Positions 1 to 64,000 of a stretch of DNA of 64,000 bases are shown piece by piece. A program made the translations under genes and the position numbers. Source of the stretch: Aulosira sp. ZfuVER01 (GTDB taxonomy: Bacteria; Cyanobacteriota; Cyanobacteriia; Cyanobacteriales; Nostocaceae); contig JAVRCV020000004.1 of the NCBI GenBank assembly GCA_034530615.2, positions 1 through 64,000 on the forward strand, read 5' to 3'. The notes under the pieces were generated by a model, which had not been told where the DNA came from, ran no database searches, and saw only the letters and a list, made by a program, of their open reading frames with translations. The first letter of the stretch is position 1, and each line of letters opens with the position of its first letter.

Positions 1-70
1 CCAATGCCCAATGCCCAATGCCCAATGCCCAATGCCCAATGCCCAATGCCCAATGCCCAATGACAAATGA
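1..70. repeat. STRR heptamer tandem repeat (CCCAATG)n
   Basis: About 9 tandem copies of CCAATGC followed by TGACAAATGA; typical of heterocystous cyanobacteria. Confidence 0.9.
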
Positions 71-447
71 CTACTAAAAAAGTGTTGATTATAGATGATG
101 AAGACCGAATTCGCGAACTAGTACAGGTTTGTTTAGAAGACTTGGGCGGATGGGCTACGCTAACGGCGGCATCAGGGCAAGAAGGGATAAAAATCGCACA
201 GACAGAATCCATTGATGCCATTTTGCTCGATGTATCTATGCCTGATATGGATGGCTTTGCAGTATACGAACAACTTCAGGCGAATGCAGTAACCCAATCA
301 ATACCAGTAATATTTCTCACAGCCAAAGTCCAAACAAGCGATCGCGCCCGCTTTGAGCAGATGAAAATTGCTGGAGTGATTACCAAACCCTTTGAACCTC
401 TCACCATTTCGCGGAATGTTGCTGAGATTCTTGGCTGGAATGACTAA
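67..447 (+). CDS. Single-domain CheY-like response regulator
   Basis: LIIDDE, ILLDVSMPDMDG (phosphoacceptor D), FLTA and ITKPF receiver motifs. Confidence 0.92.
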   Translation: MTTKKVLIIDDEDRIRELVQVCLEDLGGWATLTAASGQEGIKIAQTESIDAILLDVSMPDMDGFAVYEQLQANAVTQSIPVIFLTAKVQTSDRARFEQMKIAGVITKPFEPLTISRNVAEILGWND

Positions 448-551
448 TTTTTAAAGTTTGTAACGATATTTAGTTCTTTATTAGTTCTTTATTTTTGTCA
501 TATACCTTGCTTGGTTATAGATAACAATTTCTCACATCACAAGAAAGGTAT

Positions 552-920
552 ATGAACACTTCTCAGATTGAACGGTCTGAAGAATTTACAAACGTTACTT
601 TATTTCCATCTCAAAGTCCGGCAATCAATCAAATAAAAGAGAATTGGCTGGGCATTTCGGCTTTGCAAGCACAAACCGTGACGATTCGTGCTATCGCTCC
701 CCAAAAGCAAAAGCAAATCTTAGACCATCCTTTGAGCGAGCGAGAACTTTGTGTTCTCAAAATGATTGTTGATGGCAATAGCAATCATAAAATTGCTCAA
801 AAACTATTTATCACACTGGGAACAGTCAAGACGCACGTTCGGCATATTTTCTACAAGCTGAATGTGACAGATCGCACTCAAGCTACTGTATTGGCACTGC
901 GTTCTGGCTTAGTGGATTAA
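552..920 (+). CDS. LuxR/NarL-type HTH transcriptional regulator without receiver domain
   Basis: C-terminal LSERELCVL...SNHKIAQKLFITLGTVKTHVRHIFYKL...DRTQA LuxR HTH. Confidence 0.85.
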   Translation: MNTSQIERSEEFTNVTLFPSQSPAINQIKENWLGISALQAQTVTIRAIAPQKQKQILDHPLSERELCVLKMIVDGNSNHKIAQKLFITLGTVKTHVRHIFYKLNVTDRTQATVLALRSGLVD

Positions 921-968
921 TGCTGCGCTTGGATATCAAAATTTGTAAATTTCGTGGAGCCTAATAAA

Positions 969-1421
969 ATGAATATTTTGCCAGAAGTAACCATAACCAC
1001 CAAAACTATATTGCTTGTCGATGATGAACTCAATGTGTCCGAAATTGTGGAACTGTGTCTCAAAGATTTAGGTGGTTGGAATGTAATAACCGCCGATTCT
1101 CCATTCACAGCATTACAAAGAGCAGAAATCGATCGTCCTGATGCGATTGTGTTGGATCTGTCAATACGCGGTAGTTTTATATTTTTGAAACAACTAAGAA
1201 ATCATCTAGCAACTCAAGCAATCCCTGTTGTACTGCTGAGTGCTACGGCGCGGTGGTTAGATCCGGAATTTCTGCAAGAGTATCAAATTGCAGGTGTCAT
1301 CCTCAAACCCTTCAATCCAATTACCTTCCCTGTTGAGATGGCTAATATCATCGGCTGGGATTATCTACCAGTTTCTCATTGTGGCGTTGCCCAAATGCAG
1401 GCTGAATTAATCTCAGTTTAA
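969..1421 (+). CDS. Single-domain response regulator (receiver)
   Basis: LLVDDE, IVLDL, LLSA and ILKPF motifs; paralogous to 67..447; start chosen at ATG 969 (GTG 954 possible). Confidence 0.85.
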   Translation: MNILPEVTITTKTILLVDDELNVSEIVELCLKDLGGWNVITADSPFTALQRAEIDRPDAIVLDLSIRGSFIFLKQLRNHLATQAIPVVLLSATARWLDPEFLQEYQIAGVILKPFNPITFPVEMANIIGWDYLPVSHCGVAQMQAELISV

Positions 1422-1502
1422 AAAATGATTGCGACAGATGGATCTGTAGGGATAGGTTTCCCCTCCCAGGTTTAGGTTTTTCATCAAAGGGTGAGTAATA
1501 CC

Positions 1503-1584
1503 AATTCAAAATTCAAAATTCGTCTTGGAAAGTTTGCTCAACGGGGGGAACCCCCGCACGCAACTTTCCGCAAAATTCAAAATT
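1503..1584. repeat. Small dispersed repeat (SDR-like) inserted in AATTCAA tandem repeat
   Basis: CGTCTTGGAAAGTTTGCTC...CAACTTTCCGC flanked by AATTCAAAATT; reverse complement of the outer element at 43101-43331. Confidence 0.7.
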
Positions 1585-1687
1585 AAGAAATTGAGACTCA
1601 GCAAAGGTTCCAGGGTTTGCGTCTGATCATATTTTTGGTGAAATGGTATCAGAACTTTCATTTGAACGCAGGAATCAGCTTTTTCTT

Positions 1688-1742
1688 CCTTGTCCTCCTT
1701 GTCCCCCTTGTCCCCCTTATCCCCCTTATCCCCCTTATCCCA
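1688..1742. repeat. 9-bp tandem repeat (CCTTGTCCC/CCTTATCCC)
   Basis: About 6 tandem copies; same family recurs near 38750, 41270, 57520 and 58860. Confidence 0.8.
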
Positions 1743-1801
1743 TTTCCCGCGTTGTTGTAAAAACCTACACTTGTCAGGTGGATTTTCCCCGCCCTTTGTC
1801 A

Positions 1802-3568
1802 TTAAAAAGGATTGTAGATTAAAGAAAAATACAGCCCGTTTTCTTGCCAGGTGTTTTCTCTTGATTCCACAGAGACTAAAGGAATACCCCAATCAAGACG
1901 TGCAGTAAAGCGATCGCCTTGCGTCCAGCGCAGTCCTAAACCAACGGATGCTAAGGTGTTGGGGTCTGGGTTTTCTCTATTAGAACTATTCCAAGCTACA
2001 CCAAAGTCAACAAATGGGATGACCTGTAAAATGCTATTTATTTGGGGTAAGCGCAAAATTGGTACTTGAACTTCTGCGGAAGCAAAAGCGCCATTATCGG
2101 TCAATAAGTAATCTTGTCTGTAGCCCCGAACGCTATCAATTCCACCTAAGCCTAACTGTTCTAAAGGTAACAGCGCTCTAGATGCTAGTTGAGTATTTGC
2201 CCGGATTAATAGCAAGGTTTCTGGAGCCAACAATCTTGCCCATTGTGCTTGACCTTGCCAAGCAAAAAACCGACTATCAGGAGCATCTTGATTAATAGTT
2301 GCATCTAATACATCTATGCCTAAATTAAATTGCGATCGCAAGGCAATAACTTCACGGCTATTACGGTTTGTCCATTCCTGAAAAAAGCGCAGTGCAGAAA
2401 TGCGCGTGCGTCCTTGTTCGTCAGCGCCTAGTGAGGGAAATGGTATCCGCTCTCCTTCAATATAGCTGGCTTCGCTTTCCCGACGAGAAGCAGTCAAGCC
2501 CAAGGCAAATTCTTGGGTGGGAGTTTGAATGATTGGCTGACGGTATGTAATTTCGTAGTAACGGGAAGAAGATTCAATATCTAGGATATTAAAAGGTTCT
2601 TCAATCACATTGCTGGATGTAGTGCCAAAGTTAAAAGAAAGTGTGCCATTACGGGCATTAAGTGGCAATGTATAACCAACATCAAAGGCATTGCTGCCAT
2701 CGGTATTAGTGTAAGCAAAATTAAAGCCATCTCCGAATCCCAGCAAGTTAGCTTGATTGATTTGCAATCGACGGCGGAAACTACCAACACTAGGCGATCG
2801 CCCATTATCCAGAGCGATTTGCGCGCTAAAGGTTTTTGCTTCCTTGACTTCAACTTGTAAGACGCTCACACCAGGACGAGAGCCGGCGGATAGTTCCGCA
2901 GACAAGTTTTTAATCAAAGGATTCAGTTGTAACAGTTGCAGTGCTTCTAGCAAACGCTCCCGATTGAGAGGTGCTTGGGTGGCGATCGCTAGACGACTAC
3001 GCACATAATTAGGATTTAGTCGTTGAGTACCAGTTACCTGTATTTCTTCTAATTTGCCTTCAACAACCTGAATTTTAACTACGCCAGACTTGATAGTTTG
3101 TGGTGGAATATAAGCGCCAGAAGTAATATAACCTTTCTTGACATATAAATCGGTGATTTTAGAACGAGCTTGAAATATCTCAGCTAAAGATATCGGTCTT
3201 TTGGTAAATTCCGCAGTCGCTTTAGCTAACTCTTCCTGACTGAATACTGTGCTACCAATAACTTCAAACCTATCTACCACAATAGTTTCTGGCAGCTTTT
3301 CTGGGAGGGGCTGCTCAGGTGTAGTATTGGGGCTAGGCGACGGAAGTAACTGTTCTGGTGGGGGTAATGGCTGTGGCTGTATGGGCGAGGGAGATGGGGA
3401 AGGTACAGGTGGTTGCACATCTTGAGGCGGCGGCAGTTGTTGAGACGGTACCTGTACAGTATTAATAGTCTGGGCTTGCACTGCTCGAGAACTCATGCTG
3501 CCAAGCAACACCAACATACTCAGTTGTAACCACAATACTGCTTGCGTCTGAAGAGATTTATCGCTCAT
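1802..3568 (-). CDS. ShlB/FhaC/HecB family two-partner secretion outer-membrane protein (TpsB)
   Basis: Signal peptide, Pro-rich linker, POTRA-like region (YVKKGYITSGAYIPPQ...VVEG), SVRGY motif, C-terminal aromatic beta-signal. Confidence 0.9.
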   Translation of the reverse strand: MSDKSLQTQAVLWLQLSMLVLLGSMSSRAVQAQTINTVQVPSQQLPPPQDVQPPVPSPSPSPIQPQPLPPPEQLLPSPSPNTTPEQPLPEKLPETIVVDRFEVIGSTVFSQEELAKATAEFTKRPISLAEIFQARSKITDLYVKKGYITSGAYIPPQTIKSGVVKIQVVEGKLEEIQVTGTQRLNPNYVRSRLAIATQAPLNRERLLEALQLLQLNPLIKNLSAELSAGSRPGVSVLQVEVKEAKTFSAQIALDNGRSPSVGSFRRRLQINQANLLGFGDGFNFAYTNTDGSNAFDVGYTLPLNARNGTLSFNFGTTSSNVIEEPFNILDIESSSRYYEITYRQPIIQTPTQEFALGLTASRRESEASYIEGERIPFPSLGADEQGRTRISALRFFQEWTNRNSREVIALRSQFNLGIDVLDATINQDAPDSRFFAWQGQAQWARLLAPETLLLIRANTQLASRALLPLEQLGLGGIDSVRGYRQDYLLTDNGAFASAEVQVPILRLPQINSILQVIPFVDFGVAWNSSNRENPDPNTLASVGLGLRWTQGDRFTARLDWGIPLVSVESRENTWQENGLYFSLIYNPF

Positions 3569-4028
3569 GCTCGTTTGTCACAATTTCAAGGGATATTAAA
3601 ATTTAAGGGCTTGTTGCTAACATGGTAGGAGTGCAGTTTATGTAATCTTTGCTAGCGCTATTATCACCTAAATTTAAAACTTTACATAGAAGCTGATTTG
3701 ATACTGGTAATTCCACCATTATCATGTATATTTGGCAATTCGCAAAGAATATCCGAGCTACTTTAATTTGGATATTATGTCAAAATTTCGCTAACTTAAA
3801 TAAACCTTGTTTGTGTCTTGTTTGAGAAATAGTGAGATTTGTTATTTTCTCGATTGAGTTACTAGATTTAGATGCCAAAAATCTTTAATAATGAAGAGAG
3901 AATTCTGCTTAACTATATAGATTAAACTATTCAATAAAAGTGAATTTTATAGTATGAAAACCCGAACATACTAGCGCAACTATTAACTTCTTCATCTTCT
4001 TGTAGTTATGGCTATCGACACTCTCGCA

Positions 4029-4133
4029 GTATCATTAAGCAAGCGTGTGTGAGATGGCGACACTAACAAACTCTCAATACTCTGCATCATTTAGTTTGGT
4101 ATCATCAAGCAAGCGTGTGTGAGATGGCAGCAC
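4029..4133. repeat. Repeat-spacer-repeat unit (35-bp direct repeats, 35-bp spacer); candidate mini-array
   Basis: GTATCATTAAGCAAGCGTGTGTGAGATGGCGACAC at 4029-4063 and GTATCATCAAGCAAGCGTGTGTGAGATGGCAGCAC at 4099-4133 (32/35 identical). Confidence 0.75.
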
Positions 4134-4852
4134 TGATTTAATCAGATTCGAGAAATAATCCCAATTCACGAAAACCCTGATACAGATAGATTTTTTGTAA
4201 GGGTTTAGCATTGCTTAAACTCCTACCTAGGTGATTTGGATTGTTATTAAAGTGAAAGATATAAGGTATTGATTCAATTCTGGCTACGCGATCGCTCGCA
4301 AAAGTAGAGGCAGTTAATGCTACCCTAGAACTTGAGATAGCTCGAGTACTCTAATAATTTGTAGACAAAGACGGATCGCATCCTGAAGCGATCGCTCAAG
4401 AACAAAATTTATGGGGATTCCCTTCTAGCTTGAAAATAAGGCAGAGAGCAGGAAGCAGAAGGAAGGGCGATGAAATTTTTTCATTAAGACAGCCTTCTTA
4501 ATGGGGGACTACGTGGAAACCATGACAAAAGTTAGGCAGAGCGATCGCCACCTTTGCGGTAGTATCAAATAAAAAAGATAGGATGCAGACTCACGTATAG
4601 CAGAATTTAGAAGTAAAAATACTTAGGCAATTTCTATAACCGAGCCAAAATCAACTACTCTAGGGCAGTATTTTGTAAAGAGTATTTCAGTATAATATTG
4701 TATTTAAAGTTTTATTTCGATAGATTGAAAAATCTATCATAATTTTGGCTGTTACTCAGTGTTAATTGCCAACTTAATTGTCAGTTTATAACCACCCATA
4801 TAGGTGGGCTACTCCTTTTTATACTCCCATAACTAAATAAGATTTTCCACTA

Positions 4853-6352
4853 GTGAAGACTGTATCTCCCTCTGCTGAAGAACTACTACAACACTCGCCT
4901 CCTCTAGAACTCATCAAGCCCTTACCGACATCAGCACCCATACTCAAGACAGACTCGCCGCCAAAAATTTCTAAACAAGCTACTCGCACTAGCTTAAAGG
5001 CATCCACGATAGATGGAGTGTTTGCCACGATTTTTTCCAACATTACCGGCGGCGTCTTACTGGTTAACTTCTTACTTGAGTTAGGTGCTAGTCCAGTAGA
5101 AATCGGCTTGTTATCTTCAATTCCCTTGCTGGTGAATTTCTTACAACCATTAGGAGCCTATCTTGCAGATCGCACTTCCAGCCGTCATTGGTATACCCTG
5201 GCAATTTTTGGCCCTTCCAGACTGCTGTGGTTGATTTTAGTAGCGGGTATTGTTTGGTTCTCCAGTTATGGCACCAAATCTCATCAATTAGTAACTTGGA
5301 CGCTAGCAATAATTCTGATTACCAATATCCTGGGAGCCTTGGGCGGTTGTGCTTGGTTTAGCTGGATGGCTGCTTTAGTGCCCCCTCCCTTACGCGGGCG
5401 TTATTTTGGCTTGCGCAATAGTGCTGCTAGCTTGGCTAATCTCTTGTCTGTACCAGTCTTGGGATATGCAATTTCAGCCTGGCCTGGTGGGGGAATTCAA
5501 GGTTACGGCGTACTGTTGTTTGTTGGCGTAATCATCGGCCTCATCAGTTTGGCTTGTCAGTTTTGGATGGTGGATGTAAATCCCCAAGTTTATCGCTCCG
5601 GTAAAGCTTCATCTCAACATCAGGAAAATCCCGACAGCCCCCAACCAAACACATTCAGCATCCTCAAAGATACCAACTTCTTGAAGTTTCTGCTCTATTT
5701 TGGCGTGTGGACATTCGCCATGAACCTCAGCGCCCCGTTTTTTAACCTTTATATGTTGAAAAACCTAGATTTAGACTTGACTACAGTCACAATTTACGCC
5801 AGCTTAATTGCCGGAGCAAACTTAGTTATGCTCGTACTCTGGGGTAAGTTGGCTGATAAGGTAGGAAATCGTCCACTGCTATTGTTAGTTGGCGTTTTAA
5901 TTGCAGTCACACCATTATTTTGGCTGGGTGCTGGAAATGACTCACTTTCTGTGTGGATATGGCTACCTCTGATACACCTGGTGTCTGGTGGTTTTGGAGC
6001 AGCGATTGACTTGTGTAACAGTAATATTCAGATGGAAATGGCTCCTTTGGATCGGCCTTCTCAATATTTTGCGATCGCGGCAGCTGTTACTGGTGTTAGC
6101 GGTGGTTTAGGTTCAGCAACAGGTGGTTTTTTAGCCCAGCTAGATATTATCGGTGGCTTAAGCGGACTATTTGCTCTGTCTGCGGCTTTGCGATTAATTG
6201 CGCTTTTGCCCCTAATATTTGTGCGAGAACCCCGCAGCAAGTCTATTGCTGATGCGATCGAACAAATTCTCCCCTTTAAAGCAAAAGCAGAGTTAGTTTC
6301 AGCAGTTCAAGGTTCCGCGCCACCTCGACAACCAGAAACAATCATATTATGA
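4853..6352 (+). CDS. MFS transporter
   Basis: About 12 hydrophobic segments; MFS motif A-like GAYLADRTSSR and WGKLADKVGNRP. Confidence 0.9.
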   Translation: MKTVSPSAEELLQHSPPLELIKPLPTSAPILKTDSPPKISKQATRTSLKASTIDGVFATIFSNITGGVLLVNFLLELGASPVEIGLLSSIPLLVNFLQPLGAYLADRTSSRHWYTLAIFGPSRLLWLILVAGIVWFSSYGTKSHQLVTWTLAIILITNILGALGGCAWFSWMAALVPPPLRGRYFGLRNSAASLANLLSVPVLGYAISAWPGGGIQGYGVLLFVGVIIGLISLACQFWMVDVNPQVYRSGKASSQHQENPDSPQPNTFSILKDTNFLKFLLYFGVWTFAMNLSAPFFNLYMLKNLDLDLTTVTIYASLIAGANLVMLVLWGKLADKVGNRPLLLLVGVLIAVTPLFWLGAGNDSLSVWIWLPLIHLVSGGFGAAIDLCNSNIQMEMAPLDRPSQYFAIAAAVTGVSGGLGSATGGFLAQLDIIGGLSGLFALSAALRLIALLPLIFVREPRSKSIADAIEQILPFKAKAELVSAVQGSAPPRQPETIIL

Positions 6353-6359
6353 TCTCACC

Positions 6360-6567
6360 ATCATGCTGGTAAATTTTTTTGGCATGGGAAAGCACGGGCG
6401 AAAACCCCCCACCTCCCGCCAAATCCTCAGAACCTTCACAATTCAATAGTTTCAGCATTTTGAGTGTTTCTTGTTTCGCCTAGAGCAATGGCTGAAATGG
6501 ACTTTTAAAACAGTCCCGCCAAAATTGCCTCTAGAATTTGGTCTGTGACTAGGGTGTAGCTGGCGGT
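6360..6567 (+). promoter_or_regulatory. CRISPR leader
   Basis: Lies at the non-degenerate end of the array; TCCCGCCAAA repeated exactly 100 bp apart (6414, 6514). Confidence 0.7.
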
Positions 6568-7189
6568 CTTTCAAATTAATGATTCCCGGCAACGGGATTG
6601 AAACCTTAAAAACAACATCAAAAAGAACTCCGTAAACATTTGCTTTCAAATTAATGATTCCCGGCAACGGGATTGAAACAAGGACTAAAACCTATAAACT
6701 TAGTAGACTTAACAGGAACTTTCAAATTAATGATTCCCGGCAACGGGATTGAAACTCTTTCTCAGGAAGGCTTTCCCAAGGTTGGTTACTGCTTTCAAAT
6801 TAATGATTCCCGGCAACGGGATTGAAACAAGGATGGACTTACTTTGTGCTAAGTGACGATCATCTTTCAAATTAATGATTCCCGGCAACGGGATTGAAAC
6901 GAATACTTAGCCGTTAAAACTTCATCGGCTGAAAACTTTCAAATTAATGATTCCCGGCAACGGGATTGAAACCGTAACCCTTTACGACCCGCAGAAACTC
7001 CATGAAGACTTTCAAATTAATGATTCCCGGCAACGGGATTGAAACTACAAGGTAGTCGCTAACTTCACCAAAGTTGAGACTTTCAAATTAATGATTCCCG
7101 GCAACGGGATTGAAACTGCAATGAAGTGGGCTGCTCTTGACTAGGGTGTTCGCTTTCAAATTAATGAAGCCCGTTCGCGGAATTGAAAT
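6568..7189 (+). CRISPR. CRISPR array, type I-D-like repeat, 9 repeats / 8 spacers, no adjacent cas genes
   Basis: 37-bp repeat CTTTCAAATTAATGATTCCCGGCAACGGGATTGAAAC at 6568, 6643, 6719, 6792, 6864, 6936, 7009, 7080; degenerate terminal copy at 7153; spacers 34-39 nt. Confidence 0.97.
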
Positions 7190-7269
7190 AAGATTGCAAT
7201 TAATGCCAAATATAGTCAGCTATCAGAGATATTCAAGCTCAAACTTATCACTTTACCAAAACAAGATTT

Positions 7270-7350
7270 AGATCCCCGACTTCTTAAAGAAGTCGGGGAT
7301 CTGGGCAGCAATTTTTCCGTAGGGTGTGTTATGGCGTAGCCTAACGCACC
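7270..7350. repeat. Palindromic small dispersed/REP-like repeats
   Basis: AGATCCCCGACTTCTTAAAGAAGTCGGGGATCT (second copy ~27045-27076) and GTAGGGTGTGTTA...TAACGCACC. Confidence 0.7.
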
Positions 7351-7460
7351 ATTTTAAAGTAATTACAAATTAGTAATTATTTAGTCAATTTAAGACTCTC
7401 AAATATTTGAGAATTTATTAATTATTCACTTTTATTACCAATGTAATAATTCTGCAATTG

Positions 7461-7682
7461 TTAGTCTTCATTCCATTCCTCATTAGTTAACAAATCAATG
7501 ATTTTATCCCGTAATAAAAATTCATTTTCTTCTAATTCAAACTCCACACAAACCCAATCCCGTCCAGGAATGAATTTACATAATGTATAAATTGGATCGT
7601 TACGTTTAACTGCTCCTTTGTCCACAAGCTGACGGGCTTCTTCTTTAAGAACTTCCAGGTCATATCTAACACTAGTTTGCAT
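7461..7682 (-). CDS. DUF4327-family protein
   Basis: Y-D-L-x-x-L-K-EEARQLV...PIY-LC-FIP-RDW...ELE...RD-I-DL...W-ED pattern typical of this cyanobacterial family. Confidence 0.8.
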   Translation of the reverse strand: MQTSVRYDLEVLKEEARQLVDKGAVKRNDPIYTLCKFIPGRDWVCVEFELEENEFLLRDKIIDLLTNEEWNED

Positions 7683-7703
7683 ATAATCACCCCACAATAA
7701 TTA

Positions 7704-8768
7704 TCATTTAGAAATTCGCCATGCCGTTTGCAAACCCATCTTTCCGGCTTTTGTAAAAATCCAACAACCGCGTTGAAATGAATCTTTACCAGCTTCACAT
7801 TTAGGTTTTACTCCGATTAATTTTTCTATTTCTTCACTTGTCAGCAACCAATTAGAAGATTGGGCACGTTCTAATACATCCATGTACCACAATGGATTAG
7901 GCGTTTGTAAACGCGCATTTAATATCCTCTCCAACTTACTGAAAGATTGCGATATTTCCTCTAATATTTCATCAAGCCGCTTATTATCTGAACTATCAGA
8001 GGGAACTGTTGATGGAGTTTCTAATACCTGCTCATTCTTTAAATCACTTTGTGGCAAGTTTGCAGACGTTTGTAGAGACTCAGCAATTGTATTAGCTGCT
8101 TTTTCTACATCCTGATTAATTAAAGTATTGTATTCTGGTGGAGTTGCAACAGCCGTATTTGCTTTGGAATTGGCATAATTATAATTATTATTTAACCCAG
8201 ATAATAATTCTTCCCGTTGCGAAGCTCCTTGAAGTTGTTCATTGTTTAGAGGATATTTAATTTTTGATTCTTGCTCAAACTTGGGTTTGAAAATATCTGC
8301 TTGTTGTGCCAATTGTCTGCTTATCTTCGTAGCCAAATTACTTAAGTAAATAGCAGAACTATTTGCACCGCGTGTCGCCATTTGCTTTGCAACTTGCCTT
8401 AAAAGGTGGACAAATCGCGAGTCAATTAAGTCTTGATGCGCTGCTAAGACTTCACCTTCTTTGCCATTGGGAGAGTCTAAGAGTGTGTAAATTAAGTTTA
8501 AATAAGGTTGGATTTTATCCTCACGATCTTGGGAATTACCAGCTTGCATCAAAACATGATTTAATTGCCCTACCCAATAGTACAAAAACTTTGCTACATC
8601 CAAATTTCCATCACTGGCTATTTGTTGAGCAACTTGTTCCATTACTTGTACAAATTCGGTATTTACAAGTTCTTCATGCTGGTGCAATAGGTTCCACTCC
8701 TCTCCCTCGGGACAGGAGAGAAGTGCTTGAATCAAATCGAGATAAGCAGAGAGGCGTTGTTCTTTCAT
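7704..8768 (-). CDS. Cyanobacterial hypothetical protein with tandemly duplicated N-terminal helical domain
   Basis: Long ORF; AYLDLIQALLSCPEGEE and PYLNLIYTLLDSPNGKE repeats; start placed at MKEQ (8768). Confidence 0.75.
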   Translation of the reverse strand: MKEQRLSAYLDLIQALLSCPEGEEWNLLHQHEELVNTEFVQVMEQVAQQIASDGNLDVAKFLYYWVGQLNHVLMQAGNSQDREDKIQPYLNLIYTLLDSPNGKEGEVLAAHQDLIDSRFVHLLRQVAKQMATRGANSSAIYLSNLATKISRQLAQQADIFKPKFEQESKIKYPLNNEQLQGASQREELLSGLNNNYNYANSKANTAVATPPEYNTLINQDVEKAANTIAESLQTSANLPQSDLKNEQVLETPSTVPSDSSDNKRLDEILEEISQSFSKLERILNARLQTPNPLWYMDVLERAQSSNWLLTSEEIEKLIGVKPKCEAGKDSFQRGCWIFTKAGKMGLQTAWRISK

Positions 8769-9134
8769 CTTAGCGATGCCTCCAAATTTAGCAACTAGCA
8801 TCCGGCTATACTTTAGAATTAGCAGGAAAATTTGAGGAACTTGTGAGCAATTCACACCGATTTCAATAGGTATTTGTGTAGCATTTCCGGTAAGAAAGAG
8901 CCGTGATTGTTCATTGGTAAGAGTTTCAATGTTGTTGACATTTCGTAACATTGAAATGTCACTGCTTTCCTTTTGGGGTAAAGCTGGAAAAGAAGTGACC
9001 AATACCTTATGTACTAAGTCCGCTGGCTTTAGGAATAGCCCAACGAGAGAACGGAGTTTCCCGCAGACTGTCATTAATAAGAGATGTTTTCCTCACAACT
9101 TTCTCATATTTTTTGTCTATAACAATAAATGAGT

Positions 9135-9173
9135 CCACCTCCCGTCTTGGCTTTTGCCGAGATGGGAGAGTGG
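9135..9173. repeat. GC-rich stem-loop (dispersed-repeat-like) upstream of psbA
   Basis: CCACCTCCCGTCTTGGC-TTTT-GCCGAGATGGGAGAGTGG imperfect inverted repeat. Confidence 0.55.
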
Positions 9174-9329
9174 CGAACCCGGAGGGTGTGGAATGGTGAG
9201 GATTGTTGATAAAAGTGCAGAATTACCAACTGTAAAACCAATAAGAACCAGAAGATTATATCAACGATGAATTTCCGCTGAAATTGCTTTATCTAGCTTT
9301 ATAAGATTTGTCCATCGGAGGTATTACTC

Positions 9330-10400
9330 ATGAGTACAGTCATTCAACCTCGTCGTGGATTAAATATTGCGCAAATATGGGATAGTTTTTGCCAATGGAT
9401 AACTAGCACTGAAAATCGCTTGTATATTGGATGGTTTGGGGTGTTAATGATTCCGACGCTGTTAGCAGCTAGCATCTGTTTCGTTATCGCCTTTATTGCT
9501 GCACCAAGCGTAGATATGGATGGCATTAGAGAACCGATAATTGGTTCTATTATGGGTGGTAATAACATGATTACTGCTGCTGTAGTGCCAACTTCTGCGG
9601 CAATTGGGCTGCATTTCTACCCAATTTGGGAAGCCGCTTCTCTAGATGAATGGCTTTACAATGGTGGGCCCTATCAACTAATTGTGCTGCACTTTCTGAT
9701 TGGAATTTGGTGCTATCTAGGTAGACTTTGGGAAATTAGCGTTAATTTAGGTCTACGTCCTTGGCTGGCTGTGGCGTTTAGCGCACCTGTAGCAGCAGCA
9801 ACAGCTGTGTTGCTAGTTTATCCTATTGGTCAAGGTAGCTTTTCTGATGGATTACCGTTAGGAATAGCTGGTACGTTTCACTTTATGTTGGCATTCCAAG
9901 GGGATCACAACATACTGATGCATCCTTTCCACATGTTAGGAGTTGCTGGCATATTTGGTGGGGCGCTATTGAGTTCATTGCATGGTTCTTTGGTGGCATC
10001 AACTCTGATTAGGAAAACTCAGGAGAATGAAACACCAAGTGCAGGCTATCAATTTGGCCAATCTTATGTCACTTACCACTATCTAGCAGGGCATAGCGGT
10101 TTCTTGGGACGCTTGCTAATTCCTTGGTTTGCTAGTAGAAATCACCGCGCTTTTCACTTTTTGCTAGCAGCATTACCAACATTGGGTATTTGGTTTGCCG
10201 CTATAGGTGTGGGTACAATGGCCTTCAACTTGAATGGATTAAACTTCAATCACTCCATTTTAGATAGCAGAGGTGAAGTAGTAAGAACAGACGCCGATAT
10301 AGTAAACCGGGCGAATTTGGGACTTCAGGTAATGCACGCACCTAATGTTCACCATTTTCCAATGGTTATATCTGCTGGTGAATCAATACCAGTAAGTTAA
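9330..10400 (+). CDS. psbA: Photosystem II D1 protein, atypical rogue/sentinel (group 2) form
   Basis: [42 protein letters not shown]; Mn-cluster ligands altered (E189D, E333A, D342V, A344S in standard numbering). Confidence 0.95.
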
Positions 10401-10433
10401 TAAATAGTATTTTTTTTGATTGTGAGCTATTAA

Positions 10434-10467
10434 AAGAAATAGGGAGAATTATCGCTCCCTATTTCTT
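10434..10467. terminator. Probable bidirectional terminator between psbA and rluD
   Basis: AAGAAATAGGGAG / CTCCCTATTTCTT 13-bp inverted repeat between convergent genes. Confidence 0.7.
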
Positions 10468-10515
10468 AGTATTAGAGATATAAATAGCAAGTTGCGATCG
10501 CAATATCAATACTTG

Positions 10516-11448
10516 CTAAGAAATGGCAGAACGTCGCCGCAGCACTTCTAGCAGTGTGAGAAAGGTTTGAGGAGGGGGTGCTGTGGCCTCAATGAGATTT
10601 CCGGATAGGGGATGCTGCAACTTAAGTCGCCAAGCGTGCAATGCTTGACCAGGCAAATTTACGCCAATAGAACGACCAGAACCATAAACTGGGTCGCCAA
10701 CAATAGGATGACCAATTTTGGCGCTGTGGACGCGAATTTGATGGGTGCGTCCGGTTTCTAGTTGGAAGTGAATTAATGTGTAATTTCCTAAGCGTTCTCC
10801 TACTCGCCAATGAGTGACAGCAGCACGTCCGCCTTGTTCGATGGGAATAACTGCCATTTTTTTGCGGTCTTGGCGGTGGCGACCAATGGGTAAATCTATC
10901 ACGCCACTTTCAGCTTTTGGCGCACCGTAAACTACACCTAAGTATTCTCGGCGCGCGGTTTTGGCTTGGAGTTGTGCTTGCAGGTGTTGATAGGCAATAT
11001 CTGTTTTGGCAATAGCGATCGCTCCAGTCGTATCCTTATCTAATCGATGGACAATTCCCGGACGCTGCACTCCCCCAATTCCTGGGAGGTTGGGACAGTG
11101 TGCTAATAAGGCATTCACTAATGTACCATCGGGATGACCGGGTGCAGGATGGACAACTAAACCTGCGGGTTTATTAAGAATAAGTAGCTGATCATCTTCA
11201 TAGAGGATATCTAAAGCAATATCTTCTGCTTGTATTTCTAGAGGTTGGGCTTCTGGTATTTCTAGAGTAATGCGATCGCCTGTTTTGACATTGATTTTTT
11301 TAGATGTGCAAATGCGATCGTTAAGTTGCACCTTTCCCTGTTCGATTAACTGTTGGATACGAGAACGGGATAAATCTGGTAATTCTTGAGAAAGGTAGCG
11401 ATCGAGGCGTTCGCTATTTTCTTGGACTTGTAAATTAAATTCGGTCAC
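10516..11448 (-). CDS. rluD: RluA-family 23S rRNA pseudouridine synthase (RluD-like)
   Basis: S4 domain RLDRYL...SRSRIQ, NKPAGLVVHP, HRLDKDTTG, GRTHQIRVH. Confidence 0.92.
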   Translation of the reverse strand: MTEFNLQVQENSERLDRYLSQELPDLSRSRIQQLIEQGKVQLNDRICTSKKINVKTGDRITLEIPEAQPLEIQAEDIALDILYEDDQLLILNKPAGLVVHPAPGHPDGTLVNALLAHCPNLPGIGGVQRPGIVHRLDKDTTGAIAIAKTDIAYQHLQAQLQAKTARREYLGVVYGAPKAESGVIDLPIGRHRQDRKKMAVIPIEQGGRAAVTHWRVGERLGNYTLIHFQLETGRTHQIRVHSAKIGHPIVGDPVYGSGRSIGVNLPGQALHAWRLKLQHPLSGNLIEATAPPPQTFLTLLEVLRRRSAIS

Positions 11449-11553
11449 AGTTGGTCTGGATTAATTCCCCTATCTCGAAGTGCTGCAAGTTGAATTGATG
11501 CTAGTTAATTTTAACGAACGAAAGCACCAAAAGAAGAATTGAGCAATAAAAGG

Positions 11554-11610
11554 AACCACAGATGAACACAGATAAATAATATCGGTGTTTATCTGTGTTC
11601 ATCTGTGGTT
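11554..11610. terminator. 23-bp perfect inverted repeat downstream of fadE (terminator or dispersed repeat)
   Basis: AACCACAGATGAACACAGATAAA / TTTATCTGTGTTCATCTGTGGTT. Confidence 0.65.
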
Positions 11611-11637
11611 AAATATCCACAACCATCTCAAAACCGC

Positions 11638-14088
11638 TTATCCAACAGTCTGAACTACCGCCTCCGCAAAGTTTTGACTACCTTGCATATACTCTTCCAA
11701 ACTAAACGAATCTACTTGAATTGCATCATTACGGGCAAACTCCGCTTCACAGATAAGTTCAACATCTTTCTCGCTAATCACCCCAGTTTTCAAGGCTGCT
11801 GAAATTAACTCATCGGGTTTTAGCTGTGGTAGTTTCCCTGCATAGCTAGCGTTTTTAATGGTTTTAAATAGTGGTTCAGCTTGGGATAACAATGTGAAAG
11901 CTCGTTCTAAGCGTCCCAAGGCTTCATCACTGCTGCGAGGAATATGAATACCTGCGGTGATGCGATCGCGTATTTGTCCAGGAGTTTGTAATTTACGCGC
12001 AACTTCGCTACCGAGTTTGTCAGTAGGTAGAGAACCGATGGGATTAAGTCGCCACCACCAAGCAAATAAGTTACCTAAAACTGGCACAGGTGAGTTTTCG
12101 AGAATCCCCTCAAAACCTTCTTGCATCTGCGCAAAAGCATATTGCATCGCCCAGTGAACAAAAGGTAAGTCTTCTGTTTTTCGTCCTTCGGCTTCAAAGC
12201 GTCGGAGAGTTGCAGTTGCTAAATACATCCAAGTAAGAATATCCGCAAACCTTCCTGTTAATTTCTCCCGTCGCTTCAAAGTTCCACCAAACGAGAACAT
12301 AGCAATATCAGTCAGTAAGGCAAAGCTAGCAGATGCCCAGTCTAATTTGCGGTAGTATTTGGCTGTCGCACCTGGAACTGGCGAAGGTGCCAAATTACCA
12401 CGAGTAATATTGAGAATTAGAGATCGGAAAGTATTACGCACCGTCAACCCTAGATGATGCCAGAAAGCGCGATCGAAAGCCGGAACATCTGATTGATTTA
12501 GGGCTGTAATCTCCTGATAAACATAAGGATGACAGCGAATTGCCCCTTGTCCAAAAATCATCAAGGTGCGGGTGAGAATATTTGCGCCTTCAACGGTAAT
12601 GGAAATCGGGGTTGCTGTATAAATATTTGCTAATAAATTTCTCGGGCCGCGACAAATTCCCGAACCGCCCATAATATCCATGCCGTCGTTAATTATTTTG
12701 CGGGAGATTTCGGTCAAACTGTATTTGGCGATCGCAGAAACTACCGCAGGTTGTTCTCCATTATCTACCGCACCGCAAGTATAAGTTCGCGCAGCCTCCA
12801 TTAAGTAGGTAAGACCGCCAATTCTTGCCAAAGGTTCTTCTACACCTTCAAAACGACCAATCGACAAACCGAACTGCTGCCGCACCACAGCATGAGCGCT
12901 GGTAACTCTTGCTACTAACTTCGCTACGCCCGTACAGCTAGCCGGGAAGCTAATTCCCCTACCTGCTGCGAGGCTTTGCATGAGCATTTTCCAACCATTA
13001 CCAGTTTGTTCCACACCGCCGATAATTTGGTCAACGGAAATAATGACGTTATGTCCTTCAGTAGGCGAATTGTAGAAAGGCACACCCATTGGATCGTGCC
13101 GTCTGCCCATGATTACGCCAGGTGTATTGGTAGGAATTAAAACGCAAGTAATGCCAACTTCTTTACCTTTACCTAAGTAATTTTCCGGGTCACGTAATTT
13201 GAAAGCTAATCCTAAAAGAGTTGCGATCGCAGCTAAGGTAATATATCGTTTCTTCCAATTCAACCGCAGATAAAGCTTGCCATCCTCACCTCTAAATACT
13301 GTTCCTTCAGATTTGATGCTGGCGGCATCTGACCCCGCAGTCGGTTCTGTGAGTGCAAAACAAGGAATTTCTTCACCTCGTGCGAGGCGCGGCAGGTAAT
13401 AATTTTTCTGCTCCTGTGTTCCGTAGCGGAGTAATAATTTTGCCGGGCCAAGTGAGTTTGTTACCCCTACAGTAGCGATATGGGTAAAAGAACGTGATGC
13501 TAACTTTGTCATCACATTGCTATAGGCAAAGTTAGAAAATCCCAAACCGCCATACTCTTGAGGAATCATCATCCCCAAAAAGCGTTCTTGTTTGAGATAG
13601 TCCCAAACTTCCGGCGGTAAATCCTTGCGACGGTAAATTTCCCAATCACTCACCATCCGACAAACTTGTTCTACCGGGCCATCAAGAAACGCTTGCAGTT
13701 CGGGAGTGACTAGAGGATATGGTTCTTGATTAATTCTTTGAAAGTTTGGTCTACCAGAGAAGAATTCACCATCTACCCAAACATTACCAGCTTCAATGGC
13801 TGCGCGTTCAGTATCAGAGATTTTTGGTAATAAATTAAAGGCTTTGATGGCTTTAATTAAGGGTGATGTGAGAATTGTTTGCCGCAGAATTGGGATATTT
13901 AAAATGAGAGCGATCGCGCCAAAAATCACCCATGCCCAAATAGGGGCGTGGAGAGATATTAGTACTGTTGCAAAATAAAGCGACCAAACCCACAATGGAA
14001 CGCCGATGTAACCAAGCAATAGTGATAGAAAAATTAGTGTTGAAACTATTATGGTTGGATGAATAAGGTTCATTATGTTTTCACCCAT
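11638..14088 (-). CDS. fadE: Acyl-CoA dehydrogenase, E. coli FadE-type (membrane-anchored, ~815 aa)
   Basis: N-terminal TM segment, PKISDTERAAIEAG, CFALTEPTAGSDA, catalytic ITVEGANIL, IFGQGAIRCHPY. Confidence 0.93.
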   Translation of the reverse strand: MGENIMNLIHPTIIVSTLIFLSLLLGYIGVPLWVWSLYFATVLISLHAPIWAWVIFGAIALILNIPILRQTILTSPLIKAIKAFNLLPKISDTERAAIEAGNVWVDGEFFSGRPNFQRINQEPYPLVTPELQAFLDGPVEQVCRMVSDWEIYRRKDLPPEVWDYLKQERFLGMMIPQEYGGLGFSNFAYSNVMTKLASRSFTHIATVGVTNSLGPAKLLLRYGTQEQKNYYLPRLARGEEIPCFALTEPTAGSDAASIKSEGTVFRGEDGKLYLRLNWKKRYITLAAIATLLGLAFKLRDPENYLGKGKEVGITCVLIPTNTPGVIMGRRHDPMGVPFYNSPTEGHNVIISVDQIIGGVEQTGNGWKMLMQSLAAGRGISFPASCTGVAKLVARVTSAHAVVRQQFGLSIGRFEGVEEPLARIGGLTYLMEAARTYTCGAVDNGEQPAVVSAIAKYSLTEISRKIINDGMDIMGGSGICRGPRNLLANIYTATPISITVEGANILTRTLMIFGQGAIRCHPYVYQEITALNQSDVPAFDRAFWHHLGLTVRNTFRSLILNITRGNLAPSPVPGATAKYYRKLDWASASFALLTDIAMFSFGGTLKRREKLTGRFADILTWMYLATATLRRFEAEGRKTEDLPFVHWAMQYAFAQMQEGFEGILENSPVPVLGNLFAWWWRLNPIGSLPTDKLGSEVARKLQTPGQIRDRITAGIHIPRSSDEALGRLERAFTLLSQAEPLFKTIKNASYAGKLPQLKPDELISAALKTGVISEKDVELICEAEFARNDAIQVDSFSLEEYMQGSQNFAEAVVQTVG

Positions 14089-14119
14089 GTGAATAAAGGT
14101 CTTAAAATCTCACGCAGAG

Positions 14120-14166
14120 GAGGACACTTCCGTGGGCGGGTTTCCCGACTTGAGGAAAGTGTCCGT
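14120..14166. repeat. SDR5-like small dispersed repeat
   Basis: GGACACTTCC-GTGGGCGGGTTTCCCGACTTG-AGGAAAGTGTCC; same family as 18507-18580 and 43111-43200. Confidence 0.7.
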
Positions 14167-14252
14167 TGCGCAGAGGCGCAGAGAGTAAGAGCAAACTTTC
14201 CTTAAAAACACTCCGCGTAACTTTGCGCCAACCTCTGCGTCCCTCTGCGTTT

Positions 14253-15434
14253 CTAAATCATCAAATTCTCAAACACCGCCGCTGCACCCATTCCACCGCC
14301 TACACACATCGTCACCAAACCATAACGGACGCTACGTCGTTTCATTTCGTGGAAGAGGGTAGCTGTGAGTTTCGCACCAGTACAACCGAGAGGATGACCA
14401 AGAGCGATCGCACCACCGTTGACATTGACGATTTCTTCGTTGAGTCCGAGTTTGCGAATTACAGCCAAGCTTTGAGCAGCAAAAGCTTCGTTGAGTTCGA
14501 TTAAGCCAATGTCGTTTAAGGTCAAACCGACTTGTTTTAGAACTTTTGGTACCGCTTCCACTGGGCCAATACCCATAACTTCCGGGGCGACACCAGCAAC
14601 TGCAAAGCCTAACATCTTACCCATTGGACGGACATCAAGCATCTGCATCATGCGATCGCTCATCACTACTGTTGCAGCTGCACCATCTGACATTTGCGAT
14701 GAGTTACCCGCAGTTACAGCACCACCCATCCGAAATACAGGTTGCAATTTCATCAAGGCTTCCATACTGGTATCAGCACGCGGGCCTTCATCCATCGTCA
14801 AGACTTTTTCTATCGGTCGCGGAGTGCCATCTACATAAAGTACGTCCCGCACTGTCAGTGGTACGATTTCCTCTACAAACCGACCTTGCCGAATAGCAGT
14901 TAAAGCTTTTTGATGGGAACGCAGCGCAAAAGCATCCTGTTCTTGGCGGGAGATTTCGTAATGCTGCATGACGTTTTCGGCTGTAATCCCCATCGTGCAG
15001 TAAACCTTGGGTAGATCCACCATCATGTCTGGATTGGGAGCCAAATAATGTCCGCCCATCGGAATCAAACTCATCGATTCCACACCACCCGCGACAATTA
15101 CTTCCGCGTGTCCTGCCATAATTGCTTGGGATGCGATCGCAATACTTTGCAGCCCAGAAGCACAGAAGCGATTCACAGTCATACCTGCTACAGAATCAGG
15201 TAAACCTGCACGTTGGGCAATTAATCGCCCGATATTAAAACCTTGTTCTGCTTCTGGAAAAGCACAACCCATAATTACATCATCAATGTATACAGGTTCT
15301 AAATCTTTAACTTTCTCAATTGCTGCTTTAACTACAACTGCACCCATATCATCAGGACGCATATTATGTAGCGTACCTCGTGGCGCTTTGCCTACAGGTG
15401 TGCGCAGGCTACTAACTATATAGGCTTCTTTCAT
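14253..15434 (-). CDS. fadA: Acetyl-CoA C-acyltransferase (3-ketoacyl-CoA thiolase)
   Basis: NRFCASG, NEAFA, GHPLG and TMCVGGG catalytic motifs intact. Confidence 0.95.
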
Positions 15435-15565
15435 AGGTTTTCACCAAATTTTTAGATATTGAAGTTGAGAAAGACGCGGGGACTGAGGGACGTGGTGACG
15501 CGGTGATGTAACGAGAACAGAGAAGGGAATACTAGAAAAGTAGAGAATTACTGGAAAGTTTGGTC

Positions 15566-15976
15566 ATGGGAAACATTCGTTCGTTTAAAGAATTAAGGGT
15601 TTGGCAAAATGCGATAGACATCACAATGACAATTTTTGAGTTAACCAAATCCTTTCCATTAGAAGAACGCTATTCCTTAACAGACCAAATACGTCGTTCT
15701 TCTCGTTCTGTTGCTGCTAATATTTCCGAGGCTTGGAGAAAAAGAAGATATCCAGCTGCATTTATCAGTAAACTAAATGATGCAGAAAGTGAAGCAGCCG
15801 AAACTCAAACTTGGATTGAAATTGCTTTGAGATGTGGTTATTGGGATAAAGATGTAGCCCTAAAATTAGATACCCGATGTGAAGAAGTACTTAGTCAATT
15901 AGTAGCTATGGCCTCACATCCCGAAAAATGGACTATCCACTCCAATTCATCTCCATCCCGCTCAACTCGTTCATAA
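15566..15976 (+). CDS. Four-helix-bundle protein (23S rRNA IVS protein / S23-like family)
   Basis: FKELRVWQ, FPLEERYSLTDQIRRSSRSVAANISE, AESEAAETQTW signature. Confidence 0.92.
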   Translation: MGNIRSFKELRVWQNAIDITMTIFELTKSFPLEERYSLTDQIRRSSRSVAANISEAWRKRRYPAAFISKLNDAESEAAETQTWIEIALRCGYWDKDVALKLDTRCEEVLSQLVAMASHPEKWTIHSNSSPSRSTRS

Positions 15977-16049
15977 ATCTCCTATTCTCGTTATCTCATC
16001 TTATCTTTCTCCGCTGTCACCTCCCCGCGTCTCCAAGTCTCCGCGTCTC

Positions 16050-18419
16050 TTAATTCCTGAGAGGTTTTTTCGTCTTCAACGTATGAGCAAACCGTTCTAG
16101 CGTTTTCGGTTGCTGTAACAGTGGTAAAAAGGACTCTCTTTCCAATTTCGATAAATAGTCCTCATCAACCAACGCAGGCTTAGTCAGTTCCCCACCAGTC
16201 ATTACATAGGCCAAGCGACTAGCTAAATAATGGTCATACTCAGAAATAAAACCTCCCTGCTGCATGACATACGCCGCGTGTTCTAACATCGCCCGCGCCG
16301 GACGACCTAGCACCATGATGGCGTTACGTTCTGGTGGGGGCATATAACCTATGTTGTCCAGACACAGCACTTCCTCTTTCGCTACAGACAAAATTCTGTC
16401 CGCATTCATCACAATCTTGGTTGTGGGTGAGAGGAAGCCTAATTCCTGTCCTTCATAAGCGCTGCTGGAAACCTTGGCCATGCCAATAGTTTCAAACACT
16501 TTCCGCAGGAAGGGTTGAATATCTTGTGGTGACTCGCTTGCGGCTTGATCGGCAGCCCAAGTGACCATCCGCATAATACCGCCAGCCCCAGGAATTAAAC
16601 CAACGCTGAGTTCTACCAGTCCGATGTAAGTTTCTGCTGCTGCCACTACATGGGGACAACCTAAGACTAATTCACAACCTCCGCCTAAAACCCGTCCGAC
16701 AATTGCGGCAACAATTGGTTTGGGGAAATATTTAAGGCGTTGCAGTAATGCTTGGAATTTGACGATTAAATCGGCAATACCTTTACCGTTATCTGTCTGG
16801 GCTAACATGGCCATTTCTGCCAAATTCGCGCCACCAGAGAAGTTGGCACTTTCGTTACCAATGACTAATCCCCGGTAATCGCTGTTCTCGATAATATCTA
16901 AGACCGCAGCTAAACCTTCTACGACTTTTAAAGTCAGGGTATGGCCTTTGGAATGGAATTCATACAAAACTACTCCATCGCCTATATCCAGCAAAGAAGC
17001 TTCTGAGTTTTGCCACAAGATATTTTTGGCATCAGCTTTGATAACTGGTATGAGAATTTCATCTGTTGGGGCTTTTGGTTGTTCGCTAATACAAACAGCA
17101 CAAGCATCAACTACTTTGTGTTCAGCCCAAGATAGCCTGTCTTTTTGATAGAAACTCTGCACGCCATTATCGTGCATCTTTTCTACCCACTCAGGCACAG
17201 GGATACCAGCAGCCTTCATGTCTGCTAATACCGTCTCAAAGCCAAGCATATCCCAAATTTCAAAGGGGCCGAGTTCCCAGGCGAAACCCCAACGAATTGC
17301 CCGATCAATATCTGCGGGTTTGTCGGCAATTTCAGGGATGCGACGGGCGCTGTAACCTAAGATATCTAAGGTTGATTTGCGGAAAAAGGCTCCTGCTCGA
17401 CCAAGATCGTGATAGAGTTTGCGCAGGCGATCGCCTAGATCGCTAATTTTCCCAATTGCCTCAATATCCCCCAAATCTATGGGTTTAGCAGGTTCATAAG
17501 CCAGTGTCGTGGGATTAATCGAGAGAATTTCTTTACCTTGTTTTTTATAAAATCCTTGACCTGTTTTTGACCCTAACGTCCCTGTTTCTACAAGTTTCTT
17601 CATTAAGGCTGGTACTCGCAACACTTCCCGGCTTTCATCGTGGGGAATGGCTGGGTAAAGGTTGTGCGCCACATACATCAATGTATCTAGCCCTACTACA
17701 TCAGCAGTGCGGAATGTCGCTGATTTTGGTCGTCCGGCAATTACTCCTGTTAAGGTATCAATTTCTTCAATTGTGTAACCTTGTTCCGTCACACCCTTTA
17801 TCCCCAGCATGGTTGCATACATACCGATGCGGTTGGCAATAAAGTTTGGTGTGTCTTTGGCTACTACTACGCCTTTACCGAGATGTATCCTGCCAAACCA
17901 TTGCATTCTTTCAACGATTTGCTGGTCAGTATCCGGTGTCGGAATTAACTCTAATAATTTCAGGTAGCGTGGTGGGTTAAAAAAGTGAGTACCTAAAAAC
18001 CTCTTCCGGAAAGATTCTGAACGCCCTTGAGCAATTTGATTGATGGGTAAGCCACTAGTATTACTAGATACTACCGTATCATCACGAATTGTACTTTCGA
18101 TTCGCGCCATCAAATCTTGTTTAATAGCGAGATTTTCTACGACAACTTCGATTACCCAATCAACATTAGCAATGCGGTCAAAATGTTCATCAAAATTGCC
18201 CAAAATGATGCGACGGGCTGTTTTTTTTGTAAATAAAATTGGTGGAGATTGCTTCAGCGCTTTTTTAAATGCTGTTTCCACTACATCATTTTTATTGTCG
18301 CCTTTAGCCGCAATATCCAATAATTGAACTGTTAGTCCAGCATTAGCTAGGTGTGCGGCGATTTGAGTTCCCATCACCCCTGCACCTAATACTGCGGCTG
18401 TTCGGAACGGTTTAAACAT
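16050..18419 (-). CDS. 3-hydroxyacyl-CoA dehydrogenase / enoyl-CoA hydratase (FadN-type, HAD N-terminal, ECH C-terminal)
   Basis: AAVLGAGVMG Rossmann motif, SSNTSG, HFFNPP, FIANRIG; ECH motifs GGGCE and VELSVGLIPGAGG. Confidence 0.93.
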   Translation of the reverse strand: MFKPFRTAAVLGAGVMGTQIAAHLANAGLTVQLLDIAAKGDNKNDVVETAFKKALKQSPPILFTKKTARRIILGNFDEHFDRIANVDWVIEVVVENLAIKQDLMARIESTIRDDTVVSSNTSGLPINQIAQGRSESFRKRFLGTHFFNPPRYLKLLELIPTPDTDQQIVERMQWFGRIHLGKGVVVAKDTPNFIANRIGMYATMLGIKGVTEQGYTIEEIDTLTGVIAGRPKSATFRTADVVGLDTLMYVAHNLYPAIPHDESREVLRVPALMKKLVETGTLGSKTGQGFYKKQGKEILSINPTTLAYEPAKPIDLGDIEAIGKISDLGDRLRKLYHDLGRAGAFFRKSTLDILGYSARRIPEIADKPADIDRAIRWGFAWELGPFEIWDMLGFETVLADMKAAGIPVPEWVEKMHDNGVQSFYQKDRLSWAEHKVVDACAVCISEQPKAPTDEILIPVIKADAKNILWQNSEASLLDIGDGVVLYEFHSKGHTLTLKVVEGLAAVLDIIENSDYRGLVIGNESANFSGGANLAEMAMLAQTDNGKGIADLIVKFQALLQRLKYFPKPIVAAIVGRVLGGGCELVLGCPHVVAAAETYIGLVELSVGLIPGAGGIMRMVTWAADQAASESPQDIQPFLRKVFETIGMAKVSSSAYEGQELGFLSPTTKIVMNADRILSVAKEEVLCLDNIGYMPPPERNAIMVLGRPARAMLEHAAYVMQQGGFISEYDHYLASRLAYVMTGGELTKPALVDEDYLSKLERESFLPLLQQPKTLERFAHTLKTKKPLRN

Positions 18420-18506
18420 ACTTCACCCTTCCTTCTTCGATTTTGGATTTTGGATTAAATAATAGACTTCTTGTATATAGGGGTTCTGATAACGAACCAC
18501 AGAGAC

Positions 18507-18580
18507 GAGGCAGTGCGTTGGGCGGGCTTTGCCGACTTGTAGACGCCGGAGGCGGCTTCCCGCAGGGTAGCAACTGCCGT
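18507..18580. repeat. Nested small dispersed repeats
   Basis: GGCAGTGCGTTGGGCGGGCTTTGCCGACTTG[TAGACGCC...GCAGGG]TAGCAACTGCCGT. Confidence 0.65.
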
Positions 18581-18717
18581 ACTGAGAACACAGAGGAATG
18601 AGTTTTTGGAATACTGTTAGAAATGCAAAAAACAGAAGAATTTTACTCAAAATAAATATCTTCGTTCAAAAACGTTTTTCTTCTGCCTTCTGCCCTCTGC
18701 CCTCTGCCTCAACCTAT

Positions 18718-21006
18718 TCATGAATTGAGAGACTGCGCAAATGCAGGACATGAAAATGTCGGACTAATAGGACATAAATTATCTATTTTTCCTATATTTA
18801 CATCCCCATGTCTTTGCATCCTCTTTTCTTCATACATTGCATTAATTTCTTGAGCAAACACTTCCAGAATTTTTGCTCGATTTACCTGCTGATCTGGTGT
18901 AATCATGCCATTTTCTACAGTGAGTGTGGCATTAATTAGCTGGAATTTTTTTACATTTGACCAATGAGGTAAGTGACAATTTGCTTCATCAACTAATACT
19001 TGATATAAAGCGATAATACAAGGATGTTGCAGCAAATCTTCGGTAGGTAAATCTATGCCGATTGATAAAGCCTGCTGATGCAAGTTTTCTAAATCTGGAA
19101 AAATCAGCATAGCACAGAATTTACATTCTGAACCGACAGTAATGGCGTGTGCTACTAAAGGAGATTTGTTGAGCTTGCTTTCTATTGGTTGAGAGGTAAC
19201 ATACTTACCTGTGGAAAGTTTAAAGCGGCTTTTCTTTAAACCGATAATCTTGAGAAAGCCTTCAGATGTAAATTCTCCTAAGTCGCCTGTATGTAACCAA
19301 CCTTGAGCATCAATTAGTTGCTGGGTTGCTTCGGGGTTTTTGTAATAGCCTTGAGTAATGTAAGGACTTCTTGTGAGAATTTCGCCATCTTCAGCGATCG
19401 CAACTTCTACACCAGCAATTGGTACGCCTACGGTTCCTGCACGGTTGAATTGACGGCGATTACAAGCTACTGCTGAACTGGTTTCAGTTAAACCGTAGCC
19501 TTGGAGAATTTTTATTCCCGCAGCCGCCAATAAATTTACAATTTCTGCTTTTAAACCTGCACCGCCGCTAAGTAGGTATTTGATATTACCGCCAAAAACA
19601 GCACGCCATTGCGAAAATACTAAACTATCTGCCACCTTCAACATCAAAGCATCTTGATGTTGCGGTTTTTTACCCAATTCATATTTTTGGGCTAATTTTA
19701 CTGCCCAATTCATCATCGATTGGGATAGGGGGAGATAGAGTTGTCTCGCTGAGATAGCATTGCGCCGGGAAAGTAAATGTGTTTTCAGGGTTCTCCCTGT
19801 TGTGGACAACTGAAGGGTGGCTTCCCGCAGGGTAGCAAGTGCCGTTTTCCCTTCCCACGTGGTGGGAAACCTGAAGGGTAAAATGGTGACGCGCTGATGC
19901 GCTAAGTTTACCCGTTTCTCTGGTTCTTTTTTGCGCCGTGTCTGATTTTTCTCTCCTGTTTCTATAAGCTTGCTATAAACTTTTTCTAATAGCAAAGGAA
20001 CTGTTGCAAATATTGTTGGTTTAACTTCTTTCAGGTGTTTTAATACCCGATTAGAATTACTGAAATAAATACTGTGACCATAGTTAATATGACCGTAGAC
20101 AAAGACACGAGCCAAAACATGAGTTAATGGTAGAAATGAAAGAATTACCTCCTGTGAGCCGAATGCTAAATCAGGAATTCCGGTAAACATTGCTAGTGCA
20201 TTCGCGGAGAGATTTTCATGGGTGAGCATTACCCCTTGAGGTTCTCCAGTAATGCCAGGAATATAAATAATAGTGGCAAGGTCATCAGCTATTATTTGGG
20301 AATTAAGTTCCTGTATACTAGCTTCGGAATTATTTATCCGTCCCTGAGAGCGAATTTCCTCCAAGGAAAAGACTTCAGGAAAAAGACGCGGTGACGAGAG
20401 GACGCGGTGACGCGGCGATGTTTCAGCAAGAGATTGCAGAGGATGCAGTGATGGGATGAGACAAGAAGAATTTTTTTCCCATGTCACCGCGTCTCTATGT
20501 CTCCCCATCTCCGTGTCATCTCGTTGATGCCATTTATTAGGAACATCAGCAACTATTACTGTCTTGAGATGAGTTGCATTTCCCAGGTAAGGAATAATTT
20601 GCGAAAGCAACTCTAGATCGGAAATAATCAACGTCTTTGCTTCTGTGTGCTGCAAGATGAAAATAATGTGTTCAATTGTTTGGGTTAAATCAATTGGCAC
20701 ATTTACCAAACCTGCGAGTAAGGAACCGATGTCAGCAATACAAAAGTTGACATCGCTGTGCATGAGTAAAGCGATTCTATCGCCTTTTTCTATTTGCAAA
20801 CCCAGCAAACCCAACGCTAATTCTGCGGCAGCCGTGCGTAATTCGTGATTAGATAAAGGTTGCCAGCCTGTGTCTGTAAACTGGTTTAAGGCGTGGGGAT
20901 TGGGAAAGCGATCGCACGCTTCATCTAATAAAGAAGGCAAAGTACGCCCTAAGATTACTTCTCCTGAGTTAGGAGGCGCTCTATAGGTCTGATCTGTAGA
21001 TAACAT
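18718..21006 (-). CDS. Long-chain fatty-acid--CoA ligase-like AMP-binding protein (degenerate motifs, in-frame insertions)
   Basis: QGYGLTETS, GTVG, GEIL, GWLHTGDLG, STGKYV present; P-loop reads YIPGITGEPQG. Confidence 0.88.
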   Translation of the reverse strand: MLSTDQTYRAPPNSGEVILGRTLPSLLDEACDRFPNPHALNQFTDTGWQPLSNHELRTAAAELALGLLGLQIEKGDRIALLMHSDVNFCIADIGSLLAGLVNVPIDLTQTIEHIIFILQHTEAKTLIISDLELLSQIIPYLGNATHLKTVIVADVPNKWHQRDDTEMGRHRDAVTWEKNSSCLIPSLHPLQSLAETSPRHRVLSSPRLFPEVFSLEEIRSQGRINNSEASIQELNSQIIADDLATIIYIPGITGEPQGVMLTHENLSANALAMFTGIPDLAFGSQEVILSFLPLTHVLARVFVYGHINYGHSIYFSNSNRVLKHLKEVKPTIFATVPLLLEKVYSKLIETGEKNQTRRKKEPEKRVNLAHQRVTILPFRFPTTWEGKTALATLREATLQLSTTGRTLKTHLLSRRNAISARQLYLPLSQSMMNWAVKLAQKYELGKKPQHQDALMLKVADSLVFSQWRAVFGGNIKYLLSGGAGLKAEIVNLLAAAGIKILQGYGLTETSSAVACNRRQFNRAGTVGVPIAGVEVAIAEDGEILTRSPYITQGYYKNPEATQQLIDAQGWLHTGDLGEFTSEGFLKIIGLKKSRFKLSTGKYVTSQPIESKLNKSPLVAHAITVGSECKFCAMLIFPDLENLHQQALSIGIDLPTEDLLQHPCIIALYQVLVDEANCHLPHWSNVKKFQLINATLTVENGMITPDQQVNRAKILEVFAQEINAMYEEKRMQRHGDVNIGKIDNLCPISPTFSCPAFAQSLNS

Positions 21007-21440
21007 TTTATCCCAGAAGAGTTTCTGACTCTTCCCCTCGTTATCAGTTATTAATCATCAGTTATCAGTGGTTCTTGTTTACTATTCACTGATAACTAAT
21101 ATGGGTATGAGGAAAATATTTTCCTCTTTCCCAATTTTTTTATGCTGAATAAAAATGCTCCAAGTCTCTGTTGAATAAATAATTATCTTCAGATACTTGA
21201 GCGCAGCCTAATGTCAGACTAGGTAATATTTAAGATGCCGACTTCTGCTACCTACATCCTGACAACTGCCAAATTTCTCCTTCCAATCTGGAATCTATTA
21301 AAGACAGAATTAGTGTTTCTTTAAGACTTAAAGCTATTTCTTAGCTAACGTCTTAAACCGAGCTTCTCTGTACTAATAATAATGTAGATCATGCTGGGGA
21401 TCAACGACAAGGTTTGTATCTTTTTCGCAAAGAAAGCCTT

Positions 21441-22340
21441 TTAACGAGACAAAGTTTCGGTATGCAAAGTGGGTATTTTTATCAGACACTTTGATGCTTG
21501 GTTGTCTATGTCTCCGTCCAAGTGCTTTTCTAGCCAATTCTCTAAATCTACTAGTACTTTCTGGTAATTAATATCTAGGTGAAAGTCATGATAGTCTCCA
21601 GGATACTCATAGCTTTCTTTATCGGGGTAAGTTACCTTTTGGAAAAAAGCCACGCTACCTTCTGGTGGTGTGATTTTATCGCCACTGCTATACAAAATCA
21701 ATAAAGGGACTTGTAATTCACAAGCATGAGTTGTTACCCATTTTTCAGTAGAGAAAAACTCCGCCGCCAGTCGCGCACTGCCATACTCGTGCCGTAATGG
21801 ATCTTGGTTGACGATGAAATTCGGGCCGCGTAAATTGGTGCCCTTATCCAGACCGACTTTCAGGCTAAAGTTTGGCCAAACTTGTGAAAGCATTCGCCCT
21901 AAAGCAACTTTCAGCAGTGGTAGGTTAACTTTTCCTAAAGCGGGGGCTGAGAGAATTAGTCCTTGCAAGCTTTGGGGAAAGCGCAAGGCATAATCTACAG
22001 CAATTACTGCTCCTAAACTGTGACCCCATAAAAAATATGCACAGCCTGAACCTCGTTCTTGAATGCGTGACAAGAAGGTGTGCAAATCTTCTCGCAACTC
22101 TGCCCAAGAATTAATATGTCCCCGTTGTCCGGGCGATCGCCCATGTCCTCGCAGATCAAAAGCGTAGACAGCATAACCTAAAGGTAGTAAATGCTGTACG
22201 GCAACTTGGAATAATCCGCTATGCGCTCCGAACCCGTGTACCATCGCAATCACTGCCCGTAATTCCCCCTCTGGCTGCCAGCTTTGGTAATAAAGGTCTA
22301 GACCTCCTGCTCCTCTGAAGGTTCCTTCGATGTGTGTCAT
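21441..22340 (-). CDS. Alpha/beta hydrolase, monoacylglycerol lipase / lysophospholipase family
   Basis: VHGFG, DLRGHGRS, GHSLG nucleophile elbow, downstream D and H candidates. Confidence 0.9.
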   Translation of the reverse strand: MTHIEGTFRGAGGLDLYYQSWQPEGELRAVIAMVHGFGAHSGLFQVAVQHLLPLGYAVYAFDLRGHGRSPGQRGHINSWAELREDLHTFLSRIQERGSGCAYFLWGHSLGAVIAVDYALRFPQSLQGLILSAPALGKVNLPLLKVALGRMLSQVWPNFSLKVGLDKGTNLRGPNFIVNQDPLRHEYGSARLAAEFFSTEKWVTTHACELQVPLLILYSSGDKITPPEGSVAFFQKVTYPDKESYEYPGDYHDFHLDINYQKVLVDLENWLEKHLDGDIDNQASKCLIKIPTLHTETLSR

Positions 22341-23214
22341 TGCTGTACCTACCAAATGCGTTTTTTTAGAATTTATGTCTCAAGACGCAATTGGAGATTG
22401 TTGTGTGTAGTTTATACGATTAGTAGCAGTAACTATAATAGTCAACGCTCAATTGCTGACTACAAAATTTGACAACTAATCGACTATTACCTAGTTAAAA
22501 CTTGGCCTTAAGTAGATACAATTTTGCCCGATTGGTCGCTACTTTACGGCGTTTGCCGATATTATCAGGCTTTGATTTAACGTAAGTAAAAATGCTGGTA
22601 TTAACAATCTACGTTTTGAGACCTTGATACAAATTGTTGAGAAATTTGTTCGGTCTCAAGATTTAGGTTTCAGAAGTCGTTGTGCATCTTTTTATATTGT
22701 ATTAATTCTATTCAATTGAATTGAGAATCTCAACAATTATTAGCGCTCAATCTACCATAAGAAGGGTAATAACAAGTTTGTTAAGACAGGTAGAGGTATA
22801 TATAAGGATGCATATACGCGAGGAAATAAATGGCGATCGCATTGCATCCTTTGTCAGCCATTCCAATTAAAACTTACCTTTTGCCCGGTCGCAGAGCGAA
22901 GTCGAGGTGCAGCCTTACTTCTACTTCCAAATTTTAGGAGCGATCGCCCGCAGCCATGAACAACAGAAAACTAATTTCTAGCACATAGCTAATAAAAACG
23001 GTGCTATTTAATAACCCATCCCAGAGATAGCCTTTACGTTTGGGTGTGACATTAAGCTTAAGAGCGCGAGTCCAGCCTATTATGTATTGCATCCAAACGA
23101 AAACCGCTATATTCGCTAGGGCTGCGCTAGTTAAACGTGATATCAAGTTTCTCGAAAAGATACGATAGATTTAAGATTAATTGCGCCTGAAGCTAATTCT
23201 CCCATAGCCAGCTT

Positions 23215-23427
23215 ATGCAAATTACTCTCAATCTGGACGAATCTCTTCTCAACGAAGCCTTACAGATTACTAAAATTTCCAACCAAGAAGAACTAATTAG
23301 CCTAGCGCTGCAAGAATTTGTGCGATCGCGTCGCAAGAAAAATCTTCTCGACCTCGCTGGACAAATTGAGTTTGCTCCGGACTTCGACCATAAAGCCCTG
23401 CGCGAAACTCGCCATGCTGCTGATTGA
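23215..23427 (+). CDS. vapB: VapB-family antitoxin
   Basis: ITLNLDESLLNEAL RHH-like N-terminus; overlaps the downstream PIN gene. Confidence 0.85.
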   Translation: MQITLNLDESLLNEALQITKISNQEELISLALQEFVRSRRKKNLLDLAGQIEFAPDFDHKALRETRHAAD

Positions 23428-23812
23428 TACATCGGTTTGGGTCAGCGTGTTCCGCGATCGCAGCGGTCAAGTTCGTCAACAGCTTGAAACTCTGATTGCC
23501 GATCGTGAAGTGTTTCTCACCCGATTCACTCAGTTGGAATTGCTTCAAGGGAGTTTAAACGAGCAAGAGTGGACTCTCCTCTCCACTTACCTGGAAACAC
23601 AAGATTACATTGAACCCACACCTCATTCCTGGCAGGCCGCTGCTCGCATTTACTATGAATTGCGCCGCCAAGGACTGACGGTTCGCAGCCCAATTGATTG
23701 CTGCATCGCTCAAGCTGCACTGGAAAATAATCTAATTTTGATTCACAACGATCGCGACTTTGAAACAATTGCCCAAGTGCGATCATTCCAACACCTTCGC
23801 TTTCAACCTTGA
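23414..23812 (+). CDS. vapC: VapC PIN-domain toxin
   Basis: LIDTSVW, ELLQG, DCCIA, HNDRDF acidic PIN motifs; start at ATG 23414. Confidence 0.92.
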   Translation: MLLIDTSVWVSVFRDRSGQVRQQLETLIADREVFLTRFTQLELLQGSLNEQEWTLLSTYLETQDYIEPTPHSWQAAARIYYELRRQGLTVRSPIDCCIAQAALENNLILIHNDRDFETIAQVRSFQHLRFQP

Positions 23813-23817
23813 GCCTT

Positions 23818-24039
23818 AAGAGTCTCATTCACGGAGCAAAAAGCCTCATTCACGGAGTAAAAAGCCTCATTCACGGAGTAAAAAGCCTCATTCACGGAGT
23901 AAAAAGCCTCGCTCACGGAGCAGAAAGCCTCATTCACGGAGCAAAAAGCCTCGTTCACGCAGCTAAAAGCCTCATTCACGCAGCTAAAAGCCTCATTCAC
24001 GCAGCTAAAAGCCTCATTCACGCAGCTAAAAGCCTCATT
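23818..24039. repeat. 21-bp tandem repeat, ~10.5 copies
   Basis: Unit AAAAGCCTCATTCACGGAG(T/C)A grading into AAAAGCCTCATTCACGCAGCT. Confidence 0.95.
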
Positions 24040-24423
24040 AGAGATATTCAATTACAAAAATACTGCAATTGTAGGGGCAAAGGTGCGATCGCACTTCTGC
24101 CTCACCGAAAATCTTTCTTCACCGTCTCCCCACTCAGGGAATATGGCGCTTCTCAGTTGGATGCAATCCAAAATTATATCGTTGCCTGTAGGGGCATCGG
24201 CACTGCCGTGCCCTTAAGAGTGTGTGGACTCAACCGATATCCGCTATAACTTGTATTTTATTATCCGCTTCACGCAATTTTACGCTACGTCCAGTAAAAC
24301 GCCGTCACGCACCATCAACAACATAATTTGATACGTTAAACTTCTAATAAGCTGCGTTTTCCTCAGCACTTAGCGGTCACCACCGCTTACTCGCTACCCC
24401 AGCACCCCATTTTCTCAAGCCCT

Positions 24424-26958
24424 ATGGTCAACTGGACTGGCTATTTAGAATCGCTCTGCAATGATGATAAATACATAAGATGGTGGAATGCTTACACGCT
24501 GACAGATGTAATTGGACACCAGCGAATTGAAAGAGAGCGATCGCCCTTTCTGCTAGATTTTATAGTGGAGACAGTCAAGCCAGCCAAGGGAGAACCCAAC
24601 CAAGCACAGGAGAAAACCGAGCGATTAGATGTGCTGGAAGGGTTGCGGAAATATGCCAAAGAACACGTATTACTAGTAGGACAGCCAGGTTCCGGGAAAT
24701 CCACAGTCTTAGCGCGGTTATTGCTGGAGGAGGCAGAGAAGGCGAGATCCCCCCTCAATCCCCCCTTTCTAAGGGGGGAAGTAAAATCTTCAGAACCCCC
24801 CTTAAAAAGGGGGGCTGGGGGGATCATCCCCGTGCTAGTAGAGTTGCGCTATTACCAAACTTCCGTACTGGATTTAATTCGTGACTTCTGCAAGCGCCAT
24901 CGCTTACTGCTGGATACTGCAACCATAGAACAACTGCTATTTGCTGGCGACTTACTGCTATTAGTGGATGGGATCAACGAATTGCCCTCAGAAGCAGCGC
25001 GACAAGACTTGTATAAATTCCGGCAAGACTACCAAAAAACCACATTAATGATATTCACCACGCGGGATTTAGGCGTGGGGGGCGATTTAGGCATTACCAA
25101 CAAGCTGGAAATGCAACCCCTGACAGCAGAACAGATGCAGCAGTTTGTCCGCGCCTATCTCCCTCAACAGGGAGCGCAGATGTTGCAGCATTTGGGTGAC
25201 AGGTTGCGGGAGTTGAGGGAAACGCCACTGCTGCTGATGATGCTTTGTTCTTTATTTAAAGCCACAGGTGACATACCGCCGAACTTGGGTTTGGTGTTTC
25301 GCCAGTTTACCCAAAGCTATGAGCGTCAATTTCATCAAGATATCCCAGTTACAGATGAGTCTCGGCGGCGGTGGTTTCCCTTATTAAAACATCTAGCTTT
25401 CCACATGACCAAAGGAGATAAGCTAACAGACTTAAATGTTGCCATACTCAGGTCAGAAGTAGAGGAAATTTTAACTCAGTTTTTGCAAGCTGAGAAATTT
25501 GATCGACCCCGTGACCTAGCTCTAAAATGGCTGCATGATTTACTCAATCATCACTTAATTCAACTTGGAGCCAACGATCAAATTGAATTTCGCCACCAAC
25601 TAATTCAGGAATATTACACCGCCGAATGCTTGCTCAAGCAGTTACCAAGCCTCAGTGATGACTGTCTCAAGGGAGAGTATTTGAATTATTTGAAATGGGC
25701 TGAATCCTTGAAATTGATGTTGGAATTGGTGGATGATGAGGCGCAGGCGCTGCGAGTGGTGAAGTTAGCCTTAGAGGTAGATCGGCAATTAGGGGCAAGG
25801 TTAGCAGGCGCGGTAAAGTCAGAATTGCAGCAACAGACAGTTAATTTAGTTGCTGGGTTAGAAATTCCTATGTTATTTAAAATCCAGCTTTTAGGTTTAA
25901 CAACATCGGACAAAGCAATTCCTCATCTGAATCAATTCATAGAAGATAAAGACTACTTTGTGCGTGATAGTGCGGTATCAGCCCTGAGAAAAATCACATT
26001 AGAACAGGCGATTCCCGAATTAATTAAATTGCTCGAACATCAAAACTACAAAGTGCGTATAAGTGTGGCATCAACCCTGAGAAAAATCAAATCAGAACAG
26101 GCGATTCGCGGATTAATTAAATTGCTCGAAGATAAAGACTCCTCTGTGCGTGCAATTGCAGCATCAGCCCTGGGACAAATTAAATCAGAACAGGCAATTT
26201 CCGGATTAATTAAATTGCTCGAAGATAAAGACTACTTTGTGCGTGATACTGCGGCATCAGCTCTGGGAGAAATCAAATCAGAGCTGGCGATTCCTAGATT
26301 AATTAAATGGCTTGAAGATGAAGACTACTTTGTGCGTGATAGTGCGGTATCAGCCCTGGGAAAGATCAAATCAGAGCTGGCGATTCCCGAATTAATTAAA
26401 TTGCTCGAACATCAAAACTCTAAAGTGCGTAGAAGTGTGGCATCTGCTCTGGGAGGCATCAAATCAGAGCTGGCGATTCCCGGATTAATTAAATTGCTCG
26501 AAGATAAAGACTCTAAAGTGCGTATAAGTGCGGCATCAGCCCTAGGAGAAATCCAATTAGAGCAGGCGATTGCTGGATTCATTAAATTGCTCGAAGATGA
26601 AGACTACGATGTGCGTGATAGTGCGGCATTCGCCCTCGGAGAAATCAAATCAGAGCTGGCGATTCCCGGATTAATTAAATTGCTCGAAGATCAAGACTGC
26701 GATGTGCGTATAAGTGCGGCATCAGCCCTGAGAAAAATCAACTTAGAGCAGGGGATTCTCGGACTAATTAAATTGCTCGAAGATGAAGAATCTTGGGTGC
26801 GTAGAAGTGCAGCATCATCTCTGGGAGAAATCAAATCAGAGGCGGCGATTCCCCCGCTGATGAATTTGCTAAACAATGAAAAATTTGTAGCAGCAAATAA
26901 TGGAGATACATTGCGTTATGCTCTACAAGTAATTGAAGCGATTACAGGAAAACTGTAA
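24424..26958 (+). CDS. NACHT NTPase with C-terminal HEAT (PBS-lyase-like) repeats
   Basis: Walker A GQPGSGKS, Walker B LLLVDGINE, FTTR, TPLLL, FRHQLIQEY; about ten 31-aa repeats. Confidence 0.92.
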   Translation: MVNWTGYLESLCNDDKYIRWWNAYTLTDVIGHQRIERERSPFLLDFIVETVKPAKGEPNQAQEKTERLDVLEGLRKYAKEHVLLVGQPGSGKSTVLARLLLEEAEKARSPLNPPFLRGEVKSSEPPLKRGAGGIIPVLVELRYYQTSVLDLIRDFCKRHRLLLDTATIEQLLFAGDLLLLVDGINELPSEAARQDLYKFRQDYQKTTLMIFTTRDLGVGGDLGITNKLEMQPLTAEQMQQFVRAYLPQQGAQMLQHLGDRLRELRETPLLLMMLCSLFKATGDIPPNLGLVFRQFTQSYERQFHQDIPVTDESRRRWFPLLKHLAFHMTKGDKLTDLNVAILRSEVEEILTQFLQAEKFDRPRDLALKWLHDLLNHHLIQLGANDQIEFRHQLIQEYYTAECLLKQLPSLSDDCLKGEYLNYLKWAESLKLMLELVDDEAQALRVVKLALEVDRQLGARLAGAVKSELQQQTVNLVAGLEIPMLFKIQLLGLTTSDKAIPHLNQFIEDKDYFVRDSAVSALRKITLEQAIPELIKLLEHQNYKVRISVASTLRKIKSEQAIRGLIKLLEDKDSSVRAIAASALGQIKSEQAISGLIKLLEDKDYFVRDTAASALGEIKSELAIPRLIKWLEDEDYFVRDSAVSALGKIKSELAIPELIKLLEHQNSKVRRSVASALGGIKSELAIPGLIKLLEDKDSKVRISAASALGEIQLEQAIAGFIKLLEDEDYDVRDSAAFALGEIKSELAIPGLIKLLEDQDCDVRISAASALRKINLEQGILGLIKLLEDEESWVRRSAASSLGEIKSEAAIPPLMNLLNNEKFVAANNGDTLRYALQVIEAITGKL
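24746..24825. repeat. Palindromic dispersed repeat inserted in frame in the NACHT gene
   Basis: Terminal inverted repeats GATCCCCCC / GGGGGGATC with two internal C-run/G-run hairpins. Confidence 0.8.
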
Positions 26959-27097
26959 ATACTACAACTCTCTTACTCAACCAAGACCAAGGCTTTATGG
27001 AACAGTTAGGCGTGTCTGGGTTCCGCTTCTTTTCGGCGTTGCGATATCCCCGACTTCTTGAGGAAGTCGGGGATCTGACCACCATTAAGCACTCATG

Positions 27098-29842
27098 CTA
27101 GTGCAACTGATTGACAATGCCACTCGTATCAATAGCTAACTTTTGTCCTAGCTTGAGCAAGCGATCGCATTGATAACTTCCTCGCCCATTATTAATACTA
27201 GACATACACAGCGGTAATATTTGCGTGTGCAAGCAACTAAAGTACAGTTCTTGGGATCGATGCAGCGAAATACCAAAGTTTAGCTGATATCCGGCATCAA
27301 TCAAACGTTCTAAGCATTGGATATCTGCATCTAAGCTGCTATTGGGATCGTGTAACAATTGCCAAAGCAATCGCGTAATCAACTGTTCCAATATCTGCTT
27401 CCCTTCGGGAACATCCAGCCGACAACGCATGTGTTTGGCTTCGTTGGCGATCGCTTCTAATTCTACGATGTAATTTAGAGTTAATTGCGGTTCAGCGATA
27501 TCTTGCTCAAGCGATCGCAATGTCGTCAGACAGCGATATCCTAAGGCTATCTCGGCTGCTACTTGCAATTCTTGCGGTACAGCTAGTTCATCGCGGTGAA
27601 ACGCGGCAATCACGCCGTAATTATCACGGTACGCCTGGGTATAAAGCTGGTCTAAACGTGTCAGTGTTTCTTGACTCAGCAGCCGCATAATCCGGTGGCG
27701 TTCTTCGGCAAACAGAGTTTGCAAGCTAAAGGTTTCTTCGCCAAATAGCTGAGTCATCATCAAGATGGTTTGCGCCGCACTAGCTTGTTGTAGTGAGGCA
27801 AACAGCTTTTCTTTGATTTGGCTGTAGTCGCGTCTTCCAGTAAATGGTTGAATGCAGCAGTGGAAATCCCAGCCGCCTAAATGCAGAACGGCAAAGACTA
27901 AATCTTCGCTTTCCCAAGTAATATCTGACACTAGCCGCAAATGTCCAACCGCCAAAGTCAGCGATCCCATGCGTTGCATTTGGTAATCTAACTCATTAGC
28001 GGTGTAGCAGTAAACTCGTTTTTGCGAAACATGGGGATGTTTGCCATTAGTATCTTTTCCAGATAAAGAATTACGGATCTCTGTCGGTTGATGGTTGGCA
28101 AACAGAGAAGTAATTGCATAGTGCGAGGCTACTTGTTGACAACTAATCTGGGCAGTCAACACTAGTTGGCGATAAACTTCCGAACCGTGTTTGAAATGAT
28201 CGACATTACTGGGCGCTAAACCCAGGCGTTTGAGGAAGCCTTTTTCTAACTGTACACCCGCCACATCCCCGGCTAATTCTAAGGCACGGGCAGCATAACG
28301 GAGAATCTGCGTCCCTTCCGGGCGGGAAAGTTCTTCAAAAAACCAGCCACAACTGGTAAACATCAACAAAGCATGACGCTGCATTTCTAATAAACGCAAA
28401 GCATCTACTTGTTCGGCGGCGGTGAGTTTGTGGGTTTGATGGCGGGTGAGAAAACGACTAACATTAGCAGCAGAGCGATCGCGGACGACTTGAATATATT
28501 CATCTCGTGCTAACCAGGGATCGCGGAAAAGTTTCTTACCGTAGTCTTCATACACCTCAATTAACTGATCCCGCAGCCAATTTAAGGCATTCCGCAGCGG
28601 ACGACGCCATTTTTGATGCCAAACCCCGCCTTCTCCACCGCAACCACAGTCATCTTGCCATCTATCGACACCGTGGGCGCAACTCCAAGCAGTGATCGGT
28701 TTCAATTCTACTTCCCAAGTGGGAGTGTTTAAACTCAGGTAATGTGCATAGTTGGTTACAGTCCAACCGTGGTTGGGAAACTCTCCAATAAAGGCGTAGG
28801 CCAGAGTTTTCTCGGTTCCTTTCTTGTGATGTCCAAAGGTTTCGCCATCGGTGGCTACAGAAATTAATTGCGCTGGACGGTGATCCCCGCGCACTGCTGA
28901 ACCTATGCGTCCCGCAAAATGATTGGAACTATAGACAACATCACTAAAACCCATATCCCGTGATATCGGGCCATCGTAGAAGAAAATATCAATGTAGGGT
29001 AATCCTTCTACGGATTCTGCATCATCCAATGCACCTTTAGCATCGCTGTGGTGAATTGCATTCAAAGGTGAAGATGCAATGCTGAGTTCCGGCTTTAAAT
29101 AACAACGATAAGGACGAGTGGGATCGATTTGACTTCCGCCAACTTCGTGCCATTCGGGGTGGGGATCGTCTTTTGTGGGGAGAAGACGACAACGCTGTGC
29201 TTGCGATGGTGCGAGGACAATAAAGCGAATTCCTTCAGATACCAAAGCTTGAAGAGTGGCATAGTCTACAGCGGTTTCCGCCAACCAGATACCTTCGGGA
29301 TCGCGGCCAAAGCGGGAACGGAAGTCTTCTTTACCCCAACGAATTTGGGTATATTTGTCGCGGTCATTAGCCAGCGGCATGATGATGTGATTGTATACTT
29401 GCGCGATCGCATTGCCATGACCGTGCAAGCGTTGGGAACTTTTAACATCTGCCTCTAAAATTCGCTGATAAACTTCAACATCGTGGCGTTCTAGCCAAGA
29501 CATCAGCGTCGGGCCGATATTAAAGCTCATATACTCGTAATTATTCACGATATCTATGACTTCGCCCCGATCGTTTAACACCCTGGCAAAGGCATTCGGA
29601 CGATAGCATTCCCAGTGAATTCGCTCATTCCAATTATGGAAAGGTGCCGCACTCGGTTGGCGTTCAATCGCGTCCAGATATGGGTTTTCCCTTGGTGGCT
29701 GGTAAAAGTGACCATGCACAGTGACATATACACCCGTTGCTGTTCGCAGGGGATCGCTTTGGGAGGTGGGGCTATGTCTGGGATCGTATTGTGACGTGAA
29801 TGTTGAGCCAGAACTAGCTGGCAGTTCAGCAGCAGAAGTCAT
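27098..29842 (-). CDS. Glycoside hydrolase family 57 / DUF3536 protein
   Basis: HGHFYQPPRENP, WLAETAVD, ATDGETFGHH, WSCAHGV, TSCGWFF. Confidence 0.9.
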   Translation of the reverse strand: MTSAAELPASSGSTFTSQYDPRHSPTSQSDPLRTATGVYVTVHGHFYQPPRENPYLDAIERQPSAAPFHNWNERIHWECYRPNAFARVLNDRGEVIDIVNNYEYMSFNIGPTLMSWLERHDVEVYQRILEADVKSSQRLHGHGNAIAQVYNHIIMPLANDRDKYTQIRWGKEDFRSRFGRDPEGIWLAETAVDYATLQALVSEGIRFIVLAPSQAQRCRLLPTKDDPHPEWHEVGGSQIDPTRPYRCYLKPELSIASSPLNAIHHSDAKGALDDAESVEGLPYIDIFFYDGPISRDMGFSDVVYSSNHFAGRIGSAVRGDHRPAQLISVATDGETFGHHKKGTEKTLAYAFIGEFPNHGWTVTNYAHYLSLNTPTWEVELKPITAWSCAHGVDRWQDDCGCGGEGGVWHQKWRRPLRNALNWLRDQLIEVYEDYGKKLFRDPWLARDEYIQVVRDRSAANVSRFLTRHQTHKLTAAEQVDALRLLEMQRHALLMFTSCGWFFEELSRPEGTQILRYAARALELAGDVAGVQLEKGFLKRLGLAPSNVDHFKHGSEVYRQLVLTAQISCQQVASHYAITSLFANHQPTEIRNSLSGKDTNGKHPHVSQKRVYCYTANELDYQMQRMGSLTLAVGHLRLVSDITWESEDLVFAVLHLGGWDFHCCIQPFTGRRDYSQIKEKLFASLQQASAAQTILMMTQLFGEETFSLQTLFAEERHRIMRLLSQETLTRLDQLYTQAYRDNYGVIAAFHRDELAVPQELQVAAEIALGYRCLTTLRSLEQDIAEPQLTLNYIVELEAIANEAKHMRCRLDVPEGKQILEQLITRLLWQLLHDPNSSLDADIQCLERLIDAGYQLNFGISLHRSQELYFSCLHTQILPLCMSSINNGRGSYQCDRLLKLGQKLAIDTSGIVNQLH

Positions 29843-30730
29843 GTATATTTATCCAAATCAAAAAACTTGCAGTTGTGCCAAAAGCGGGTATGTTAACCTT
29901 TCTTCAGGAGCTTGAACACAAAATCCGTACCGATAACAACTATGGTATACAGCCAAAGTTCTGAGAAAGCGGTCTTAGTATAGCGGGAAATCTGCGTTAT
30001 CGCACAGAGCTTTCCCAAAAGCTATCAAAATTATTAGCCATCGAATAACTCCTGATTGGGGAGCCTGTGCTGTTAGTAGCGCCAATAAATTTAATTGTCT
30101 TTTAATATATTAAACCGTATTTCTACAGTAAAATATCGCTCCCAAGTCATAGTTTTACTACGAAACATTGCAAAACCTACATAAAGCGCAATATTACATT
30201 ACATATCTCGCTAGAAAATGGGAACCGTAAAATTGCGTAACAACTCCCGCAGAATTTTTAAAGTCAGCTACAAGTTCGCTCCAGCAATAGTTTAGGGTAT
30301 GTAGTGAGTGCTTTAGCAGTCTTTTCATTCTTAAAGATTTGACTAAGAATCATGACAAGTCTGGGCACAATAAAAAGGCTAACTTAGGTTCCTTTGTTAG
30401 CCTTTGAGCAAAAGGAAACAATTGTTTGATGTCGAACGCAATTTTATGTGCGATCGCAGCTACTACCAATCACTTGCTAAAACAAAAACTGCATCTTAGC
30501 ATGATTGCCATCAACACAGCTTTTGCTAGCTACTAGTGATGAGTGCTACACAGATGCTAACCTTTTTGTTCAAAGTAGTTCTCCTACTAGGGAAAGAAAT
30601 TCAGTCCTCAACCAGGGTTGCACAACTGAGGCTGATTTCTCTCCGCCTCATGATGTCACAGTCAATATTTACCGATGAGTATTGACTATACAGACATCTG
30701 TGACTAAATACCCTCAACTTAAAGTGACCA

Positions 30731-31822
30731 ATGTCAGTCAAAAACATTATTTTTCTCGTTTTGTTACTTTTTATCCCGGTTTCCCTAGCAGCTCACTTTT
30801 TGGAGTGGGGAGAGTTGATAGTTTTCATCACGGCTGGATTAGCAATCCTCCCCTTAGCAGCTTGGATGGGTACAGCCACAGAAGAAATTGCTGTAGTAGT
30901 TGGCCCCTCATTAGGGGGGTTATTAAATGCCACTTTTGGTAATGCTACAGAACTAATTATTGCTCTAGTGGCGTTGAAAGCTGGACTAGTTAATGTAGTT
31001 AAAGCCAGTATCACAGGGTCGATTATTGGCAATCTACTACTAGTAATGGGTCTTTCTATGCTTTTAGGAGGATTGCGTTATAAAGAACAAACATTTCAGC
31101 CGATTGTAGCGCGGGTAAATGCTTCAGCTATGAATCTGGCGGTAATTGCGATTCTGCTACCCACAGCTATGGATATTACCTCCATAGGAATTAGCAAACA
31201 CATCCTCCAAAATTTTTCTGTTGCAGTTGCCATAGTATTAATTTTGGTTTATGTCCTAACGCTACTATTTTCGATGAAAACCCACTCATATTTATATGAA
31301 GTGGGGATGGTAGAAGCAGAGATTGAAGAAATTAACCATAACAAGCCAAATCTTTGGTTGTGGAGTGGTGTACTGCTAGTATGTACGCTCTTAGTAGCCC
31401 TAGAGTCAGAAATGCTAGTTGATTCTTTGGAAGTAGCTACATCCCAGCTAGGTTTGACAGCATTATTTACTGGGGTAATCATTGTTCCAATTGTGGGTAA
31501 CGCCGCGGAACACGCCACAGCAGTCACCGTAGCCATGAAAGATAAAATGGATCTTTCTCTTTCCGTAGCTGTGGGATCGAGTATGCAGATTGCGTTATTT
31601 GTCGCTCCCGTTTTAGTGATAGCAGGCTGGATATTCGGTCAACCGATGGATTTAAATTTTCAACCTTTTGAATTAGTAGCTGTTGTTGTAGCTGTGTTGA
31701 TTGCCAACAGCATTAGTTCTGATGGTAAATCCAATTGGCTGGAAGGCACCTTACTATTAGCTGCTTATACAGTACTAGGGATAGCTTTCTACTTCCATCC
31801 AGTCATTGATGGCATTGGTTAG
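30731..31822 (+). CDS. cax: Ca2+/H+ antiporter
   Basis: Alpha repeats GNATE and GNAAEH; about 11 TM segments. Confidence 0.93.
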   Translation: MSVKNIIFLVLLLFIPVSLAAHFLEWGELIVFITAGLAILPLAAWMGTATEEIAVVVGPSLGGLLNATFGNATELIIALVALKAGLVNVVKASITGSIIGNLLLVMGLSMLLGGLRYKEQTFQPIVARVNASAMNLAVIAILLPTAMDITSIGISKHILQNFSVAVAIVLILVYVLTLLFSMKTHSYLYEVGMVEAEIEEINHNKPNLWLWSGVLLVCTLLVALESEMLVDSLEVATSQLGLTALFTGVIIVPIVGNAAEHATAVTVAMKDKMDLSLSVAVGSSMQIALFVAPVLVIAGWIFGQPMDLNFQPFELVAVVVAVLIANSISSDGKSNWLEGTLLLAAYTVLGIAFYFHPVIDGIG

Positions 31823-31911
31823 TTACCAGCAAACATCAACTCTATTAGCGATCGCTTACACTTTAATCGAGAGCGATCGCTTTTTGATCTACTCAAAATT
31901 ACCTGAGAATT

Positions 31912-32172
31912 ATGGAAATCACACCTACACCTCAAACACAATCTTTGAATACAAGTGCTAGCACTAACCTCAGCTTGCCAAATCTACGTTTTGGTGATTC
32001 CGGTGATGCTGTTAGAGTTTTGCAGCGGCTGTTATTAATTAATCGCTACTCTATTAAAGTTGATGGCGTTTTTGGTGCATTAACAGAGACAGCTGTCAAA
32101 GCTTTTCAAAACCAGAGAAATTTAAAGGCAGATGGAGTAGTCGGGACTCGAACTTGGCGAGAGTTAACATAA
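31912..32172 (+). CDS. Peptidoglycan-binding domain protein
   Basis: LRFGDSGDAVRVLQ...DGVFG...AVKAFQ...DGVVG-TW. Confidence 0.85.
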   Translation: MEITPTPQTQSLNTSASTNLSLPNLRFGDSGDAVRVLQRLLLINRYSIKVDGVFGALTETAVKAFQNQRNLKADGVVGTRTWRELT

Positions 32173-32606
32173 GTTACAATCGAGAATTACTTATTAGTAA
32201 TCAATACTATTTGTTAGCTAATCTATGCTCCAGATTGCTACTCTACGGAAAGCGTTTAGAAAAACTGGGATGCATTCGTATCCAAAAGTTGAAATGCCAA
32301 CAGTAACCCTCAAGTAGCTGTATGTTAATAATTATAAAATTTATAAAGTCTTCAGTCTAACGGCTAAGTTTTAAGTATTGTTTATCAAATAGTCAAACAA
32401 TTTTAAATTTGAGATTGACAATCAAATCCATAAAAACTTTAGGGACATAATAATGTTGTGTCCTTAGCATATTTTGTATCTAAAAATAACAATTTTTTGC
32501 TAATAAATCATTACACAAATTTTTTATTTATTCCTATGCATTATTCCGGAATAATATCAATTCACGGTGTCAAAAGGAATAGCGGTGTTAGTACAAAGAA
32601 CTATAA

Positions 32607-33119
32607 ATGAGTGAAATTGGCCTGCTGATGACAGGCGTGTTAACAACAGGACAACCATCTTTACCCGATTTACCGGAGCAGCAACCGCTTTATCTAGAAA
32701 ATAGCGAGCAAAATTTTATACAGGGTCAGTTATCTCATCTAGTTCCAACTGCTCAAATTACACCACCAGAATTTATGGAAACAGATGGAACTCCCCTGGC
32801 TAGCCCGTTATCTATTGATTCTAATCAAGAAAATCAAGAGCGATCGCCGCATTCTGGATCTCTCATAGCCAAAAACTTAATCGCCAAAGCCAGAGTCCAA
32901 AATGATAATAGCTCGACTTTGCCAACTATACGTTTTGGTAGCTCAGGCGTAATCGTCAGAGTCTTGCAAAGGCTGTTAGTTTCTCATGGCTATGGGATAC
33001 GAATTGACGGAGCATTTGGCCCCTTAACAGAAGCGGCTGTCAAAGCATTTCAAAATCGGCATAATATAGCGGTAGATGGAATAGTTGGTCAAAGAACCTG
33101 GCGAGAGTTAACAATTTAA
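32607..33119 (+). CDS. Peptidoglycan-binding domain protein
   Basis: C-terminal PG-binding domain paralogous to 31912..32172. Confidence 0.85.
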   Translation: MSEIGLLMTGVLTTGQPSLPDLPEQQPLYLENSEQNFIQGQLSHLVPTAQITPPEFMETDGTPLASPLSIDSNQENQERSPHSGSLIAKNLIAKARVQNDNSSTLPTIRFGSSGVIVRVLQRLLVSHGYGIRIDGAFGPLTEAAVKAFQNRHNIAVDGIVGQRTWRELTI

Positions 33120-33450
33120 TAGGAATCCGCTGTGTCTCTGTGATTAATTGAAGAAGGCAGAAGGCAGAGGGCAGAAGGTTTTGTACATTCGGGGATTCCA
33201 ACCCCTCTTGAACAAGAGCCACCAAATTGAAAATTTGATAGGGGTCTTAAACCCTTACTCCCTTTTGTTGTAGCAGAGGGCAGGAATCAAAATTCCCTTT
33301 TGCCTCCTGCCCTCTGCCTTTCCCGATAAATAACCGATAAAGCACAGAGGCACAGAGGTCACAGAAAATATTTCAAAAATTAAATATAAATCCTATATTA
33401 GGATAATATATTTTCTAGTTTATCTAGATAACTAGCATTTTTAAATATAT

Positions 33451-34323
33451 ATGAAAAGATTGCTAATTACAGGAGCTAGTGGTTTCTTAGGATGGCATAT
33501 TTGCCAGTTAGCAAAATTAGAATGGGAAGTTTATGGTACTTATTTTTCTCATTCTCTAGCAATACCTGGCGTTAAGATGGTGAAAGTTAATTTGACAGTT
33601 TATCAAGAATTAAAAGATATCTTTAATCAAATTAATCCCGCCGCAGTAATTCATACGGCTGCTCATTCTCAGCCTAACTTTTGTCAAACTCATCCCCAAG
33701 AATCATACACAATTAATGTCACATCATCCTGTAATATAGCCGGACTCTGTGCTGATGATGCAATTCCCTGTGCATTTACATCAACCGACTTAGTTTTTGA
33801 TGGTTTAAATGCTCCCTATAAAGAAACAGATGCAGTGTGTCCTGTAAGTATTTATGGTGAGCAAAAAGTTAAAGCTGAAGTAGGTATGTTAGAAAGATAT
33901 CCTAATACCGCAGTCTGTCGAATGCCATTGATGTTTGGTATGGCTACACCCAGTGCAAAAAGCTTTATTCAACCATTTATTGAAACCTTGCAAGCAGGTA
34001 AAGAACTAAATTTATTTATAGATGAATTCCGCACACCAGTAAGTGGAATAACTGCTGCTAAAGGACTATTACTAGCCTTAGAGAAAGTGCAAGGATTGAT
34101 TCATCTAGGTGGGAAAGAAAGAATTTCTCGTTACGATTTTGGTAAGCTATTAGTAGAGATATTTCAAATTTCTGAAGCGAAACTTCAAGGTTGCCGACAA
34201 CAAGATGTAAAAATGGCAGCGCCTAGACCAGCAGATGTATCTTTGGATAGTTCCAAAGCCTTTGCGTTAGGATATCAACCTTTATCTTTAAAAGAAGAAT
34301 TGGCAGCATTAGTCAATAGTTAA
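33451..34323 (+). CDS. NAD(P)-dependent oxidoreductase, RmlD-like extended SDR
   Basis: LITGASGFLG, STDLVFDG, YGEQK. Confidence 0.88.
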   Translation: MKRLLITGASGFLGWHICQLAKLEWEVYGTYFSHSLAIPGVKMVKVNLTVYQELKDIFNQINPAAVIHTAAHSQPNFCQTHPQESYTINVTSSCNIAGLCADDAIPCAFTSTDLVFDGLNAPYKETDAVCPVSIYGEQKVKAEVGMLERYPNTAVCRMPLMFGMATPSAKSFIQPFIETLQAGKELNLFIDEFRTPVSGITAAKGLLLALEKVQGLIHLGGKERISRYDFGKLLVEIFQISEAKLQGCRQQDVKMAAPRPADVSLDSSKAFALGYQPLSLKEELAALVNS

Positions 34324-34348
34324 AATCTTGATTGCAAAAATTGAACAA

Positions 34349-34459
34349 GGGAGCATCCCACTTTTTTGAGTGGTGCTAAAGTACTAATTGTCAAACCATC
34401 CATTCTGCGGAGATTAAGTTTTTATTCTCTAGCCGCAAAATAAAAACTGGGATGCACCC
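34349..34459. mobile_element. Candidate MITE (~111 bp)
   Basis: Terminal inverted repeats GGGAGCATCCCA / TGGGATGCACCC; related half-site near 32262. Confidence 0.5.
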
Positions 34460-34553
34460 ATTGAACAATAGCATTTTGAAACTGATCGTTTTTATTCTAG
34501 AAATGGGAAAGATATTAAGTAAGTTGTGATAGAAGATATATTTTACGGTCAAT

Positions 34554-35549
34554 ATGGTGTCTACCAATGTACTTGATCTCGCTAAACAAGGCAATGCCGA
34601 TGCAATCGCAAGTCTCATTAACGATCAATTGCAATCTCAAGGCATAACTGCCAAAGTTACTTTACAAGATAATTGCATATATGTGCTGTTAGAATCAGCA
34701 ACATTACCTCAGCAACAAACCCTAGCACCTTTTGTTTTCCAAAGAATAATTAAGCTAGCTATAGAAATAGCAGACTCACTTCAAATTTATGGGAGAAAAA
34801 CGAGTGAAAAACGCCCTAGTTGGAGTCAAGTTTACTCATTAAGCGAAGCAAAACCTTATTTAGAAGATAGGTTGACAATTAATACTCAAGACATAACGAC
34901 AGAAGTTACATCATCAACCCAAATCAACAATCTAGACCAAGTTTCTGTTTCTGGAAGTTTAGATACCATTGCGACTCATCTTAATCGCGTTCTGGTAGAT
35001 GAAAAAGTGAACATAGAAATTATTCCAAAAGACAAACTGCTTAAGATTATTGCAGAAACCGATCGCGTTTTAGATGGATCTATTTTTGCAGAACGTATTT
35101 ATCAAGAATTGAAAAATTTTAATCTCAGCGAGTTTGAAACTATGGAGATTTATAAAAAGAAACTTAAGAGTGGACAATGTTTTCGACTTAAAGCTTTTGT
35201 GCTGACTAGTTCAGAACAGGAAACTTCGGAACCAGAAAATCTAAAAGCACCAATAACTCACACACAAAGAGTCCCTACTACACCGCAGAAAACTAATCAA
35301 CTTAAACCGCATTCTCAAAAAGGTAAGAAACCAAAATTTAGAGTTGGTCGTATTTTAGGTGTTGTAGGAATTGTGATAATTGCTGCATTTATAATTATCA
35401 AATTATTAAAACGAATAATTATACTTGTGCTTCTATCTCCTGCCTTAGGTAGCTTCAGTGTCATCTTTAGTATTTTCTTTTTATGGCGAAGTTACCCCTT
35501 TTTAATGCTTCTTTTTCAACAGTTACTCAATTTACTAGTAGAAGAATAA
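34554..35549 (+). CDS. Hypothetical membrane-anchored protein
   Basis: N-terminal LDLAKQGNADAIASLIN cyanobacterial domain (apparently duplicated) and C-terminal hydrophobic helices. Confidence 0.75.
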   Translation: MVSTNVLDLAKQGNADAIASLINDQLQSQGITAKVTLQDNCIYVLLESATLPQQQTLAPFVFQRIIKLAIEIADSLQIYGRKTSEKRPSWSQVYSLSEAKPYLEDRLTINTQDITTEVTSSTQINNLDQVSVSGSLDTIATHLNRVLVDEKVNIEIIPKDKLLKIIAETDRVLDGSIFAERIYQELKNFNLSEFETMEIYKKKLKSGQCFRLKAFVLTSSEQETSEPENLKAPITHTQRVPTTPQKTNQLKPHSQKGKKPKFRVGRILGVVGIVIIAAFIIIKLLKRIIILVLLSPALGSFSVIFSIFFLWRSYPFLMLLFQQLLNLLVEE

Positions 35550-35642
35550 ACTTCTTGCAAATACCTCGCAGTATAATAAATAAAATCACGCAAAGGCGCA
35601 AAGTCTTTGCGTGAAATTTAAAGAGATATTTTTTATTGCTAC

Positions 35643-38603
35643 CTATTGCTGTGAATAAGCTTCGATTGGCAGACAAGAACAAACAAAATTCCTGTCGCCA
35701 AAAGCAGCATCAATTCTACCTACAGCAGGCCAGAATTTATGTTCGCGAGTCCAAGGTGCGGGGTAGGCAGCTTGTTCGCGAGAATAGGGATGAGTCCATT
35801 CACCAGTAATTAGGCTTTCGGCAGTATGGGGGGCATTTTTCAAGAGATTATCTTGAGCATCCACTTTGCCTAATTCAATTTCGGCAATTTCTTGGCGAAT
35901 CGCAATCAAAGTGTCACAGAAACGATCTAATTCTTCTTTAGATTCGCTTTCTGTTGGTTCCACCATGATTGTACCTGCTACAGGCCAAGAGACTGTGGGC
36001 GCGTGGAAGCCGTAATCCATTAGCCGCTTGGCAACATCATCAATTTCGATACCCGCAGATTTTTTGAGCGATCGCAAATCTAAAATACATTCATGAGCAA
36101 CTAGACCATTTTTGCCTTGATACAACACGGGATAATACTGCTCAAGTCGCTTGGCGATATAGTTGGCGTTGAGAATTGCTACTTTTGTTGCTTCCGTCAA
36201 ACCAGCCGCACCCATCATGGCAATATACATCCAAGAAATTACCAGGATGCTAGCACTACCCCAAGGCGCAGCAGCTACCGCACCAATGTGGGAGTGCTGA
36301 GTACTGAGTTGTGAGTGCTGAGTAGATTTGTTGATAGAGACAACAGGGTGTCCAGGTAAAAATGGCACTAGATGGGAAGCCACGCCAATTGGCCCCATAC
36401 CAGGGCCGCCGCCACCATGAGGAATACAGAAGGTTTTGTGTAGGTTTAGGTGACAGACATCCGCGCCAATATCTCCGGGACGACAAATTCCCACTTGAGC
36501 GTTCATATTCGCCCCATCCATGTAAACTTGTCCGCCGTGTTTATGAACTACAGCACAGATTTCTTGTATGGCTTCCTCGAAGACACCATGAGTTGAGGGA
36601 TATGTCACCATCAAGGCGGCGAGTTCATGACTATGTTTTTCCGCTTTCGCCTTAAGATCGTCAAGGTCAACATTACCTTGTAAGTCACAAGCAACTGCGA
36701 CAACTTTCATCCCACACATCACCGCACTAGCTGGGTTGGTTCCGTGTGCTGAGGTCGGAATCAAACAGACATTGCGGTGTGCTTCTCCACGGCTTTCGTG
36801 ATACTGATGAATCACTAAAAGTCCGGCGTATTCGCCTTGAGAACCAGCATTTGGTTGTAGGGAAATGCCCGCAAACCCAGTAATTTCTGCTAACCACGCC
36901 TCAAGCTGCTGGAAGAGGATTTGATAACCCAGCGTTTGCGATGAAGGCGCAAATGGATGAATATTACCAAATTCTTCCCAGGTAACAGGTATCATCTCTG
37001 CTGTGGCGTTTAACTTCATCGTGCAAGAACCCAAAGGAATCATCGATGTAGTTAAAGACAAGTCCTTAGTTTCTAGCTTGTGTAGATAACGCAGTAACTC
37101 AGTTTCGGAGTGATAGCGGTTAAAAACGGGATGAGTGAGGTAACTGCTGGTACGAGCAAAAGTTGAGTTTTGTAATGGCGATCGCTGGTTCGAGGCGATC
37201 GCATCTGCAATTTCTTTAAAATCAAAATCAAGGCGATCCGAAAGAGCAAAAATCTGCCAAAGTTCTATTAAATCATCTACTGTAGTTGTCTCATCTAAGG
37301 AGATACCTACCGCAGTTTCATCAGAAATTCGTAAATTAATATTGCTTGCTTGGGAACCTGCAAGAATTTTTTCTAACTTACCTGTTCCCAACTCCACCCG
37401 CAACGTATCAAAGTAAGGTTCAGAACTGATGCTGTAACCCAGACGCTTTAATCCTGCTGCCAAGATTAAAGTTAGCTGATGGATATTCTCGGCAATATTC
37501 TTCAATCCAGCCGGGCCATGATAGACAGCGTACATACTGGCCATCACAGCCAATAGTACTTGTGCAGTGCAAATATTACTTGTGGCTTTTTCCCTACGGA
37601 TGTGTTGTTCGCGAGTTTGTAAAGCTAGACGTAATGCTGGTTTACCCTGAGCATCTTTCGATACACCAACAATTCGCCCTGGAACTTGCCGCTTATACTC
37701 TTCCTTAGTAGCAAAGTATGCCGCATGAGGGCCACCAAATCCCAAGGGAATACCAAAGCGCTGAGTACTACCAATCGCAATATCAGCACCAAATTCACCA
37801 GGTGGTGTCAGTAAAGTTAAGCTTAAAGGATCTGCTGCTACCGTTACCAATGCACCCTCAGCATGGGCCTTTTCTATAAAAGCGCGGTAGTCGTAAATAG
37901 TGCCATCACTAGCAGGGTATTGCAGAATTGCTCCAAAAATCGGTTGAGCAAAATCAAAGGTTTGATGGTCAGCAATAATAATGCTTATCCCCAGAGGTTT
38001 AGCCCGTGTTTGCAACACATCAATGGTTTGGGGATGGCACTCACGAGAAACAAAATAGGCATTTGCTTTATTTTTGCAAACACCATAGCTTAAGCTCATG
38101 GCTTCTGCTGCGGCTGTGGCTTCATCAAGTAAGGAAGCATTGGCGATTTCCAAACCTGTCAAGTCAATAATTAGAGTCTGGAAATTTAGCAGCGCTTCCA
38201 AACGTCCTTGAGCAATTTCTGGCTGATAGGGGGTGTAAGCAGTATACCAACCGGGGTTTTCCAGGATATTACGCTGGATCACAGGTGGCGTGATGCAATC
38301 GTAATATCCCATCCCAATGAATGAACGGAATACCTGATTTTTCTCAGCAATTTTTTTTAATTGACCCAGTGCTGCGTACTCAGTTTGCGCCTCTGGTAAT
38401 TTTAGTGCTTCTTTCAGCCGAATTCCTTGAGGCACTGTTTTGTCGATCAGCGCATCCAGGCTGGGAAGGCCTAAGACACCAAGCATTTGCTGAATGTCAT
38501 CAGAGTTAGGCCCAATATGCCTTTGTATAAAATTATTTAAATTATGCTTCCTTTGGTCTAAGATTTGGCGATCGCTAGACTTGGGAATAGGGGCTTTTAC
38601 CAC
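35643..38603 (-). CDS. gcvP: Glycine dehydrogenase (decarboxylating), P protein
   Basis: [37 protein letters not shown] lysine. Confidence 0.97.
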
Positions 38604-38813
38604 AAATTGCTCTCCCGATGGAACTATTTAATATTTTGCAATAAATATAAGGTATTGGGCATGGGAAATGGGGCATCAGGCATTTGTCAAGAGTTTAGAG
38701 TCGAAAGCCAAGGGTCAAGGGTCATTAGTCATTGGTTCTTACTTATTTCCCCCTTGTCTCCCCACACTCCCCACACTCCCTCATTCCCCTGCTCCCTGCC
38801 CCCTGCCTCCTTA

Positions 38814-39206
38814 CTACTCCCCTTCCACCTGGGCGCGATACTCGTCTGCACTTAAGGCATCATCGATTTCATCGGGGTCATTGACGCGAACTTTCAGGAA
38901 CCACGCCTCGCCATAGGGGTCTTCTGCGACTTGTTCTGGAGACTCAATCAATTCATCATTGCGTTCGATAACTGTGCCAGTAACTGGCGAATTCAGGTCT
39001 TCGACAGCTTTGACTGATTCAATCGAGCCAAAGGTATCCCCCTTAGTAATTGCATCGCCAATTTCTGGCAATTCCAAGAAGACAACATCACCTAATTGAT
39101 CTACGGCAAATTCGGTAATGCCAATGGTAGCAATTTCACCTTCTAACCGCACGTATTCATGAGTATCCAGGTATTTCAAATCCTGAGGATATTCAAAAGA
39201 AGACAT
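38814..39206 (-). CDS. gcvH: Glycine cleavage system H protein
   Basis: IESVKAV lipoyl lysine; DPYG. Confidence 0.97.
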
Positions 39207-39409
39207 ATTCTTTCCCTCTCCACATCAAAAAATTGTTGCCTCAAGATTGATCCAAGGCATATCTGGTAATTAACAATATCATTCCGCAAAACCTTAGCAA
39301 TTATTTAGGTTCTTTGTCCTTGGTCATTTGTCATTTGTGTTGATAAATGACCAATGACAAATGACGGATGACAGTCTTGACGATAAAAATGCAACATCTA
39401 GGTGCGTTC

Positions 39410-40549
39410 TTAGTTAGCGACTCGATTTTTTGACCGATAAAAAGGTCGTTTAACCACATTTGTTGGGTAAGCTTTACCGCGAATTTCCACTTCTAGTTGC
39501 TGACCTGTAGTGGCTAGCTGGGAAGGGACGTAAGCTAAGGCAATGGGATAACCGAGTGTAGGTGATAGTGTACCACTGGTAACTTCCCCTACTACTCTAC
39601 CTGAAGATAATACTTGATACCCATGACGAGCAATATTCCTGCCTGGCATTTGCAAACCTACTAGCCGACGCTGCACACCCGCCGCTTTTTGCTGTTCTAA
39701 AACTGTACGACCAATAAAATCACCCTTGGTATCTAAGTGAACTAGCCATCCCAAACCAGCTTCTAAGGGGGTGGTGCTGTCATCGATATCTTGCCCGTAA
39801 AGCGCCATTGCTGCTTCTAATCTGAGGGTATCTCTAGCACCCAGTCCACAGGGAACCACACCAGCATCATAAAGACGTTGCCACAATTCTACGCCTACCT
39901 CTGGATCGACCATGACCTCAAATCCATCTTCGCCGGTATAACCTGTGCGAGCGAGGAAGCCTGTCTTTCCTAGTACTAGTGCTTGGAGGTGTCCAAAGGC
40001 TTTAATTGGGTTTAAATCTGCTTCCACAAACAGCTGGAGAGAATTAATGGCTTTTGGCCCTTGTACAGCAATTAAAACTTTGTCTTTTGACAAGTCTTGA
40101 AATTCAACTGCATTCAGGTCAAGGTGTTGCAATAACCAAGCTTTATCTTTACCTGTGGTTGCCGCATTGACAATAATCGCTGCCTTTTGTTTACCAGTGG
40201 TGTCTTCACCTTGGTAATAAACAATAATGTCGTCAATAATTCCACCCTGAGGATTTAACAATACTGTGTATTGCGCTTGACCAGGTTTTAAGCGGCTTAA
40301 ATCTGAGGGTACTAAAACCTGAAGCTGAGAAAGTAGGTTTCCACCTTGGAGAGTAAATTTACCCATGTGGGAAATATCGAACATACCTGCTGTATTTCTT
40401 ACAGCCTCGTGTTCCCGGCTAATGCCAGTAAACTGCACCGGCATTTCCCAACCACCAAAGCTGGTGAGGCGGGCCCTGAGTTCTATAGCTATTTGATATA
40501 AAGGAGTTCGGGCCAAAGATTGGGCGTTTTCTGATTCTTGATTAGCCAC
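39410..40549 (-). CDS. gcvT: Glycine cleavage system aminomethyltransferase T
   Basis: FGGWEMP, FDISHMG, RTGYTGEDGFE, GLGARDTLRLEA. Confidence 0.97.
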   Translation of the reverse strand: MANQESENAQSLARTPLYQIAIELRARLTSFGGWEMPVQFTGISREHEAVRNTAGMFDISHMGKFTLQGGNLLSQLQVLVPSDLSRLKPGQAQYTVLLNPQGGIIDDIIVYYQGEDTTGKQKAAIIVNAATTGKDKAWLLQHLDLNAVEFQDLSKDKVLIAVQGPKAINSLQLFVEADLNPIKAFGHLQALVLGKTGFLARTGYTGEDGFEVMVDPEVGVELWQRLYDAGVVPCGLGARDTLRLEAAMALYGQDIDDSTTPLEAGLGWLVHLDTKGDFIGRTVLEQQKAAGVQRRLVGLQMPGRNIARHGYQVLSSGRVVGEVTSGTLSPTLGYPIALAYVPSQLATTGQQLEVEIRGKAYPTNVVKRPFYRSKNRVAN

Positions 40550-40703
40550 AGCTATTTTTGCTTTCGCGATCGCACTTCAACATCTATCCTACGAGATTAG
40601 GCAAGGCTGAAAATTTCATACCTCAACTTTCACACTTAATACTTCAGTACAGTGCGGTTTAATAGTTAAAGGTGTAAATGTTGAGATTTATTAAGCAAAA
40701 ATT

Positions 40704-41198
40704 ATGAAGTATGGACAACTACTAGCTAGCTTTGTCTTAGCTATGGTTCTTTTTTTGTTTCCCCTATCAGCGCAAGCTGCAAGTTCTTCCAGCATTACCC
40801 GTTCTGCTGGCGACGAACTCAAAGGTAAAGATTACTCTGGACAAAGTCTCATTGGCAGCGAATTTACCAATGTTAATTTAGACAACGCTAATTTTAGCAA
40901 TGCTGACCTCCGTGGCGGCGTATTCAACGGTACGGTTTTACAAGGAGTCAATCTACATGGTGTCGATTTTAGTAATGGCATCGCCTATTTAGCAAAATTT
41001 AGAGGTGCTGATTTAAGCGATGCCGTCTTAACAGATGCCATGATGTTGCGTTCTACCTTCGATAATGTTGACATCACAGGCGCAGATTTTACCAATGCCG
41101 TCTTAGACGGGCCACAAGTTAAGAAACTTTGCGCTCAAGCCAGCGGCGTTAATCCTAAAACCGGCGTAGATACTCGCGAGTCTTTGGGTTGTAAGTAA
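40704..41198 (+). CDS. Pentapeptide repeat protein with signal peptide
   Basis: A(D/N)(L/F)xx repeats; AQA cleavage site; C-terminal cysteine pair. Confidence 0.9.
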   Translation: MKYGQLLASFVLAMVLFLFPLSAQAASSSSITRSAGDELKGKDYSGQSLIGSEFTNVNLDNANFSNADLRGGVFNGTVLQGVNLHGVDFSNGIAYLAKFRGADLSDAVLTDAMMLRSTFDNVDITGADFTNAVLDGPQVKKLCAQASGVNPKTGVDTRESLGCK

Positions 41199-41604
41199 AT
41201 GGGCATGGGGCATTGGGCATTGGGCATGGGGCATGGGATATTGGTTATTTCTCCGCGTCTCCGCGTCCCCTTGTCCCCCTTGTCCCCCTCATCTCCCTCA
41301 TCCTCCGACACAGGGGTTTTTACTAAGTATTTTTTCCTACAAATGGGGTGGTTTCGAGGGAAACAATCACCCCAAAAACACAAAAAATCCTGAAATCTAT
41401 ATAAATTAATGGTTTCATATATCCACATCAGGCTACTACGCCTTAGAATGATTCATTGAAAAGTCGAGCCGACGGGATTTGCAGCCATTTTAAGTAAAAA
41501 TGCTCCCCAAGGATGACTTTTGTATTGCTGCAAACAGAGATTTCCGTAAGGAAACATCAAGTTGCATCTATGGTGAATCTGAAGTAAACCTTAAGGAGTT
41601 TGTC

Positions 41605-41889
41605 ATGAACAAAGGCGAATTAGTTGATGCCGTAGCTGAAAAGGCTAGTGTGACCAAAAAGCAAGCAGATGCAGTTCTGACTGCGGCTTTGGAAACAATC
41701 ATTGAAGCTGTTTCCTCTGGCGATAAGGTAACGCTGGTAGGATTTGGTTCGTTTGAATCACGGGAACGTAAAGCCCGTGAGGGTCGTAACCCCAAAACCA
41801 ATGAAAAGATGGAAATTCCTGCTACCAAGGTTCCGGCTTTCTCTGCTGGGAAGTTGTTTAGGGAAAAGGTTGCACCCCCAAAATCGTAG
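41605..41889 (+). CDS. hup: Histone-like DNA-binding protein HU
   Basis: MNKGELVDAVA...GFGSF...GRNPKT; RBS AAGGAG upstream of ATG 41605. Confidence 0.97.
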   Translation: MNKGELVDAVAEKASVTKKQADAVLTAALETIIEAVSSGDKVTLVGFGSFESRERKAREGRNPKTNEKMEIPATKVPAFSAGKLFREKVAPPKS

Positions 41890-41915
41890 GTTCTGTTTCT
41901 AAGAACCTTGATTTG

Positions 41916-42989
41916 ATGCGGCAAAGAGCACACGGGGGCAATTTAGCTTGGGCAGCAGCACTGGCTGGCTGTCCCCCTGCTGCTATTCTGGATTTTTCTG
42001 CCAGTATTAGCCCTTTGGGGCCACCAAATAGCGCGATCGCGGCTATTCAATCCCAAATTGGTAATCTTAGGCACTATCCAGATCCTAATTACAGTGAACT
42101 GAGGCTCGCTCTCAGTCACTTCCATCAACTGCCTTATGAGTGGATTCTGCCGGGAAATGGTTCAGCAGAATTACTTACATTAGTTGGTCGAGAATTAGCA
42201 CAATTAGCCGCAACAGTTATCATAACTCCAGCTTTTGGCGACTACTACCGAACTCTCACGGCGTATAACGCTCAATTACTGGAGTTTCCTGTTGATGTGG
42301 AATTGGGTGATTTGTCATCTTTCCTTGACAATGCACAAAATTTAAAGGATTTAGGACTACTCATAAACAACCCCCATAATCCAACAGGAAAGCTTTTTTT
42401 AAGGGAATCGATTCTCCCCTACCTGGATAAGTTTGCCTTGGTAGTGGTAGATGAAGCGTTTATGGACTTTTTGCTTCCTGATGAGGAACAAAGTCTGATT
42501 TCGCTGGTACAGGAATATGACAATTTAGTAGTGTTGCGATCGCTTACAAAATTTTACAGTCTGCCTGGGCTGAGACTGGGATATGCGATCGCTCATCCTG
42601 AGTGCCTATCTAAATGGCAGTTGTGGCGTGACCCCTGGCCTGTCAACACATTGGCGGCGGCTGCGGCGATTGCTGCACTCCAGGATAGGGAATTTCAAGA
42701 GCAAACCTGGTTATGGCTACCACCTGCAAGAACTCAACTCCTTCAGGGGTTGGCTGCAATTCCAGGATTAAAACCACAAAACAGTGCTGCTAACTTTTTA
42801 CTTGTAGAGTCAAAACAGCCTATTTTGCAGTTGCAGCAGCAATTACTGACGCACCACAAGATTTTAATTCGCGATTGCCTGAGTTTTAAAGAACTAGGCG
42901 ATCGCTTTTTCCGCGTTGCTGTACGTACTCAAGTTGATAACCAACGCTTACTCACCGCGTTACACTCAGTGATAAGTGCTGAGTGCTAA
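41916..42989 (+). CDS. cobD: Threonine-phosphate decarboxylase
   Basis: HGGN, DFSASI, NPHNPTG, DEAFMDF, RSLTKFYSLPGLRLGY. Confidence 0.88.
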   Translation: MRQRAHGGNLAWAAALAGCPPAAILDFSASISPLGPPNSAIAAIQSQIGNLRHYPDPNYSELRLALSHFHQLPYEWILPGNGSAELLTLVGRELAQLAATVIITPAFGDYYRTLTAYNAQLLEFPVDVELGDLSSFLDNAQNLKDLGLLINNPHNPTGKLFLRESILPYLDKFALVVVDEAFMDFLLPDEEQSLISLVQEYDNLVVLRSLTKFYSLPGLRLGYAIAHPECLSKWQLWRDPWPVNTLAAAAAIAALQDREFQEQTWLWLPPARTQLLQGLAAIPGLKPQNSAANFLLVESKQPILQLQQQLLTHHKILIRDCLSFKELGDRFFRVAVRTQVDNQRLLTALHSVISAEC

Positions 42990-43080
42990 GTTTTGTGTCA
43001 GGTTGTTAGTGGCCAATTATTTCTAATTTTTAATTGGTCACTAACTAATAACCAAAGACAACCAGACAAGGGGGACAAGA

Positions 43081-43420
43081 AATTTTAGATTTTAGATTTT
43101 GCGGAAAGTTGAGCCAGTGCGTTGGGCGGGTTCCCAAGGCACTCCGTTGGGCGGTTTTGCCGACTTGAAGGAAGTGCCGCCGACTTGAAGCAACTGGCGT
43201 TGCCAGGAGGAGCCAGTGCGGTCTTGGGGAGCCAGTCCGTTGCGGGGGTTCCCCCCGTTGAAGGAACTGGCGTGGTCTCCCCCATGAGCATCTGGCGTTG
43301 GTTTCCCTCCGTAGCAAACTTTCCAAGACGGATTTTAGATTGAAATCTAATCCAAAATCGTAAATCCAAAATCTAAAATTGTTTCCAATGCCCAATGCCC
43401 AATGCCCAATGCCCTATGAC
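43081..43420. repeat. Composite of nested SDR5-like elements within STRR tracts
   Basis: Several AGCCAGT...CTGGCGT units nested inside GCGGAAAGTTG...CAAACTTTCCAAGACG, flanked by (TTTTAGA)n and (CCAATGC)n. Confidence 0.8.
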
Positions 43421-43422
43421 AA

Positions 43423-44892
43423 ATGACCATTGACTACGATGTTGTGATTATTGGTGGTAGTCTTGCTGGACGCTATGCTGCCCTGGCTGCTACCCAACTA
43501 AGAGCTAAAGTTGCCTTGGTGGAACCCAAAATCGACTATGGTTCTCTCTATCACCACGCTATTAGCGAAATCGGCAACCTAGCACAGCATCTACGTGATG
43601 CAGTGGGTCTGAGTATTCATCAATCACAGGTTGAAACTCCAGAAAAATCACCAATATCTGTAGTATTGCCAGAGGCGATGCTATATGCTCAAGGCGTTGT
43701 CTCCAATGTGGAAGCACAGCATTCTGCCGCTAACCTAGCCGCCCTAGGAGTGGATGTCATTTTTGACAGCGGTCAATTTCAATCTTCGCCCCATTTAGCA
43801 TTTGCGGTTAGCAATCGCCTGCTACGAGGACGTACCTATTTACTAGCCAGTGGTTCACGTCCCGCCATTCCAGACATTGATGGATTGTCAACAACTGGCT
43901 ACCTTACCCTATCGAACATTTGGCAATTTCTATATAAGGGAGATTCTCCCGGCTCAACACTACCTCAAAATTGGGTAATTCTTGGTGGTGTTCCCCAAAG
44001 CATCGAAGTAGCTCAAACCTTAGCGCGGTTGGGTTGCCGTGTCACACTCATCGTTAAGCGTCCCCAGATTTTACCTAATCTTGACCCAGAAATATCTCAG
44101 TTACTTCAGGCACAGTTAGAAGTTGATGGTGTGCGTGTTATCACCCAAACACCAGTCACTCAAGTCATGCTAATTGAAGATAAAAAGTGGATTCAAGCAG
44201 GAGATAAAGCAATTGAAACGGATGAAATTTTAGTAGCCACTGGACAGCAGCCTAACGTTGAATCCCTAAATTTAGCAGCAGTAGACGTGAAATGGTATCA
44301 GCGTCATCTAGTAGTGAATGAGAAATTACAAACCACTAATCCTCGCATTTATGCTTGTGGTGATGTGATTGGTGGCTATGACTTTGCTAATGTCGCTAAT
44401 TATGAAGCAAGAATAGCGTTAAACAATGCACTCTTTTTTTCGAGGTCACGAGTTAATTATCGATGCATACCTTTAGCAATATTTTCTCAGCCGATGTTAG
44501 CGCAAGTAGGTCTTACAGAAAAAAAGGCAAAACGCCAATATAAACATCATGAAATTTTAGTTCTGCGACAGTATTTTAAAACAGTAGCAGCAGCCCAAAT
44601 CCGTAGCGAAACTACAGGTATTTGTAAATTAATAGTGTTACGGAATGGGGAAATATTAGGAGCCGAGATATTTGGCGCAGCAGCAGGAGAGTTAATTAAT
44701 TTAATTGCCTTAGCAATGTCCCAAAATCTTAAAATTCAGCAGCTAGAGAACTTATCACCTGTATATCCTAGTTTTTCAGAAATTGTAGAACAATGTGTAA
44801 GAGAGTGGCACAAGCAAAAGTTAAATAACAACATTGCTAGGCAAGACTTTCTAGAAAGTTTTTTCCAGTTCCGCCGCGATTGGAATATATAA
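43423..44892 (+). CDS. Flavoprotein disulfide reductase-like (LpdA/MerA family) oxidoreductase lacking the redox cysteines
   Basis: YDVVIIGG, LLASGS, IYACGDVIG and dimerisation domain present; no CxxxxC motif. Confidence 0.85.
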   Translation: MTIDYDVVIIGGSLAGRYAALAATQLRAKVALVEPKIDYGSLYHHAISEIGNLAQHLRDAVGLSIHQSQVETPEKSPISVVLPEAMLYAQGVVSNVEAQHSAANLAALGVDVIFDSGQFQSSPHLAFAVSNRLLRGRTYLLASGSRPAIPDIDGLSTTGYLTLSNIWQFLYKGDSPGSTLPQNWVILGGVPQSIEVAQTLARLGCRVTLIVKRPQILPNLDPEISQLLQAQLEVDGVRVITQTPVTQVMLIEDKKWIQAGDKAIETDEILVATGQQPNVESLNLAAVDVKWYQRHLVVNEKLQTTNPRIYACGDVIGGYDFANVANYEARIALNNALFFSRSRVNYRCIPLAIFSQPMLAQVGLTEKKAKRQYKHHEILVLRQYFKTVAAAQIRSETTGICKLIVLRNGEILGAEIFGAAAGELINLIALAMSQNLKIQQLENLSPVYPSFSEIVEQCVREWHKQKLNNNIARQDFLESFFQFRRDWNI

Positions 44893-44900
44893 ATATCTAA

Positions 44901-45626
44901 TTACGAATTATTAATTACAACCCATACTACTCCTGCTGTCACCAAGGGAACACTGAGGTTATCTGTACCATGAGGTGAAACTCCCTCAGCTAATGTAGCC
45001 AAAGCACCGCTAACAACCGCCGCCAACAAAGCCTTATTCACACCATAAGCTACTGCTAGGGGGCTGAGTGATGAACCTGGTAGTAACAGTAACACCAGAA
45101 AAACTGCTGTCGTACTCGCTAGCAACATTGCTACTGAACCCTCCCAAGAACGGACAGAACTTCCCACTTGGTATTTATGCTGACCGAAACGTCTGCCAAT
45201 TAATGCCGCTAGTGCATCTCCCCAAGTCATCGCCATCACTCCAGCTACAGCAATAGGAACATTATCTACCGGGCCAGAAGGTCGCCATAACAGTCCAAAC
45301 AGTAGTGTTACGGAAATCGCAAAATAGACCGTACCTGGGGAACTATCTTCAGTATCCATTGCACTGATAACTCGGTAACGATAAAGCAAATAGTTAACTG
45401 CAATAAAGCTAGCAAAGGGTACAATGCCAATTTCCCAGCGATTAAAAAGCAGGAGTACGCCAAATACCCACATTCCTGCACCAACATGGATCATTTTACG
45501 AGTCAGATTTGGCTGGATATGAAATACTCTACCCAATGCTTCACCAAATAGAAGTAGAGCGATCGCATAAGCATAGGATGCTGCTAATCCAATAAAATCG
45601 CTATAGCCGATCCAGTTATTATTCAT
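44901..45626 (-). CDS. Phytol/dolichol kinase (cytidylyltransferase family) membrane protein
   Basis: TRKMIH, WGDALAALIGRRFG, RSWEGS, DNLSVP. Confidence 0.85.
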   Translation of the reverse strand: MNNNWIGYSDFIGLAASYAYAIALLLFGEALGRVFHIQPNLTRKMIHVGAGMWVFGVLLLFNRWEIGIVPFASFIAVNYLLYRYRVISAMDTEDSSPGTVYFAISVTLLFGLLWRPSGPVDNVPIAVAGVMAMTWGDALAALIGRRFGQHKYQVGSSVRSWEGSVAMLLASTTAVFLVLLLLPGSSLSPLAVAYGVNKALLAAVVSGALATLAEGVSPHGTDNLSVPLVTAGVVWVVINNS

Positions 45627-45661
45627 TGCCTGATGCCTTGATTCTATTTTGATTCAGCCTG

Positions 45662-45787
45662 ATTACTTTCTCAAAAAAACATATTACTTACTCAAAATAC
45701 CTTATTACTTTTTCCAAACAACATATTACTTACTCAAAATGCCTTATTGCTTACTCGTTAAGGCATTTCGCTTACTCGTTTTGGTGT
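45662..45787. repeat. Degenerate 21-bp tandem repeat, 6 copies
   Basis: Units starting ATTACTT at 45662, 45683, 45704 and 45725, then ATTGCTT 45746 and TTCGCTT 45767. Confidence 0.75.
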
Positions 45788-45914
45788 TTTCCGCAAGTAA
45801 AAAGCTATATTAGCTTATCAATATAATTGAATGCTTTCTCATTCCAGGAATTTACGCATTCATAATCGCATAATGATTTCAGGGTATAGAGTATAGGACT
45901 AAAACATAAAATTT

Positions 45915-46751
45915 ATGGCTTTTGATAATGTTTGTAAAATATTAGCAGAAAAATATCCAGCGGAGTTTGCACGTTGGTTATTACCTAATGAACCACAAAA
46001 AACCGAAGTTTTAAAAACAGAATTAAGCATCGAACCAATTCGCGCCGACTCTGTAATATTTTTACAAACAGAGAATCGGATTTTACATCTCGAATTTCAA
46101 ACAACAGAAAAATCCGAAACTCCCATTCCCTTGCGAATGTTGGATTATTTTGTCAGGCTAGTGCGAAAATATGATGTGCCAATCACGCAGATAATTATTT
46201 TCTTACAAGAGACAAGTAATGAAATCGCTTTTACCGAAGCATACGTCAATGAGATGACAAATCACAGTTATCGAGTTATACGAATGTGGGAACAAGATTC
46301 GGCATTATTTCTGGAGAATCCTGCATTATTACCGTTAGCACCATTAGCACAGACAGATTCACCGCAAACATTATTATCGCAGGTTGCCCAAAGTGTTGCT
46401 AGAATTTCAGATAGAGAGACGAGGCAGAATACTGCTGCCTATGCAGAGATTTTAGCAGGTTTGCGATTTAATAAAGATTTTATTCGTCAGTTATTAAGCG
46501 AGGATATTATGCAAGAATCAGTGATTTATCAGGATATTTTGCAGAAAGGAGAACAACAGGGAGAACAAAAAGAAGCGCTGAGATTTTGTATGTCTTTACT
46601 TAATGAACGCTTTGGTGAAATTGATTCGTCAATTATTGATAGAGTTCAAGTTTTAAATAAGGAAAAGCTAGAAGCTTTAGGAAGAGCGCTTTTAAAAATT
46701 TCATCAATAGCTGATTTATATACTTGGTTAGATCGGCAGGAAAGTAAGTAA
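45915..46751 (+). CDS. Rpn-family PD-(D/E)XK nuclease / putative transposase with DUF4351-like C-terminus
   Basis: RADS...LHLEFQT, RMLDY, MQESVIYQ, RFGE motifs. Confidence 0.85.
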   Translation: MAFDNVCKILAEKYPAEFARWLLPNEPQKTEVLKTELSIEPIRADSVIFLQTENRILHLEFQTTEKSETPIPLRMLDYFVRLVRKYDVPITQIIIFLQETSNEIAFTEAYVNEMTNHSYRVIRMWEQDSALFLENPALLPLAPLAQTDSPQTLLSQVAQSVARISDRETRQNTAAYAEILAGLRFNKDFIRQLLSEDIMQESVIYQDILQKGEQQGEQKEALRFCMSLLNERFGEIDSSIIDRVQVLNKEKLEALGRALLKISSIADLYTWLDRQESK

Positions 46752-46783
46752 AAATTATGAACATCTAGTTGTTGAGTTGTTAC

Positions 46784-48598
46784 TTATCCTCTATCCCTTG
46801 TCCCTTGTCCCTTATCACTCTTACGTTTGAGGTTTTTTTCTGTTAACGAAACACTCCCAATCCCTTGGAGAATTCCGCGACCAATTAAACCCAGACCACG
46901 ACCAATGACTTGGGTGAGAATGAAGACAATACCACTACCAAAAATACTTAATAGCGATTGTATCCGAGGTGCGATCGCATCCCGAAATTCTAAGACTAAA
47001 GTCACAACCAGCGGGATGTTCGATAGTTTTGCTAATTCCTGAGCGCGAGGAGCATAAATTGAAGTTTTAGCAATCCCACGTGGTGCTAAGACAAATAACT
47101 CATAGCGGCTTTCAAAAATTGCCTTTGGCTCATTTATATAATTATTTAACCGATATTTCCAAGATAAATTATTTCTAAACCGTTCAATTTCCCTAGTTGA
47201 AATTAATCTGCGATCGTAATAACTTTGCTTAATAGCTTCTAAATCTGCTAAGGAGTTGAGTAGCGGCTGTACTACTCCATTAGCGACTTGAATCAACAAA
47301 TTCTCTAAAATTATTAATGCTTGTGATTGAGCTTCTGAGCTACCTGCTGGGTAAGAGGTATTATCAACTTGCAAATCTGTTTGAAATAATAGATGAGCAA
47401 ATAACTCTATTGTTAAAGGAATTTTATTAAGGATTTCAATTTGGACTACTTGATAACTTTGCAGTAGTAATCTGACAATTTCTATCTGGCGATCGCCTAC
47501 TTGCAAGCGTGAAAATTTACCAAAAAAATCTGTAGTTGTCACTTGCCACAAATCATATAATATTGTATTTTTTAAATCATCCAATTGATTAAGTGAAATT
47601 TTAGCCACCCTCAGTTCATCTAGTTGTTGAGCCAGTTTTTGCAGAATTAGGTAAAGCAATTCTCGCTTTTTATCTTCACACAAGATATCAATTTCTAAAG
47701 GGATATCTGTGACATTTTCCAGAGGCAATTGCAACTTACTAATACAAGCTGCAAATAAATTAGATTGCAATGCCCTTGGGCTAAGTAAAGGTGGTGAATT
47801 TTGTAGCTGTGGTGAGTCAAATCTAGCAATGGCAATACTTTGAGAAGGAATTGTTGGCGGTGGTAGCTGCACAGAAGATGACATAAATTGTTGCTGCTGT
47901 TCCTGTTGCCTTTCTTGTGGTAAAGCCAACATCCGATTCAGCAGCCAACGTGCTGCTAATAGTTCTCGTCGCCGTCCAGCGAGAATTGCTTTATCCATTA
48001 TTGGTAGTCCAGGCACTTGCAATTGTGCTGTCACAGAGTTGAGGGTGGTTTCTATATAAGCAATTCCTGACAAACGCAAATTATTTCTGAGTCTGACGAA
48101 AGGGAGGGCTGTGTGCTGAGTTTTGAGTGCTGAGTTTTGAGTGCTGAGTTCTGAGTCTTGAGTTTCCTCCTCCCCAAACCAAACAGAACCACCTTGCACT
48201 ACTTCTTGCATAGTCGCTACCAATTCCAAAACGGGAGTTCCTTTAGGACAGTAACCATCTACACCAGCCGCCTTTGCTGCTAAAAGTAGCCCTGGTTCTG
48301 TAACAGAACTGAGGAGTAGTAAGGGCAGATGAGGGTATAAAGCTTTAAGTTGTCCACACAGTTGTAATCCTTGCTGTTGCAGTTTGGGGGAACGATTATT
48401 GCCTAATTCCAAAACTACCAAATTTACTTGGTTAGGGTCTTGTTTAGCTAGTTCTGCTAAAACTTGTAAAGCAGCAGTATCTGTTTCTACTTCCCCGACT
48501 ATCAGCAAATTAGGAATTTCTGCCAATGCTACCCGCAGTCCTAAGCGGAAGATCGGGTCTTGGTCAATTAACAATAATCTTAGAGGGCGATCGCTCAT
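46784..48598 (-). CDS. DUF3685 (Ycf55-like) protein with N-terminal pseudo-receiver domain
   Basis: LLLIDQDPIFRLGL receiver-like N-terminus; STREIERFRNNLSW and GRGLGLIGRGILQGIG. Confidence 0.85.
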   Translation of the reverse strand: MSDRPLRLLLIDQDPIFRLGLRVALAEIPNLLIVGEVETDTAALQVLAELAKQDPNQVNLVVLELGNNRSPKLQQQGLQLCGQLKALYPHLPLLLLSSVTEPGLLLAAKAAGVDGYCPKGTPVLELVATMQEVVQGGSVWFGEEETQDSELSTQNSALKTQHTALPFVRLRNNLRLSGIAYIETTLNSVTAQLQVPGLPIMDKAILAGRRRELLAARWLLNRMLALPQERQQEQQQQFMSSSVQLPPPTIPSQSIAIARFDSPQLQNSPPLLSPRALQSNLFAACISKLQLPLENVTDIPLEIDILCEDKKRELLYLILQKLAQQLDELRVAKISLNQLDDLKNTILYDLWQVTTTDFFGKFSRLQVGDRQIEIVRLLLQSYQVVQIEILNKIPLTIELFAHLLFQTDLQVDNTSYPAGSSEAQSQALIILENLLIQVANGVVQPLLNSLADLEAIKQSYYDRRLISTREIERFRNNLSWKYRLNNYINEPKAIFESRYELFVLAPRGIAKTSIYAPRAQELAKLSNIPLVVTLVLEFRDAIAPRIQSLLSIFGSGIVFILTQVIGRGLGLIGRGILQGIGSVSLTEKNLKRKSDKGQGTRDRG

Positions 48599-48733
48599 AA
48601 TTTGCTCAAAAACAGAAACCCTGTTCTTCCCCAACTAAATAACAACTCTGATACTCCTGATTGTGACTTCTTTAGGCAACCTCCTGAAAAATGAAGCATA
48701 ATTGCGATATGCAGCCATTAACCATGTAATTAA

Positions 48734-51700
48734 ATGAACCTTCATATTCGGCAGTGGTTAGCGGAAAATAGTATCGAAATACACAGCCTTAATGAATTGT
48801 CAGTAGGGCAAATGGCAGGTGTTGCCTACCGTATTGTTCAGGACATGGAAGTTAAAAGCCTGATGCCATTTGATATTTGTACCCTAACAGAGGTACTAGA
48901 ACTACCCCTAAAAGTTGTTAGAGAAGAAATTACCCTAATTGCTCATTTAACTGAAAATCTCTTGCGTAGTCTCAGCCAAAAAAAACCTTTAAAACGTAAT
49001 GAAGGTACATGGCTGGCATTTCAAATTGCTTATCTTCATGGTTTGCAACAAGTTCTAGATCAGGAAGTCAGCTTGCAAAAACCTTGGTTAGATCGAGCAA
49101 TAATTTGGAATCAGGGTTCAACAGAAAAACTAAAATCTCCGCTGCAAGACGCCCACCTGCATGAGTTGCTGAATACTCTCAACCCAGGAAAACTAACTGA
49201 CACTCAAGCAGAACAAGCACTTTCTTTAGTAGCAAGTTCACTATTGGCACAACAAATCAACAGTGTGACTATAGCTTGGCTGGTTGCCAATGGTGCAGAA
49301 GAAGTTGAGGCGAAACTTATAACGCAGCGTTTGTCACATGCACTTCCTGGCTATTTACTGAAAGTCATTGCTGAAAATCCTGCACCTTTAGCCCAACTGC
49401 AAAAATTTGTCCGCTTGGGAAATTCTCTGCCAACTAATTCCGTCGTCCTAGAAACTGAACTAGTAGAAAGCTCTCCCAGCCCTACAGTAGATGACAAAAT
49501 TGATGCTTGTAGAGAAAGTTATCGAGTTAGTTTACTTCAAAGCCTGAGTCAACCTTTCTTTATGGAATCCTTCGCGCTCAAGGATATCTATGTTCCCCTC
49601 AAAGGTTTGCCAATAGAGGAAGAAAGTAGTTTTGAGCAAGTTCAAAAAATTGGCTCTTTAATTGATTTACAAGTCTGGGCGCAACAACAGCTAGATGATT
49701 TAGAAACTATTGCTGTAATCGAATCGGAACCTGGTTATGGTAAAACTAGTTTCTACCAAATTTGGGCTGCAAAGGTAGCGTGGGAAATTTACCCTACTTG
49801 GATGCCGATAGTCATTCGGCTGCGAGATATAAAATATGGCCAAAGTTTAGTAGCAACTCTCAATTCAGTTTTTCCCCGAGATTTACAGCTAAATTTTGCT
49901 ACCTGGGTGACGCAAGAGCGTTCTCGCTGTCTTTTATTGCTTGATGGTTTAGATGAACTACCACCAACTAAGCAAGGTAACAAGGCAAAAGAGCTTTTTA
50001 TTCAAGAGTTACTAAACTTGCAGTTGCAAGGAAGACATAAGATTTTTTTGACAAGTCGGACAGGAACTTTACAGCAAATTGCCCCTGCATTACCGCAGGA
50101 ATTTAAAAGAATTTCTATCCAGCCTTTGGATGTGGAAGATCTTAGATATTGGTTTCAGCAATGGACTATGGTGCAATCTTTGCCCGTAGCTCAAAACTAT
50201 TTTACGTTCTTAAAACAGGCAGGATTATTTCTCAAAAAACCAAAGTTACCCCTACTCTCAGTTTTAGTCCGCCAACCTCTGATGCTGTATTTGTTGGGCG
50301 TGCTACATCGTGACGGAATGTTAGACGATGAAATATTACAATTAGCCACTAATAGCGCGCCCTTATTATGGGAAATTCACCATCGCCTTAGTCGATGGTT
50401 ATTGGGCTATCCGCTAACAGGTGGTACAAAAACAATGCTCCGACGGTCGGGTTCGGCTCATATCCACCGTACACCAGAAGCGATCGCCAATTTACTCTCT
50501 CATCGCCATCCCCAAAATGTACTTGAGCAAATGCAGGCGATCGCTCTCCAAATTTTACATAGCGATCGCGCACAAATTAATTTATCAAGCAAGGCAAAAG
50601 GCAGAGGGCAGGAGGCAGAAGTGATACTGCCCTCTGCCTCCTGCCTCCTGCCTTCTTCAACTGACGAATTTCCTCTTCAAACCCTGCCAAGCTTTTATTT
50701 TAGAACTCAGCATTCACTCAGCATTGAATTCACTCACTCCAATTTAGGCGAATACCTCTGTGCTGAAGCTATTGTTACCCAACTGAAAATCCTCACGCAG
50801 CGTCAAGAACCAGTAGATATTAAATCTCCGTTTATCCTTGAGTCTCCCTCTGGTGTTGCGCAACACCTTTACAACTTGCTCGGTTACGGTATTCTCAGTG
50901 AGGAAATAGAAGCACTTGTCATCGAAGGATTGCGCTGTCAGCAAAAGTGGCAATTTTCCTTTGAAGTTTTGTTTCAACGTCTTGAGTCTTTCTGGCGTGA
51001 CTACTGTCAAGGTCGTTGGTTAGATGAAGGCATAGTACACCAAGCCGTGACTAATTTTCATGCTCTGCAAAATCCCGTGAATATCGAGCAAGTAAATGCA
51101 GCAGTAGGACTCAATGTATTTCTATTACTTTGTAGTTGCGATCGCGTAGCCAAAGTCTCTTTTTTACCTTGTGGCCATCCTAAAAATTTAGCAGAATTCA
51201 ATCCCCAAACCCTATTCGCGCTAATTTGTAGAACAGCAGTTTTATCAGCAAATACTTTTGCCAAGCGAGTCAGATCCCAATCTCTAGCTGGAATCAACTT
51301 ATCGGGAGCATTTTTGTTACACGTGATTTTAGCTAGGGTAAATCTTAGACAAACTAATTTCTCAGAAGCAACATTGATGGGTGCGAACTTAGCCGGTGCA
51401 AACCTCACTGACGCAAATCTACTAGGCGCAAACCTTATAGGTGCAAATCTCACAGGTGCAAACCTTACAGGTGCAAATCTCACAAGTGCAAACCTTACAG
51501 GTGCAAATCTCACAGGCGCAAATTTCACAGGCGCAAATTTTACCTATACCTGCCTGTTTGATTCTCTGTTGTCGGAAGTACAGAAAGAAGTTGCAATGTT
51601 AAATGGTGCTATCTTCTCTTTAGAAGAGTTTCAACGCCTGAAACGATTTGTGTCAGAGAACTCTCCCGTAAGTAGTTTTAACACAGCAGATAACACAGAT

Positions 51701-51781
51701 ATTTACGGAGAAACTCTTCTTCATATAGGGTCGATTGAAAGCCAAGAAGATGAACCGACTGTCCCTGTAGATTTACCTTAA
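48734..51781 (+). CDS. NACHT-domain protein with C-terminal pentapeptide repeats
   Basis: SEPGYGKTS, LLLLDGLDE, LTSR, FTHSNLGEYL; (GANLT)n. Confidence 0.88.
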   Translation: MNLHIRQWLAENSIEIHSLNELSVGQMAGVAYRIVQDMEVKSLMPFDICTLTEVLELPLKVVREEITLIAHLTENLLRSLSQKKPLKRNEGTWLAFQIAYLHGLQQVLDQEVSLQKPWLDRAIIWNQGSTEKLKSPLQDAHLHELLNTLNPGKLTDTQAEQALSLVASSLLAQQINSVTIAWLVANGAEEVEAKLITQRLSHALPGYLLKVIAENPAPLAQLQKFVRLGNSLPTNSVVLETELVESSPSPTVDDKIDACRESYRVSLLQSLSQPFFMESFALKDIYVPLKGLPIEEESSFEQVQKIGSLIDLQVWAQQQLDDLETIAVIESEPGYGKTSFYQIWAAKVAWEIYPTWMPIVIRLRDIKYGQSLVATLNSVFPRDLQLNFATWVTQERSRCLLLLDGLDELPPTKQGNKAKELFIQELLNLQLQGRHKIFLTSRTGTLQQIAPALPQEFKRISIQPLDVEDLRYWFQQWTMVQSLPVAQNYFTFLKQAGLFLKKPKLPLLSVLVRQPLMLYLLGVLHRDGMLDDEILQLATNSAPLLWEIHHRLSRWLLGYPLTGGTKTMLRRSGSAHIHRTPEAIANLLSHRHPQNVLEQMQAIALQILHSDRAQINLSSKAKGRGQEAEVILPSASCLLPSSTDEFPLQTLPSFYFRTQHSLSIEFTHSNLGEYLCAEAIVTQLKILTQRQEPVDIKSPFILESPSGVAQHLYNLLGYGILSEEIEALVIEGLRCQQKWQFSFEVLFQRLESFWRDYCQGRWLDEGIVHQAVTNFHALQNPVNIEQVNAAVGLNVFLLLCSCDRVAKVSFLPCGHPKNLAEFNPQTLFALICRTAVLSANTFAKRVRSQSLAGINLSGAFLLHVILARVNLRQTNFSEATLMGANLAGANLTDANLLGANLIGANLTGANLTGANLTSANLTGANLTGANFTGANFTYTCLFDSLLSEVQKEVAMLNGAIFSLEEFQRLKRFVSENSPVSSFNTADNTDIYGETLLHIGSIESQEDEPTVPVDLP

Positions 51782-51794
51782 TTATTTTTGGCAA

Positions 51795-52241
51795 TCAGCT
51801 AGCTTGGGAGTTGCGATAACCATAAAAATTGATAGTGTAATCAGTAATTCGGATTCCTGTTTGCTGTTCAACTTGACGGATAACTTCTTCTGGTAGCTCT
51901 ATATGAACGTCAAGAATTTGATTGGTATCAATACAGTTGACATGACTATGGGAATCACTGATGTTACCGTATAAACGCCCGTCGCAGCGTTCAATACACT
52001 CAATGATACCCTGACTGGATAAAGCTTCTAAATTTTGATAAACAGAAGTATGACCGATATCTTTACCTTGCTGATTCAAGCGATCGTAAATCTCTCTGGC
52101 AGAAAGATGTTCATTTGCTTGCCAAAGCAATTCTAGAATAAACCGCCGCTGACGACTGACGCGCATTCCTAACAGTTGACACTGCTCAAGAGCATCTTCT
52201 ATAGAACGAATTGGTTTTGTAGTTATTGCTTGTTTTTGCAT
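51795..52241 (-). CDS. furC: Fur-family regulator FurC/PerR
   Basis: HLSAREIY, TSVYQNL, HSHVNC; closely resembles Anabaena FurC from memory. Confidence 0.85.
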   Translation of the reverse strand: MQKQAITTKPIRSIEDALEQCQLLGMRVSRQRRFILELLWQANEHLSAREIYDRLNQQGKDIGHTSVYQNLEALSSQGIIECIERCDGRLYGNISDSHSHVNCIDTNQILDVHIELPEEVIRQVEQQTGIRITDYTINFYGYRNSQAS

Positions 52242-53790
52242 ATTTTTAAGTTGGTTAATTGTTAGGGTAATTTTCCCAATTTTAGATTAATTGATTATTC
52301 TTACTTATATGTGATGATATTACTACTGTTTATCCTGACCTGTGTTACTACTTGCGATCGCTATTGAAATTACAGGACGGTAGATTTTTTTGCTCGTTGA
52401 GGTCGTTTTTTCACTTCCTAATCTAAAACAAACTCATTACAACTTTAGCTTAAATTAGTTGGTAATGTCCACCTAAAAGCAGGTGTGTTCCTTGTCCAAA
52501 TGAATCAGCTAATATCCAGTTGCCTAAGTTGGGAAGCTTTTCTGCAGTCACTTCAAAGCGGAGAAAGTGTGCAACGTGCTAGCAATCCTCCCATATAGCC
52601 AACACAGTGGCACCTTCTAAGCATCATCAACTAACTGCCTACAGCAATTTTTTTTGTGTCTCTGTGTTTTTTACCACTAAGGCACAGAGACGAGGCCAGT
52701 TGAGTCGAGTGAGGGTTCTCTAGCTTGAAAGAGTGCTGAGTTAAGAGTAATTAATTATCCTTCTTGTCTCCCTTCCCTTGTCTTTTTTCATTCATTGCCC
52801 TCTTTTTCCTATCTTCTGCCCCATTTTCCATCTAGTTTAGTCGCTGAAAGAAAACAAGTTTTATGGTTGTAAAAATTACATTTAAAGTGATATAAATACG
52901 GTCAATGAAAGTAGTAATTGATTTACGGCTCTTACAAAATCAAAACCAATTAATTTATTAAGTAAATCTTAAGTAAAGAATTTAGCGATCGCTTGCCGAT
53001 CGAAACTAACTTCAACTTTTTTTAATCTTTTGCTAAATCGGAAATTTGCGAAAAAAATCTGAGTGTCTCCTAAATTTTCTCCCACACTAGTTATTTGTAA
53101 ATACCTATTAATCAGCTTGTATAATTCATTCTACGAACATAATTTAATTCGTCTGGAAAAAGAAAATAAGATTTTTTCAATAGCATCACCAAGAAAAAAT
53201 CGGAATGTAATTAACACGGAAATCATTGCCAAAATCAGCGAAATTTCAGCATATTCACGTATTAACATAACGTCCGCAAATTTACATAATGTCTAACAGG
53301 TAAATACAGAAAGCTGAAAATTAAATTTTGATATTTATTAGAGCCAAATAAGATTTACTTCAGTGTCAGTATTTACTGTGTAATTTTTACGGAGTAAGTA
53401 ACTAGAGCAAATAAAATTACAAAGGATAACTATATGCAAAGCACAGAGTTTGTACCTTCAGGTATAAACCATGAATGCATCAATGTTAATGGCATACGTT
53501 GTAGGGAAATACAAAGCGAAGATGGCAAGATGCCATTTTTAGCCGTAGACTACCTATCTTTTCCACAGGAGGCTAGTGTGAAATGAATGCCAGTAACTCT
53601 TAAGCTAATGAATTTCCTTTAAATTTCGGCAAATAGACAAAGACGTTTTAGGACGCGATTAATATCGCGTCTTTAATTTTGCTCATCAAAACAGGAGCAA
53701 ATTCACAGCAAATGTAGCGTCGCTCCCTGAAAGCTGCTACTGTGAATTGTCGAGCCTACAGTTGAGCATAAAAAAGTGGCTGCTGAGTCA

Positions 53791-54264
53791 ATGACAATCA
53801 CAATCGCAATCAATACTGACGCCATTAACAATCTGGATGTGTCGCCCGCCTCAACAGTGATTGAGAAACTCTTCCAAGAGAAAGCGATCGCATCCCACGA
53901 ACAGCAACTGCGCTTTGATATCAAATATGACCTAGAACCAGGAGATCCAAGGGAACTTTCAGAGGTTCCTGAGATACGGCTGTGGTTTGTCCGTCTAGAT
54001 GCCAAATATCCCTGGCTACCATTTTTATTAGATTGGAAAGCTGGAGAATTTGCCCGTTATACTGCCATGCTTGTACCGCACCAGTTTAGTGCTAAAGAAG
54101 GCATTCAATTTAATCCTGAAGCCTTAGAGATATTTTTAATGCACAAAATCTTTATTTTAAGTGATTGGCTAAAACAGCAGAGCTTACCTACTCAATCACG
54201 ACTAAAATCTCTGGCACAAATGCTAGGTTACGAATTAGATGACGCTTTCTTTGAAACTTTTTAA
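53791..54264 (+). CDS. CRR6-family NDH-1 (NdhI) maturation factor
   Basis: DPRELSEVPEIRLWFVRLDA-YPW, RYTAMLVPHQF. Confidence 0.88.
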   Translation: MTITIAINTDAINNLDVSPASTVIEKLFQEKAIASHEQQLRFDIKYDLEPGDPRELSEVPEIRLWFVRLDAKYPWLPFLLDWKAGEFARYTAMLVPHQFSAKEGIQFNPEALEIFLMHKIFILSDWLKQQSLPTQSRLKSLAQMLGYELDDAFFETF

Positions 54265-54347
54265 AATATGTCATGGGTAATGGAAGTCTGGAACTGGGTA
54301 ATTTGAATTTCCATTACTCATGACCAACTTCATAAGTAAATTTGAGA

Positions 54348-55109
54348 TTACTTCAGGCGGCATATAAAGCTTAATGCAGCATTAAAAGCAAATTCCACTG
54401 CTTTCGATTTGCTGGGTAAGGCAGCCTGCCATATACGATAATCGTTATATGCAATAATTAAGTTAGCTATATCATCAATTTGAACTTGATTTAGCACATC
54501 ATATTGAGCAGATTCAAAATCTCTTAATGTACCATTTTTGATTATAGTATCTCTTGCTGCTTGAATGAATCCCTCTAAAGTGGCTTGCATATATTCTTTG
54601 CCGACATCTTCTGCAAACACAGATGAAGATTTGAACGCTTTTACTTCCTCAAGCAGTAGATGGGCAATTTCTCTGCCTACTTGATGATTCCAATCATCAG
54701 GCAGTTGAATATCTAAATATTCACATTCGTTATCTTTATATTTGAGATATTCATGAATATCTACAGCAACTTTAGGTAGTTGATAACCAGCCAATAGTTG
54801 TTGCAAAGGATAGGTATTTGTATTAATCAAAGAATCACGGCAGATTTTTTCATCGCCTTCTAGACATTCATATACAAGATACGTCCAAATACCTGGCTCA
54901 CAAGTTTCGTCTTGTTTTGCCTGATAGAAAGTTATAGTCCCGTCTGCTTCAGACTCACAATAAGCATTATGAACATCGGCAAATTCACAGCGATGTAAGC
55001 ACTGAAAGTTTAATATTCTTTTAAAAATTCCAGTTATATGATGAGGCTGGCTTTCAATTTGAATGTAACGCTTGGGACTACTAAGAAAGCCATGCAATCG
55101 AATCGCCAT
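54348..55109 (-). CDS. Hypothetical protein
   Basis: 253-aa ORF with AGGA upstream; no motif recognised. Confidence 0.7.
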   Translation of the reverse strand: MAIRLHGFLSSPKRYIQIESQPHHITGIFKRILNFQCLHRCEFADVHNAYCESEADGTITFYQAKQDETCEPGIWTYLVYECLEGDEKICRDSLINTNTYPLQQLLAGYQLPKVAVDIHEYLKYKDNECEYLDIQLPDDWNHQVGREIAHLLLEEVKAFKSSSVFAEDVGKEYMQATLEGFIQAARDTIIKNGTLRDFESAQYDVLNQVQIDDIANLIIAYNDYRIWQAALPSKSKAVEFAFNAALSFICRLK

Positions 55110-55496
55110 TTATTTTTCCTTTTGATAGAGCAACATCAGTCACGGTAAATGCACGCTGCTTAAACACAATAGGGTAACTAAGGAACACTAATTTGGGGCG
55201 TTTTATTCACTTATAGACTGAACAAATGCGGTAATTTTAATAACTTGCGATCGCACAAAAGCCGAGTCTCCTTAGTCATTAAGCCTGAGGTTGTTAGTTT
55301 TTGTTTTAACGTAAATCTTTACAACTCTAAAAATTTATTGTTTAAAGCAAAATCTGCCTCCAGGCTCAAAAGTTTGAGTAACATAACAAATTATTGGAGC
55401 AATCCAAGTTGTATTTTTCCCAAAAGTTTGGCGAAACTAACGATTTTCCCCAAAAGAAATCTACTTTTTCTAAAACCTTGTCCCATAAATAAACAG

Positions 55497-55518
55497 AAAT
55501 CCGCTAGGTAGCGGATTT
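55497..55518 (-). terminator. Probable intrinsic terminator
   Basis: AAATCCGCT-AGGT-AGCGGATTT, followed by a T-rich tract on the minus strand. Confidence 0.55.
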
Positions 55519-55808
55519 AATAGCATCAAGGCATGAGTTGTTTTGGTTGTAAGTTGCCTATATGTTGAGGACTTATGTAGCGATCTGAAAAATCAAGAGT
55601 ATGGGGATAGAAAAGTGTAGATTATCAAAACTCTGACATCCTCACGCTCAATAAGGTTCAGATTGGCAGTTTCCATCTCCCGTATGGTTTTGGCAAAAGG
55701 TAAGGGGAAAAGGCTAAAGAGTGAATTCAAACCTTTCTCCTTTGCCTTTTAACCAAACCATATTGCCACTACGCTCATACACTGACAACCTGTTGTGTAA
55801 CTGCTGGT

Positions 55809-56750
55809 TTAGCTACCCCAGATTTTATCTAAAACTACTTTGGGTGAAATATCTGCCAATTTGCCTGTGGGGGATTTTATCGCCAGGAATTTCTCGCTTG
55901 TGGGCAATAACTGCGCTGGATCTGTGGCTCCAAATAAGGCAATGGTATAAGTTTGAACTGCAACACTCAGTTGCAAGGCTACCCTGTCAGTAGTCAACAT
56001 CAGACTTGCTCCGCCAACGATCGCAGCCAGCTTGCCGATATTATCTGGGGAAATCACCTTGAGATGATGACAGGTTTCCAAAAGCAATCGCACAATTTGT
56101 TCATCCTCAGGTTCTTTAACAATCACCACAGGCAAATCTGGCTGCTTGTGTTGAAAGTCTTGAATAATTTGCTGCCAATTCTTCGCAGCATAATTTTCGG
56201 ATGATTGGCTAGAACTAGGATAAATCAATACATAACCTGTTTCATTGACTCCCAAGCGCTTTTGTTCCTTTTGTGCCCACTCAATATCTGGTTTTGGCAC
56301 ATTCACTGCTAATTCTGGGCAAGGGGACTGAATATCCAACAGCTGCAGCAACTCATGGTACAACTGTGGCAAATACTGGGAAGGTTTGAACGGTATAGTG
56401 TTGGTGAGAAAAACTGCTCCTTTACCTTGGTAGCCAATACGTGTGGGAATTCCAGTCAACCAGAGCAAAAGACCCACTAACCAGCTTTGCCCCAAAGCAA
56501 TGGCGACATCGTACTCGCGATCGCGAATCGTGCCCACCAAATTACCCCAATCTGCCAAACTGTTACGGTCTTTGTAATCAAAGGTCAGTACCTCGTTAAT
56601 TGACTTGCTGACCCGGTAGGCAGCCTTTGACCGGGGTTCCACCACGACATCGATCTGAGCATTGGGATAATAACGCTTCAGATCGTCTAGAGTCGGAAAC
56701 AAAAGAATTTGGTCGCCAATTCCGCCAGGTACAAGGGCTACTACTCGCAT
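55809..56750 (-). CDS. Glycosyltransferase family 9 (heptosyltransferase-like)
   Basis: GGIGDQIL, YPNAQID, TIALFG motifs. Confidence 0.88.
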   Translation of the reverse strand: MRVVALVPGGIGDQILLFPTLDDLKRYYPNAQIDVVVEPRSKAAYRVSKSINEVLTFDYKDRNSLADWGNLVGTIRDREYDVAIALGQSWLVGLLLWLTGIPTRIGYQGKGAVFLTNTIPFKPSQYLPQLYHELLQLLDIQSPCPELAVNVPKPDIEWAQKEQKRLGVNETGYVLIYPSSSQSSENYAAKNWQQIIQDFQHKQPDLPVVIVKEPEDEQIVRLLLETCHHLKVISPDNIGKLAAIVGGASLMLTTDRVALQLSVAVQTYTIALFGATDPAQLLPTSEKFLAIKSPTGKLADISPKVVLDKIWGS

Positions 56751-56819
56751 AATATTTATTGACGCTTACTCGCTCCCTATTTTAGGGGAAAATATATAGC
56801 CAAAAGATTGAAGAATTCT

Positions 56820-57515
56820 GTGTATTTACTAATTCCAGCTGCGGGTATCGGACGAAGAATGGGGAGCGATCGCAATAAACTCCTACTAACAGTGCGATCG
56901 CAACCGATTATTACTTGGACTCTCAAAGCCGCAGAAGCGGCAAATAGCATTAGTTGGATTGGGATTATTTCCCAACCCACCGACTGGGAAGATTTAAGGG
57001 CAATTCTCGCTGATTTAAAGCTAACTAAACCAGTAGAACTAATTCCCGGTGGCTCCACCAGGCAAGAATCTGTTTACAATGGCTTGCAGGCGCTACCGAC
57101 CGCCGCCGAGCAAGTTTTAATTCACGATGGAGCTAGATGCCTAGCCACGCCAGATTTACTCAATTCCTGCGCCCAAGCTATTCGCCACTGTCCTGGTTTG
57201 ATTGCCGCCGTCCCTGTCAAAGACACGATCAAAGTCGTTGATGAACATGGCATAATCCAAAGTACGCCTGACCGACGCCAATTATGGGCAGCACAAACTC
57301 CGCAAGGATTTGATGTGAAATTATTAAAACAGTGTCATGCCGAAGGTGTGCGCCAAGGCTGGGAAGTAACTGACGATGCGGCTTTGTTTGAAAAGTGTGG
57401 TATCGAAGTCCGAATTGTCCAAGGTGAGGAGACAAATCTGAAAGTCACCACTCCCCAAGATTTGGCGATCGCAGAATTTATCCTCAAAAGTAGGGAAACG
57501 GGACTGGGAGGATAA
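56820..57515 (+). CDS. ispD: 2-C-methyl-D-erythritol 4-phosphate cytidylyltransferase
   Basis: IPAAGIGRRMG, RQESV, IHDGAR, QTPQGF, TDDA, NLKVTTP. Confidence 0.95.
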   Translation: MYLLIPAAGIGRRMGSDRNKLLLTVRSQPIITWTLKAAEAANSISWIGIISQPTDWEDLRAILADLKLTKPVELIPGGSTRQESVYNGLQALPTAAEQVLIHDGARCLATPDLLNSCAQAIRHCPGLIAAVPVKDTIKVVDEHGIIQSTPDRRQLWAAQTPQGFDVKLLKQCHAEGVRQGWEVTDDAALFEKCGIEVRIVQGEETNLKVTTPQDLAIAEFILKSRETGLGG

Positions 57516-57711
57516 GGGAGTGTGGGGAGTGTAGGAAGTGTGGGGGGACAAGGAGGAGATGAGAGGAAGAATAATAAATGACAAATGCCTTATGCCCTAT
57601 ATCCTTGACAAATTATGTTAAATATGATATTATCCCACACACTTAGAACTCGTCTGTCGTCACTTGTCAGTTGCTATTGACTCTTGACTATTGACTCTTG
57701 ACTCTTGACTC

Positions 57712-58260
57712 ATGAATACAGCCACAGCGACGAAGATAGAAGCAATTCTCTATTTAAAGGGTAAGCCCTTGTCGCTCGGTGAAATCGCCGAGTATGCCGC
57801 GTGCGATCGCGCTACGGTTGAGGAAGGCATCATTGAACTAATTGACGACTATGCCCGCCGAGAGAGCGCCCTAGAAGTCGTAGAGACACCAAATGGTTAT
57901 AGTTTGCAACTGCGGTCTGATTTTCACGACTTAGTGCAAACATTAATCCCCGTAGAATTGGGTTTAGGTGCATTGCGAACTTTAGCAGCGATCGCCCTTA
58001 ATAGCCCCATACTCCAAAGCGACTTGATTAACCTCCGGGGTTCGGGAGTCTATCAACACGTTCCCGAACTTGTGGAACTTGGTTTTGTTCGGAAACGTCG
58101 AGACAGCGACTCTCGCTCTTACTCCCTACAAGTAACACCGAAATTTCATCAGTATTTTCAAATCGAGCAACTCCCTCAGATATTAGCCACAAATCAAAAA
58201 GAACAACAATTAGAGCTAGATCTAGAAATAGAACTCAAAGAAGAAGTAGCAGCAGAATAA
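57712..58260 (+). CDS. scpB: SMC-Scp complex subunit ScpB
   Basis: IEAILY, ALRTLAAIA, LRG, VTPKFHQYF. Confidence 0.92.
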   Translation: MNTATATKIEAILYLKGKPLSLGEIAEYAACDRATVEEGIIELIDDYARRESALEVVETPNGYSLQLRSDFHDLVQTLIPVELGLGALRTLAAIALNSPILQSDLINLRGSGVYQHVPELVELGFVRKRRDSDSRSYSLQVTPKFHQYFQIEQLPQILATNQKEQQLELDLEIELKEEVAAE

Positions 58261-58461
58261 AATTCCTACCTATGAGTGGGTTGGGGTGACAGAGAAGACA
58301 GGGAGGAACCCCCGCAACGGAGTGGCTCCCCTTGACTCTTGACAAATTACGAATAACAACCTTCCCCAGGATAGAGTCAATTGCTTATACCAGTGGGGAA
58401 TGCATTACCCTTGTACTATGGTTTAGAGTAGAATCAGCAACTAAGCTACAAAAAACTGCCA

Positions 58462-58806
58462 ATGGAGTTTAACCCTGACTTTCTAAATGACAACTCTGAG
58501 GAACAAGCCAATCAGCTTCTAAACGACTACTTTGAGGACAACCCCAATCAGTTGCTGAAATATCTACAGCATCAGTCGCCTGAAGTTTTAGCCCGCGTTG
58601 CCCAGTCGGTTAGCCCCGAAATTAAGCAAATTATTTCGCAAAATGTTCAAGGGCTAGTGGGAATGCTGCCTCCAGAAAATTTCAACGTGCAAATCACAAC
58701 GGATAGGGAAAATCTAGCGGGTCTTTTAGCATCAGCAATGATGACGGGCTATTTCCTACGCCAGATGGAACAGAGAATGCAGTTAGATCATTTGTCTGGT
58801 CAATAG
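58462..58806 (+). CDS. DUF760 protein
   Basis: GLVGMLP...RENLAGLLASAMMTGYFLRQMEQR. Confidence 0.88.
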   Translation: MEFNPDFLNDNSEEQANQLLNDYFEDNPNQLLKYLQHQSPEVLARVAQSVSPEIKQIISQNVQGLVGMLPPENFNVQITTDRENLAGLLASAMMTGYFLRQMEQRMQLDHLSGQ

Positions 58807-58912
58807 GCAAGAGTAGAGAGCAAATAGACAATAGGCAAGAGTTATCAGTTATTTCTCCCTTGTCTCCCCTGTCCCCCTTGTCTCCCCTGCTCCTTGTCTC
58901 ATCTTCTCCTAG

Positions 58913-60121
58913 CTACTTCTTCCGAGGATAAGCCCCTGATTGCACTTTGAAGATTTGGGTTTTACCGTTGCGGCTGACTTCCATTTCTAATATGTCTCCA
59001 ACTGAACTGGACTCGACTAGCCTTTGCACTTGAGCTGAGGTTTTTACTGGCTTGCGGTTGATTTTTTGAATCACGTCTCCAGGAAGCAGTCCTGCCCTTT
59101 TTGCTGGGGAATCGTCCAGAGTACCCTTAATCACAACACCAGCATCCTGCTGGATATTAAGTTGATTTTCTTGATTAATCTGCTGCTTTTTAGCTGGAGT
59201 TAGGTCTGTCATTTCCACTCCCAAAAAAGGATGTTCTACACGCCCTTTGGTAAATAATTCATTCGCAATCCGAGCAGCAGTTTCAATCGGGATCGCAAAA
59301 CCAAGACCTTGAGCATCAGCACGAATCGCAGTATTGACACCAATCACCTCGCCTTGGGCGTTTAACAAAGGTCCGCCAGAGTTGCCAGGGTTGATTGCGG
59401 CATCAGTTTGGATAAAGCTAACTCGCTTTTCTGGGACGCCAACTTGAGCGCTGGTGCGATCGGTAGCGCTAATGATACCAATTGTCACAGTATTGTCTAA
59501 ACCCAAGGGATTACCAATAGCGATCGCCCACTGGCCTGGAATCAAGTTTTGTGAATTGCCTAGCTTGACAGTCGGTAATTTATTTGCGGGAATTTTAACT
59601 ACTGCCACATCCGTGACAGCATCCACTCCCAAAACCTTACCCTCAAAAGTCCGACCATCCTTGAGGGTGACTTGTACGGTGTCTGTATCTGCAACCACAT
59701 GAGCATTAGTTAGTAATTCTCCATTGGCGCTTAAGATAAATCCCGACCCTGTACCGCGTTCAATTCGTTCTTCCGGGATTGGTTGCTCATCTTCACCGAA
59801 GAATCGCCGCAGCAAGGGATTTTTTAAGGCATCAGAAATCGGATTTGCAACTTTACGAGTGGCATTAATTCGCACCACAGCTGGGCCGACTTTTTGCACC
59901 GCTGTGGCTATAAAATTTACATTGTCACCCCCAGTCGCCCCAATCGGCCCGCTTACAGGATTAGGAGCTACAGCTTCTGGAGGCAAAGCCACCGTAACAT
60001 TTTTTAGTTCTTGAAAAGAGTAACGTTTTGGCAGGAGATAGCGACTACCTAACAAACCTGCACCGCCACCGATTATCAGTAAAGATATATAGACGGCCAG
60101 TTGCTTTAAAGATAACTTCAT
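58913..60121 (-). CDS. HtrA/DegP-family serine protease (HhoA/HhoB type) with PDZ domain
   Basis: TNAHV, DVAV, GNSGGPL catalytic triad; C-terminal PDZ. Confidence 0.95.
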   Translation of the reverse strand: MKLSLKQLAVYISLLIIGGGAGLLGSRYLLPKRYSFQELKNVTVALPPEAVAPNPVSGPIGATGGDNVNFIATAVQKVGPAVVRINATRKVANPISDALKNPLLRRFFGEDEQPIPEERIERGTGSGFILSANGELLTNAHVVADTDTVQVTLKDGRTFEGKVLGVDAVTDVAVVKIPANKLPTVKLGNSQNLIPGQWAIAIGNPLGLDNTVTIGIISATDRTSAQVGVPEKRVSFIQTDAAINPGNSGGPLLNAQGEVIGVNTAIRADAQGLGFAIPIETAARIANELFTKGRVEHPFLGVEMTDLTPAKKQQINQENQLNIQQDAGVVIKGTLDDSPAKRAGLLPGDVIQKINRKPVKTSAQVQRLVESSSVGDILEMEVSRNGKTQIFKVQSGAYPRKK

Positions 60122-60331
60122 AATAATTCCGCTTTATTGACAGCAATGCAGTTGCTAATTTCTAAGTTTAGTCAAGCAAATAGCAAGTGGACAGATCAAT
60201 TTGAAAGAACAGTGAAGAAAAAGTAAAAAGTCCTTAAATATACTTATAGGGAACTACTAGCCTCTCGTCCGCTTCTACTCTCCAAATACCCAATTTAAAA
60301 TCTAAAATTAACGCTCTTTTTACTGGTACAC

Positions 60332-61207
60332 ATGACTCGTTCCTGCCGTCTAGTGTTTATCTGTGGTTTAGTCAGCGCTTTGGGGCTAGGATTCATACTC
60401 CCAGACTTACAAAGTGCCAATGCTGCTACTTGCCCAACGCCTCCTGCTCTATCTCGTTTCCAGCGTCATATAGTTGCTCGTGGCGAAACGCTAGAGAGCA
60501 TAGCGAAACTCTATAATCTCAATCCTGCAACTATTATTAGCATGAATCCTGCTGTGAAAAACGGCACAGTGACTGTTGGCAGCGAACTTCAGATTCCTCC
60601 CTACAATGGAATTGTGGTAGAAGTCCCTCAAGGTCAAACCTGGCGGCAAGTAGCAACCAAGTATAAAGTTCGTGCTGATGCCATGTTTGAAATTAATGGT
60701 TGTCAACAAAACCCTAGAGTTGTGTTTGTGCCTGGGGTGAATGGCTTACCAAATCGTCCTGTAACAGCGCCTCCTACGTCGGCTAAACCTCCTAGTGAAC
60801 TAAGTGGGTATCCTTTGCCAGAAATAACTACTGTGGCATTACCTTATGGCTGGCAAATTCATCCCACTACAGGAGAAGTATTCTTCCATAGTGGAGTAGA
60901 TTTATTCGCAGCTTTAGGCACACCAGTACAGGCGATCGCACCTGGAACTGTAGCCTTTGCCAACGAACAAGGTAGTTACGGCAAATTGGTCATCATCAAT
61001 CACGGTGGCGGACTCCAAAGCCGCTACGCCCATCTTGACAATATCAAGGTGAGTGTTGGTCAGCAAGTGAAAAAAGGAGACTTGCTCGGAACTGTCGGTA
61101 CTACTGGACAACCTGCTGCCAAACAACCACATCTTCATTTTGAAGTGCGTTCTAGCTCATCTTTGGGTTGGGCTGCTCAAGATCCAAAGAGTTATCTCAA
61201 GAAATAA
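60332..61207 (+). CDS. LysM / M23 peptidoglycan endopeptidase
   Basis: LysM (GETLESIA), HSGVD, YAHL, PHLHFE. Confidence 0.92.
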   Translation: MTRSCRLVFICGLVSALGLGFILPDLQSANAATCPTPPALSRFQRHIVARGETLESIAKLYNLNPATIISMNPAVKNGTVTVGSELQIPPYNGIVVEVPQGQTWRQVATKYKVRADAMFEINGCQQNPRVVFVPGVNGLPNRPVTAPPTSAKPPSELSGYPLPEITTVALPYGWQIHPTTGEVFFHSGVDLFAALGTPVQAIAPGTVAFANEQGSYGKLVIINHGGGLQSRYAHLDNIKVSVGQQVKKGDLLGTVGTTGQPAAKQPHLHFEVRSSSSLGWAAQDPKSYLKK

Positions 61208-61281
61208 GGTTATTTTAAAACGCAAAGAAGCGCAGAGGTAAACGCATAGTTTTGCAGAGAATACCTCTGTGTTCCTCTGCG

Positions 61282-62319
61282 TTAAAAAAAGCATTCGATA
61301 ACATCAGTTGATTTGACAATATTCATCCCTGCTGCTGCAAATCTGGTAAAGGCTGCATCAGCTTGTTCTGTGTAGTCAACAATGCCTGGAACAACAACAG
61401 GAGATGTACAATCTTCTAACAGATAAATTTTTTGGGTCAACTTTGCATCTACTTGTTTAATTTCTGTTAATAAATCGTCAATTGTCCAAGCGACACAATG
61501 ACTTTTAGCTTGCCCACCAATAATTACGGCATCAAAATCTAAAAGCTGTTGAATTAACCGTGTGTTCTTTTGAGCCAAGGGATTTCTATCGAAACCTATT
61601 AATACCTCTGGGCGTAAAACAGAATAGTTTTCAGTTAAGGGATTATCACCTTTAACTTCAAATTGCGTTTGACTTTGACGCGCAATACAATGGAAAAATA
61701 TTGCTTCTTCTACAGATGCAACTAAAGAATGACCGATACCTCCTAACATTGAATGGTAAGGCCAAACCGTGAGAGGATATTTACCATCTTGACTTAGCTG
61801 TTGAACGTAATGATAAGCGTGTTTTTCTAACAATTCATAATTGCTATTAGTGATACTGCTAGCAACGGCTGGATTAACTTTCCATTTACCTTGTTCTATA
61901 TCTTTTGCTGTAATACTTGTAGCTGCTGGGATTGGATGCTCCCCAGCAGAATTTATCCAAAAAATAGGATGAAAAATTTGCATCGCTGTATGCGTATCCA
62001 TCGTTGGTGCAATTGTTGTAATCACCCCTAGATTGCGATAAATAAATTCACACAAACGCTGATTATCCTCTACTGCACCTTTGCCAGATTTTCCACCTAC
62101 AAATAATTCAAATCCAGGAATACAAAAAGTATTTTGGACATCAATTAAAAGTAGACAAATGCGGCGATTATCAACAGATGCTGGTTTGATGTTATTTTGC
62201 TTCGCCCATGCTTCAGCTTGCATTGCACGTTCTTGGTAAGGTACGCGCCAGACTTCACCTATTTTGTCGGGATTGAAATGTGGGGGAATTAGGAGTTGAG
62301 TTATTGATTGGGTGTTCAT
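61282..62319 (-). CDS. Isochorismatase/nicotinamidase-like cysteine hydrolase
   Basis: [23 protein letters not shown]. Confidence 0.85.
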
Positions 62320-62336
62320 ATAAAAATTAATATTTT

Positions 62337-62615
62337 TTAACTTTCATAATAATCTAAAGTTAATAATAATATTTCTTCTTCATCCAAGTCAGGATTTGCA
62401 ACAAACTTAAATAAAATTCTAGTACTATAATTAATGGAACATGACCATTGTCCATAAAAATCATCTTTTAGCTGATGACTACCTAAAGTTGGTTGAAAGG
62501 GATCTTCAAGCATTTGTTGCAATACTTCCTCAACTTGAAAACGTAATTCAGGATTTTTCTTAACCAGTCGTTTAAAAGTGCGGATAAATGCTGAACTCCA
62601 AACCAAATTGTTCAC
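62337..62615 (-). CDS. RelE/YafQ-family toxin-like protein
   Basis: F-R-FKRL, DPF-P-L-SH-LK, WSCSI, RILF pattern. Confidence 0.75.
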
Positions 62616-62830
62616 TTGTCTAACTCCGCCATTAAATCTGCAACTAAACCACGCCGGACATTACCTTGAGCATAATCACTTTCTGCTTGGGCGACTTGTT
62701 TTAATAAATTATGTAGTCTTTGCTGTTTCAGACGCTGTTGAATAATATCCATCAGCATAACCTGAGCTTCTGGATCTAGTGCTTCTACCGCTTCCAAAGC
62801 TTTCTGGAACGTTGTTTTTTGTTCTAGCAT
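62612..62830 (-). CDS. Putative antitoxin
   Basis: 72-aa ORF overlapping the toxin start by 4 nt. Confidence 0.7.
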   Translation of the reverse strand: MLEQKTTFQKALEAVEALDPEAQVMLMDIIQQRLKQQRLHNLLKQVAQAESDYAQGNVRRGLVADLMAELDK

Positions 62831-63335
62831 CGGGATTAGAAAATTTGCTCACAAATATAATGTAGCTGCTTGTAGGGGCGATCGCTGCTCATTTCTTTTG
62901 CCCATGCATAGTTTTAGATAAAGAAAAAATAGTTGATTATATAAAAGAATATGATGAATAATAATTTGTTCATTTATTTCACCCCCAGCTAGGGAGTGAG
63001 TTAATTATATACTCCTCAAATACCGTGGTAATCAAAGCTGCGCCTTAATGCTTTTAATAGATAAAGACTATGAAAGCTGATTTGATAAAATAACTGGCAT
63101 TAATGATATCATTTATAACTCAGTACTAGAGCGATCGCTACCCAGTCACAAAAGCCTGGAAAACGTCTATTTTTGGCTAAGAGAAAAACCAATCAATCTC
63201 CTTTATTTCGTCTTTTCTCTCAATTTCTTTTTTTTTACTACCTCATTGACTAAAATCGCCCCAGCTGTGGCAATCTGAGAAACAGAGATTTTGAAATTTG
63301 ATATTTTCGCTACAGCAAATTTACCTAATGAGGTT

Positions 63336-64000
63336 ATGCAAACTCTGCCCACAGTTACAACTGTAAACACCACATCTAGCGAACCCATCTTTGATACAAC
63401 AATTAAGCGGCGTAAAACCCGTGCAGTAAAGGTGGGAGATGTCACAATTGGCGGTGGCTACCCTGTGGTAGTGCAGTCAATGATTAATGAAGACACACTA
63501 GATATCGATGGTTCTGTGGCAGCTATTCGTCGTCTGCACGAGATTGGCTGCGAAATTGTCCGCGTCACTGTGCCTAGTATGGCTCATGCCAAAGCTTTAG
63601 CGGAAATTAAACAAAAACTCATTCAAACCTACCGAGATGTGCCTATTGTTGCTGACGTGCATCACAACGGCCTGAAAATTGCTTTGGAAGTTGCCAAGCA
63701 CATCGAGAAAGTACGGATTAACCCTGGTTTGTATGTGTTTGAAAAACCAAATACTCATAGGAGTGAATACACCAAAGCGGAATTTGATGAAATTGGCGAA
63801 AAAATCCGCGAGACTCTAGAACCTTTGGTCGTCTCTTTAAGAGATCAAGGTAAAGCTATGCGCATTGGGGTAAATCATGGTTCTCTCGCTGAGAGAATGC
63901 TATTTACCTACGGCGATACCCCTGAAGGAATGGTGGAATCTGCTTTAGAATTCATTCGTATTTGTGAATCCCTAAATTTCCACAATTTGGTAATTTCGAT
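63336..64000 (+). CDS. ispG: (E)-4-hydroxy-3-methylbut-2-enyl-diphosphate synthase, 5' part (runs off window)
   Basis: Own translation: [10 protein letters not shown]...VVVQSM...[10 protein letters not shown]...ADVHH...RINPG...RIGVNHGSL. Confidence 0.95.

Follow-up and report, generated by a model that had tools for sequence, protein, structure and literature searches.

A fatty-acid breakdown operon with a degenerate acyl-CoA ligase and a lipase in the cyanobacterium Aulosira sp. ZfuVER01

The window analysed here is the whole stretch of 64,000 nucleotides from Aulosira sp. ZfuVER01 in which a beta-oxidation gene cluster had been described from the sequence alone. Five co-oriented open reading frames were located on the minus strand within positions 11638 to 22340, where the preliminary description had placed them, and Pfam and NCBIfam concur with the family names that it gave. 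The genes and their features are as follows.

11638..14088, minus strand: FadE, E. coli-type acyl-CoA dehydrogenase of 816 amino acids with ACDH_C domain; catalytic E500
14253..15434, minus strand: 3-ketoacyl-CoA thiolase; C91, H347, C377
15560-15976, plus strand: four-helix-bundle gene (PF05635; 23S-IVP family), antisense, between fadN and the thiolase gene
16050..18419, minus strand: FadN-type 3-hydroxyacyl-CoA dehydrogenase / enoyl-CoA hydratase; H145, E157; E583, E603
18718..21006, minus strand: FadD*, long-chain acyl-CoA-synthetase fold with ATP/adenylation residues lost (Pfam, motifs, AF2)
18748..19020, minus strand: C-terminal region of FadD* with C663, C677, C745, C753 and the lost A10 Lys (Q707)
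19201..19242, minus strand: motif A8 region of FadD*; conserved Arg replaced by L590, hinge Asp by S593
20233..20265, minus strand: degenerate P-loop (motif A3) of FadD*, residues 248-258
21441..22340, minus strand: MAG-lipase/lysophospholipase-like alpha/beta hydrolase (PF12146); the open reading frame reaches 22355

The PF05635 frame on the opposite strand corrects the earlier five-gene picture; it is missing from most orthologous loci and lies outside the conserved operon. The lipase frame (21441-22355) opens with TTG at 22355, and the ATG at 22340 is the probable start. Its triad, S113-D226-H256 when numbered from the TTG, is present in 40/40 cluster or fused copies. All five genes are open frames with dN/dS well below 1 (0.05-0.14 for the spiral genes, 0.15-0.27 for FadD*, which indicates purifying selection). 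The eight HIP1 coordinates quoted earlier are all exact, and the native character and long residence of the cluster that they were taken to indicate are supported by HIP1 density and GC at host level: the cluster holds 11 sites over 10,718 bases, a density of 1.03/kb where the genome as a whole has 0.96/kb, and the whole window holds 69, where 0.48 are expected. The contig is 194 kb long and the cluster is flanked by cyanobacterial neighbours. Promoter and terminator scans gave chance-level results only. A connection between the operon and the divergent psbA next to it was dismissed, the synteny extending to a single close relative; the genome shows no other complete divergent psbA. An Lrp-type regulator adjoins the cluster at one locus only. 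Around the cyanobacterial loci, none of the conserved neighbours is a biosynthetic or branched-chain gene.

Acyl-CoA dehydrogenase, hydratase, 3-hydroxyacyl-CoA dehydrogenase and thiolase are all present in the cluster with their catalytic residues. The motifs of FadE, the thiolase and the HAD/ECH protein, described earlier as intact, are also kept in 37, 39 and 42 cyanobacterial copies, respectively. The thiolase is the only one found in the Aulosira sp. ZfuVER01 genome. FadE has the features of the E. coli type, namely a length of ~810 amino acids, a hydrophobic N-terminus (hydropathy >1.8 for windows that begin at residues 5-17 and 43-55), the ACDH_C domain and the catalytic Glu; it scores above the cut-off for PRK09463 and PRK13026 and below that for FadE_coli (902 vs 1300). 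The lack of a visible ETF gene in the window was borne out genome-wide, as a search of the Aulosira sp. ZfuVER01 genome found neither ETF nor ETF-quinone oxidoreductase, and ETF was found in 0/32 genome entries (~25 distinct) of cluster-bearing cyanobacteria. Its absence is not necessarily a deficiency, since E. coli-type FadE has no known ETF partner (PMC11495604). The glyoxylate shunt was likewise not found in this genome, and malate synthase occurs in 2/43 cluster-bearing cyanobacteria. No frame of the length of the dienoyl-CoA reductase FadH was found in the genome, and a search for the SDR-type reductase returned generic SDR matches only (29-33%).

FadD*, which had been read as a normal ATP-dependent activator, has lost the P-loop, the A8 Arg and the A10 Lys. 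The P-loop pattern Y[TS]SG[TS]T is found in 0/175 cyanobacterial copies compared with 11/11 Rhodothermota orthologues, the A3 consensus [TS]SG[TS]TGxPK in 0/175, the A8 Arg in 0/175 and the catalytic A10 Lys in 5/175; among 19 degenerate representatives at 50% clustering, one (P0311) keeps the A8 Arg. Position 252 of the P-loop varies freely, with at least 8 residue types, and the family-conserved Y106 and R338 are replaced. The nearest canonical relatives retain R590 in 128/128 and K257 in 123/128 cases. P-loop residues as well as the A8 Arg and A10 Lys are required for activity in ANL enzymes, and single P-loop or A8 mutations lower the activity of a model ANL enzyme 100- to 2,000-fold (PMC8388817). 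Since the A8 Arg, hinge Asp, Y106 and R338 are lost besides the adenylation residues, binding of AMP or CoA may be gone too.

Much of the protein is retained nonetheless. YGLT (A5) and TGD (A7) are kept at >=90%, with the A5 Glu as Glu in 122/175 and Gln in 53/175 copies; the A8 region holds K591, K592, F595, K596, L597, G600, K601 and Y602; 102 of the 157 positions invariant in Rhodothermota ligases are still >=90% conserved; and acyl-pocket and A8-loop residues are conserved as well as in active relatives. The degenerate form is one clade. Its AF2 model has the ANL fold (pLDDT 82). The model lies closest to thioester-forming ANL structures (rmsd ~5 Å vs ~11 Å), a fit that is uninformative because the intact Rhodothermus FadD control gives the same. 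A PDB search at 1e-30 gave no match for FadD*, and an ESM Atlas search with its C-terminal part returned AMP-binding C domains only. Of the claim that the cluster spans lipid release, activation and all four spiral steps, the spiral stands, with its enzymes intact; the cluster does not provide for fatty-acid activation of the ordinary kind, FadD* being devoid of the ATP-binding and catalytic residues. Judged by its residues, FadD* would be unable to act as an ordinary ligase, and the pathway would have to be fed in an unusual manner.

New invariant residues have appeared in the cyanobacterial form: H306, H311, H324, C677, H678, P680 and a C-x7-C motif in the tail. All four C-terminal cysteines (C663, C677, C745, C753) are present in 149/175 cyanobacterial copies and in 0/11 Rhodothermota orthologues, and six copies lack all four while the operon is still kept. 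Of the pair C663 and C745, 9 copies have lost both, 6 only C745 and 1 only C663; mapped on the tree, co-loss of the two went the same way in 2/4 independent pairs and the opposite way in none, which is not significant.

Candidate activating enzymes other than FadD* are encoded in the genome. A separate long-chain gene of the ANL family with intact motifs lies at C68:76707-78683; we call it Aas, an assignment of our own, as NCBIfam gave no such name. It belongs to the same family as FadD* with only 25% identity, and FadD* descends from a Rhodothermota-type FadD, not from Aas. One cyanobacterial Aas can also make acyl-CoA (PMC10114076). An intact PRK08162-type acyl-CoA synthetase is present as well; it was rejected as a general activating partner, since it occurs in 9/43 carriers of the cluster compared with 8/29 non-carriers. 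A sentence in PMC6594144 describes PtmA2 as an ANL enzyme that performs the second half-reaction only, with a partner that adenylates. The pattern expected of such an enzyme, with adenylation residues lost and the A8 loop kept, fits FadD* only in part: the Arg and the hinge Asp of motif A8 have gone as well. This operon encodes no adenylating partner. PtmA2 is a mechanistic analogue only, by that description and not by comparison of residues, and is absent from the best 60 sequence matches and the fold matches listed for FadD*.

The cluster is neither peculiar to this lineage nor unreported. A FadN match was found in 22/301 sampled genomes of the order (~7%), the cluster is patchy within the genus (7/14 genomes), fadD* is the gene directly upstream of fadN at 43/44 distinct cyanobacterial loci, Fischerella thermalis PCC 7521 is another cluster-bearing strain, and the operon was already named in Chlorogloeopsis by Ho & Bryant 2019 (PMC6424891). 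The proposed horizontal origin of the block is supported. Rhodothermota are the nearest sister group in the FadN, FadE and FadD trees and carry a TetR-fadD-fadN-fadA-fadE operon (Rhodothermus, Roseithermus, MAG loci L038-L057) in which the four fad genes are shared, along with their order, at 47-71% identity; that the mixture of E. coli-type FadE and Bacillus-type FadN was assembled here is not supported. The Rhodothermota operon differs in having intact ligase motifs (11/11) and TetR in front, and in having neither lipase nor Cys tail; 8/9 of the genomes with it also encode ETF, unlike the cyanobacterial carriers searched. Non-photosynthetic sister lineages have a lone fadE at 46-49% identity and no operon, and vertical inheritance from them was rejected. 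With the E. coli FadE/FadD/FadBA and Bacillus FadN-FadA-FadE systems the cluster has in common the long membrane-type FadE with ACDH_C domain, the HAD-ECH fusion of FadN/Staphylococcus FadB architecture and the chemistry. It differs from them in lacking an active FadD in cis, ETF and, in most carriers, the glyoxylate shunt.

Expression data are available for a relative. Chlorogloeopsis fritschii PCC 9212 has all five genes, arranged alike (UYEDRAFT_05553-05557: fadE, fadA, fadN, fadD, lysophospholipase; PMC6424891), and a C. fritschii protein among the homologues, P0045, shows these dead motifs and the Cys tail as well. According to the supplement of PMC6424891, all five orthologues, including the lipase, go up 7.8-22-fold under far-red light and, in rfp mutants unable to acclimate, 18-97-fold, with a 0.7-fold change in a gene neighbouring the cluster. 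The suggested role in low-energy conditions is supported by this co-induction; co-expression under energy limitation was found in the orthologous C. fritschii cluster only. The passages of PMC6424891 that deal with 05553-05556 treat them as ordinary beta-oxidation genes and mention neither the lipase, the degenerate ligase nor flux. In one metatranscriptome (share 0.12), contigs of relatives cover all five genes, an observation that cannot show expression.

The reading we hold with moderate confidence is that of an energy-starvation beta-oxidation operon, which burns acyl chains of the cell's own lipids and has a non-standard entry step. The lipase, by its family and triad, would free fatty acids from membrane lipids, and ATP-dependent activation would be carried out in trans by an ordinary activating enzyme, most likely the acyl-ACP synthetase. 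FadD* is probably unable to use ATP after its residue losses; its acyl pocket and A8 loop remain, as does part of the adenosine site, and beside the lipase it may mediate an ATP-independent hand-over in which acyl-AMP or acyl-ACP passes its activated acyl group to CoA or, alternatively, channel the fatty acid to the activating enzyme. The lipase and FadD* are fused in 26/59 longer lipase homologues (26 protein clusters); Pseudanabaena sp. lw0831 (locus L027) has one such natural fusion. FadE, FadN and the thiolase, whose catalytic residues are conserved, would turn the spiral, and FadE electrons, with no ETF to take them, would probably reach the thylakoid or plasma-membrane quinone pool via the membrane anchor and C-terminal domain. 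As there is no glyoxylate shunt, acetyl-CoA would go to respiration or re-synthesis and not to net sugar. A Rhodothermota-like lineage would have been the source of the block in a single gain, with degeneration of the ligase on the cyanobacterial stem.

Several observations count against this reading. With the further residue losses of FadD* described above, to which the A5 Glu adds in 53/175 copies, even its binding of AMP or CoA may be gone. A lipase near the operon was not seen in 11/43 loci, and polyunsaturated thylakoid chains may stall, no FadH-length frame having been found. The other gene of the long-chain acyl-CoA-synthetase family falls to 0.37-fold in wild-type C. fritschii while the operon rises. 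The literature yielded no labelling or enzyme data for any cluster-bearing strain, and Fischerella sp. PCC 9431, a possible carrier in that its genus often has the cluster, still incorporated d11-hexanoate intact (PMC8252387).

It is possible, though rather unlikely, that beta-oxidation runs with acyl-CoA supplied directly by Aas or another ligase, FadD* being a purely regulatory or scaffolding pseudoenzyme such as a redox switch acting via the new cysteines or a fatty-acid sensor. The change of nearly all nucleotide-handling residues, the new invariant His, Cys and Pro residues with the C-x7-C tail, and the presence of the PRK08162-type synthetase in the same genome suit such a role, as does the failure to find, beside cyanobacterial loci, the TetR gene present at the front of the Rhodothermota operon. 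However, the acyl pocket and A8 loop are as conserved as in active relatives, six copies lose all four cysteines yet keep the operon, and few carriers have the PRK08162-type gene. We regard as doubtful the more elaborate proposal that lipase and FadD* together act as a bridge over which acyl chains pass without ATP from membrane lipid or acyl-ACP to CoA, switched by two thioredoxin-sensitive disulfides (C663-C745, C677-C753) that clamp the new C-terminal tail, so that beta-oxidation is activated in the dark and FadE reduces plastoquinone directly.

That the spiral enzymes use other acyl chains (branched, isoprenoid or from secondary metabolism), or trim chains for a few cycles only, is improbable. 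The missing ETF, glyoxylate shunt and FadH-length reductase, the patchy distribution and the reviews that find no functional beta-oxidation in cyanobacteria speak for it; against this, the enzymes fall in standard fatty-acid families, none of their conserved neighbours is biosynthetic or branched-chain, and the labelling tests of PMC8252387 cover three strains whose cluster status is unstated in the text. Very improbable is a FadD* that is still an ATP-dependent acyl-CoA ligase via non-canonical residues: YGLT, TGD and two A8 lysines are kept, the gene occupies the ligase position and is under purifying selection, but several P-loop positions such as 252 vary freely, and FadD* has lost P-loop, A8 Arg and A10 Lys together where single mutations are so costly. 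Contamination or a decaying remnant, to which the patchy presence might point, is already refuted by host-level HIP1 and GC, the 194-kb contig with cyanobacterial neighbours, open frames with low dN/dS and the co-induction in C. fritschii.

Reviews state that beta-oxidation is absent in cyanobacteria, and natural-product labelling and fatty-acid engineering lean on this rule. A minority of cyanobacteria nevertheless carry the fatty-acid breakdown operon, complete in its spiral genes, that reviews deny the group, and in it the ligase has lost its ATP-handling residues and become tied to a lipase. FadD* is a conserved pseudo-ligase that databases list as a long-chain acyl-CoA synthetase, a mis-annotation, and it may reveal how an ACP-based lipid economy connects to CoA. 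The ETF-free carriers offer a natural host for studying electron return by FadE (PMC11495604, PMC9329746), and the operon indicates in which strains, and under what conditions, the no-beta-oxidation rule deserves testing.

The five co-oriented minus-strand genes of the preliminary description (11638..22340; the fad operon) are present as open reading frames in the window. Family searches of the window ORFs match the lipase to PF12146, the FadD-like protein to PF00501/PF23562, the FadN-type protein to PF02737/PF00725/PF00378, the thiolase (fadA) to PF00108/PF02803, and FadE to acyl-CoA dehydrogenase families and PF09317. A sixth ORF lies antisense between fadN and the thiolase gene:

15560-15976, plus strand, four-helix-bundle (23S-IVP family) gene, antisense inside the fad operon of the window

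Such an antisense insert is found inside the operon in five loci (window, L149, L125, L128 and L022), where it occupies two different gene junctions, and three further copies lie elsewhere in the Aulosira sp. ZfuVER01 genome (G000). HIP1 density is host-like, with 11 sites in 10,718 bases of the cluster (1.03/kb) versus 0.96/kb in the genome; at E 1e-5, fadE, fadN and the thiolase gene each match only themselves in G000. The catalytic motifs said to be intact are retained in cyanobacterial copies of FadE (37), the thiolase (39) and FadN (42); the lipase triad is present in 40/40 copies. When compared with eight Nostocaceae relatives, the genes for FadE, FadN, thiolase and lipase have dN/dS values of 0.05-0.14. 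Judged by sequence, the spiral enzymes look alive.

Expression data come from C. fritschii. According to PMC6424891 and its supplement, far-red light raised fadE 22.4-, fadA 19.5-, fadN 20.6-, fadD 10.1- and lipase 7.8-fold in PCC 9212 wild type, with a neighboring gene at 0.69-fold; the same five orthologues rose 18- to 97-fold in rfp mutants under far-red light, and 3- to 11-fold increases of the operon are given for a second experiment. In the wild type, the operon's rise was not shared by isocitrate lyase (1.3-fold), malate synthase (0.6-fold) or another long-chain synthetase gene (0.37-fold; PMC6424891). For the window, one metatranscriptome has contigs of relatives, and such contigs cannot show expression. 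The spiral enzymes and the lipase are native, conserved and co-regulated. An inverted repeat (TAGTCA ... TGACTA) at ~22410-22440 precedes the lipase start by roughly 70-100 bases; it is partly conserved in Nostocaceae and might serve as an operator or as part of a promoter.

Orthologues of FadE at full length were found in 11/40 relatives, including 7/14 of the same genus, and in 13/401 genomes of a phylum-wide draw: G000, five others of its class and seven of the sister group (~50% identity). The five sister-group loci fetched carry a lone fadE, the operon being absent. FadN was found in 22/301 genomes of the order, G000 counted. The locus survey used the best 79 of 279 confirmed loci; its 21 cyanobacterial loci and further fetched regions, minus six duplicates, add up to 44 different loci for cyanobacteria. 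A FadD-like gene directly precedes fadN in 43, and in these the lipase is upstream (22), fused (1), downstream of fadE (5), not seen (11) or the locus is too short (4). fadE occupies a separate locus or contig in two genomes. The remaining locus, L130 (G612:C14:47911-50271), holds a lone, long-branched fadN of 53% identity; fadD, fadA and fadE are all missing from its surroundings, and a FadE match is lacking in its genome. We also note that FadN of one genus (L110-L115; G573, G585, G625) is ~30-40 residues shorter and gives a two-part match within one open frame; by sequence this is an in-frame deletion between domains.

Around the cluster, a divergent psbA (9330-10400, plus strand) is 66-67% identical to three ordinary copies, carries E130L, E189D, E333A, D342V and A344S, and is presumably a "rogue" D1; it is syntenic with the operon in one other genome only (G003). 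Another psbA-like stretch (G000:C6:174745-175271), matched in three pieces, is possibly frameshifted or truncated. Just upstream of the cluster are genes for a VapC-family PIN toxin (23318-23812, plus strand) and a NACHT plus HEAT-repeat protein (24424-26958, plus strand).

An old horizontal acquisition had been proposed from the mix of E. coli-type FadE and Bacillus-type FadN. The horizontal origin is supported; an assembly of the pairing here is not: Rhodothermota loci (TetR-fadD-fadN-fadA-fadE) share the cyanobacterial gene order, so the pairing was inherited as a block. Cyanobacterial FadN (43 rows, support 99, in an 80-row FastTree that excludes 15 Anaerolineae loci and duplicates) and FadE (37 rows, support 100, FastTree) each form a single clade, both adjoining Rhodothermota/Bacteroidota/Calditrichia sequences. 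The FadD tree, together with the ligase being intact outside cyanobacteria, leads us to infer transfer into them. FadN+FadA and RpoB trees of the same 29 genomes have 12/26 splits in common (patristic Spearman 0.66), family-level groups mostly holding with some conflicts, which fits old residence and some transfer among cyanobacteria.

The FadD-like ligase had been taken to cover activation. The gene is present and its predicted structure is a complete ANL fold (pLDDT 82), but the ATP-using residues are lost. Among 175 distinct cyanobacterial sequences (FadD*), the Y[TS]SG[TS]T P-loop and the A8 Arg occur in none, the A10 Lys in five and the P-loop Lys in 11, and the A5 Glu is replaced by Gln in 53. 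Rhodothermota orthologues keep the P-loop and A8 Arg in 11/11 and the A10 Lys in 9/11; at 157 positions invariant in these 11 ligases, FadD* keeps 102 at >=90%, with 37 intermediate and 18 lost. Excerpts of PMC8388817 set out the ANL motif roles and report that single changes cut activity 100- to 2,000-fold. In a profile search of 1.84 billion proteins, the best 150 representatives comprise 19 degenerate, 128 canonical and 3 not spanning the P-loop. The cyanobacterial loci and those degenerate rows that reach 520 residues or more make up a single clade lying within the canonical enzymes (46 rows, support 98). Of five degenerate representatives checked for taxonomy, two carry a taxon name, cyanobacterial in both cases. 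The dN/dS of fadD* (0.15-0.27) indicates purifying selection. As its residues read, FadD* is not a normal ligase.

FadD* has also gained features. Lipase-FadD* fusions are the top 26 matches among 59 longer lipase homologues (sequences counted, not fusion events), and all 26 have Gln at A5. Those with a name are from Aphanocapsa sp. GSE-SYN-MK-11-07L and Tumidithrix helvetica; a fusion is also seen in Pseudanabaena sp. lw0831. FadD* also has new conserved residues (D106, H306, H311, H324, C663, C677, H678, P680) and a new tail with C745-x7-C753, none of which the 11 Rhodothermota ligases share. The full set of four cysteines is found in 149/175 copies, while six have none of the four and no tail. 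The way cysteines are lost together suggests C663-C745 and C677-C753 as pairs, a pattern not significant on the tree. The tail may resemble thioredoxin-regulated C-terminal extensions such as CP12.

The preliminary description saw no ETF gene in the window, and this absence extends to the genome: a search of G000 found neither ETF nor ETF-QO. ETF is found in 0/32 cluster-bearing cyanobacterial handles (about 25 distinct), in 8/9 Rhodothermota/Calditrichia genomes and in 4/4 sister-group genomes. For E. coli FadE, the available parts of PMC11495604 and PMC9329746 give no known ETF partner and allow direct reduction of quinones or leakage to oxygen. The complete chromosome of Roseithermus sacchariphilus (L040) has the operon and an intact ligase, yet no ETF match, and is possibly a second ETF-free host for this FadE type; in our reading a second acyl-CoA-dehydrogenase-like ORF lies between its fadD and fadN. 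A FadH-length frame was not found in G000, and a glyoxylate-shunt search there gave a weak partial ICL-family match only. Malate synthase occurs in 2/43 carriers and 0/29 non-carriers of the operon; the shunt is rare among carriers. One of the two (G033:C299:16889-17623) lies ~8 kb from the operon on the same contig. The eight classified of 27 PF00501 matches in G000 include an intact gene that we assign as Aas-like, two acetate-CoA ligases, a FAAL and an intact PRK08162-type acyl-CoA synthetase (G000:C83:69076-70746). The last is in all 14 other genus genomes, with or without the operon, and in 3/58 outside the genus.

We lean, with modest confidence, towards a joint reading in which lipid-derived acyl chains would be the substrate, activation would be supplied in trans, FadD* would hand acyl groups over without using ATP, and FadE would feed electrons to quinones. 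PtmA2, summarised in PMC6594144 as an ANL-fold protein confined to the second half-reaction, offers a precedent. That FadD* is a purely regulatory pseudoenzyme is distinctly less likely. Another substrate, or partial chain trimming, seems improbable, and a still active FadD* ligase slightly more so; an artefactual operon can practically be dismissed.

Parts of the literature state that fadE, fadN and fadA are missing from most, not all, cyanobacterial genomes (PMC8252387), and that a classical beta-oxidation gene set was never reported in cyanobacteria (PMC10114076); four C. fritschii genes are already named beta-oxidation genes in the accessible text of PMC6424891. Our literature search, whose coverage leaves out most subscription journals, turned up nothing published on the degenerate ligase or the lipase fusion, nor any flux test. 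The operon is of a known kind and has been noted in print once; what is new here is its dead, lipase-linked, cysteine-tailed ligase.
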